DNA of 64,000 bases from Eledone cirrhosa (taxonomy: Eukaryota). A program made the position numbers and the translations under genes. Below the pieces are notes generated by a model. It ran no database searches, had not been told where the DNA came from, and was given only the letters and a program-made list of their open reading frames with translations. How positions within the stretch are numbered: position 1 is the first letter of the stretch; each line of letters starts with the position of its first letter. The stretch spans positions 110,112,001 to 110,176,000 of the forward strand of contig OZ024744.1 of assembly GCA_964016885.1 (NCBI GenBank), written 5' to 3'. Positions 1-64,000 of this stretch are shown piece by piece.

Positions 1-156
1 ACACAGACGACAGAAGAAAGTTCTGCTAACACTATGAATTTTTCTTCACGAATACAGTCTTCTAGTTACTATGCTCTCACATTTCATACCACCAGCTCGA
101 CTGATTGACCACTACTACAGGAAAAACGTATGCTAAGGATAAACACACATACACAC

Positions 157-159
<3 letters not shown>

Positions 160-231
<72 letters not shown>

Positions 232-238
232 GGGGGGG
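160..238. repeat. (GA)n microsatellite followed by poly-G
   Basis: Directly visible. Confidence 0.95.
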
Positions 239-847
239 AGAGTAAGTTTCCTTATATTGTTCCCTACTACACTTTATCTATCCTTTCGTCTTGTCATTTC
301 TCTACTACTGTAAAGTATAACACAACTTCTACTGTATTGTTTTATTCAATACAAACATACACGCTAGCTCGAAGTAGCTAATATGACTATTAATATAGTG
401 GTAATTGCTGTCACAATTTTATTACTCGATATTCGATGTACCAACAAGTGATTTTATTATTATGAAATAAACATTGTCAACATCATACTCCTTGCATCAT
501 TGTTTCTATCATTCATCGCGCAAAGAATACAGCTATTCGCTACATAATGGTGATCCCCATCACTACAGAATGGTGACTCCTATCACTACATGTGTGTTTA
601 TATTAGTACACCCCCCCCCCTCCTGTATAACAATATATATACACATATAGATATTGTTATATTTAAGGAGGGTCCTGTTGTTATAATATTGTCAGAAATA
701 ATAACAAAACACATCAATGTTTGGTTTGGGTTGGTTTTCGCTTCTGTATATTTTATATCCCTTGTAGATAATTTAGCAAGCAATCAATGTTTTTCATTGA
801 TTGACCAACAGTTAATATATATATATATATATATATTCTAAGTCCAG

Positions 848-980
848 AATTAGCCATCGAAACGGCTTGAGCTCAGCCCTCGGGGTCCTACTCGTTCCTA
901 TTACCCACTCTACTACCCTAAGTATTGAGTACTTTGGTGCGTTATGGTCCACCTGGTTCCTTACCACATTTCTTCCGTTA
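848..980 (+). mobile_element. Short PLE-type tail (3' half of an HHR plus tail) ending in (TA)n; same family as 2342-2528
   Basis: aattagccatcGAAACGGCTtgagctcAGCCctcGGGGTC..., the reverse complement of 2342-2476; starts at the stem-II loop. Confidence 0.7.
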
Positions 981-990
981 TATATATATA

Positions 991-1645
991 TAGTCTCTCA
1001 GATTTCTTTCGTCACACACCTGCGACATCATCAGTGATACTATTATCTTTCCTCTCATTGTAGTGTAATGTATACTTATTCAATTATTTATTTATTTATA
1101 TATTTTTTGTTGTCTCTGTTTGCGCATGCGTTTGTGTGCGTGTTTTCGTTTAGAGTCTGTTCTTGTTCCTGTGTATCTTAACTTACTATTGTGTGTTTGT
1201 GTGTGGTTATTGTTGTTGTTATATCATTCATTTATTTCTGTTTAACTCCGGTTTTCTTAGTTCTATTTCAGTTGCTTCTCTGATTTGCCTACCCGTTGAG
1301 TCATTTCTGTGTTTAGATATTATTTTAATTTCTATGTTGTCTATATTACCGTCATGTCTTTGTCTGGCATGTTCGTATAGTACCGAAACTTATCCCTTTA
1401 AGAAAACCCACTGTAGTAATAAGAAATGTGTTATATGTAGAATGAACCCCCAGATAAATTGTAAAACTAGAAATGTAGTCTATAGCATAAGATGTACAGA
1501 GTGTACATAGGCGAGACAGCTTTAAGCATAGGAGAAAGAATAGACCAACACGGGGGGGGGGGGGGGGGGGGCTAAAAGGACAACAAAATGGTTCAGTACT
1601 ATACGAACACGCCAGACATGATGGTAATATAGACAACATAGAAAA
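991..1645 (-). mobile_element. Penelope-like element 3' fragment (GIY-YIG end, HHR) with an inverted, partly duplicated upstream piece (1385-1645, + strand)
   Basis: + strand TYPFKKTHCSNKKCVICRMNPQINCKTRNVVYSIRC..YIGETALSIGER matches the 27.2-30.7 kb element; 1330-1387 is the reverse complement of about 1592-1645. Confidence 0.85.
998..1037 (-). ncRNA. Minimal type-I hammerhead ribozyme
   Basis: Minus strand: tca CTGATGA t GTCGCA ggtg TGTGAC GAAA gaaa TC tga. Confidence 0.75.
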
Positions 1646-1752
1646 ATTATGGATGGAGCAGTAAATACAAATTAATAAAAAATAACCAATGTGTACGAAC
1701 CGCCACTATAACATTATACACCGGGACATAAGATATATAATATATATATATA

Positions 1753-2285
1753 TACTATGTTTCGCTATAAAAAGGCGAAGAATTATAATACATACAGGAA
1801 CTCATCAGCGGGTGTACCTGCATCTTACGAACTCCACATATGTGAAAGAGGGAGAATATATAACTAACTTCCGATAGTACATGGTGCCAATGAGCGGACA
1901 GTGTGAATTAGTTAGCCCAGGGTGGCTTGAATAATCTATTAGATCACTAAAAATAGCAGTCCATAGCCAATCAAGTAGACAAAGGCTCAATTATATTAAT
2001 TAATAAATTAGGAGTCCAAATAAATCAAATTAAAAGGGAGAGTTAAAAACTCACACTAATCACCTCTGATCCAGGGAGCTCAAGAGAGACCGAGCTCTTT
2101 ATAAATCATAGGAATGAGAGAAAGGCACATAATAAATTATGTCAGATAATAGGGGATACAATACCACCCTGGTAAAGAACATAAAAAACTACGGATGGAG
2201 CGATATATAGGGATTAATTAAAAAATAATCAAATTGTACGAACCTCCACTATAACGATATATACTCGGGCATAAGATATATATAT
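1753..2285 (-). mobile_element. Non-coding PLE-type repeat whose HHR core (1753-1812) abuts (TA)n; related pieces at 1650-1745 and 4447-4635
   Basis: Minus strand CTGATGA GTT...AGC GAAA CATAG TA|(TA)n; 1655-1740 resembles 2195-2280; 4530-4635 is the reverse complement of about 2105-2210. Confidence 0.6.
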
Positions 2286-2298
2286 TTATTCACATAAG

Positions 2299-2685
<387 letters not shown>

Positions 2686-2814
2686 GATAAATCTACCAAG
2701 AGTTTACGGTAGTGTCCAATCCGTATGAAGAACTCAATGTATTCCGGATATCATGGAAAGAAGAGATGTAATGAAAAATCACTTTCGGTGAAAGATAAAC
2801 GGAATACAGAGTCA

Positions 2815-2889
<75 letters not shown>

Positions 2890-2898
<9 letters not shown>

Positions 2899-3175
2899 GT
2901 GAAAGCAAACTACGACCTCTTTTATACCATAAATGTGGTTCTGTCTTTGCGCGTAATTGTTTTTCACCGCTCCTATTAATGACGTATTATTCGTTTTTTT
3001 TCCCGTTCTTTGCCAGGGAGCGTTTCCACTAACCAAAGTATCGTCTTCCTGTCTTCCTCCGGTTGCAACGTTTTTTGAAATATCCAGTTCTGCGTTTACA
3101 GATTGACTTTGTTAGTTTCAGAAGATCCCGTTAAGGGTGAAAGCAGCGATTCTTTGCTTAAACTTTAATCTGTTA

Positions 3176-3181
<6 letters not shown>
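2890..3181 (+). repeat. Short dispersed repeat between (TA)n runs; its tail recurs at 10462-10502 and 27160-27205
   Basis: Shared gcagcgattctttgcttaaactttaatctgttattttaa; degenerate HHR-like CAGAAGA-TCCC-gttaa-GGGT-GAAA at about 3119-3142. Confidence 0.6.
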
Positions 3182-4449
<1,268 letters not shown>

Positions 4450-4652
4450 TATGTTTGGCTATAACAATGTGAAGAGCTTACTGGAGCTTATCAACGGGTG
4501 TATCCGCATCTTACAAACTTCATATAATTTGTATATATCGCTCCATCCGTAGTTTTTATGTACTTTACCAGGGTAGTACTTTATTCCCTATTATCTGACA
4601 TAATTTATTATGTGCCTTTCTCTCATTGCTACGATATATATATATATATATA

Positions 4653-5535
4653 CTAGCAAATGACCCCCGTCCATTGGACGGTGTCAGTTCTTGGTAGGGC
4701 TGCAATGTTAATGGTCAATTTCCGTGTTGTATGTTTAACTTGGAGGATAATTTTACCTGATCAACTCTTTCAATAAAACAAAATGAGACGGTATTGAAAA
4801 AGAGCAAGTTTTATTTACAGATATGTGTCATTAAAATGTGAACATAGAGAAATGTATCGTTAGCCGTGTCGGTTGAACAATGTGTATTTTAAAACATCCA
4901 TCATGTACATACACACACAAACATATACACACAAACACACACATACACACACACATACACACAAACACACACACAATCCCAAGACGTGACGTTGTGGAAG
5001 GGGAGAGTTAAGAAGTGTAATAAATAAGTTAAAATTAGAAACGCTGTATTTATCATATTCGCGTCACACACACTCCTCTCTTTCTTTACTTTACTCTCTC
5101 TCTCTCACTCCTCTCTTTCTATCTCCCTCTCACACATCCTTCTCTCTCTGGCCGTTATGGAAATTACACACACACACACACGCACACACACACACATGCA
5201 CGCACACATACACACACAAACACACACATATACACACGCACATACACATACACATACAATACGTCGTGTTGTGGAAGGGGAAGAGTTAAGAAGTGTGTAA
5301 AAGGAACGCTCTCTCTCTTTATGGCCGTCATGGAATTTGTTAGTGCAAAAGTCTATAAGATTATAAAATCGAAGTTTGTGACTTCGAAATTAATCATTAT
5401 GAAATAATTTTTTCTTGATGTTACAAACCGTAGCCTATTTTGGCTATGTGTTTAATTTGACAGAGATCGATGGAATATTTTCCAAGTGAAACTCTTTTAC
5501 ACACACACACACAGAACGGGAATTATATATATAGA
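4653..5535 (-). mobile_element. Non-autonomous Helitron with both termini
   Basis: Minus strand starts TC (5535-5534) and ends with hairpin CCGTCC-aat-GGACGG then CTAG (4656-4653), next to (TA)n. Confidence 0.9.
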
Positions 5536-8000
5536 CTAGCAAATGACCCCGTCCATTGGACGGTGTCAGTTCTTGGTAGGGCTGCAATGTTAATGGTCAA
5601 TTTCCGTGTTGTATGTTTAACTTGGAGGATAATTTTACCTGATCAACTCTTTCAATAAAACAAAATGAGACGGTATTCAAAAAGAGCAAGTTTTATTTAC
5701 AGATATGTGTCATTAAAATGTGAACATAGAGAAATGTATCGTTAGCCGTGTCGGTTGAACAATGTGTAATTTTTTTTATTAATAACCGAAAGACAAACAG
5801 TAAATGAGACTGGATGTCAAACCATTTTGGATTGCATGTAAAGGTGATAAAAAGATCAGGACGGCCACAATGATGGACATAGGTCAGAGCATCCTGCATT
5901 TTTTTATGCATGTAACGGATGCCTCCAGTGTATGATGATGGGAGAATGACAGAAAGCCCAACATCCGAAGCATTAGCCTGATCATTTCGGTTTACTTCGT
6001 CACGTAGATTGCCGTATTCTTCTGAACGCAGTTCCTTTTGATGATGTCTTATCCATTGGAGGTGTTCAGTGTCAATCTTAGCAAATATGTCTACACAGTA
6101 TTGATTGAGGAGCATCCGTGTTCTATGCAGAATGTTGACGTCGTTTTTGCGAAACATAAGTCTAAATGCATAAAATTCCATTTGTGAAATGGTTTTCCCT
6201 GGTGTAAGATGCATTAAACTTACAGGATTACACTTTTGCAAATCAATGCGGTAGCCATCGTCGCCAAAGGGGAACAGCAATGGATACTGGAGAGCATCAT
6301 ATGCGGGATGAAGTTCATTTATTTTTTGAAGATGCGAGTCCTGCCATTCAATAACAATATCACGGTTTGAAGCGCTCTCATTAGGACGTGTTATAATCAC
6401 CGCAACTTCATCGGTTTGGGGTCTATTAAAGCAACCCTGATGCTGCCCTGGTGGAGCGCGGTCATTTCGAATGACAACCTTGTATTGATTGTTGTTAGCA
6501 TCTCTACGTTGTAAAGCAGTTTTGAAAATGGTGATGTACGGGTTTATGGAATGAAGCATATATTGAAGGGGCTGCAGAAGAGAAGGTGTCGTTCCTTTAG
6601 CAACTGAAGCCCTTCATGCAATTTCTTCAGGTCCGTTGCCCATAAAGTAGATCTGGAGAAAACTGTGTTCTTTGCCATCTTGTGGAATAAGTGATCCTAT
6701 TTGATGGTAAATTTGGCTTTGCACTTTAAATGTGGGCATATGATTCCCATCTTTTTATTGTTGTATGACCAAAGCTTGTCATTTGGAAAGCCGAATTGTA
6801 GGCTCTTATATTTCTGAAAAAGTGCTTAGAATCAGGGTGGTCTCCAAGCAGCAGAGAATTCAAAGGTTCGGCACCTACTTGTAAATAAGGCAATGTTCCA
6901 TTGGAGCAACATATACCGGTAGATTCAGGTAGCCACCTCATTGCATTACAATGGACGCAAACAGTTGACATACTACCAATGATGATATGTGGATGGGATG
7001 CGTTGTCCTCTTGGGGGTTGTATTGAAAACCTTTCTTAGACCAGTAACAGGAAGAATCCCTCGGAAAGACATAAGTACGCATTTTCCGTTGAGAATCAGC
7101 CGCAAGCCTTGTTGCCCTTTGGTCAACAGTCTCTAAAGCACGGCTATTGGAATTAGAAGCAGCATTGCGAGCACGCCGGAGTTCTGCTTGTTCAGTTTTC
7201 TGTAATGCTCTGATGTTCAAAGTAGAGGCAGCATTGTGAGCACGCTGGAGTTCTGCTTGCGTGACGTTGTGGAAGGGGGAGAGTTAAGTGTAATAAATAA
7301 GTTAAAATTATAAACACTGTATTTATCGCTAAAGTATCGTCTGTTATTTCTTACAATTAACACATTTATACACATACACACACACATGCACACACATACG
7401 CACGTACACACACACACAAACACATACACACACATACACACACACACATACGCACACAATCCCAAGACGTGACGTTGTGGAAGGGGGAGAGTTAAGTGTA
7501 ATAAATAAGTTAAAATTATAAACGCTATATTTATCATATTCGCGTCACACACACTCCTCTCTTTCTTTATTTTACTCTCTCTCTCTCACTCCTCTCTTTC
7601 TATCTCCCTCTCACACATCCTTCTCTCTCTGGCCGTTATGGAAATTACACACACACACACACACACACACGCATGCACGCACACATACACACAGAAACAC
7701 ACACATATACACGCGCACATACACATACAATGCCATAACGTCGTGTTGTGGAAGGGGAAGAGTTAAGAAGTGTGTAAAAGGAACGCTCTCTCTCTTTATG
7801 GCCGCCATGGAATTTGTTAGTGCAAAAGTCTATAAGATTATAAAATCGAAGTTTGTGACTTCGAAATTAATCATTATGAAATAATTTTTTCTTGATGTTA
7901 CAAACCGTAGCCTATTTTGGATATGTGTTTAATTTGACAGAGATGGATGGAATATTTTCCAAGTGAAACTCTTTTACACACACACAGAACGGGAATTATA
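5536..8000 (-). mobile_element. Internally deleted Helitron of the same family carrying RepHel N-terminal fragments
   Basis: Same terminal sequences as 4653-5535; 3' hairpin and CTAG at 5536-5563; the 5' end runs into (TA)n. Confidence 0.9.
5693..7220 (-). pseudogene. Helitron RepHel fragment (Zn finger, Helitron_like_N, start of HUH Rep), frameshifted and truncated
   Basis: CVHCNAMRW..GICCSNG, NIRAYNSAFQMTSFG, YDALQYPLLFPFGDDG, ILPSSYTGGIRYM, GRPDLFITFTCNPKW. Confidence 0.92.
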
Positions 8001-8014
8001 TATATATATATATA

Positions 8015-8462
8015 TTTATTATTATGTAATAAACAACATAAGTCAATTATTCCATTTACCAGTGGTTTCTTAAAAGCAAAAGGTTTTGCTTTCATCCTGT
8101 TTATTGAATTTGGATTTTAAAAAACAAAAATGCAATCTATATGAAAGTGAGGCTGGAGAAGGAAGAAGGAAAGGAAAAATAAAATAAAACTACACATGCA
8201 AACACACACACAAAACATACACATACAAACACTCATACATACACACACACACATACACACACATATATATATATATATATACACATATACATATACGTAT
8301 ATATATGTGTGTACAAGCATACACATACACAAACATAGCCATACACACACACATATATACATACATACATTCACACAATCATACATATATACACACGTAC
8401 ATACATACACATACATAAATGCACTCCTCTACATATTCACACACGCAAATAAATATAAGAAA
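8015..8462 (-). mobile_element. Microsatellite-rich non-coding PLE-type family D; other copies or pieces at 9430-10061, 10250-10335, 20078-20635, 25975-27030, 37570-38430, 38588-38765, 39040-39450 and 40680-41390
   Basis: Shared ccagcctcactttcatatagattgc...aaaccactggtaaatggaataattgccttatgttgtttattacataa tail ending in (TA)n and containing an HHR. Confidence 0.8.
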
Positions 8463-8483
8463 AAAAATATATATATATATATA

Positions 8484-9165
8484 TATAAATGAGAGGTATA
8501 GAGATTGTTTTAGCAAGAAGCTAACGGCATTCTATAACATATATGCGACTATAACGTCAAGATGGGAAAAGTAGTTAACGAAAGATTTTGGAAAAATAAC
8601 TCAAACTCATCTCAAAAGAGAATCAGGATATAAATTCATCCACAGAATTTAGTAAAATCCAGGGAAAAATCTATAGACCTTTAACTCATGATAAAATAAA
8701 GTTTGAAACACTTATCCTTCAATTTGGAATAACATCAAATGCTCTGTATAGTCTTAAAAGACTATTTCATGAAAACTTTCAGTGGAGATGGTCACGGTTG
8801 GATTCCATTCATCAGCAGAGCTCAACAGAAGCCAGGGCTCTCACAGTAATATAATCCGAAAAAGGGAATTCTAAAACTGGCTAGTTCGCCTTCATGTGTA
8901 TTTATGAAAAAGCACATGAGGAAAAAACGGGGCTAGTGACGTCAGGATGGAAGTGAATGTTTATTTACAAGAAATAGCAGTCAAATACATTCTGAAAAAA
9001 AACTCTACAAAGGAGTTCGGCAAAATAGCAATAATTATCACAGTTTTTATGGAAAAAACCGGGATTAGTCACAGATAGTTTAAGCACTCTAGGAAAAGAA
9101 TCCGAGTATAAATATAAATGAGACGTATAGAGATTGTTTTAGCAAGAAGCTAACGGCATTCTATA
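8484..9165 (-). mobile_element. Non-coding element with ~50-bp direct terminal repeats and a full HHR; second copy at 20900-21255 (+)
   Basis: 8484-8534 recurs at about 9113-9163; 8484-8838 is the reverse complement of 20900-21255. Confidence 0.75.
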
Positions 9166-9171
9166 TATATA

Positions 9172-9427
9172 TCTTTCTAGTGGGTCCGGGTAAGCTTTTT
9201 ACATTCACATGATTTATTGATTTATTGATATTTTATCTGAGTGACCCGAATCTTCCTGATCGTAATTTTTCGTATGGTTGATTTTAGACATAATCTATGT
9301 GTGTTGGTATTTTAACGATAGTTATAGCTCTGATTTATCTGAATTATTGAGCCCTCTGCCACTCATGTCGAATTTTGTTTATCGTGAACTCGTGCGCCGA
9401 TTTTTCGATACTCGATTATTCTACTAT
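9172..9427. repeat. Unclassified dispersed repeat, with related sequence at 23636-24290
   Basis: 9172-9427 is near-identical to 24030-24290; 23636-23688 repeats the end of that unit. Confidence 0.7.
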
Positions 9428-9840
9428 ATATATATATATTAAAGATTTTTGACAACGATACAGAAGGCAGCTAACTGGACAGACACGCGTGGTAAGTAAT
9501 ACACACAAATGCACGTATACATACGTACGAAGTAGTAAATACATACACACACTCTCGCACATAAATATACATATACAAAAAAAATAAACACATACATAAA
9601 CACATACATACACATAAACGCACACGTATACAATTATACACACACATATGTATATGTAATTATATACACACACACATATATATATATATACATAAATATA
9701 AACATACACACACACACATATATGTATACATACACATATACATATACATACATAATTATACAATTATACACATACAAATACGTACATATCATAAACACGC
9801 ACAACCAAATACAAACACACACACACATACATATATACAC

Positions 9841-9871
<31 letters not shown>

Positions 9872-10061
9872 TATATATATATACACACACACACATATAC
9901 ATGTGTGTGTAAAACTCAGTCTTAGATAATTCATATGAACCTTACATATACATATATATAGTAGTAAAGTAATTAAGTAATAAGCAACATAAGGCAATTA
10001 TTCCATTCACCAGTGGTTTCTTAAAAGCAAAAAATGTTTCCTTCAATCTTCAGAATGAAAA

Positions 10062-10258
10062 AAATAGATACGAACCTTACTAATGCTAACTTTCTTGATA
10101 TTAATCTTGATCTACTTACCGCCTCTTTTAAACTCTATCATAAACCTAATGAGAATCTGAGGTATATACACAAAGAGTCTTGCCATCCCCCTATAGTTTT
10201 TAATAATCTTATTCCTAACATTAGCCGTAGTATTTCTACCTTATCTTCGTCTGAGGAT
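10062..10258 (+). pseudogene. Penelope-like RT thumb fragment between inverted family-D tails
   Basis: ANFLDINLDL...FKLYHKPNENLRYIHKESCHPP....NLIPNISRSISTLSS matches the PLE FLD...Y.KP....Y....S.HP motif. Confidence 0.8.
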
Positions 10259-10328
10259 TGAAAGCAAAATCTTTTGCTTTTAAGAAACCACTGGTAAATG
10301 GAATAATTGCCTTATGTTGTTTATTACA

Positions 10329-10405
<77 letters not shown>

Positions 10406-10516
10406 ATAATAATAAATTTGAAGACTAAAATCCAAAGAGGTCTCGATAAGGATAAATATATAGCAGCGATTCTTTGCTTAAACTTTAATCTGTTATTTTA
10501 ATAAATATATATATAT

Positions 10517-10957
10517 ATATTGTTATACTTTGGGAGGGTCATGTTGCCAATAAGAAACACACGCACCAGTTGCTTTCACTTCAATTTATTATATATTTAT
10601 AAATTTATAAATTTCTGGTTGGTTGGTTGGTTCCACAACCATATAGTTGTTTATATATAGTCATAGTTCTTTCGTCACACACTCTGTGACCTCTTCAGTG
10701 ACTGGGGATTCTTTTCTTTGTTTCTGTGCCTCTCCTTTGTTCTGTCCTACGCCATTTTGTTTCTGTGTGTGTGTGGAACCAACCAACCAACCAGAAATTT
10801 ATAAATTTATAAATTTATAAATATATAATAAATTGAAGTGAAAGCAACTGGTGCGTGTGTTTCTTATTGGCAACATGACCCTCCCAAAGTATAACAATAT
10901 CGGTTTCAACACACGATTTCAGATAAAGAATCTTGCTAAACAAATTCAGAAACGAAA
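10517..10957 (-). mobile_element. Fold-back copy of the 3209-4082 PLE 3' end
   Basis: 10517-10637 is inverted at 10772-10899 and continues into the extra tail; HHR at 10659-10703. Confidence 0.88.
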
Positions 10958-11329
10958 TATATATATATATATATATAGTCAATCGCAGATCCAGCGGTTT
11001 AGTGTTGGAAAAGCTTTCATCGGAAACAGTTTTTTCATTAATAAATTGGCAAATTTGTGATTCGGATACTTTCACCCGTATACTTCAATGTTTTGATGAC
11101 GTGTGTTTCAACCACCCAGCGGTTTACAGCATCTCGATGTTCCGTTAAGACATGTGATGTTATATTTCTTCGATATATTAGTCGGTATTCGTCGACACAG
11201 CATGGCCACATAGTTAAAAAGGCAGTTTCGCACTCATAAGGTTCCGGATCTTAGGCAAATGTCATTAACCAAAACTTCGGGTCAACCTAAGCACTATGAG
11301 TTCCCCGCACAAGCCTGGGAATATTGTTC

Positions 11330-11775
11330 ATCACATCATCACTCGTCGACTACTGTCGAGATGATGGATCTCACTCTCATGCTCCAGAATTCCCTGTCCC
11401 CCATCGCTGCCCCCAGGTCCTGTCTACTGATTCCCGTATCCCTAGAGATAACGTCAGGGAATGACAGCTTCCTACTCCTAGTCAGGCTGGAGTCAGGGTT
11501 CCCGAGCAAGAGAGCGGATATGATTTCATTGCTGGCACGGTGACAGTGGCCAGCAAATTGAGCTCTCCGGGATTTTAGAAGGGCAGAGGCTCGAGGGAGT
11601 TTGCCATAGATTTTAGACAAGGTGGGATGTCGTTTCCGACTTATAGAGGAGTCCCAAAACCGCAATCTAGACCTTGCACTCATCTTTGTTGATTTTTCAA
11701 AAGCCTTCGACTCAGTTGACAGGTCGGGGATGTTTGAAATTCTACAACTTTATGGGATTCTTGATAAAATCTTGA
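11330..11775 (-). mobile_element. RTE-like LINE 3' fragment with an inverted RT piece
   Basis: Minus: HPTLSKIYGKLP..LLKSRRAQFAGHCHRA..AMGDREFW; plus 11678-11770: LIFVDFSKAFDSVDRSGMFEILQLYGI. Confidence 0.75.
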
Positions 11776-11940
11776 TAGAATATTGTTAGAGACCAGCAGT
11801 CACCCATCTCCATGACACTGACGTTGTCCCAGGGAAAGCGAAAGTCTGAAACAGCTTGACCTTCTGACATAGCAACTTATATATATACACATTACATATG
11901 TACTGTATATGCAATATGCAATATATACAAACTATTTTTA

Positions 11941-12159
11941 AGGATCGATCGACTTTCGTCAAATCGGACCGAGGAAACAATGCTTCCGTTGGTCTTTCCA
12001 GTTGCTAATACTATCTATCGGTCGCAACTCCAGGTAGATGGAGCAACGTGAAATAAAGTATCTTGCTCAAGGACATAACGTATCGCCCGGCCCAGGGATC
12101 GAACTCACAACCTCAAGTTTGTGAATCCAATTCTCTAACCACTCAGCCACACGCCTTCC
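11941..12159 (-). mobile_element. tRNA-derived SINE with a Meta/V-like core; other copies at 12255-12384, about 15390-15660 and 30920-31139
   Basis: Minus: gaaggcgtgTGGCTGAGTGGttagag...gaGTTCGATcc (A and B boxes), then tgtccttgagcaaga.act. Confidence 0.8.
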
Positions 12160-12407
12160 ATTGATACAAACTATATATACACTATAAATACACTATATAT
12201 GATGTTTGATAGAGCTTAACACCAATGTCGTCGCAAATAAGTTTTTTTACCAGCTAAATGAATTGGGGCGACGGGAAATAAAGTGTATTGCCCAAGGAGA
12301 CAACGCGCCACCCGTTCAAGGAATTGAACCTACGAATTTATGATTGTGAGCTCAATATTCTAACCCTTAAGCTACACGTTTTCACTCATATCGTAATTAT
12401 AACTTAA

Positions 12408-13153
12408 ATAATTGTTTCTACTTTTGGCACAAGGCCAGCAATTACACAGTGTATTACTGGTACTTTATTTTATCGACCCTGTAAGGATGGAAAGACAAAG
12501 TCAACCTCGGCGGGATTTGAACTCAGATCGTAAAGGGACGTAACTATGCTGGAAAGCATGGCGTCCGACCCTCCACCGATACTGCCAATCCAAATAATAA
12601 ATGTTTAAAATAGAAATGTATACAGGGAGATTCTTGACTAAAGTATTGCTTCAGTGTAGTTATATGGAATTACCATTATCTCTTTAGCTCTGGATTGGCA
12701 GTAAGGGTGGTGGATTGGCAGTATCAGTAGAGGGTCGGACGACATGCTTTGACGTATAGTTACGTCCCTTTACGATCTGAGTTCAAATCCCGCCGAGGTT
12801 GACTTTGCCTTTCATCCTTACGGGGGTCGATAAAATAAAGTACCAGTAATGCACTGGCTAATTGCTGGCCTTGTGCCTAAAGTAGAAACAATTATTAGTG
12901 GTGGTGATAGAGGAAGTGGTGGTGGTTGTGGTAATAGTGGTGTTATTATTACCAGTGGTGGTGGTGGTGGTGGTAGAGGTAGTTGCTGTAGTGTCGGACA
13001 ATGTTTTGCAGTATCGAATTACGTCCCTTTACGATCTGAGTTCAAATCCCGCCGAGGTTAACTTTGCCTTTCATCCTTACGGGGTCGATAGAATAAAGTA
13101 CCAGTAATACACTGGGTTATTTGCTGGCCTTGTGTCTAAAGTAGAAACAATTA
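12408..13153. mobile_element. Cluster of three tRNA-derived SINEs with a Nin/Deu-like core (12408-12592 -, 12709-12897 +, 13018-13153 +)
   Basis: TTGGCAGTATCGG...GAGTTCAAATCCC, then gcctttcatccttacggggtcgataaaataaagtaccag; tail agaaacaattatt. Confidence 0.85.
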
Positions 13154-13249
13154 TCTCTTTAGCTCTGCCTCTGGAGGTTAGAAACAACTTTTGCTGATCG
13201 GAGCTACAAACTTTAAGGTTGAACTTTATTGATTTCGCTTTCTGATTTC

Positions 13250-13462
13250 ACTTGTGCTGCCTCTGTTGTCCTTGTTGTTGTTGTTGTTGTTGTTGTTGTG
13301 GTTGTTGTTGTGGTTGTTGTTGTTGTTTCTGCTGCTGTTGCTGTTGTTGTTGTTGCTGTTGTTGTTGTTGTTGTTGTTGTTGTTTGTTGCTGTTTTTGTT
13401 GTTGCCTCTAACAGTGTTGTTGCTGTTGTTGTTGTTGTTGTTGCTGTTGCTCGTGATGTTGC

Positions 13463-13501
<39 letters not shown>

Positions 13502-14332
13502 CGTTGCTGTTGTTGTTGATGTTACTGTTGCTGCTTGTTGCTGTTGTTGTTTTTGTTGTTGTTGTTGTTGTTGTTGTTGCTGTTTTTGTTGTTGTTGTTA
13601 CTGTTGTTGTTGTTACTGTTGTTGTTGTTACTGTTGTTGTTGTTGCTATTGTTGTTGCTGTTGTTGCTTGTTGCTGTTGTTGATGTTACTGTTGCTGCTT
13701 GTTGCTGTTGCTGTTTTTGTTGTTGTTGTTGTTGTTGTTGCTGTTTTTGTTGTTGTTGTTACTGTTGTTGTTGTTACTGTTGTTGTTGTGGCTATTGTTG
13801 TTGCTGTTGTTGCTTGTTGCTGTTGTTGTTGTTGCTGTTGCGGTTGTTGTTGCTGTTGCTGTTTTTGTTGTTGTTGTTGTTGTTGCTGTTGTTGTTGTTG
13901 TTGTTGTTGCTGCTTGTTGCGGTTGTTGTTGCTGTTGTTGTTGTTGGTGTTGTGGTTGTTGTTGCTGTTGCTGTTTTTGTTGTTACTGTTGTTGTTGTTG
14001 CTGTTGTTGTTGCTGCTTGTTGCTTGTTGCTTGTTGCTTGTTGCTGTTGTTGCTGTTGTTGTTGCTGTTGTGTCTATGCTGCACTTGGAGGTGGTGGTGA
14101 CGTTGTTGGTGTTAGTGGAGGTCTGATGTTGTTGACGGTGTTGTTGCTATTGCTACTACCAGTGCTGCTGTTGGTGGTGGGACTGATGTTGTTGATGTTG
14201 TTGTTGACGGTGTTGTTGCTGATGTTGCTGCTACTAGTGCTGCTGTTGGTGGTGGGACTGATGTTGTTGCTGATGTTGCTGATGTTCTTTTCGGTGATTA
14301 ATTGATGTTGCTAATATCGTTGTTGCTGTTGC

Positions 14333-14430
<98 letters not shown>
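13250..14430. repeat. (GTT)n/(GCT)n compound microsatellite
   Basis: Directly visible. Confidence 0.97.
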
Positions 14431-14431
<1 letters not shown>

Positions 14432-14533
14432 GTCGTCGGTGAACTCTTATCTAACAGACCAATGACCTAAAAGGTGTTCCAGCCAGCTGTGACTATCCAG
14501 TACATTTTGTTTTAAGATATAGTATATCTACAT

Positions 14534-14993
14534 GTTGAATGTGTACTTCCTTGTTTTATTTTTAAGACAGTAGAGTTTCATTTGAGGGAGCTAGGTTGCT
14601 ACTACTTGCAAGCTCTACCGATTACCCAGCGGCTCTCTCGCTGGTTTTTCTAAGCTCAGTTGACGAGGTTTCAAGCCTGGCCGGAGATATCTTTTAAAGT
14701 GAGGAAAACTGTGCACTGAGCCAATCCCACTAACCCGAAAAGAAGAAAAGATCAACATTATCGGGAACTACTGAGTCACAGGTTTTATATCGGAGTTATC
14801 CCAGTTTCTGGAGTTGCCTTCTCCTAGAAGAATTCCTGACAAAGGCTAGGGGTTGAATGTGTACTTCCTTATTTTATTTTTAAGACAGTAGAGTTTCATT
14901 TGAGGGAGCTAGGTTGCTACTACTTGCAAACTCTACCGATTACCCAGCGGCTCTCTCGCTGGTTTTTCATAGCTCAGTTGACTAAGGTTTCAA
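14534..14993. repeat. ~140-bp direct duplication (14534-14673 and 14852-14992)
   Basis: gttgaatgtgtacttcctt...agctcagttgac occurs twice. Confidence 0.85.
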
Positions 14994-15151
14994 TCAATAT
15001 CACCCAAAATTCATCGACAGTATTATAGTTTAGTAATGGGTTTGTTGCTATTGTTATTAGTGGGGGGTCTTCTTGGAGAAGTAATTATGTGAGGGATCAC
15101 CTTGGAAATGTAATTATGTGAGGGATCTTCTTGGAGATGTAATTATGTGAG

Positions 15152-15336
15152 GTTGGCAGTATCGGTGGAGAGTCGGACGCCATGCTTTGAAGCATAGAGT
15201 TACGTCCCTTTACGATCTGAGTTCAAATCCCGCCGAGGTTAACTTCGCCTTTCATTCTTACGGGGGGTCGATAAAATAAAGTACCAGTAATGCACTGGAT
15301 AATTGCTGGCCTTGTGCCTAAAGTAGAAACAGTTAT
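15152..15336 (+). mobile_element. Nin/Deu-like core SINE; further copies at 18865-19049 (-), 23074-23273 (-, two partial), 34021-34260 (+, two partial) and 46714-46886 (-)
   Basis: Same sequence as the 12.4-13.2 kb copies. Confidence 0.85.
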
Positions 15337-16131
15337 CATTGTAACAACTCACACGTATGTAGGCTTAGTTGATCTTCTACAAAGTTGTATCACATCGGAG
15401 GTTTCTTAGGCAGGTGTTTTAATAATAGGGACTCTAATCATATCATAAAAAGTCTTACCCCTGGACAGGACGCCAGTCTGTAGCAAGGGTTTGCTCCCCC
15501 AGCTGCTGCTGCTGGTAGTAATTCTTTTTCAGCTGTGTGGACTGGAATGATGTGAAGCGTTGTACTCAATACTCAAGAACAACGCGCCGTTCGGTCGAGG
15601 AATCGAAACTACCAACTTATGAGCGTGAGTCCAACATGTTAACCATTAGGCCACACTCCTTAACTATGGGTAGAGTTAATCTCTATACGTCTAAACGCTC
15701 TTGTCGCTTTGGACTACGCTTTCCAGCAAAGTAGCAACAGAACATATTGGATCTTGGTTTGTTCCAACAACGAGTGTTCCAGTTCCTCAGCCAATAGAAC
15801 AGCCTGCTCAAGAAATCTATTTGCAAGTGGGTGAACATTTCCCAGACACGGGTACCCTTAACATACGTCACTGTGTGTGACGTGGCTAGCCCTATGAATT
15901 ACAGATAAAAATCATTTTGGACTCGAATAGGCTCTTTCGCTATGGGTTTGGCTTATCTCTGTGTTTGGACGTTTCTGTTGCTTCAAACTACGTTTTCCTG
16001 GACATTATAACAAAGAATCCTGGAATTGGAGTGAATAAATATACGCTCCTTAACATCATCATATAGATTTTAGCTGGAGGATGACCGATACCTCATGAGT
16101 AGAATGAGGTAGACAAAAATAATAATATGCC

Positions 16132-16217
<86 letters not shown>

Positions 16218-16271
16218 AATCCATCTTAATCTCTTTATATCTTCCGCTCACTCTCGCTCAAATATATGTAT

Positions 16272-16301
<30 letters not shown>

Positions 16302-16306
<5 letters not shown>

Positions 16307-16649
16307 AAATACAATATGTTGAAAAGGTAACACACTAGAGAGAGATAGTGCGCCGTCAATAAAACAGGGAAAACCACCAGTGTATGGAATATATAACCCA
16401 TGAAAGGCAGAGTAGACACACAATAATAAAAAATATAAATTAAAATGTATATACGCACCTCTATAACTGTATAACATATAGAGGTGCGTATATAGTTATA
16501 GAGTGCGTATATACATTTTAATTTATATTTTTAATTATTGTGTGTCTACTCTGCCTTTCATGGGTTATAGATTCCATACACTGGTGGTTTTCCCTGTTTT
16601 ATTGATGGCACACTATCTCTCTCTAGTGTGTTACCTTTTCAACATATTG

Positions 16650-16660
<11 letters not shown>
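16302..16660. repeat. Fold-back inverted repeat (~170-bp arms) between microsatellites
   Basis: 16302-16480 is the reverse complement of 16492-16660 with a few mismatches; the turn region is reiterated. Confidence 0.9.
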
Positions 16661-16679
<19 letters not shown>

Positions 16680-16680
<1 letters not shown>

Positions 16681-17260
16681 AATTGAAACAAAATGAAAAC
16701 GAAATTTCATTTCTCACTCTTAGTATGGCACTTACTTAAATGTAAGTATGCATGTATACGTACATACATATATGTATACAGACGTACAGTAGCATGCACA
16801 TATATATATATATATACATATATATATACATATGCATACAGGTACACATACATATATGCACGTATCAGTTTAGCGGCGCTTATTATAACGTCGCTTTGTT
16901 CGTTTGTAAACAAACTGAACAGCCTGAATTTATGCCATACGGTGTTAAGGCAACCACGTCACCTTTTTGTTCAACACTGACACAGGAACGATGTACTAGT
17001 TTCAAGCTTGTTAGCTATCATCAGCACCGTTTACCCATCTGCCAGATAGTTGAACGTTCGAAAGTATATACTTTCCTTATGAAAATTAACGGCTGAGCAG
17101 CCTAATTTGCATATTGAGTGAGTTAAATCGGTCAGGCATACCGAAAACGATAAATTGAAACAAAATGAAAACGAAATTTCATTTCTCACTCTTAGTATGG
17201 CACTTACTTAAATGTAAGTATGCATGTATACGTACATACATATATGTATACAGACGTACA
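16680..17260 (-). mobile_element. HHR-bearing non-coding family E: one unit plus a partial tandem unit; also 24522-25072 (+)
   Basis: HHR at 16988-17030 (-): GGTG CTGATGA t AGCT aaca AGCT t GAAA CTAG TA CATC; 16680-16790 repeats at 17151-17260; intact HHR at 24775-24817 (+). Confidence 0.8.
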
Positions 17261-17691
17261 TTCAATTTATCGGCATTAAAGTTTACCTCAGTGGGATTTG
17301 TATACAAATGGCTCCTTAAAGATATAAAATGTCATGCTGTTTAGCCTCATGTCAACCAGTGATCAATCAGAGCTATGATCAAAAGCATTCCAGCCATGAG
17401 CATCCCGTCTTCTATTCAAATAGTATATCTAATATGTCAATATAAAGTATTGTGTCATACAATTAAAAAGAAAAAAAAAAGAAATTATTGGTGAAGCTTA
17501 CTTGGCTGCAAAGTTTCAATTTTGAGCACACTCAAGGTAGGCGTTACAATTAGGCTGATGAGGCAACCGTCTAGTGCACACACCTCAGAAATATTCATTA
17601 CTGATTCTTAAAGGAATACACTTTTATACGAGGAGGTAGGTACATTACTGAACCATAACGGATTAAAGTTGTATACAGATTTGTATAATCT

Positions 17692-18159
17692 CTCTATATA
17701 AAATCCTTTGGCTCTATGTCTGTTTGTCTTTTCCTTATGCACTCCTAAACGGCTCGACCAAATCAAATCAATTTTACAAGGTAAACACAAGTGCCAACAT
17801 AAATTTTTTTATTTTCATTTGGATTAAAACAATATAACACTTTATCTACAATTACCTATTATAGTCAACTATAAATAAACGGATATTTTATAACACAACG
17901 ACGACGTCACATTTTGTATATGAGTGTGTATGTGTCTGTGGGTGTTTGTGTGTTTGCATGTTTGTTACGCATGTTACAACTTAGTAAGTTACATACACAC
18001 ACACATCTTCATTTAAATACTTAATCAGATACACAGAGATTCCGACGCTGGTTTACACACACATACACACGCGCTCGCACACACAGACACACACACAGAC
18101 ACACACACACAGACACACAGACACACAGACACAGACACAGACACAGACACACACACACA

Positions 18160-18254
<95 letters not shown>

Positions 18255-18854
18255 TTATACACATTTACATACAATTATCTATATATATATCTACATATAA
18301 TATAAAATATTGGAACTTCCATCATCCTTTTGAGAAACGTGGACCCGCTACTTCTATGCAATGACACACACTTTATAACCAGGAGGATAATGAACCATCT
18401 CCTAGAGGTCACTATTCTTGGAGGCAATCATCAAGGAGAAAATGCATTTATTCCCAAGATTCCTCTTTCCCCTTCCCCTACCGAGCTGCCATTCAAATTC
18501 TCAAGACTTCAGTTCCCTGTTAGAACCAGTTTTGCTAAGTTCGTATATAAAGTTCAGGCTCAGAGTTTCACAGTTGTAGAATTGAATACAAGAGAACCAC
18601 TTTTTAGCCATGGACAGTTATATGTAGGTTGTTCACAAGTGGAAACACCTAGAAGTCTTCATATATTATGCAGGAACAGTAAAATGAAGTATCTGGTGTA
18701 TCTGGAAGATATGTTTACTGTTTATTTTCTTATAACACACACACCACGGTCTCGCCTCATACTGTAGACCGTACAAACATCCAATAGTCATTTTCTCTTC
18801 TACCTGTCTTAACTTATCATCTGTTTACCCGGGCGAAGCTGGGTACGTCAGCTA
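17692..18854 (+). mobile_element. Helitron of a second family, with a PIF1 helicase C-terminal remnant (18330-18710)
   Basis: 5' TCTATATAAAA; LRNVDPLLLCNDT..FIPKIPL..LPFKFSRLQFPVR..FSHGQLYVGCS; 3' hairpin ACCCGG..CTGGGT followed by CTAC. The 5' boundary is uncertain. Confidence 0.8.
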
Positions 18855-20189
18855 CTTAAATATATAATTGTTTCTATTTTTGGCACAAGGCTTGCAATTA
18901 TTCCAGTGCATTACTGGTACTTTATTTTACCGACCCCGTAAGGATGAAAGGCAAAGTTAACCTCGGTGGGATTTGAACTCAGACCGTAAAGGGATGTAAC
19001 TATGCTGGAAAGCATGGCGTCCGACCCTCTACCGATACTGCCAATTCACCTCTTAAATATATAATGAAAATGTCCCAAACGCAGAAAATAACTGTAACAG
19101 CAGTCAACCATTAAATGGTTAAAGAAATTAGGTAAATTACCTTTAGAGACAGAAAAAAAGTCGACAGAGGCACTTTTGTCCACTTGTCTCGTCTCTTAAC
19201 GCCATTTGTTCAATTTTCTCATCTATTATCTAATTGACTGTAATTTTTTTTGCGTATGGAACTCTCACATTTCTAAAAATTTCAAATTCTACACATTTCC
19301 AGCACTTCGAAAATTCATTAGGTTTGTTTATATTTATAATACTTTTCTTCGATCAATAACTAAATCACTAATCATCTTTACCGCGTTATGGAAATATAAA
19401 AAAAACATTGGAAAGAGTCATGTGGTATTATGATGTGTCATATGATTTGGTATGGGTGAAAGCGGACAATGTAGTATAAAATACAGGTTTAGTAATTTTC
19501 TCAGTGTCAAAATGTCAAAAAGTAGGTTTGTCAGCTTACCAAACTGTAAGTTATTTGAGAGAATTTGGGCACATAACTAGAAGAAATTGTAGGGTTAATC
19601 AAGGGTGTTAAATACCTAGGCAGTGGCTTCGAGTATACTTCTATCTTTCCCTTTACTTCCTACCAGTCTCAAAGGCACTGAAAAGGGTTACGTGCACTGC
19701 ATTACCTTCCCCGAATAAACATAAACAGTAGTTTTTTTTAAAGGGTGTTTGAGGAATATTTTGGCTGTTTTTTCTAGCAGGTGGAACTAAAGAATGAATG
19801 AGATTTCCTTTTATTGATAGAGGCTCGCCGTATATCTGTCAGTCCAGCAGGCAGTCAAGCTACGGGCTGTACACTGTGTTAGACTGATAAATTACTTATT
19901 AACCTAAATAGATAACACACTCACACACACATGCATACAGGCGCACACACACACACACTCACACATACACACACGCGCGCGCACGCACACACACACACAA
20001 ACACAGAAACACACACACACGCACGCACACACACGCACACGCGCGCACGCACACACACACACACACACACACGCACACATTTGTGCATGCGTATGTATGC
20101 GTGTATATATGTGTGTATGTATGTGTGTGTATGTACGTGTGTATATATGTTTGATTGTGTGTATGTATGTATATATGTGTATATATGTG

Positions 20190-20257
<68 letters not shown>

Positions 20258-20629
20258 TGTGTGTGTGCATGTATGTGTATTTGTGTGTATGTGTATGTAT
20301 GGATATGTTGATATATATGTGTGTATGTATGTATGTGTATATGTATGTGTATGTAGATATATATATATATATGTGTGTGTGTATGTATGTGTATATATAT
20401 GTGTATGTATATATGTGTGTGTATGTACTTGTGTGTGTGCATGTGTGTTTATTTTTCCTTTCCTTCTTCCTTTTCCAGCCTCACTTTCATATAGATTATA
20501 TTTTTGTTTTTAAAATCCGATGTCAATAAAAACACCAGGATTTTTTCATTCTGATCATTGAAAGCAAAATTTGTTTGCTTTTAGAAACCACTGGTAAATG
20601 AAATAATTGCCTTATGTTGTTTATTACAT

Positions 20630-20715
<86 letters not shown>

Positions 20716-20732
20716 CATATATATATATATAT

Positions 20733-20890
20733 AATAAATGTAAGCTATCGCCGTATTTTGACTAAAGAAATTAATGAAAATTATTTAGCCTGATAGTGGG
20801 GTTAAGAACCCTCAGAGAAATAGAAAATTCGGCGATAGCTTACATTTATAATTTCAAACTCGCTCGCTGTTTCGAAAATATTCTTACATA
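20733..20890 (+). mobile_element. Short fold-back element sharing its tail with the tRNA-headed palindrome at 41484-41905
   Basis: taaatgtaagctatcgccg / cggcgatagcttacattta inverted pair; shared tagcctgatagtgggg..aaccctc.gagaaat and tttcaaactcgc...cttaca. Confidence 0.75.
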
Positions 20891-20917
20891 TATATATATA
20901 GCCCTGGTTTCTGTTGA

Positions 20918-20999
20918 GCTCTGCTGATGAATGAAATTCCAACCGTGACCATCTCTACTGAAAGTTTTCATGAAATAGTCTTTTAAGACTATACAGAGC
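20918..20999 (+). ncRNA. Type-I hammerhead ribozyme with a full stem III (second copy 8741-8821, -)
   Basis: GCTCTG CTGATGA ATGAAA [long loop] TTTCAT GAAA TAGTCTT tt AAGACTA TA CAGAGC; all three stems pair. Confidence 0.88.
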
Positions 21000-21249
21000 A
21001 TTTGATGTTATTCCAAATTGAAGGATAAGTGTTTCAAACTTTATTTTATCATGAGTTAAAGGTCTATAGATTTTTCCCTGGATTTTACTAAATTCTGTGG
21101 ATGAATTTATATCCTGATTCTCTTTTGAGATGAGTTTGAGTTATTTTTCCTAAATCTTTCGTTAACTACTTTTCCCATCTTGACGTTATAGTCGCATATA
21201 TGTTATAGAATGCCGTTAGCTTCTTGCTAAAACAATCTCTATACCTCTC

Positions 21250-22831
<1,582 letters not shown>

Positions 22832-24283
22832 TCGGGTCTATTCGAGGTAGAATGAACTCTAAGGTAATTTTACACTGCCAAGCATTAATAACCTGTTTCT
22901 TTACAAGGGACTCAGTCAGACAGACAAACAGACAGCTTTATCACCTCACCACGTCATGTACGCAACATACGTCCCCCTTACACCCACGTACACCTTAGCT
23001 ATACACACACATCCACCCACACATACAGGCATACTAATAACATCAGATACGTACATTTCATCTTTCTTATTATATAATTGTTTCTACTTTAGGCACAAGG
23101 CCAGCAAATTACATAGTACATTACTGGTACTTTATTTTATCGACCCCGCAAGGATGAAAGGCAAAATTAACCTCAAAGTTAACAGTTCCTAAATAATAAT
23201 TGTTTCTACTTTAGGCACAAGGCCAGCAAATTAACCAGTGCATTACTGGTACTTTATTTAATCGACCCCGTAAACAATATATCATCTCCCAACTTCCCCA
23301 GTCAGTCCTTGGTGTGCCTCTCTAAATGTCCCACCTGTGCAGTCGATGAGGCGTCACACTAGACGATTTCACAGACAGAAATTGTCCCTGAGCCCTATCC
23401 TCCCCTAAAGGTGGCGGAGTTGGTACCTGGCCAGTCGTTGATGTTGTCAGACCAGGATTTGGGGACCCAAGTTGCCGATCTCCTCGCTTGATTCCTAAAA
23501 AAACTCAAGTGAACAAGAACCTGAGACAGTCTCATATGCAAGAGGAAGAAGATGACTTTAGAAGCAGCCAAACACACCATAAAATATTATAATGTACTAT
23601 ATGCCCCCCCCCCCCCCTCTCTCTATCTATATATATTTTATCGTAAACTCGTGCGCCGATTTTTCGATACTCGATTATTCTACTATATTTAGCTCTAGAC
23701 TTAGCTATTGACCAGTTAATTTTATTGTTCATTTTTTTGTCGATTCTATTAAATGATGGATAGCTCCTGTTTATTTTAACATGTCTATTGAGCACTCTTA
23801 TTCGATATGTGATTTCCCACATTTCCGAATATCTTTCGCGGATATAGAGGTTATCTCCCTTGCTGGACACCATGTGCGTCTCAACTAGGGTTGGCTTTTT
23901 TATTCGTTTGGACAAAGCCCGTTGATAAAATATTCCCGTCCGCCGCTCTCTAGAAGTCTTATATATTTTTATGTGGGCTGATAGGGGGCGGATTAAGGAA
24001 TTACAGAAACCCAAGAAGCTAGATTTACCATCTTTCTAGTGGGTCCGGGTAAGCTTTTTACATTCATATGATTTATTGATTTATTGATATTTTATCTGAG
24101 TGACCAGAATCTTCCTGATCGTAATTTTTCGGTCGCATGGGTGATTTTAGACATAATCTTTGTGTGTTGGTATTTTAACGATAGTTATAGCTCTGATTTA
24201 TCTGAATTATTGAGCCCTCTGCCACTCATGTCGAATTTGTTTATCGTAAACTCGTGAGCCGACTTTTCGATACTCGATTATTC

Positions 24284-24340
<57 letters not shown>

Positions 24341-24343
<3 letters not shown>

Positions 24344-24522
24344 GATATTAACAAATGGAAACTATATTTATAAAACCATATTTATTTCATTATACATATT
24401 TCAAGGACACCAAGTTAAATTATGGTGTGCTTTCATCAGATAAAATATAATATATAGATCAGTTTTATAAATAAATATTGACATACCCTTAAACAATGCA
24501 ACCATTACTGTTGGAAGCTCCC
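24341..24522 (-). mobile_element. HHR-bearing tail family G; also 34358-34520, 37085-37546 and 40285-40665
   Basis: Minus: tattttat CTGATGA AAGcACACCA..TGGTGTcCTT GAAA TATGTA TA atgaaata. Confidence 0.8.
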
Positions 24523-25083
24523 ATGTGTGCATGTATGTATATATATATATATACATACTACTGTACGTCTGTATACATATATGTATGTAGGTGTACATAC
24601 TTATATTTAAGTAACAGCCGTACTAAGAGTGGGAAATGAAATTTCGTTTCTTTTTTCCGTTTATCGTTTTCGGTGCACCCGGCCGATTAACCCACTCGAT
24701 ATGCAAATTGAGCTACTCAGCCGTTAATATGCATAAGGTAAGTATATACGTTCAACAATCTGGCAGGAAGGTATACGTTGCTGACGATAGCTAATAAGCT
24801 TGAAACTAGTACAGCGTTCCTTTGTCAGTGTTGAACAAACGAGCAACGATGGTTGCTAGACACTACGGCTTAATACGGGATGTTTGTTTACAAACACACC
24901 GAGCATTATAATAAATGTTCGGTGAATCCATACGTACATATATATATATGTGTGCATGTATGTATATATGTATACGTCTGTATACATATATATATGTACG
25001 TGTACATACTTATATTTAAGTAACAGCCGTACTAAGAGTGGGAAATGAAATTTCGTTTCATTTTTTCCGTTTTACACACACAC

Positions 25084-25197
<114 letters not shown>

Positions 25198-25252
25198 GTG
25201 AGGTTTTTTTTACAAAATGAAAAATAACCGAGGTGTCCTACACGAGTGGAAG

Positions 25253-25497
25253 TATAAAGAAAAAGGGATGAAATCGAAAATGCAACTGAAGTCTTATTTT
25301 TAAAAAAAATATATATATTTATTTGGTTCCTTTACCGGTTTCGCAGTTCTTCCGATGTGAGAAAAACCACAGACCCTCCATCTCAACTCACCTTTTGAAA
25401 AGCGGAAGAACTGCGAAACCGGTAAAGGAACCAAATAAATATATATATTTTTTTAAAAAATAAGACTTCAGTTGCATTTTCGATTCCATCCCTTTTT

Positions 25498-25503
<6 letters not shown>
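25253..25503. repeat. Fold-back inverted repeat (~100-bp arms, 48-bp spacer) containing a core-mutated HHR (25391-25428, +)
   Basis: CCTT ttgaaaa GCGG aagaa CTGC GAAA CCGG TA AAGG; the left arm stops inside stem II. Confidence 0.85.
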
Positions 25504-25559
<56 letters not shown>

Positions 25560-26478
25560 CGTGCCTCGAGCTGGTCGCCCGAGAAACATTTGTAACATGT
25601 GCAATAAATTCCTTTTGTAGCAACACTGATTCTCTTTTTTTCGGTGATATCATACTCTGCTCTACGAGGGCATTGAGCGCTCATACGGCCTACCGCATAC
25701 GGACGCTTTAATGCTTATTTTCATTGATCATTTGCTCCAGGAACTTGTTGAGTGCTCTAAATCAGCTATATACATTTATACCCTTTTCTAATTATTTATT
25801 TATTTATTATTTGTCGTATTCCCAACTTTTTATTTTTATATATATATATTATTTATGTATTTTCTTATATATATATATATCTGTGTGTGTATGTGTGTAT
25901 CTGTATTTGTATATATATGTGTGTGTATGTGTATATATATATATATATATGTATGTATATATATCTATATTTAAGAGTTAAACAAGGTTCATATGAATAC
26001 ATCTAAGAATGAGTTTTACACACATACATATGTGTGTGTATGTATTTGTATGTATGTGTTTGTGTATATGTATGTATATGTGTGTATATATATATGTATA
26101 TAAGTGTGTGTGTATATGCGTATGTATGTGTATATGTAATTGTATATGTATGTGTATGTGTGAGAGTGTGTGTATGTATTTATGTTTACGTATGTATGTG
26201 TATGTGCAATTGTGTGTATTGCTTACCACGTGTGTTTGTACATTTATCTGTTGCCTGTATCGCTGTCAACACTATAATAATTTTTATATTCATTGTTATT
26301 CTTATGTGACGGTATTTTTATTATTATATTTTTTCTTATAACTATTTGTGTGTGTGCGTATGTAGGTGTGTGTACATATATCTATATTTGTGCATGCGTA
26401 TGTATGCGTGTATATATGTGTGTAAGTATGTGTGTGTATGTACGTGTGTATATATGTATGATTGTGTGTATGTATGTA

Positions 26479-26556
<78 letters not shown>

Positions 26557-26597
26557 TACATACATACACACAATCATACATATATACACACGTACAT

Positions 26598-26648
<51 letters not shown>

Positions 26649-26941
26649 TGTGTGTGTGCCTGTATGTGTATTTGTGTGTATGTGTATGTATGGATATGTT
26701 GATATATATGTATGTATGTATGTGTATATGTATTTGTATGTAGATATATATATATATGTGTGTGTATGTATGTGTATATATATGTGTATGTATATATATG
26801 TGTGTGTATGTACTTGTGTGTGTCTGTGTGTGTGTGTGCATGTGTGTTTATTTTTCCTTTCCTTCCTTTTCCAGCCTCACTTTCATATAGATTATATTTT
26901 TGTTTTAAAATCCAATGTTAATAAATACACCAGGACTTTTC

Positions 26942-26996
26942 CATTCTGATGATTGAAAGCTAAATTTGTTTGCTTTTAGAAACCACTGGTAAATGA
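26942..26996 (+). ncRNA. Family-D hammerhead ribozyme (variants at 10002-10057 -, 10247-10301 +, 20546-20602 +, 37601-37657 -, 38603-38658 +, 41301-41357 +)
   Basis: CATT CTGATGA TTGAAAGC..GCTTTTA GAAA CCACTGG TA AATG; long stem II, short stem III. Confidence 0.82.
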
Positions 26997-27023
26997 AATA
27001 ATTACCTTATGTTGTTTATTACA

Positions 27024-27064
<41 letters not shown>

Positions 27065-27198
27065 ATAATAATAAAATTGAAGACTAAAATCCAAAGAGGG
27101 CTCGATAAGGAAAATATATATCAAATATATAAGAACCGTAGAGCAAATATTTATTAAGGATGAAAGCAGCGATTCTTTGCTTGAACTTTAATCTGTTA

Positions 27199-27245
<47 letters not shown>

Positions 27246-27496
27246 TAGCGAGGTTTTTTATATGAAATCGTGTGTCGAAACAGATATTGTTATATTTGGA
27301 GAGGGTCATATTTGCGTAATATTGCCAGAATTAATAACAGAACACACTCACTGTTTGGTTGGTTTTCGCTTCTCGTTGTCTTTTATATCTGCGATCTAAC
27401 TTACTCGGTCCTCAATGTTGTCATTGACTGACCGGCGGTCAAAAATAATACAGATACAATATAGACACAAACACATATATATAGTTTACATAATTT

Positions 27497-27536
27497 ACAT
27501 AAATCTTTCGTTGCACATCTGCAACATCGTCAGTGG
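27497..27536 (-). ncRNA. Minimal hammerhead ribozyme in the PLE 3' region
   Basis: ca CTGACGA t GTTGCA gatg TGCAAC GAAA gatt TA tg; stem I is weak. Confidence 0.72.
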
Positions 27537-27823
27537 TGTTATATTCATTGTTCCTCCTGTTGTGTTGTATGTCTACGCCATTTTTTATTCAGTCTGTCTA
27601 TATATTTATTTATTTATTTGCTTGTTTGTTTATCTTATTTTATTTTGTCTTCTTTGCGCATGCGTTTGCGTGTGTGTATAGTGTTATGTGTGATGTGTGA
27701 CTAGTGTGTATAGTGTTGTGTCTGCTGGGTGACTAGTGTGTGTTTATGTGCTTGTTGTTATTGTGCTTGTGTATGTATTTATTTATCTTATTTTATTTTA
27801 TTTTATTTACTTATTTATACTTC

Positions 27824-30680
27824 TCTTAGGTCAGTGTTGTTTGTTTGGGTGTTGTTGTTGTTCCACTCATTCTTTCTGTTTAGCTTTGGTCTTCTAATTT
27901 CTATTTCACTGGCCTCTCTGATTTGCCTATCTGCTGGGTCATTCCTATGTTTAGATATTATTCTAATTTCTATGTTGTCTATGTTACCGTCACGTTGTTG
28001 TCTAGCATGTTCGTATAGTACTGACCCGTTTTTTCGTCCTTTTAGTTCCCCCAGTGTTGGTCTATCCTTTCACCTATGTATGTTGTTGTCATGTTTCTGC
28101 AAGTACCCTCTGTACATCTTATGCTATAGACTACGTTTCTAGTTTTACAGTTTATCCGGGGGTTCACCTTACATATGATACATTTCCTATTGGTACAGTG
28201 GGTTTTCTTAAAAGGGTAGGTTTTGCTGATCAGGGATTTTATGGTGGTTCCTGGCTTTTCTACCACCTTTATTTTTAAGTGGGTCTTTCTCAGGGCCTTT
28301 CTACACTGGTTAGCTAATTTCCCTCCAGGGGTGGCGTCCACAAAAATGACACTCTGATATCTCTGGTTGTCGTACCATGATGTGGCCTTCCCTATCTTAT
28401 GTCTAGCCCTATCTAAGCTATTCCATGATTTGCTCCTGTATAGTGGGCAAATTCCTTTCATGTCCAGTTCTATGAGGGTCTTATACTTTTCCATGGCTCC
28501 TTCGTATACTCTGACTCTGTCTCTTTGGTTGTAGCCAGAGAACTGCATGCGGTTGATGAAGTGTTGGATGTGTCTTTCCATTTCTGTTGGGTCGCACATG
28601 CTGGACACATTCTTCATCACTCGTACCAAATCTGCGATCAGAATATTAAACTTAGCACTACTGGACATTGCTGAGTTTTTGAGTATCAGGTATTTGGAGG
28701 CCATGGGTTTAGCATAGTGTGAGTGGAGAATTTGGGCTCTCTCGTCTATAGTGTTAATCCAGAGTTCTGTGTTTAATACAGGTAGTCTATTGTTAGGGTG
28801 TTTGGAAGGGAAGTCGATAGTTACAGTTATACTCTGGTGTATGGAATTAGCTATCTGCTGGATGCTTTCCATCGTGCTACGTTCTAAATCAAACTTGTTA
28901 GTGCTCTCTAGTGGGGGTGTTCTTATAACTATATTGATATCGTCTACATAACGAGAGTACATGATGAGGTCTATGGAGCTTTCATTAAGGAGATCTTTAA
29001 GTCTCCTTTCCCACCATACCATGAAAAGGTTGGCAACATCACCAGCTATGCTGACGCCGATGGCTGCTCCCTCATTTTGGGTGTAGATTTTCTCATTGAA
29101 CTTAAATATGTGGCCCTTTAGGGTAGTTTTGATACTAGCCCCTATTGCATGTGCGACCATTTTTCTTACCTGATCATTGTTTTGGGGGGTCCGTATAGCT
29201 TTGGTCCACCAAATCCACCTTCCTATGGGAGTCTTTTTTGCCACTGAGGTTATGGTGGGGGGTCTACCTCTTATAGGTCTACTAGGGCAGAAACATCTAA
29301 GGTCATGGCTGTCTAGGTAGTCAGTGTCGTAGGTAAGTCTAAGTAGGAGGCCCAGTTCGTCTGTGTCGACGTCGCAGAACTCCACCTCACTCTCAGTGAT
29401 CATCTCCACACATCTTTTCACAGCAAAATCAATGTTAATGGATGGGTACAGTGACACCACATCCATGCTGCCTATTAGGCAGTTGGATAGGCTCCTGTTT
29501 TTGTTGCACTCACTGATTCTGCTGAGGAGGTCCTCTGTACTTTCACATACATCTGGGGACATCTAGATTATGGGGCGTATAACCATTGAGAGGAAGTAGG
29601 AGATCCTGTAGTTGCTAGCTATATTAGCTCCGCATACGGGTCTTGTTGGTGGTCCTGTTGTCGGGTCGTCGACTGTCTTGTGGTCTTTGCGGAGCCCATA
29701 CAAGGGTGGTATGCCATTGTTAGACGCCTGGAAGTTGTTGGCAGTGCATCTGCTTGGCTTTAGGATGTCAGTCCACATCATCATGTGAGCGTTGAGGATT
29801 TTTTCTCTCCCATCGTGTGTTTGTTGTGCAACTTCGCTCGTGTTGGTGATGTGGGGTTGCATAGCCTCGATGTAGTTCGGCATGCTATCTATTGACATCC
29901 TACCAGACTTATCTGTGGGTAGACACACTACCTCACCATCCCTTGTGCGCTGCTTGAGGCTAACCAAGCCTTCTACAGGTTTCCTCCCAAGTTGTTGGGC
30001 CTCTGGTCTGCTCTGTCTCTTAGTATACCTGTCTACTACTTGTCTAATCTTATTTCTACCTATGGTGAACTGTGCCTCTGTCTCGTCATCTATTTGTTGT
30101 GGTATGCAAACTCTTTTATTAAAGGGTAACCTCGTAGGATAGATATTACCCATCTTATATGTTATGTCAGCTGGGTTGAAAAATAGTTTCTCTAAGGTTG
30201 TCGTTATTTTTATCGTCATAGTTGTGTGTGTTGCTATTATTGTTATCAGGGTGGTTGTTGTTGTTTCTATCATTAGCATTGTTTCTATCACCGTTATTGT
30301 TGTTGTTGTTACTGTTATTTCTACCATTGTGGTTGTTACTTTTATTATGTTTCTTGTTTTTGTTGATGTTGCTACATGTACTATTTCCATTATTACCACT
30401 GTGGTTATTGTTGTTGTTGTTCTGTCTGTAGAGTGCGTTGACTTTTGTGTATGTTGTTCTTTTCATATTAACTGTTATTGTGTGTTTTAGCCGTTCGGCT
30501 TGTATTTTGTTCAATAATAAATTATTTACTTGTTTTGATATGTTTGTTGTGTATGTTTTGGAGGAAACACAGTGTTTTAAGAAGCGGATTTGTTCTGTTG
30601 TTATTGTAGTTTTTATATAACAGAAAACAGTGTCTTTCAATAACCTTTCAGCTTGGCACAAGCTAATGCCGTAGCGGCGA
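27824..30680 (-). pseudogene. PLE polyprotein (N-terminal domain, Asn-rich tract, RT, CX4CX2C linker, GIY-YIG), disrupted
   Basis: IRFLKHC; PTDKSGR; PPLYGLRKDHK; RPVCGA; SMDVVSLYPSI; EGAAIG; YSRYVDD; HYAKPMAS; CTNRKCIIC; VVYSIRC..YIGE. Lesions: in-frame TAG at 29563-29565, frameshifts near 30190 and 28050, and loss of TALSIGE. Confidence 0.92.
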
Positions 30681-30723
30681 TGAATTCGACACACGATTTC
30701 ATATAAAAAACCTCGCTAAACTA

Positions 30724-30802
<79 letters not shown>

Positions 30803-31142
30803 TATAATTATTTAATATATATATTTATGTGTATGTGTATATGTGTATAGATATATATATATATGTATATGTATGTGTATGTGCGTGTATTATATATATA
30901 TGTATGTATATACATATATAAGGAACGATCGACTTTCGTCAAATCAGACCGAGGGAACAATGTTTCCGTTGGTCTTTCCAATTGCTAATACTATCCATCG
31001 GTCGCAACTCCAGGTAGAAGGAGCAACGTGAAATAAAGTGTCTTGCTCAAGGACATAACGCACCGCCTTGTCCAGGAATCGAACTCACAACCTTACGATT
31101 GCGAATCCAATTCTCTAACCACTCAGCCACACGCCTTCACTA

Positions 31143-31182
<40 letters not shown>

Positions 31183-31278
31183 ATATATGTATATGTATAT
31201 GTATGTATATATAAATATATATATATATGTGTGTATATGTATATGTATATGTATGTGTATGTATGCATATATATATAT

Positions 31279-32439
31279 ATAAACGGAAAAAAAGAAACGA
31301 AATTTCATTTCCCACTCTTAGTACGGCTGTTTCTTAAATATAAGTATGTACACGTACATACATATATGTATATAGATGTACTGTAGTATGTATATATGTA
31401 TATACATACATGCACACATATATATATGTACGTATGTATTCACCGAACATTTATTATAATGATCGGTGTGTTTGTAAACAAACATCCCGTATTAAGCCGT
31501 AGTGTCCAGCAACCATCGTTGCTTTATTGTTCAACACTGACAAAGGAACGCTGTACTAGTTTCAAGCTTATTAGCTATCGTCAGCAACATATACCTTCCT
31601 GCCAGATTGTTGAACGTATATACTTACCTTATACATATTAACGGCTGAGTAGCCCAAATTGCATATCGAGTGGGTTAATCGGCCTGGTGCACCGAAAACG
31701 ATAAACGGAAAAAATGAAACGAAATTTCATTTCCCACTCTTAGTACGGCTGTTTCTTAAATATAAGGATGTACACGTACATACATATATGTATACAGACT
31801 TACAGTTGTATGTATATATATATACATGCATGCACACATATATATATGTACGTATGGATTCACCGAACATTTATTATAATGCTCGGTGTGTTTGTAAACA
31901 AACATCCCGTATTAAGCCGTAGTGTCCAGCAACCATCGTTGCTCGTTTGTTCAACACTGACAAAGGAACGCTGTACTAGTTTCAAGCTTATTAGCTATCG
32001 TCAGCAACGTATACCTTCCTGCCAGATTGTTGAACGTATATACTTACCTTATGCATATTAATGACTGAGTAGCCCAATTTGCATATCGAGTGGGTTAATC
32101 GGCCGGGCGCACCGAAAACGATAAACGGAAAAAATGAAACGAAATTTCATGTGCCATTCTTAGTACGGCTGTTACTTAAATATATATATATATATTCATT
32201 TTTTCCGTTTATCGTTTTCGGTGCACCCGGCCGATTAATCCACTCGATATGAAAATTGGGCTACTCAGCCGTTAATATGCATAAGGTAAGTATATACGTT
32301 CAACAATCTGGCAGGAAGGTATACGTTGCTGACGATAGCTAATAAGTTTGAAGCTAGTACAGCGTTGCTTTGTCAGTATTACTTAAATATAAGTATGTAT
32401 ACGTACATAGATATATGTATACATACGTACAGTAGTATG

Positions 32440-32509
<70 letters not shown>

Positions 32510-32555
32510 CATACTACTGTACGTATCTATACATATATCTATGTACGTATACATA

Positions 32556-32590
<35 letters not shown>

Positions 32591-33129
32591 GCACACATAT
32601 ATATATGTACGTATGGATTCACCGAACATTTATTATAATGCTCGGTGTGTTTGTAAACAAACATCCCGAATTAAGCCGTAGTGTCTAGCAACCATCGTTG
32701 CTCGTTTGTTCAACACTGACAAAGGAACGCTGTACTAGTTTCAAGCTTATTAGCTATCGTCAGCAACGTATACCTTCCTGCCAGATGGTTGAACGTCTGA
32801 AAGTATTTACTTTCCTTGTGCATATTAACGGCTGAGTAGCCTAATTTGCATATCGAGTGAGTTAATCGGCCGGGTGCACCGAAAACGATAAACGGAAAAA
32901 TGAAACGAAATTTCATTTCTCACTCTTAGTACGGCTTTCAGACGTTCAACCATCTGGCAGGAAGGTATACGTTGCTGACGATAGCTAATAAGCTTGAAAC
33001 TAGTACAGCGTTTCTTTGTCAGTGTTGAACAAATGAGCAACGATGGTTGCTAGACACTGTACGTCTTAATTCGGGATGTTTGTTTACAAACACACCGAGC
33101 ATTATAATAAATGTTCGGTGAATCCATAC

Positions 33130-33200
<71 letters not shown>

Positions 33201-33290
33201 CATGTATGTATATATATACATACTACTGTACGTCTGTATATATGTATGTACGCATATATGTATGTACGTATACGTACTTATATATATATA
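31279..33290. mobile_element. Cluster of family-E HHR units: 420-bp head-to-tail tandem followed by nested inversions
   Basis: HHRs at 31548-31590 (-), 31968-32010 (-), 32324-32366 (+, GAAG mutant), 32727-32769 (-) and 32969-33011 (+). Confidence 0.85.
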
Positions 33291-33292
33291 TA

Positions 33293-34315
33293 ATCTAAGT
33301 TTTTCCAATATTAATAATAATATTCGATTCGTTTGCAATTATGCAAATCAGGCCGATCAGTCACTGTATACTTTAGAAAATAGCATATATTTTCACTAGC
33401 TCTGACAGTTTGGCAGGTGAACCGTGAACTGTACTGATGAAGGGTAATACCCAGAAACATTAGTGTCTGCAGTTCTGGATTATGCCAACAGAAGAGCAAG
33501 AATGAGGGGCGAATTCTACTGACATGGCTTTAAAAATGAAGCTGTTTGCATAATTGCAAACGAATCGAATATTGTTATTAATATTCGAAAAACTCAGATT
33601 ACATTTATTGTATTCAGCCATGTAGAGCGATACATTCTTTTTATTTATTTGAATATGGCAAAGCCGGCCATTAATCGCTCGTATACATAAACTGACTGGC
33701 CAGTCTGCTGATATGCAAATCTGGCTGATCAGTGGGTCTGCTAATATGCATATCTGACTGATCAGCCAATCTGTTAATATGCAAATCAGGCCGATCAGTC
33801 TCTGAGTATTTTAGAAAATAGCATATATTTTCACTAGCCCTGACAGTTGGCAGGTGAACAGCGAGCTGTACTGATGAAGTGTGATACCCAGAAACATTAG
33901 TGTCTGCAGTTCTGTTTACATAAGAGAAAGAATGAGGGGTTCATTCTACTGACATGGCTTTAAAAAAAAAAATAATAATGAGGCTTGTTTGCAAACGAAT
34001 CGAATATTATTATTAACATTAATCCCGCCGAGGTTAACTTAGCCTTTCATCCTTACGTGGTCGATAAAATAAAGTACCAGTAATGCACTGGATAATTGCT
34101 GGCCTTGTGCCAAAATTAGAAACAATTATTAACATTACGTCTGAGTTCAAATCCCGTCGAGGTTAACTTTGCCTTTCATCCTTACGGGGTTGATAAAATA
34201 AAGTACCAGTAATGGACTAGGTATTTGCTGGCCTTGTGCCAAAAGTAGAAACAATTATTAATATTCGAAAAACTCAGATTACATTTATTGTATTCAGCCA
34301 TGTAGAGTGATACAT

Positions 34316-34320
<5 letters not shown>
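33293..34320 (+). mobile_element. HHR-bearing non-coding family F, tandem (437-bp HHR spacing) with an inverted 5' piece, interrupted by SINEs
   Basis: GAACTGTA CTGATGA aGGGT aat ACCC a GAAAC attagt GTC TGCAGTTC at 33426-33475; second HHR at 33863-33912; 33293-33342 is the reverse complement of about 33550-33602. Confidence 0.82.
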
Positions 34321-34360
<40 letters not shown>

Positions 34361-34517
34361 AAAGTTTTATTTAAGATTGTTGGGTTACGACGAGTAAATA
34401 TTTTATAACTGATATAAACTGAGGAAGGCATACCATATTTTTAATATGATATCCCAGAAATATATATAACGAAATAAATATGGTTTTATAAATATAGTTT
34501 CCATTTGTTTAATATCG

Positions 34518-34540
<23 letters not shown>

Positions 34541-34548
<8 letters not shown>

Positions 34549-36877
34549 AGATCAAAAGATGGTTATAGGAGTTCCATGTATTTTATTATGCGCATTTCAA
34601 AAACAAACATCATCATGCAATAATATTTGTTTTCATCAGATAAAACAGGAGAACATGATATGAAGGCTAAAAAACACTTGTGGATAGTGCAGTTTTAAAT
34701 CAACATATGAAAAGTGGTTTTAGATTGATGTGTGATATTGGGAAAAATATTTTATTTAGAGAGGGGGGGGGGGGGGGAGGATGAAAAAGGGGAGGAGATG
34801 AGAGGGAGAGATGGGTGATAGAGAGAAAGAGATAGTTTTTATAACTGAGAGAAGATATATTGTTTTACATAGAGAGGTTGAAAACCGTTGGAAGATAATG
34901 TATAAATTAAAAGAATTTGAAAATTAGCGAAGGGAAAGATATGTACGAGGAAAAAAATATTTTATTTAGGGAGGGGGGTGGAAAGGATGAAAAAAGGGGG
35001 AGGAGATGAGAGTGAAGGTGGAGAGGGAGAGATGGGTGATAGAGAGAAAGAGATAGTTTTTATAACTGAGAAAAGATATATTGTTTTACATAGAGAGGTT
35101 GAGAACCGTTGGAAGATAATGTATAAATTAAAAGAATTTGAAAATTAGCGAAGGGAAAAATATTTGCGAGGAAAGAGAGGGAGTTTATGTATGAAGATAG
35201 AGAGAAAAAAAAAAAAAAATAACTGTGGATGAATATTCTAACGTGAAAAAGGTATATGTTGATAAGTATTGTGGCAATTTCAAAATTAACGAAGAGAAAA
35301 AAAAAAAAAAAAAAAATTATTAAGGTTTGTGTGTAGAAGGATTTGAGAAAAATAATGTGAAGTTAAAGTTTGTATATTGAAGGAATTGATAATATGTGCG
35401 AAGAACGAGTTAATATGTATTAAGAATGAGTTCGTTGATGGGGAGAAAAAAAAAATATTAAATTAAGGATGAAATTGAGATTAAAAAGTTTTATGATAGA
35501 GAGGAAAAATAATAATAATTGCGGATGAATATTCTAACGTCAAAAAAACAAATGTATATGTTATGAAGGATTTTACAAGGTGAAGATAGAAAGAGGGTAA
35601 TGAGTAAACAAGTATTATAGAGTGTATAATGCCCTTTAAAGTAAGGTAGGAAGATGGATATATTTTAAAGAGGTGTATGTATATGTGCCTTTGAGAAAAG
35701 ATTCTAAATTGATAAAGAATTGCACATATACATACAAAGGCACATATACATACACCTCTTTAAAATATTCCCATCTTCCTACCTTACTTTAAAGGGCATT
35801 ATACACTCTATAATACTTGTTTACTCATTACCCTCTTTCTATCTTCACCTTGTAAAATCCTTCATAACATATACATTTGTTTTTTTGACGTTAGAATATT
35901 CATCCGCAATTATTATTATTTTTTCTCTCTATCATAAAACTTTTTAATCTCAATTTCATCCTTAATTTATTATTTTTTTCTTTCTCCCCATCAACGAACT
36001 CATTCTTAATACATATTAACTCGTTCTTCGCACATATTATCAATTCCTTCAATATACAAACTTTAACTTCACATTATTTTTCTCAAATCCTTCTACACAC
36101 AAACCTTAATTTTTTTTTTTTTTTTTTTTTTTCTCTTCGTTAATTTTGAAATTGCCACAATACTTATCAACATACACCTTTTTCACGTTAGAATATTCAT
36201 CCACAATTATTATTATTTTTTTCTCTCTATCTTCATACATAAACTCCCTCTCTTTCCTCGCAAATATTTTTCCTTTCGCTAATTTTCAAATTCTTTTAAT
36301 TTATACATTATCTTCCAACGGTTCTCAACCTCTCTGTGTAAAACAATATATCTTTTCTCAGTTATAAAAACTATCTCTTTCTCTCTATCACCCATCTCTC
36401 CCTCTCCACCTTCACTCTCATCTCCTCCCCCTTTTTTCATCCTTTCCACCCCCCTCCCTAAATAAAATATTTTTTCCTCGTATATATCTTTCCCTTCGCT
36501 AATTTTCAAATTCTTTTAATTTATACATTATCTTCCAACGGTTTTCAACCTCTCTATGTAAAACAATATATCTTCTCTCAGTTATAAAAACTATCTCTTT
36601 CTCTCTATCACCCATCTCTCCCTCTCATCTCCTCCCCCTTTTCATCCCCCCCCTCTCTAAATAAAATATTTTTCCCAATATCACACATCAATCTAAAACC
36701 ACTTTTCATATGTTGATTTAAAACTGCACTATCCACAAGTGTTTTTTAGCCTTCATATCATGTTCTCCTGTTTTATCTGATGAAAACACAAATATTATTG
36801 CATGATGATGTTTGTTTTTGAAATTCGCATAATAAGATACATGGAACTCCTATAACCATCTTTTGATCTTATATTAT
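34541..36877. repeat. Large fold-back: ~1.15-kb inverted arms, ~40-bp spacer, an HHR near each outer end
   Basis: 34541-35693 is the reverse complement of 35735-36877; TTTTAT CTGATGA AAACAAATAT..ATGTTTGTTTTT GAAA TGCGCA TA ATAAAA at 34581-34645 (-) and 36771-36836 (+); a third tail at 38816-38982. Confidence 0.93.
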
Positions 36878-36960
36878 GTATACTCCAGTCCTACAAACTG
36901 TAGAGTGCTTCTTATCCGATATCTGCATTGCTTTATTGTACTACAATAAAACTCACCTCC

Positions 36961-37087
<127 letters not shown>

Positions 37088-37171
37088 GAAGTTCTATTTA
37101 AATTGTTGGGTTACAACTAGTAAATATTTATAACTGATATAAAAGCACTCGACAAGTATTTGGAGTATATT

Positions 37172-37546
37172 TACGATATTAAATAAATGGAAACTATATT
37201 TATAAAACCATATTTATTTCATTATATATATTTCAGGGATATCATATTAACAATATGCTATGCCTTCCTCAGACAAAATACAATATAAACAGTTTTATAG
37301 ATAAATAGATTTGACATACCGTACAACATCGACTTGTATTTGAAAAGTTGAATTGGCAGTGCCAATTCAACTTTTCAAATACAAGTCGATGTTGTACGGT
37401 ATGTCAAATCTATTTATCTATAAAACTGTTTATATTGTATTTTGTCTGAGGAAGGCATAGCATATTGTTAATATGATATCCCTGAAATATATATAATGAA
37501 ATAAATATGGTTTTATAAATATAGTTTCCATTTATTTAATATCGTA
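37172..37546. repeat. Perfect palindrome, 187-bp arms and 1-nt loop (37359), with a family-G HHR in each arm
   Basis: Centre ttggca-g-tgccaa; HHR at 37437-37503 (+) and its mirror image. Confidence 0.93.
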
Positions 37547-37803
37547 TATATATATATATATATATATATAGTTATGTAATAAACAACATAAGGCAATTAT
37601 TCCATTTACCAGTGGTTTCTTAAAAGCAAAAGATGTTGCTTTCAATCCTCAGGATGAAAAAATCCTGGTCTGTTTATTGAATTTGGATTTTAAAATCAAG
37701 AATGCAATCTATATGAAAGTGAGGCTGGAGAAGGAAGAAGGAAAGGAAAAATAAAATAAAACTACACATGCAAACACACACACAAAAACACAAAAGCATA
37801 CAT

Positions 37804-37842
<39 letters not shown>

Positions 37843-38524
37843 TACATATAAACATATATACATATATACATATACATATATATACATACATATACATACA
37901 TATATATATACACATACATACACTCATACATACACACACGCACACATATATACACATATATATGTGTATATAAATACATACAAACACATATATACATACG
38001 CACATAAGTATCAACACATCCATACATACAAATAGATATATACAACCACACACACATATATACACACATACATACACATAGAAACATAAATATAAATTCA
38101 TATTCATACACATATATATACATATATATGTATATATATATACACATGTAATATATATATATATGTATGTGTACAAGCATACACATACACAAACATAGCC
38201 ATGCACACATACATAAACATACATACATGCATACAATCATACATATATACACACGTACATACATACACATACATAAATGCACACCTCTACATATTCACAC
38301 ACGCAAATAAATATAAGAAAAAAAATATATATATATATGAGAAAAAAAAAAATTTTTGACAGCGATACAGAACGCAGCTAACTGGACAGACACGCGTGGT
38401 AAGTAATACACACAAATGCACGTATACATATCTCCCCTTATATTTCACCTTTTCCTATGTCCCCCCTCCCATATATTCTTTTTGACTTGCACTTTACATA
38501 CCTATGTGTATGTGTATGTATATT

Positions 38525-38561
<37 letters not shown>

Positions 38562-38784
38562 GTGTGTATATGTATGTATATGTAGATAGACCAGGTTTTT
38601 TTCATTCTGAAGATTGAAGGAAAACATTTTTGCTTTTAAGAAACCACTGGTGAATGGAATAATTGCCTTATGTTGCTTATTACTTTATTACTTTACTACT
38701 ATATATATATGTATATGTAAGGTTCATATGAATTATCTAAGACTGAGTTTTACACACACACACATGTATATGTGTATGTGTGTG

Positions 38785-38821
<37 letters not shown>

Positions 38822-38980
38822 ATTTAAAACTGCACTATCCACAAGTGTTTTTTAGCCTTCATATCATGTTCTCCTGCTTTATCTGATGAAAACACAAATA
38901 TTATTGCATGATGATGTTTGTTTTTGAAATGCGCATAATAAAATACATGGAACTCCTTTAACCATCTTTTGATCTTATAT

Positions 38981-39025
<45 letters not shown>

Positions 39026-39158
39026 ATGTGTGTGTGTGTGTTTGTATTTAGTTGTGCGTGTTTATATGTACGTATTTGTATGTGTATAATTGTATAGCTA
39101 TGTATGTATATGTATGTGTGTATGTATACATATATGTGTGTGTGTGTATGTTTATATT

Positions 39159-39225
<67 letters not shown>

Positions 39226-39463
39226 ATAATTACATATACATATGTGTGTGTATAATTGTATACGTGTGCGTGTTTGTGCATGTATGTGTATGTATGTGTT
39301 TATGTATTTGTATATGTATATTTATGTGTGAGAGTGTGTGTATGTATTTACTATTCCGTACGTATGTATACGTGCATTTGTGTGTATTACTTACCCCGCG
39401 TGTCTGTCCAGTTAGCTGCCTTCTGTATCGCTGTCAAAATTTCTTTTTATAATTATATATATA

Positions 39464-40270
39464 TATTGTTATACTTTGGGAGGGTCATGTTGCCAATAAG
39501 AAACACACGCACCAGTTGCTTTCACTTCAATTTAATTTAATATATATTTATAAATTTACAAATTTATAAATTTCTGGTTGGTTGGTTGGTTCCACAACCA
39601 GATAGTTGTTTATATATATATAGTCATAGTTCTTTCGTCACACACTCTGTGACCTCTTCAGTGACTGGGGATTTCTTTCTTCGTTTCTGTGCCTTTCCTT
39701 TCTTCTATCCTACGCCATTTTGTTTGTGTGTGGGTTGCGTGCTCAGTTTGCGCATGCGCCACATCCGGGTGTCTGTGTGTGTTTGTGTTCATTTTTCTAT
39801 TTTTATATTTATATTTGTTTGTTTATTTATTTATTTATTGTTGGTTGGTTGTTTGTTCTATGTGTGTGTGTGTTTTCATTTTGTCTTGTGTGTGTTTTCA
39901 TTTTGTGTGTGTTTTCAATTGTAAGTTGTTTGTTCTATGTGTGTGTGTGTTTTCATTTTGTCCTTAATTGTAAGTTGTGATGTTGCTGTTCCACTCATAT
40001 TTTCTATTTAATTTTGGTTTTAATTCTTTTATGCTTACTGCCTCTGTAATTTGCCTAAACATTGCGTCTTTCTTGTGTGTGGATTCTATTTTTATTTCTA
40101 TGCTCTCTAATTTACCCCTGTGTTCTATCTTAGCATGTTGGTAGAGCACAGATGATTCTTTACTATCTTGGAGGTCTCGCCAGTGTTCATTTATTCGTTC
40201 CCCTATACTATATATATATTCGTTTATTCGTACTATATATATATTCATTTATTCGTTCCCCTATACTATA
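39464..40270 (-). mobile_element. 5'-truncated Penelope-like element (family of 3209-4082)
   Basis: [52 protein letters not shown]; HHR at 39622-39666. Confidence 0.9.
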
Positions 40271-40284
40271 TATATATATATATA

Positions 40285-40665
40285 TACGATAGTAAACAAA
40301 TGGAAACTATATTTATAAAACCATATTTATTTCATTATACATATTTCAGGGATACCATATTAAAAATATGGCATGCCTTCGTCAGATAAAATACAATATA
40401 TAAACTGTTTTATAAATAATTTTGACGTACCATAAATATAAGCCACCATTAAGGTAGGAAGCTGGCTTGGTATTTTATCTGACGAAAGCATGCCATATTT
40501 TTAATATGGTATCCCTGAAATATGTATAATGAAATAAATATGGTTTTATAAATATAGTTTCCATTTGTTTACAATCGTATATCTACTCCAAAAATTTGTC
40601 GAGTGCTTTATATCGGTTATAAAATATTTACTTGTAACCCAACAATTTTAAATAAAACTTTTGCA
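40285..40665. repeat. Family-G fold-back (40285-40394 / 40470-40580) with tail extension
   Basis: Inverted arms, each containing the HHR (CTGACGA core). Confidence 0.88.
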
Positions 40666-41124
40666 TATATATATATATATTTTTTTTTCTTATATTTATT
40701 TGCGTGTGTGAATATGTAGAGGGGTGCATTTATGTATGTGTATGTATGTACGTGTGTATATATGTATGATTGTATGCATGTATGTATGTATGTTTATGTA
40801 TGTGTGTATGGCTATGTTTGTGTATGTGTATGCTTGTACACATATATATATATATATGTATATGTCTATATATATATATATATATGTTTATATATGTGTG
40901 TATGTATATATATTTATATTTATGTTTGTATGTGTATGTATGTGTGTATATATGTGTGTGTGATTGTATATATGTATTTGTATGTATGGATGTGTTGATA
41001 TTTATGTGCGTATGTATATATGTGTTTGTGTGTATTTATATACACATATATGTGTGTATATATGTGTGCGTGTGTGTATGTATGAGTGTATGTATGTATA
41101 TATATATGTATGTATATGTATGTG

Positions 41125-41155
<31 letters not shown>

Positions 41156-41483
41156 ATGTATGCTTTTGTGTTTTTGTGTGTGTGTTTGCATGTGTAGTTT
41201 TATTTTATTTTTCCTTTCCTTCTTCCTTCTCCAGCCTCACTTTCATATAGATTGCATTTTTGTTTTTTAAAATCCAATTTCAATAAACACCAGGATTTTT
41301 TCATTCTGAGGATTGAAAACAAAATCTTTTGCTTTTAAGAAACCACTGGTAAATGGAATAATTGCCTTATGTTGTTTATTACATAACTGTTAAGCTCTGT
41401 TACCTACATAGAGCACTCTTTTTTCCTGGACTTTTCCGACGGAATTACTTCATTTACACACACACACATATATATATATATAT

Positions 41484-41840
41484 ATTAGAAATTAGAAATT
41501 ATAAGCTTTCACCGTATTTTAGACTAAAGAAATTTCTAGCCTGATAGTGGGGTTTATAACCCTCGGAGAAATGGAAAAAGATGAGTGTTGCCGTACATGG
41601 GAGTCGAACCCACATCTTTGGTTATCCAGACCAATGTGCTACCATTACACCAATACACATGGGATGTGTATTGGTGTAATGGTAGCACATTGGTCTGGAT
41701 AACCAAAGATGTGGGTTCGACTCCCATGTACGGCAACACTCATCTTTTTCCATTTCTCCGAGGGTTATAAACCCCACTATCAGGCTAGAAATTTCTTTAG
41801 TCTAAAATACGGTGAAAGCTTATAATTTCTAATTTCTAAT
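41484..41840. repeat. Perfect palindrome, 177-bp arms and GGG loop, containing two divergent tRNA-like units
   Basis: Centre cacat-ggg-atgtg (41656-41668); the mirror coordinates agree out to both ends. Confidence 0.93.
41665..41735 (+). pseudogene. tRNA-like sequence (pseudogene or SINE head); mirror copy at 41589-41659 (-)
   Basis: D arm GTGT/GCAC, anticodon arm TTGGT-CTGGATA-ACCAA, 4-nt variable loop, T arm GTGGG-TTCGACT-CCCAT; only 4 of 7 acceptor pairs; T5 at 41745-41749. Confidence 0.75.
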
Positions 41841-41901
41841 TTTCAAACTCGCGCTCCGTTTCAAAAACATACTTACATGTTTACAATTATAATTTGCTTG
41901 T

Positions 41902-41968
<67 letters not shown>

Positions 41969-42003
41969 TTACATGAAACAAAGTTCTGTTTAAATCATTT
42001 ATC

Positions 42004-42050
42004 TGCTTACAATTGTTTCTTCCAAACCGAGGTTTGATGTCTTCGGAGCA
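42004..42050 (-). ncRNA. Hammerhead variant (CCGAAGA core) near a (TA)n-adjacent element end
   Basis: TGCT CCGAAGA cat CAAACC tc GGTTTG gaa GAAA CAATTG TA AGCA; palindromic stem III. Confidence 0.65.
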
Positions 42051-43539
42051 ATTAATCAGTGATTTTTAACATACTTGACCTCCTTTTCAACACAAGAGAC
42101 ATATAGAAACATATGTATATATTGACCCACAGTGGGTTGACATCCATTATAATAATATAGCATGGTAATTTACATACAAATATTACAGTCATATTAAAGG
42201 ACAAAATTCAAATTAAAATAAAACATTGGTAGTCTACTAAGATAAAGCAAAAGGAAAGTTTGGAGTAGCCAGTGTATGCAACAGTCACACGTGTGGCATG
42301 CACGCGTGTCCTATTTATACAAGATTATAGTGTGGCAGATTGTTACAAGTAAAACAAGCAGTCAAAGCAGGCAATCAAGAGCATCATGTGGGTGAAGTGG
42401 TTAAGCATTATTTACACACACCTGTACGGTATAGAAGCCCGTGTGTGGAGAAACACCAAAAATATCAAAAATATTACAAATGAGAAGCAAAACAGCATCA
42501 CTGTCCTCGTACACACCACCACTCCCACAATCCAGGAAACGCAATTTATAGACTACATGTCCATCACACAATCCACGATGATTCAACATTGAGTGCCTGG
42601 TGAACCATGCTAGAACATCACAGCTTGTCGTTCTTTAATTCGATTCATAGATCAGGTTGTTTTTGTTGTGAGAGATGACATCGTATTATATTCCGGAAGT
42701 GTGTGTGTGATTAAGGGGAGTTAATGCGTAAGGGGAGGTAACTAGCTGATTTCTATAGTTAAATTTATTATCCTAAAGTACATTAATGGTGTCTCAAATG
42801 AGTTCCCATCATATAAGGTTATAAACAATTTCTAAATTTAAGTATCTTATCTATAAATTACAGTGTAGTCTATCGAGAAGTACTAAAGGTGTTCATATTA
42901 GGATGAATACCTTTTATCATAGAGTGCCCCCACCGAACATTCCACATCAAGAGTCAGATCTCCAAATCAATGATCTTTGTAAGTGTAGTCCACCCGCAAG
43001 ACCTGGCAGGGTCTTATTAGAATCACTTCTATATATGACTCCTGGTAAGTTCTGGGTCATTGCATGACTGATTGCACGGCAAAGTTAAATATCACTAGGG
43101 TAGTCCAGAGATCAATTCTCACTTACAAAGACACTGATCTGACCATCAAGTCATACATGTATTTATAACTCATACATCACCTGTACATAATTCATTGCAC
43201 TCAGCATATAGATTATATAGCTCTTTTATGTTAATAAATTAATTACTTAATCTTCCATTTATCCAATGATGGCACTACATACACAGGACAATGTTAGCAT
43301 AACCAATTCCGTGCTTAAAGTTTACATTGGTGTAATGTAGTCTAAGCAATTGAAGGCCAATATACCAAAAGTAGAAGTACATGGGGATATCTCCAAGGTA
43401 AAAGGTACTAGGAGGATGCCAATATTTGCGCGAAAGAGGATTAATGGGTGTGGAGATGAGGTGTAAGGTGTGACCCTGATGATTGCTGCTAGAGGGGGTG
43501 ACGGGTTCAAGTCTGACATTGTTATATATTGGGTTTAAA

Positions 43540-43905
43540 GTTTTGGAAGGAGTGTCGGAAGCGGTGTTGGCAAGACGCGAACACTTCTGATTTTTTTTTA
43601 TTAAGGAGGTTATGGTTTGAGAAGATGATAGTATGGGTCTCTAATAGACAGAGGTTACAAAATTTATTAGGTGGTTTGTACGATGACGCGTATAATCTAT
43701 ATGCTTATAATCTATGTTCTTATAATCTTATGTTTAGTCGTATCTAAGCTATTCCATGATTTGCTCCTGTATAATAGGCAAAATCCTTTAATGTCCATTT
43801 CTATGATGGTCTTATATTTCTCCCTGGCTCCTTTGTATACTCTGATTCTGTCTCTTTGGTTGTAGCCAGAGAACTGCATGCGGTTGATGAAGTGTTGGGT
43901 GTGTT
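43540..43905 (-). mobile_element. Two adjacent PLE fragments
   Basis: 43545-43660: NLCLLETHTIIFSNHNLLNKKKSEVFASCQHR (GIY-YIG C-terminus); 43740-43903 is similar to 28410-28573. Confidence 0.7.
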
Positions 43906-46714
43906 CAGTTGGATCACACAGTTAAGGTAAACAGTGTCATCCCATACCTTGAGGCGAAGAATCTTAACCAATGCTACAACATCCTTAAAGCAACCGCAAA
44001 TATGGTGAAAATATTACTTGGTATAAAAACGAGAGGAAACAACAAACAAAAAAGAACAGGCCCCTTTGTGGAAGAAACGACTGAAAGGTCAAATCAAGGA
44101 AATGAGAAAAGACATTGGAAAGCTTGGGCCTTTACTGAATGGGACTTTACAAAACATAGACACTAAAGATAAATTGAAAATAAAATACAATGCTAAGGGA
44201 AAAGAGCTAAATGTTATCATAGAGGAACTGAAGCATTGTAGCAAAAAGTGCAAAGATTAAGCGTTTAAGAACAGAGTTAGTCATTATAGACAGAACCGCA
44301 TGTTTGACAACAACGAGAACCTGTTATTTGAACAGCTTGGAGGGAAAGAAAGAGGTAACGACGTGATCCCTGAAGCTGAACAGACTAAGGCATTCTGGAG
44401 GGAAAATATGGGAGAAAGATGTAACACAATAGTCAGGCAGTGTGGATTGAGACAGTTAAAAAGGAGATTAGGGAACAAGCACACCAACAACCTGATTTGA
44501 GTATCACAGTTGAAACTCTTAAAAAGCAGTCCAATAAACTAACTAATACGAAATCACCAGGCCCAGATGGTGTGCAGGGTTATTGGATTAAAAATATAAC
44601 ATCCCTCCACCCAAAACTGACAGCCATGTTCAATGACTGCTTGGTGTCGGGTGAAGTACCAGGGTGGTTGACAAAAAGTACCACAGTTCTGGTAATGAAA
44701 GACCGAATCAAGGATAATGATGTTACAAACTATAGGCCTATCACATGTCTGTCTGTAATGTGGAAACTGTTAACTGATGTCTGAGGAAATCTACTATCAC
44801 CTCCACATAAACAACTTGTTACCGGACGAACAGAAAGGATGCCGAAAGAAGTCCCGTGCTATAAAAGACCAGTTACTTATTGATAAGATAGTAATAAGGA
44901 ATTACAAGAGGAGGCATAATGGTTTTGCCATAGGATGGATAGATTACAAGAAGGCATTCGACATGGTACCTCATTCTTGGATAATAAAAAGCCTAGAGAT
45001 CTTCAAGGTGGCAGATAACATCAGACAGCTAGGAAGTACAAATATGAAGTCCTGGAAAACAGAGCTAACATCAGGTGGAGAATTCTTGGGAGGCGTGAAG
45101 ATCAAGAGAGGTATCTTCCAGGGAGATAGTTTGTCTCCTTTGTTATTTGCCCTTACCGTCAGACCCTTGTCCCTCATACTGTGAAAAGTGATACAAGCTG
45201 GGAAGAGGAGAGCTTACCATCAACTACCTCCTCTTTATGGACGTTCTAAAACTTTTTGGGAAAAGTGAGAAGGAGTTGGATGTACTTGTTGACACTGTCC
45301 GTATATTCAGCAATGATATATGTATGGAATTTGGTGTTGATAACTGTGGAGTCCTAGTGATGAAGAGGGGAAAATTGAACAGAAGCAACGGAATCCAGGT
45401 ACCAACAGGTGAGATAATAAAGGATATTGACACTGAAGAGGGATACCAATATTTAGGTGTTCTGGAGGCAGATCACATCAAGAACAAACAAATGAAGGAA
45501 TTGATAAGATACATAAGGAGAGTAAGGAACATACTAAAATCACATCTGAACAGTTGGAATGTCATAAGTGCTGTAAATTCCCGAGCTGTGTCTATTATTA
45601 GGTACAGTGCGGGAATTCTGAAATGGAATGTTGCTGAACAAAAAGTAATGGATAGGAAGACTAGGAAGCTATTGACTATCTACAACATGTTCCACAAGAG
45701 GAGTGATGTCGATAGACTCTACTTAAAGAGATCTGAAGGTGGAAGAGGTATTATCAGCATAGAGGACTGTGTTCAGATGGAGAAAAACAACCTGCACAAA
45801 TATGTGTCTGAGAGTAAGGAGCCAATGCTCAAAGTTGTACTGAAGGAGAAGACAATAGACCAGGGGATGTCCAAGGAACAACAAGGAGGAAGAGCAACCT
45901 TCATGAAAAGTCCCTTCATAGTACCTTCTTTAATAAAACGGAATTCAGAGATCCACAGACATGGAACTTGTTAAAAAGCTTCAGAAGGGATGCTGATGGT
46001 TGCGCAAGAACGAAGTGAGTGAAACACCATATTGACAAGGAGGAGGCTAGCTCACTGTGTAAGATCTGTGTAGAGAGAGAGGAGACTGTGGCTCACATTG
46101 TATCCGAGTGTAAACACCTAGCCCAGGCTCACTAAAAAGGCTGGAGACATGATATGATAGGAAAGGTGATTCACTAGCATTTATGCAAACTAAATAATTT
46201 TCCACATTCTGAGAAGTGGTATGAGCATAAGCCAGAGTCAGTGATAGAAAACGTGTGATAAAAACATGTGAAGGTGCTATGAGATTTCAGGAATCAGACA
46301 GACAAGAAATTAAAACACAATAGGCCTGACCTTGTGATGTGAAAGATCGTGCCTGATTGTAGATGTAGGCTGCCCATTTGACACGAGAGTGCAAGACAAG
46401 GAGAGGAAGAAAATTAACCGTTGCCAGGAATTAAAAAGGATTTGGAACTGTCATGAGATGAAGGTCGTCCCGATTGCCATAGGAACACTAGGTATCATCT
46501 TAAAGAGTTTCCAAGGATGGTTAAAGAAGATTAGTCCAGCCCCGCTTTTTGGAACACTTCAAAAGGTATGTTTGCTGGGAACAGCAAGAACCCTCCGATA
46601 CGTCCTGAATGTCTGAGGTTGCAGGTAGTGGCTTGATATTCATTTCAACAAACTTTCCAGTTAAATAATATCAATGACTGAGACTCAAACAATAATAATA
46701 ACAATAATAATAAT
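43906..46714 (+). mobile_element. Decayed R4/Dong-like non-LTR retrotransposon (RT, CCHC, restriction-like endonuclease) with an (AAT)n tail
   Basis: KSPGPDGVQGYWIK, NYRPITCL, WIDYKKAFDMVPH, GIFQGDSLSPLLF, LLFMDVLKL, RLYLKRSEGGRG, CKIC..ETVAHIVSEC, RHD, NRPD, LQKVCLLGTARTLR; many stops and frameshifts. Confidence 0.9.
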
Positions 46715-46887
46715 GATTTCTAGTATAGGCACAAGGCCAGTAATTTGGGGGGAGGGGAAGTCGATTAAATCGAACCTACTACGTTACTGGTTCATTGTAT
46801 TATCGACCCCGTAAGAATGAAGGCAAAGTTAACCTCGGCGGGATTTGAACTCAGAACAAAGCATGGCGTCTGACCGATACTGCCAAA

Positions 46888-49800
46888 ATAATAATAATAA
46901 TGGTTTCTTTATTGGCCACAAGGGCTGACATCAAGAAAAACATTACAGACGGCACAGAACGGTACAGGATGATACAAAGTGGGGTTTGGCCGTGTAAAAA
47001 GGTTATAACAAGATAGTAATGTGTAAAAACAAATTAAAAAATTTCAAACAACAAAAATTCCCCAATAGGGGGGAACCTCCGAGGGTCACTCGTGGCGAAA
47101 ACCACACAAAAGACCACGGCAACCCTGACCACCAAGGCAAAGCGCCCTCTCTCAGTTCTCCCACTACTCAGTCTACAGGCGCATACTCAGAGCGGGCCCG
47201 TTCACTCGGACCAGACTTGCCACATTCACCCACCTTTCAACAAACTTACTAGAAGACAGCACTTGCCTCTCCACCCTGATTATGCTCTTCAAGTGAAAAT
47301 TTGAAAAAGTTAATCAGGGATTCGCTGGAGTTGGAAAGTGTCCATCTTCAATCCTTTCAGCCTTGTCCACCACACAATCTCTTTCGCCATGGTCACCAGG
47401 CAGATGAAAACTGCCTGCCCTTCCTCCTTCTTAAAGGAGGACGGCGGGGCTATCTGCACAATGGACTTACTTGATAACTGGATCCGTCCTACACGTGACA
47501 GCAGCTTCTCGACATAGCTCCTCAAGTCAGCAATGCTAGGGCACTGAACGAGTGCGTGCACGACGGTTTCGTCGCCCTGTGCTTTTCTCGGACACGTTTG
47601 GCTGACGGCACTTCCGTGCACGTAGAGTTTATCTCGAACCGGCAACGCCCTCCGGTAGCACTGACAGGCCAGGGATTTCTAGAATTTGTCCATAGGCCCC
47701 GGGCTGAAAGTTCTCTTCAAGAGATCGCCTAGCTGATCGTCTTTGACGCCCAGGGTCTCCTCGAGAACGCCGTCGCTCTTCCCCTCCACAATTCCTCTAT
47801 AGAACGCCGAGGTGGGTGCTCCACCGATACTAGTGCCCAGCTGCTGTGGGGCGGTGAGTGCTTGGAGACATTCCAGCTTCCAAGCGCTATCCCACGGTCT
47901 TTTCCTCATCCAGGACTGCAGCTCGTATTCCTTAAGAGCGGTGCCGAGCATCTGGACATGCCCGGTGCTTGACACCACCACAGTGACGTCGTCGCCGTAA
48001 CCCGATACGGATTTCCCACATCCTAGTTTGCGTGGAACGCTCCTCATCACCGCCAATTCGTGCAGTAACGGCTCTAGGGCCAATACGTACAAGAGCAACG
48101 AGAGAGGACAACCCTGGCGGACCGAGCGCATGATGCTGAACAACTGCGACAGGTGACCGTTCACTCTCACAACCGAGCAGATGTCGCTGTGAATCGTAAC
48201 GATCCAGTCCCTAAAAACGGACCCGAACCCGGCCGCCTCGAGGACCGCAGCCAGGTACCAATGGTCGACCCTATCAAATGCCTTAGACAGATCCAATTGA
48301 TCAGGGACCCACCCGTGCCAGGTTCTTTAACCCCCCTCTCTATGATCTATCGTATGAGGTGGAGGTTGTCGTGGAGGGATTTGTCCGGAATGGCGCCTGT
48401 TTGCACCTCACCCACCAGATCACCGACGGCAAGCGCCAATCTCGTTGCTAACACTTTGGCCAAAATCTTGAACTCTACGTTTAGCAAAGTTATGGGCCTG
48501 AAGTTGTCTATGACGTCCCCATTGTTCGGGTCTTTTCTTAGCAGCACGACCGCTCCCTGGCATACACAACTAGGAATGTTCCCGTTCTGCTCCAGTTGCA
48601 GTAGACATCTGCCAAGAGGTCACCGAACAAGTCTGGCATATACGCATAAACGCTCGTAGAGCAGACCATCCAAACCTGGCGTTTTACCCCTCGTGCAGTC
48701 AGACATCGCTTCCCGCATTTCACCTGTTGTTGTTAGCTTTTCGCAATACTGCACTACGGTCGTCGAGAGTTGCGGGAGTCCCTCAAGGTATGCACTGAAG
48801 TTCATACTCCGATCTGGCCCGCCGCCGCTCCCAAAAATTTGAGCAAAGTGCTGCTGAAAAGCCTCACACATCTGCTCGGGTTCGAGTAACGTGCGGTCGT
48901 TTTGGTCAGGAAAAGACCGAATTGTGGCTTTGGTGCCATATCGCGTTTCCACCACCCGGGCCCATTGAACGGCTTTCTTCCCTTCGTGTCTTAGAGCCCA
49001 CGCTCTAGCTCTGACAACGCAGCCTTCATGCTTTGCGTTGAAGAATTGGTCGAGTGCCAATCTCGCCGCAAGCACGTCGGTTGCGATGCCTGTCCTAAAC
49101 GCCTCTTCTAGCTTTCTAACTAGCTCACCCTCACTCTATTTTCCTCTACTACTACTCCTTTGCTAAACCTTATCGATTCTACTTTAATTGCCCTTTTCAG
49201 GGCGAACCACCACCTGTTATTGACGATCGCACCCGTCAACGCAAGCTTAACTAATACGCTAATCCGGTCTCTGTAAGCTTTGCGCGCCGGGAAAGACGCG
49301 TTCAGCTTCCAGTAACCAGGCCCTTGTCTATGAAGTCTGTCTATGTCGATCTCACAGATCACAAATTTGTGGTCCGTGTAGTCGGCTACTTTAAATTGGG
49401 GACAACCTACACTAGCCTTATCTGTTTCCCTACAGAATACCCTATCTAAATACGATCTGGATGACCCGATGCGGTTTGCCCATGTCCACATTGGCACATT
49501 CGGATAATCCAGTCTATACCTGTCAGACAGTTCAAAACGTCTGAGCAGGTTGTTGACGCTTTTACACCCTCCTGTGCTGTTGGGGCGTAGACGGCTACTA
49601 ACCTGAAACCATTGCCTTCGGTGTCGGTGACGTCCAGCACCACCGACTTACCTTCTGGGTCCAGGAAGATCCAATGGCGAGATCCAAGCCTCTCCGAAAA
49701 AGCACAGTTACTCCTCCCTCCGATCCCGGACGACATCGTAGCCGCTGAAGATCGGTGCGAAGGCTCGTGCTTCGGAGATTTTGGTCTCACTGATGGCCAC

Positions 49801-51710
49801 CACATCTATGTTTAATGACCTGAGGTCGTTCAGCGGGTGACCCTGCTTCCAAGGTGACCCCAGGCCACGTACGGCCATGCTGGATGAGGAAACGGGGTAA
49901 GTGAGAAAGGGTCACTTACCTTGATCGTGTGGGGAAGGGACAGTAGAACCGTCCCGTTGGCTGGTCAAGAGTGACTCCAAGATGATATCTGTATATATTC
50001 TTTTGGAGAGTGACCCCCTGAAATCCCCAACTGCGTTAGGGAATTTTCGCTTTAATTGTTTATAGTCTTCCCGGTTAATTTCGACAATTGTAATGTTTTG
50101 GGGTAATGTTCTTGGTATTGATGGGGTGTGGTGTTAGCTTGTGGTGGTGATGGTGGTGGTGGTGCTGCAAGTCTCTTGGGAGTCTTTATTCTTCTTTCTT
50201 TGCCTTCGCTTTTTGAGGGAGAAGCTGCGGTGTTTTTGCGTTTGTTTTTTCTTTTTTTTGTTTGTTGTCAACCGTTTCCCACTTCTCAGCCGCCTCATAC
50301 CCCATGTCTGACTGTGAGGGGTCGGGGAGGGGTATGAGTTCTACCCTCTCGTTTGTCTTTGTTGTTGTTTGTGGTGGAGCCTGGTCTACCGTTCTTGGCA
50401 CATATGCAGCTAGTGCAACTGTTTCTGTTGCTGCAGCTGCCGCCTCTGTTTTTATTGTCCGTGGCTTTGGTGTGGGTGCCAGGGACGTTGTCCTCCTACT
50501 CACTGTAGAATCTTTCGACTTTTTCGCTGACTGCTCTGTTTCTGATGGCAGCGGTTCCGGCGTTGGAAGGAGGGGGCTCTTCGCCTTTGCTATTTTCTGG
50601 GGGCAGAAAGCCCTGAGCTGAGACTTCGATCCACAGTTGAAGCACTTTGGGCGCCTTCCTTCAACAGATATGGGAAGTTGGGAGCCATTCCCTAGGTCTA
50701 TTACGTCGGGAATAGCGCTGATGCAGTCCTGGTTGGTTTCGATGAGCATCTCCATTCCAATACCGGACCAGTCCTCTCTCTCCAACTTCTGTACCTGCAG
50801 AATGGTTATTCTATCCTCGATGCCCGTAAGCACAGACACGGCCAAGGCATGGGTACGTAGGGTGAAACCTGGGTTACCCTGACCTTTGCAATTTTTTCCC
50901 AGCAGTAAAACGGGAGTAACGTTATGTCATCACTCCGTAGGGTCCTCATTGAGTGCGATTTTGCTTCCTGGGTGGTAGCAAAAAGGACGTCCACAGTAGC
51001 ATATTTCTTGCCACAGGTGATGTGGGTTTTCCGTGCTCACACAGTTCCCAAGGCCTTCTTCTTTTGGGCCTCCATAGCTCTCTCCACACGACGCGATTTC
51101 GTGGCAATCGTGCGGTATGACACTGTGCCTCGCTCTTGTTCCTCCAGGAAGTCGGTTGGTGGTTTCAAGGACACTGAAAATTCAGTTCTGGTTACCATGT
51201 GTCTTGCGACCGCCATTTCCTCCTCTGTGACCAGGACTGTTTCTACGTTCTAAAGCACCTTTGCCAAAGAGGTAGTCCCTTTTTCAGTGGCATCATTGTG
51301 CCGCCGCTACTGCTGCTACTGGTCTTGTTGTTGGTGCTGTTGCTGTTGCTACTGCTACAAACGGTGTTGTTGGTGCTGTTGCTGTTGGTTGTGTTTTTGG
51401 TACCGCCGCTGTTGTTGTTTTCGGTGCAATTTGTATTGTTGCTGTTGGTGTTGTCGTTATTTGTTTCCATGTTAGCGGTGTTAATATCGTTGTTGCATTT
51501 ATTGTCATTTTTCCTGTTGTCTATATTCTGGTTGTCGCTGTTACTGTTGTGCTTGGTGTGGTCATTTTTTCCAAGTTAGTGTTCTCAGTGCTGTTTTCAT
51601 TGTTGTCTTTGTTCACGTTGTTTGTGCTGGTGTTTGTTGTATCAATTTTTGTATTCGCCGTAACCCTCCTCTCAACTTTTACGTCGTTGTCACACGAGTG
51701 CAGACATATC
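46888..51710 (-). mobile_element. Decayed, near full-length Tx1/L1-clade LINE (ORF1 with Zn knuckle; ORF2 APE-RT) with an (ATT)n tail
   Basis: ORF1 CFNCGSKSQLRAFC; APE VAVYAP, SYLDRVF, TDHK, GPGYWKLN; RT PGLDGL, FRPITLLNVEFKILAK, DLSKAFDRVDH, RQGCPLS, YGDD; C-terminal CPR..ETVVHALVQC; AATAAA then (ATT)n at 46888-46914. The 5' end is approximate. Confidence 0.9.
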
Positions 51711-51848
51711 GCTGGAGAAGGTGGAGGGGGCGTGGCTCAGCGATGTTATTTAAAAAAATAATTTTTCAATGTAAAAAGTTCAAATATTTGGGCCAAAAGG
51801 TCCAAATATTATATTTTCCACTTCGCAGGGGAGAAGTACAAGGGCTTA

Positions 51849-52045
51849 TACTGTAGTACTGCACAGTGACAGTACTGTAGTGTGACAGTACTGTAATGTG
51901 ACATAGCACTGTAGTGTGACATAGTAATGTTGTGTGACAGTACTGTAGGTGAGACAGTACTGTAGCGTGACAGTACTGTAGTGTGACAGTACTGTAGTGT
52001 GACAGTACTGTAGTGTGACATAGTACTGTACTAGTGACATAGTAG
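51849..52045. repeat. ~16-bp minisatellite (GTGACAGTACTGTAGT), about 11 copies
   Basis: Directly visible; internal palindrome ACAGTACTGT. Confidence 0.88.
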
Positions 52046-52239
52046 TATAACAAAATACTAGTGTGTATGAATATAACAAAGACGATTGGTTTGTGTGTAT
52101 AATATTTAATAAACAATTTGTGGATATATAGAACAGTATATTTGACATGTCAATGAATAGATGAAAGAATGAAACAAAGTTATTAGTTACCGTTTTGGTT
52201 GCCTGGCAGAAGACGCCTGGCTAAGGCCAGGCGCCAGAA

Positions 52240-52322
52240 AGGCAAATGAGAGATAGGGAGCTTAACGTTGTTATTTTTATAGGGTTCTGACCGGAAGTTA
52301 CAGAAAGGGTTCTACTTCCTGT
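52240..52322 (-). promoter_or_regulatory. Candidate Pol II core promoter (two ETS-like motifs, TATA box, Inr-like)
   Basis: Minus: CAGGAAGT, ACTTCCGG, TATAAAAA (about 52280-52273), TCATTT about 33 nt after the TATA start. Motif evidence only. Confidence 0.35.
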
Positions 52323-52949
52323 CTAGAGAGCGTTAATCTATTGGGGATGTGAGTGTCACAACAAGGGAGGCAACTCCTGCTATATTACTTCTCGCCAGAT
52401 TTTTAAAATATAAAAATCGAATGAAATATGTATGTAGCAAGTTGGCGAAAATGTTGTAACAGGCATGAAAATTACGAAAAAAAAATGTTTGCAAATATCA
52501 ATGATGGATATCAAGGTAGCCAACCGCTCTTGGCCAGAGAACGACTGGACATCTATCTATCCATCACCCAAAGATACAATGTAATAAAGTAAGAGAAGAG
52601 CTCAAAGTTCAAATGTACAAAATATAGTTCACAGCTGTGCAATCACATGACAGCAGGAAAGAAAGTGTGTTCCAGAGAATGAATGCAGGTGGTTTCTGTT
52701 CTGTGGCATATCGTGAAATTTCCAACCTCCGAATGGATTTCCTCACAGGAAGAGTGCTGCAAAAATAAATCCTCTGGCTTGTTCTGCTGGATTTGTTGTT
52801 GATGAAGCTGTGTTGCTGTTGATGTTGTTGTCTCGCGGAGTGAGCGTATCCAATGTTTAAATTCACAGTAAGAAAAAAAAATTTTTCAGAAAAAATGAGT
52901 TGCGCAAAGTGCTAGAAATAACAGCCGAAGTTGATGGTTGATGTTGTGA

Positions 52950-54660
52950 ATTCGTTGACCTGGAAGGGTCCATAGGCCAGCGACCAAAGAATAAAAAACA
53001 CCAGCTACAAGCAAGCCAGTGGCAATCGGATGAGATCCCAACTCCACAGAACCCTGGCAATCCTAACAATGGAAAGCCTGGAAAGAAGAGCACTACACTC
53101 TGGACGACACATCACATTATACCAGAGATAAGTAGATGACACACAAGTCCTAACCCAGTGACGAGACGGAGGAAATGTATTTAATGAACTATACACCACC
53201 ACCAAGTTCAACATTAAACACCCAACAGTCGATAATTCCCTAAGTATGCTCGATTTTATCCATTCCTTAGATTCATGAAAATCCAACATTAGCTTCTATG
53301 ATAAAGACCCAGCATATCCACAAATCACTAGGGGTCTAGGAAGAAACTTATACGTCACACAAACAGATGCGATGAGGCCACCCAAACGACAACTTTCGGA
53401 AAATGTTTTCAAAGACAAGCAATGTACAATACTTTATAAGAAATGTTGTCAAAAGTATAAGAGGAGAACACAAATACAATCAGAGACACGACACGACCAC
53501 GACACCAGCCATAACCCTCAGTCTTAATAGCAACCACAACCGATTGCAGACCAAAGCAACAACGAAAAACACAACACCAGCAAGAAGAAAGAAACGAGAG
53601 AATAAAGATAAAAGCTGGGTCTACAGTGATCTTTTCACAATAACGAGAATCGTCTTAGAAACTGGATCAGAAGACCAGGCCTCCCAGTGCGAGTGACAAG
53701 ATGTGGAAGAACGTTAAGGCAACATCTTACTCAGAGCATTGAAGAAGACGCACCAGGAATTGGCAACATCACCAGTACAAGACCAGTATGCCTGAGAGAC
53801 CATGTAGTGTCTCAGCTAAATTGTGCATTCAGAGCCGACTACATCGGTTCCACAAAACACCAACTTCATAACCGAATATTCCAACATTTTGCACTTCCAA
53901 ACGCAGTATTTTAACACAAAGAAATATGTGCAAGAAGTGTAGCGAGAGAAATGTTTTCCTACTGTGTTTTTTTTTCCATACGGCTACGGCCAGCAAGTGA
54001 TCTCCGACTTCGCAGAGAAGGCAATAGATAAATTCTCCTGATAGTAGGATTTACGGCACCAGTCTTAGAAAGGAGAACATATTCTAGGGACATCTGTTAT
54101 TTATTAGTTCAATAAGTAGCGGTCATTATAAACAGGCTATCCTGTGGTCCTAACTTACATAGTTCACTGCCAATTCGCTTGTACAACACAACCTCACCAT
54201 ATAAGAGCTTACTACTACCTCTGCTGATACATACTGTCTGATTACAACATGTCAATTTTTAAAAGAAAATCCCATGGTAAATAAAGAGACTCGCACAACA
54301 TAGAAGAAGCCTTATTGAACACTATAATCAGACATTACATTTACGAGTCAAAATAATCATGTTTTTTTCCTATTTGCTGAAGGGAAGTAAAGATATATAT
54401 TAAAATAGAATTGGAGCTAAGAGATACCGTTGACCTAAGAATAGCAGAGGAATATTTTATCAGGAAGCAGGTGCCTACCCTATACCGTGGGAGTGACCTG
54501 GACACAAGAATACATCTATACACGTACTCTGAGAGGTAACGGATTTGCCAAGCTAGCAATTAACATAGTCTGAAGAAGGATAATAAAATCCGAAAGTTAT
54601 CACTATCAAGTGAACAGTAAATAATCACCCAGTAACAAGACTTGTAGACTGTCACCATGT
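52950..54660 (+). mobile_element. Heavily decayed Penelope-like element(s) with a 3' HHR
   Basis: R*VDDT near 53127-53145; HVVSQLNCAFRADYIGSTKHQLHNRIFQH; LRIAEEYFIRKQVPTLY near 54436-54486. Confidence 0.7.
54565..54606 (+). ncRNA. Minimal type-I hammerhead ribozyme
   Basis: ATAGT CTGAAGA aGGAT aataaa ATCC GAAA gtta TC ACTAT. Confidence 0.82.
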
Positions 54661-54772
54661 GGTTAGTAACTATACTAACAATAATACTAACAATAATTCT
54701 AACTCTAACTGCAACCCTAATTATACATGTCACACACTAAAGTTTCTAAATCTTTCTACACCTCCACCTATA

Positions 54773-57700
54773 ACTGAACACAGTAAAACTACACAATCCA
54801 CTATAAATTACCTTGCCCTGAACACAGTAAAACTACACAATCCACTATAACTTACCTTGCCCTGAACACAGTAAAACTACACAATCCACTATAACTTACC
54901 TTGCCCTGAACACAGTAAAACTACACGATCCACTATAAATTACCTTGCCCTGAACACAGTAAAACTACACAATTCACTATAACTTACCTTGACCTGAACA
55001 CAGTAAAACTACACAATCCACTATAACTTACCTTGCCCTGAACACACTAAAACTACACAATCCACTATAACTTAACTGGCCCTGAACACAGTAAAACTAC
55101 ACAATCCACTATAACTTACCTTGCACTGAACACACTAAAACTACACAATCCACTATAATTTACCTTGCCCTGAACACAGTAAAACTAAACAATCCACTAT
55201 AACTTACCTTGCTCTGAACACAGTAAAACTACACAATCCACTATAACTTACCTTGCCCTGAACACAGTAAAACTAACACAATCCACTATAACTTACCTTG
55301 CTCTGAACACAGAAAAACTATATAATCCACTATAACTTACCTTGCTCTGAACACAGTAAAGCTACACAATCCACTATAACTTACCTTGCTCTGAACACAG
55401 TAAAACTACACAAACCCCTATACCTTACCTTGCCCTGAACACAGTAAAACTACACAATCCACTATAACTTACCTTGCCCTGAACACAATAAAACTACACA
55501 AACCCCTATACCTTACCTTGCCCTGCACACAGTAAAACTACACAATCCACTATAACTTACTTTGCCCTGAACACAGTAAAACTACACAAACCACTATAAC
55601 TTACCTTGCCCTGAACTCAGTAAAACTACATAATCCACTGTAACTTACCTTGCCCTGAACACAGTAAAACTACACAACCCACTATAACATACCTTGCTCT
55701 GAACACATCAAAACTACACAATCCACTATAACTTACCTTGCCCTGAACACAGTAAAACTACACAATCCACTATAACTTACCTTACCCTGAACACAGTAAA
55801 ACTACATAATCCACTATAACTTACCTTGCTCTGAACACAGTAAAACTACACAATCCAATTTAACTTACCTTGCTCTGAACACAGTAAAACTACACAATCC
55901 ACTTTAACTTACCTTGCTCTGAACACAGTAAAACTACACAATCCACTATAACTTACCTTGCCCTGAACACAGTAAAACTACACAATCCACTATAACTTAC
56001 CTTGCCCTGAACACAGTAAAACTACACGATCCACTATAAATTACCTTGCCCTGAACACAGTAAAACTACATAATCCACTATAACTTACCTTGCTCTGAAC
56101 ACAGTAAAACTACACAATCCAATTTAACTTACCTTGCTCTGAACACAGTAAAACTACACAATCCACTTTAACTTACCTTGCTCTGAACACAGTAAAACTA
56201 CACAATCCACTATAACTTACCTTGCCCTGAACACAGTAAAACTACACAATCCACTATAACTTACCTTGCCCTGAACACAGTAAAACTACACGATCCACTA
56301 TAAATTACCTTGCCCTGAACACAGTAAAACTACACAATCCACTATAACTTACCTTGACCTGAACACAGTAAAACTACACAATCCACTATAACTTACCTTG
56401 CCCTGAACACACTAAAACTACACAATCCACTATAACTTAACTGGCCCTGAACACAGTAAAACTACACAATCCATTAAAACTTACCTTGCACTGAACACAC
56501 TAAAACTACACAATCCACGATAATTTACCTTGCCCTGAACACAGTAAAACTAAACAATCCACTATAACTTACCTTGCTCTGAACACAGTAAAACTACACA
56601 ATCCACTATAACTTACCTTGCCCTGAACACAGTAAAACTAACACAATCCACTATAACTTACCTTGCTCTGAACACAGTAAAACTACATAATCCACTATAA
56701 CTTACCTTGCTCTGAACACAGTAAAGCTACACAATCCACTATAACTTAACTTGCTCTGAACACAGAAAAACTACACAAACCCCTATACCTTACCTTGCCC
56801 TGAACACAGTAAAACTACACAATCCACTATAACTTACCTTGCCCTGAACACAATAAAACTACACAAACCCCTATACCTTACCTTGCCCTGAACACAGTAA
56901 AACTACACAATCCACTATAACTTACTTTGCCCTGAACACAGTAAAACTACACAAACCACTATAACTTACCTTGCCCTGAACTCAGTAAAACTACATAATC
57001 CACTGTAACTTACCTTGCCCTGAACACAGTAAAACTACACAACCCACTATAACATACCTTGCTCTGAACACATCAAAACTACACAATCCACTATAACTTA
57101 CCTTGCCCTGAACACAGTAAAACTACACAATCCACTATAACTTACCTTGCCCTGAACACAGTAAAAGTACATAATCCACTATAACTTACCTTGCCCTGAA
57201 CACAGTAAAACTACATAATCCACTATAACTTACCTTCCTCTGAACACAGTAAAACTACACAATCCAATTTAACTTACCTTGCTCTGAACACAGTAAAACT
57301 ACACAATCCAATTTAACTTACCTTGCTCTGAACACAGTAAAACTACACAATCCACTATAACTTACCTTGCTCTGAACACAGTAAAGCTACACAATCCACT
57401 ATAACTTACCTTGACCTGAACACAGTAAAATTACACAATCCACTATAGCTAACCTTGCCCCGAACACAGTAAAACTACACAATTCACTATAACTTACCTT
57501 GACCTGAACACAGTAAAACTACACAATCCACTTTAACTTACCTTGCTCTGACCACAGTAAAACTACACGATCCACTATAACTTACCTTGCCCTGAACACA
57601 GTAAAACTACATAATCCACTATAACTTAACATGCTCGGAACACAGTAAAACTACACAACCCACTATAACTTACCTTGCTCTGAACACAGTAAAACTACAC

Positions 57701-60700
57701 AATCCACTATAACTTACCTTGCCCTGAACATAGTAAAAGAACGTAATCCACTATAACTTACCTTCCTTTGAACACAGTAAAACTACACAATCCACTATAA
57801 TTTACCTTGCCCTGAACACAGTAAAACTACACAATCCACTATAACTTACCTTGCTCTGAACACAGTAAAACTGCATAATCCACTATAACTTACCTTGCCC
57901 TGAACACAGTAAAACTAACACAATCCACTATAACTTACCTTGCCCTGAACACAGTAAAACTACAGAATCCACTATAAATAACGTTGCCCTGAACATACTA
58001 AAACTACACAATCTTCTATAACTTACCTTGCCCTGAACACAGTAAAACTACACGATCCACTATAACTTACCTTGCCCTAAACACAGTAAAGCTACACAAT
58101 CCACTATAATTTACCTTGCCCTGAACACAGTAAAACTGCATAATCCACTATAACTTACCTTGCCCTGAACACAGTAAAACTACACAATCCACTATAACTT
58201 ACCTTGCCCTGAACACTGTAAAACTACATAATCTACTATAACTTACCTTGCCCTGAAACAGTAAAACTACACAAACCACTATAATTTACCTTGCCCTGAA
58301 CACAGTAAAACTACACAATCCACTATAACTTACCTTAACCTGAACACAGTAAAACTACACAATCCACTATAAATTACCTTGCCCTGAACACAGTAAAACT
58401 ACACAACCCACTATAACATTCCTTGCTCTGAACACATCAAAACTACACAATCCACTATAACTTACCTTGCCCTGAACACAGTAAAACTACACAATCCACT
58501 ATAACTTACCTTGCCCTGAACACAGTAAAAGTACATAATCCACTATAACTTACCTTGCCCTGAACACAGTAAAACTACATAATCCACTATAACTTACCTT
58601 CCTCTGAACACAGTAAAACTACACAATCCAATTTAACTTACCTTGCTCTGAACACAGTAAAACTACACAATCCACTTTAACTTACCTTGCTCTGAACACA
58701 GTAAAACTACACAATCCACTATAACTTACCTTGCTCTGAACACAGTAAAGCTACACAATCCACTATAACTTACCTTGACCTGAACACAGTAAAATTACAC
58801 AATCCACTATAGCTAACCTTGCCCCGAACACAGTAAAACTACACAATTGACTATAACTTACCTTGACCTGAACACAGTAAAACTACACGATCCACTTTAA
58901 CTTACCTTGCTCTGACCACAGTAAAACTACACGATCCACTATAACTTACCTTGCCCTGAACACAGTAAAACTACATAATCCACTATAACTTAACATGCTC
59001 GGAACACAGTAAAACTACACAACCCACTATAACTTACCTTGCTCTGAACACAGTAAAACTACACAATCCACTATAACTTACCTTGCTCTGAACACAGTAA
59101 AACTGCATAATCCACTATAACTTACCTTGCCCTGAACACAGTAAAACTACACAATTGACTATAACTTACCTTGCCCTGAACATAGTAAAAGAACGTAATC
59201 CACTATAACTTACCTTCCTTTGAACACAGTAAAACTACACAATCCACTATAATTTACCTTGCCCTGAACACAGTAAAACTACACAATCCACTATAACTTA
59301 CCTTGCTCTGAACACAGTAAAACTGCATAATCCACTATAACTTACCTTGCCCTGAACACAGTAAAACTAACACAATCCACTATAACTTACCTTGCCCTGA
59401 ACACAGTAAAACTACAGAATCCACTATAAATTACGTTGCCCTGAACATACTAAAACTACACAATCTTCTATAACTTACCTTGCCCTGAACACAGTAAAAC
59501 TACACAATCCACTATAACTTACCTTGCCCTAAACACAGTAAAGCTACACAATCCACTATAACTTACCTTGCCCTGAACACAGTAAAACTGCATAATCCAC
59601 TATAACTTACCTTGCCCTGAACACAGTAAAACTACACAATCCACTATAACTTACCTTGCCCTGAACACAGTAAAACTACACAATCCACTATAACTTAGCT
59701 TGTCCTGAACACACTAAAACTACACAATCCACTATAACTTACCTTGTCCTGAACACACTAAAACTACACAATCCACTATAACTTAACTGGCCCTGAACAC
59801 AGTAAAACTACACAATCCACTATAACTTAGCTTGCACTGAACACAGTAAAACTACACAATCCACTATAACTTACCTTGCTCTGAACACAGTAAAACTACA
59901 CAATCCACTATAACTTACCTTGCTCTGAGCACAGTAAAACTACACAATCCACGATAACTTACCTTGCTCTGAACACAGTAAAACTAAATAATCCACTATA
60001 ACTTACCTTGCTCTGAACACAGTGAAACTACACAATCCACTATAACTTACCTTGCCCTGAACACAGTAAAACTAACACAATCCACTATAACTTACCTTGC
60101 CCTGAACACACTAAAACTACACAATCCACTATAACTTACCTTGCTCTGAACACAGTGAATCTACACAATCCACTATAACTTACCTTGCCCTGAACACAGT
60201 AAAACTACGTAATCCACTATAAGTTACCTTGTTCTGAACACAGTAAAACCACACAATCCACTATAACTTACCTTGTTCTGAACACAGTAAAGCTACACAA
60301 TCCACTATAACTTACCTTGCCCTGAACACAGTAAAACTACGTAATCCACTATAACTTACCTTGCCCTGAACACAGTAAAACCACACAATCCACTATAACT
60401 TACCTTGTTCTGAACACAGTAAAGCTACACAATCCACTATAACTTACCTTGCCCTGAACACAGTAAAACTACGTAATCCACTATAACTTACCTTGCCCTG
60501 AACACAGTAAAACTACACAATCCACTATAACTTACCTTGTTCTGAACACAGTAAAGCTACACAATCCACTATAACTTACCTTGCCCTGAACACAGTAAAA
60601 CTACGTAATCCACTATAACTTACCTTGCTCTGAACACAGTAAAACCACACAATCCACTATAACTTACCTTGTTCTGAACACAGTAAAGCTACACAATCCA

Positions 60701-63700
60701 CTATAACTTACCTTGCCCTGAACACAGTAAAACTACGTAATCCACTATAACTTACCTTGCCCTGAACACAGTAAAACTACACAATCCACTATAACTTAAC
60801 TGGCCCTGAACACAGTAAAACTACACAATAACTATAGCTTACCTTGCCCTGAACACAGTAAAACTACACAATCCACTATAACTTACCTTCCTCTGAACAC
60901 AGTAAAACTACACAATCCAATTTAACTTACCTTGCTCTGAACACAGTAAAACTACACAATCCACTTTAACTTACCTTGCTCTGAACACAGTAAAACTACA
61001 CAATCCACTATAACTTACCTTGTTCTGAACACAGTAAAGCTACACAATCCACTATAACTTACCTTGACCTGAACACAGTAAAATTACACAATCCACTATA
61101 ACTTACCTTGCTCTGACCACAGTAAAACTACACGATCCACTATAACTTACCTTGCCCTGAACACAGTAAAACTACATAATCCACTATAACTTACCTTGCC
61201 CTGAACAGAGTAAAATTACACAATCCACTATAACTAACCTTGCCCCGAACACAGTAAAACTACACAATTCACTATAACTTACCTTGCTCTGAACACAGTA
61301 AAACTACACAATCCACTTTAACTTACCTTGCTCTGACCACAGTAAAACTACACGATCCACTATAACTTACCTTGCCCTGAACACAGTAAAACTAACACAA
61401 TCCACTATAACGTACCTTGCCCTGAACACAGTAAAACTACACGATCCACTTTAAATTACGTTTCCATGAACATACTAAAACTACACAATCTTCTTTAACT
61501 TACCTTGCCCTGAACACAGTAAAAGGACACAATCTTCTATAACTTACCTTGCCCTGAATACAGTAAAACTACACAATCCCCTATACCTTACCTTGCTCTG
61601 AACACAGTAAAACTACACAATCCACTATAACTTACCTTGCCCTGAACACAGTAAAACTACACAATCCACTATAACTTAAATTGCCCTGAACTCAGTAAAA
61701 CTACATAATCCACTGTAACTTACCTTGCCCTGAACACAGTAAAAGTACACAACCCACTATAACTTACCTTGCTCTGAACACAGCAAAACTACACAATCCA
61801 CTATAACTTACCTTGCCCTGAACACAGTAAAACTACACAATCCACTATAACTTACCTTGCCCTGAACACAGTAAAAGTACATAATCCACTATAACTTACC
61901 TTGCTCTGAACACAGTATAACTTACCTTGCTCTGAACACAGTAAAACTACACGATTTAATTTAACTTACCTTGCATTGAACACGGTAAAACTACACAATC
62001 CACTATAACTTACCTTGCTCTAAACACAGTAAAACTACATAATCCACTATAACTTACCTTGCCCTGAACACAGTAAAACTAACACAATCCACTATAACGT
62101 ACCTTGCCCTGAACACAGTAAAACTACACGATCCACTTTAAATTACGTTTCCATGAACATACTAAAACTACACAATCTTCTTTAACTTACCTTGCCCTGA
62201 ACACAGTAAAACTACACAATCCACTATAACTTACCTTGCTCTGAACACAGTAAAACTACACAATCCACTATAACTTACCTTGCGCTGAACACAGTAAAAC
62301 TACACAACCCACTATAACTTACCTTGCCCTGAACACAGTAAAACTACACAATCCACTATAACTTACCTTGCCCTGAACACAGTAAAACTACACAATCCAC
62401 TTCAACTTACCTTGCTCTGAACACAGTAAAACTACACAATCCACTATAACTTACCTTGCCCTGAACATACTAAAACTACACAATCCACTATAACTTACCT
62501 TGCCCTGAACACAGTAAAACTACACAATCCACTATAACTTACCTTGTCCTGAACACACTAAAACTACACAATCCACTATAACTTACCTTGTCCTGAACAC
62601 ACTAAAACTACACAATCCACTATAACTTAACTGGCCCTGAACACAGTAAAACTACACAATCCACTATAACTTAGCTTGCACTGAACACAGTAAAACTACA
62701 CAATCCACTATAACTTACCTTGCTCTGAACACAGTAAAACTACACAATCCATTATAACTTACCTTGCTCTGAGCACAGTAAAACTACACAATCCACTATA
62801 ACTTACCTTGCCCTGAACACAGTAAAATACGTAATCCACTATAACTTACCTTGCTCTGAACACAGTGAAACTACACAATCCACTATAACTTACCTTGCCC
62901 TGAACACAGTGAAACTACGTAATCCACTATAACTTACCTTGCTCTGAACACAGTAAAACTACACAATCCACTATAACTTACCTTGCCCTGAACACAGTAA
63001 AATACGTAATCCACTATAACTTACCTTGCCCTGAACACAGTAAAACTACACAATCCACTATAACTTAACTGGCCCTGAACACAGTAAAACTACACAATCA
63101 CTATAGCTTACCTTGCCCTGAACACAGTAAAACTACACAATCCACTATAACTTAAATTGCCCTGAACTCAGTAAAACTACATAATCCACTGTAATTTACC
63201 TTGCCCTGAACACAGTAAAACTACACAACCCACTATAACATACCTTGCTCTGAACACAGTAAAACTACACAATCCACTATAACTTACCTTGCCCTGAACA
63301 CAGTAAAAGTACATAATCCACTATAACTTACCTTGCCATGAACACAGTATAACTTACCTTGCTCTGAACACAGTAAAACTACACAATCCACTATAAATTA
63401 CCTTGCTCTGAACACAGTAAAACTACATAATCCACTATAACTTACCTCGCCCTGAACACACTAAAACTACACAATCTTCTATAACTTACCTTGCCCTGAA
63501 CACAGTAAAACTACGCAATCCACTATAAATTACCTTGCTCTGAACACAGTAAAACTACACGATCCACTATAACTTACCTTGCCCTGAACACAGTAAAACT
63601 ACACAATCCACTATAAATTACCTTGTTCTGAACACAGTAAAACTACACAATCCACTATAATTTACCTTGCTCTGAAGAGAGTAAAACTACACAATCCACT

Positions 63701-64000
63701 ATAACTTAAATTGCCCTGAACTCAGTAAAACTACATAATCCACTGTAACTTACCTTGCCCTGAACACAGTATAACTTACCTTGCTCTGAACACAGTAAAA
63801 CTACACAATCCACTATAACTTACCTTGCCCTGAACACAGTAAAACTACGTAATCCACTATAACTTACCTTGCCCTGAACACAGTAAAACTACACAATCCA
63901 CTATAACTGCCCTTGCTCTGAACACAGTAAAACTACATAATCCACTATAACTTACTTTGCCCTGAACACAGTAAAACTACACAATCCACTATAATTTACC
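54773..64000. repeat. 44-bp tandem satellite, about 210 copies, running off the window end
   Basis: Consensus CTGAACACAGTAAAACTACACAATCCACTATAACTTACCTTGC(C/T); the unit recurs at 54818 and 54862. Confidence 0.98.

Follow-up and report, generated by a model that had tools for sequence, protein, structure and literature searches.

A fold-back copy of a tandem-unit repeat with an internal tRNA-like module in Eledone cirrhosa, probably inserted by a Penelope-like element

Structure of the palindrome locus

The locus lies in a 64-kb window of the Eledone cirrhosa genome (the whole stretch of DNA analysed; unless stated otherwise, positions refer to it). It comprises a perfect palindrome of 357 bp with (TA)n on both sides, as a first-pass annotation made from the sequence alone had described. 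Two 177-bp arms (41484–41660 and 41664–41840) are connected by a GGG loop. The features of the locus and of a related copy in the window are listed below (PLE, Penelope-like element; unit positions refer to the 290-bp repeat unit).

41468..41483, no strand: left (TA)n target remnant, assigned from the sequence
41484..41660, minus strand: inverted arm (unit 52–228); bounded on the outer side by 3' end site 1, …TTTCTAAT abutting the TA repeat
41661..41663, plus strand: turn of the fold-back, GGG (unit 49–51), just upstream of tRNA position 1
41664..41903, plus strand: forward arm (unit 52–290), terminating at 3' end site 2
41665..41735, plus strand: tRNA-like module (pseudo-tRNA; ARAGORN, Rfam RF00005)
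41672..41682, plus strand: A box, predicted Pol III internal promoter, assigned from the sequence; 0/13 substitutions between subfamilies A and B
41714..41724, plus strand: B box/T-loop, assigned from the sequence; T-arm with 0/17 substitutions between subfamilies A and B
41718..41736, plus strand: family-wide 5' truncation and fold-back hot spot (unit 106–124, T-loop to discriminator)
41737..41755, plus strand: pyrimidine trailer including T5, predicted to pair with a purine leader
41841..41903, plus strand: 63-bp tail of PLE type, spanning the interval from 3' end site 1 to site 2; on one arm only
41905..41966, no strand: right (TA)n target remnant, assigned from the sequence
20734..20890, plus strand: copy of subfamily B whose two arms are cut short 3' of the tRNA; the inverted arm ends at site 1, the other at site 2

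The locus is a fold-back which pairs 3' end site 1 on one arm with site 2 on the other. The first-pass annotation regarded the whole unit as mirrored; the last 63 bp of the forward arm, however, are unmirrored and correspond to a PLE-type tail, which opens with a small hairpin motif common to subfamilies A and B. The turn had been placed 3 nt inside the tRNA, with the acceptor bases GCC replaced by TGT. It is actually located 1–4 nt upstream of tRNA position 1 (41665), and TGT belongs to the family sequence: counts over the dispersed loci retrieved (repeated loci left in) are 140 for GGGATGTGTATTGG and 1 for GCCGTATTGG. The T5 run directly behind the tRNA-like module had been recognized correctly (41745–41749). 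The purine leader is missing from the palindrome copy and present in other copies.

The tail recurs in a second fold-back of the window, as had also been noticed. This copy (20734–20890) is 78% identical to the palindrome copy and 96–97% identical to subfamily B. The same host repeat was observed at 20440–20635 and 41190–41395 and in reverse orientation at 37565–37620. Its presence beside both family copies and beside a palindrome at 37172 reflects nested insertion into the (TA)n of the host repeat. Further fold-back palindromes, most of them in (TA)n, are located at 2419–2528, 16392–16569, 25303–25454, 35505–35923, 37172–37546 and 40292–40572. They show no match to the 290-bp unit and are likely further PLE-type non-autonomous elements. 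The window also contains Helitron helicase-like fragments (5693–7283, minus strand; PF14214, E 9e-33) and a 44-bp minisatellite array of ~8.6 kb (54774–63354).

The repeat family

A DNA search of the host genome (3.0 Gb) with the palindrome copy resulted in 1,383 candidates; among the 40 scored, the top full-length matches were 97–98% identical. The tail motif common to subfamilies A and B has 2,154 exact matches in the genome (961 forward, 1,193 reverse; control 0), and a 28-mer of the tRNA specific for subfamily A has 237. The repeat exists in many copies, which lie in (TA)n; the junction between tRNA-like module and tail is not a chance chimera, which the first-pass annotation had named as a possible objection.

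The unit of subfamily A, determined from two tandem copies (loci L026 and L009), has a length of 290 bp, of which 52 bp precede tRNA position 1. Subfamily B was traced from the copy at 20733. Its unit comprises 270–272 bp and contains the same tRNA with a full 7-bp acceptor stem. The mean non-majority fraction per region is 2–3% in A and 3–6% in B. The family is a young, non-coding (protein-free) mobile repeat of 270–290 bp with the tRNA-like module in the middle of the unit. A comparison of A and B resulted in 2/65 substitutions in the cloverleaf (unit 59–123) versus 27/87 in the indel-rich region of unit 177–290; unit 128–176 is nearly as conserved as the cloverleaf. With respect to an editing-type excess, A>G and T>C changes per 1000 amount to 5.7 versus 3.9 in A and 6.3 versus 6.3 in B.

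One insertion (locus L280, 2628–5412; G000:C4:61.01 Mb) is built up from 10.2 subfamily-B units, which are 96% alike, and terminates at site 1. ARAGORN labels nine of its units as tRNA-Ser(GGA), and the family thereby inflates tRNA gene calls (tRNA-Ser-GGA). In one of three sequencing runs, which may be the source data set, the family was found together with fold-back joints; the other two contained only 2 and 3 low-depth contigs. Since an octopus repeat annotation lists 893 unclassified SINE families (PMC13282606), the family may be present without a label in that library or in Repbase.

Insertion anatomy

Two partly overlapping samples of loci were parsed. For sample 1, consecutive entries of the tail-motif list were taken, which gave 78 loci after removal of two duplicates; this selection favours site 2. 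Sample 2 comprises 76 loci from the first 100 places of the tRNA 28-mer, and its ends were not selected. In sample 2, 108 of 123 outer 3' ends (in tRNA sense) fall into two zones, unit 210–232 and unit 278–290, with 48/123 at site 1 and 60/123 at site 2. The zones are 35–63 bp apart (spacing ~35–45 bp in B and ~60 bp in A). Nearly all outer 3' ends run into TA (108/123 in sample 2, 121/132 in sample 1). The (TA)n is a microsatellite target, at which a target-site duplication (TSD) is not discernible. The absence of a poly-A or LINE tail, reported in the first-pass annotation, holds across the parsed loci of the family, in which two sites within the unit abut the target TA as 3' ends.

Inverted loci are frequent (48/76 in sample 2, 54/78 in sample 1), and 41 of the 54 in sample 1 pair one arm at site 1 with the other at site 2. 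Twin priming is not known to give an inverted arm that mirrors the same sequence and has a second fixed end. Partial tandems spanning a seamless unit junction were observed in 39/76 loci of sample 2, and the 5' ends are ragged (truncated) across the parsed loci.

The family thus displays the traits of a non-autonomous PLE, namely partial tandems with 5' truncation, an inverted 5'-truncated copy, a tail at one end and a (TA)n target. Passages of PMC8557442 describe PLE insertions with partial tandems, an inverted 5'-truncated copy, a tail of 30–40 bp and (TA)n, and two-site internal initiation is described in PMC11167929. The agreement of two-site ends, inversions, tandems and (TA)n with these features suggests that the element likely borrows PLE enzymes. 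The PLE-type integration pattern proposed for the single palindrome therefore extends, in end sites, inversions and (TA)n, to the parsed loci.

The tRNA-like module

The module was called on both arms by ARAGORN and by Rfam (RF00005, 43.5 bits), and the A and B boxes are present. The first-pass annotation was right in this respect; its term "head" is not appropriate, since unit sequence precedes tRNA position 1 in other copies. The module has the traits of a pseudo-tRNA: a GGA anticodon combined with a short variable loop, U37 and, in subfamily A, broken top two acceptor pairs. On these grounds a functional tRNA gene was rejected. The closest of 32 genomic tRNA-like genes is identical at no more than 47/72 positions (60–65% at best), and the D arm is of the Gln type. 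A cluster of tRNA-Gln-like genes elsewhere in the genome (L365 and L368, G000:C1:168.21–168.26 Mb) includes copies with a CTA (amber) anticodon, which ARAGORN labels tRNA-Pyl(cta).

Pol III transcription from the predicted promoter boxes is likely. A long stem formed by leader and trailer is predicted to enclose the tRNA; 8/2000 shuffled leaders pair equally well in A and 19/2000 in B. Covariation gave no support for the fold, with 61/500 shuffles as high (the closing helix was used partly out of register). The folding energy of the whole unit is ordinary (z = -0.42 for A and -0.44 for B). Mismatch counts at m1A58 are 5/105 in A and 2/75 in B, which is no convincing error signature.

5' ends and the RNA template

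In both subfamilies the 5' ends accumulate at unit 106–124, between T-loop and discriminator. This zone contains the ends of 57 of the 96 arms reaching it; arms paired in an inverted locus count separately but are not independent. The hazard is 0.044 per nt versus a background of 0.0037 (~12-fold). The hot spot is also present in non-inverted loci (12/19), and windows holding the short palindromes of the unit have stop rates of only ~0.005–0.011 per nt. The main pile-up is located at unit 113–119, upstream of the expected RNase Z cut (124). Its position at the T-arm and acceptor of the tRNA points to a folded RNA template, and it likely represents a stall of the reverse transcriptase at the folded tRNA core. 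Joining of the arms may be aided by CATG/GTAC microhomology.

Of 86 arms, 13 stop around tRNA +1 (unit 47–57, a weak window picked after data inspection), and 73 extend further upstream. Templates therefore usually extend beyond the tRNA. The SINE anatomy suggested at first, a tRNA head plus tail copied from a monomer transcript to its 5' end, is not supported by these arms or by a tRNA internal to a tandem unit.

Arms and units of one insertion share their markers. Discordance between arms was found in 4/147 comparisons in A (58 expected from the pool) and in 30/384 in B (138 expected), and discordance between tandem units in 3/101 in A (43 expected) and 20/316 in B (117 expected). Both subfamilies occur within one locus in only 2 of 198 fetched loci (repeated loci left in). 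Since this sharing is far above pool draws, each insertion likely derives from one RNA or one source locus. In a comparison of circle and multimer templates, locus-private variants were shared in 5/124 cases in A and 16/130 in B.

A 276-kb satellite

A strand excess of the leader pattern (108 versus 784) led to a satellite at G000:C28:19,440,624–19,716,546 (loci L361, L328, L329, L278, L279 and L341). It extends over ~276 kb and contains ~950 units of a subfamily-A variant, as judged from reading both ends and sampling the interior. The higher-order periods are 1733 bp (6 units) and 2023 bp (7 units). At its 5' end the array breaks off near unit 57 and abuts (TA)n, as dispersed copies do, and the other end has no standard site. 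One insertion has thus grown into a higher-order satellite. The diagnostic variants of the array are nearly missing in dispersed copies (motif counts of 0 versus 236 and 2 versus 224), which rules it out as master donor and makes it a product of the family.

Ribozymes and an autonomous partner

In agreement with the first-pass annotation, which had found no convincing hammerhead in the tail, descriptor and Rfam scans of units A and B yielded none. The core CUGANGA is absent from either strand of unit A. The descriptor gave no motif in A or B; it is not fully sensitive, since it found motifs in only 3/9 PLE control loci. An Rfam scan of both strands of A and B up to E 10 retrieved only the tRNA and chance matches, and no ribozyme.

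PLEs are abundant in the genome, where a search for the GIY-YIG family gave 10,595 candidates. No sequence common to units A or B and an autonomous PLE was found in 80 PLE loci of several families, a small part of these candidates (best E 0.045). Three short tail and leader words had no relevant match in the supplement of PMC8557442, with two of the three TTGCTAAG places inspected. The window itself contains a broken copy of a young PLE (28042–30715, minus strand) with reverse transcriptase, cysteine linker and C-terminal endonuclease. Among 85 scored genome matches, 84 are 98% identical to the PLE protein of the window, with open frames of up to 1217 aa. This PLE has a tandem spacing of ~4.1 kb, and one copy terminates in a tail and (TA)n. 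Cephalopod Naiads are inactive remnants according to passages of PMC8557442; a PLE family with C-terminal endonuclease and cysteine linker would thus be the likelier helper.

Proposed mechanism and alternatives

Based on the insertion anatomy and the 5' ends we propose, with good confidence, that the locus is a fold-back of a non-coding repeat of 290-bp tandem units, each with an internal tRNA-like module, and that the reverse transcriptase/GIY-YIG protein of a PLE, acting in trans, likely copied it from RNA into the (TA)n target. The cycle would start with initiation by Pol III at the A and B boxes of a tandem copy. Reading through T5, Pol III would produce an RNA longer than one unit, either multimeric or circular. 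The PLE protein would then nick (TA)n and, on one RNA, prime at both internal sites. The resulting cDNAs would often stall at the folded tRNA and subsequently join head to head or to the target. At the palindrome locus both cDNAs would have passed just beyond tRNA position 1. Several points speak against a PLE: no sequence link to an autonomous PLE was found in the 80 loci, there is no recognisable hammerhead, which canonical PLEs and retrozymes carry, the tail of subfamily A is ~60 bp long versus the 30–40 bp described, T5 follows the tRNA directly, and neither covariation nor the m1A58 counts back the fold.

PLE mobilisation could also be combined with a different role of the tRNA-like fold, which would mainly be an RNA processing signal (for RNase P/Z or a splicing endonuclease) and would stand in for the missing hammerhead in reducing multimers to monomers or circles. 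We regard this as possible but clearly the less probable alternative. It is in line with the lack of a ribozyme in units A and B, with the near identity of the whole cloverleaf, beyond the boxes alone, between the subfamilies, with a stall which implies that the fold likely exists on the template, and with the normal site-1 end of the 10-unit insertion. The pile-up at unit 113–119, however, cannot be a cut end, because it lies upstream of the RNase Z cut, and few ends are located at tRNA +1. In addition, unit 128–176 is nearly as conserved, the leader-trailer stem would be expected to hinder RNase P/Z, and Naiads and most Chlamys elements are mobile without a hammerhead (passages of PMC8557442). 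In a related and equally tentative proposal the element would be a "tRNA retrozyme" without a ribozyme. It would depend on a PLE and on Pol III, and its tRNA mimic might serve both as internal promoter and as a signal for processing or circularisation by host enzymes in place of the hammerhead. If true, such an element would stand to PLEs as SINEs do to LINEs and TRIMp3 to LTR elements.

A classical tRNA-headed SINE with a monomer transcript from tRNA +1, inserted by a PLE, is improbable. The A and B boxes are intact, the palindrome copy turns at unit 49–52 and there is a small excess of ends at unit 47–57 (uncorrected p 0.002), but the windows 81–91 (10/105) and 26–36 (8/71) are nearly as high, most arms go on upstream and about half of the sample 2 loci cross a seamless unit junction. 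As a general rule this model is largely refuted by the upstream read-through; it may apply to a minority of templates. Slightly less probable still is spread at the DNA level, in which a Helitron/DINE-like or satellite-derived element would have multiplied by rolling-circle or repair events, with the palindrome as a replication fold-back. Tandems, TA sites and the 276-kb array do exist; the strict tRNA-sense polarity and the stop at the tRNA core, however, fit reverse transcription, and the array is not the donor. Least probable of all is a microsatellite-targeting LINE (e.g. of the Dong/R4 type) with twin-priming inversions: (TA)n targets, 5' truncation and the recent activity of Dong-R4 LINEs in an octopus genome (PMC13282606, Table 1) would agree with it, but the inverted arm repeats the forward sequence in mirror image and has its own fixed end at the second site, there is no poly-A or repeat tail, and the 3' ends are internal to the tandem unit.

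Comparison with known systems

The following comparison refers to passages of the cited papers. The closest known systems include the SINE-like repeats Sm-alpha and Sj-alpha of Schistosoma, which are likewise tRNA-derived, with a link to tRNA-Gln-TTG (PMC2770079), and both tandem and dispersed. They apparently give rise to multimeric Pol III transcripts with a promoter internal to the processed unit (PMC6765202). In Sm-alpha a Pol III promoter of tRNA origin occurs together with tandem units and a hammerhead (PMC2770079, PMC6765202, PMC8490949). This hammerhead is of type I, whereas none was found in the E. cirrhosa family. No report of PLE-type two-site ends or inversions in Sm-alpha was found in the passages concerned. 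The first-pass annotation had called a PLE-dependent tRNA repeat unusual. Sm-alpha is a precedent for a tRNA-derived, tandem and probably PLE-related repeat; the novelty lies in the hammerhead-free, tRNA-bearing variant with PLE ends, of which no description was found in the literature searched, where one paper pairs "non-autonomous Penelope" with "tRNA".

Non-LTR retrozymes share ~300-bp AT-rich, non-coding units that occur from monomers to long arrays (PMC7229834; bioRxiv 10.64898/2026.07.22.740005), and they have been proposed to be non-autonomous PLE derivatives or passengers (the same two sources and PMC4209133). They are, however, defined by a type I hammerhead per unit and are often homologous to pLTRs, neither of which was found in the family. 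In the available text of PMC7229834 and of the bioRxiv paper (0 occurrences of "trna") no tRNA module is described for them. Membership was rejected for lack of a type I hammerhead per unit, although the short, tandem, non-coding units extending to long arrays fit.

Non-autonomous Chlamys PLEs such as MRC1 are similar in being non-coding, in their pLTR-like head-to-tail insertions and in belonging to a clade mostly without a hammerhead. They differ in their green algal hosts, in sharing 3' sequence with autonomous families and in that no tRNA module is described for them in the passages concerned (PMC8557442).

A Pol III promoter derived from a small RNA within the repeated part of a non-autonomous retroelement, together with a non-functional tRNA, is known from Helenus and Cassandra ("TRIMp3"; PMC10886601). 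These elements are of the LTR type with PBS, PPT and TSDs of 4–5 bp and, according to the same passages, are without ragged 5' ends, inversions or a two-site tail. Ragged 5' ends and inversions versus fixed-end LTRs exclude the family from TRIMp3. It was also not assigned to the tRNA SINEs (SINE2): the A and B boxes fit, but the tRNA is internal and neither a LINE-type tail nor a TSD was discernible at the parsed ends.

We therefore classify the element, with good confidence in PLE mobilisation, as a putative non-autonomous PLE set apart by a tRNA module without a recognisable ribozyme. The family provides genomic evidence that a short, tRNA-derived, hammerhead-free element inserts with the full PLE signature. 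Its young copies, numbering in the thousands, preserve a record of the PLE reaction in vivo, with two priming sites, apparently on one RNA, and a sharp stop at the tRNA fold, and the unit offers a testable 290-nt template for studying the origin of tandems, inversions and tails in PLEs. The family also shows that a single insertion is able to expand into a higher-order satellite of 276 kb. Pol III-type passengers, known from LINE and LTR helpers, would thereby extend to PLEs.
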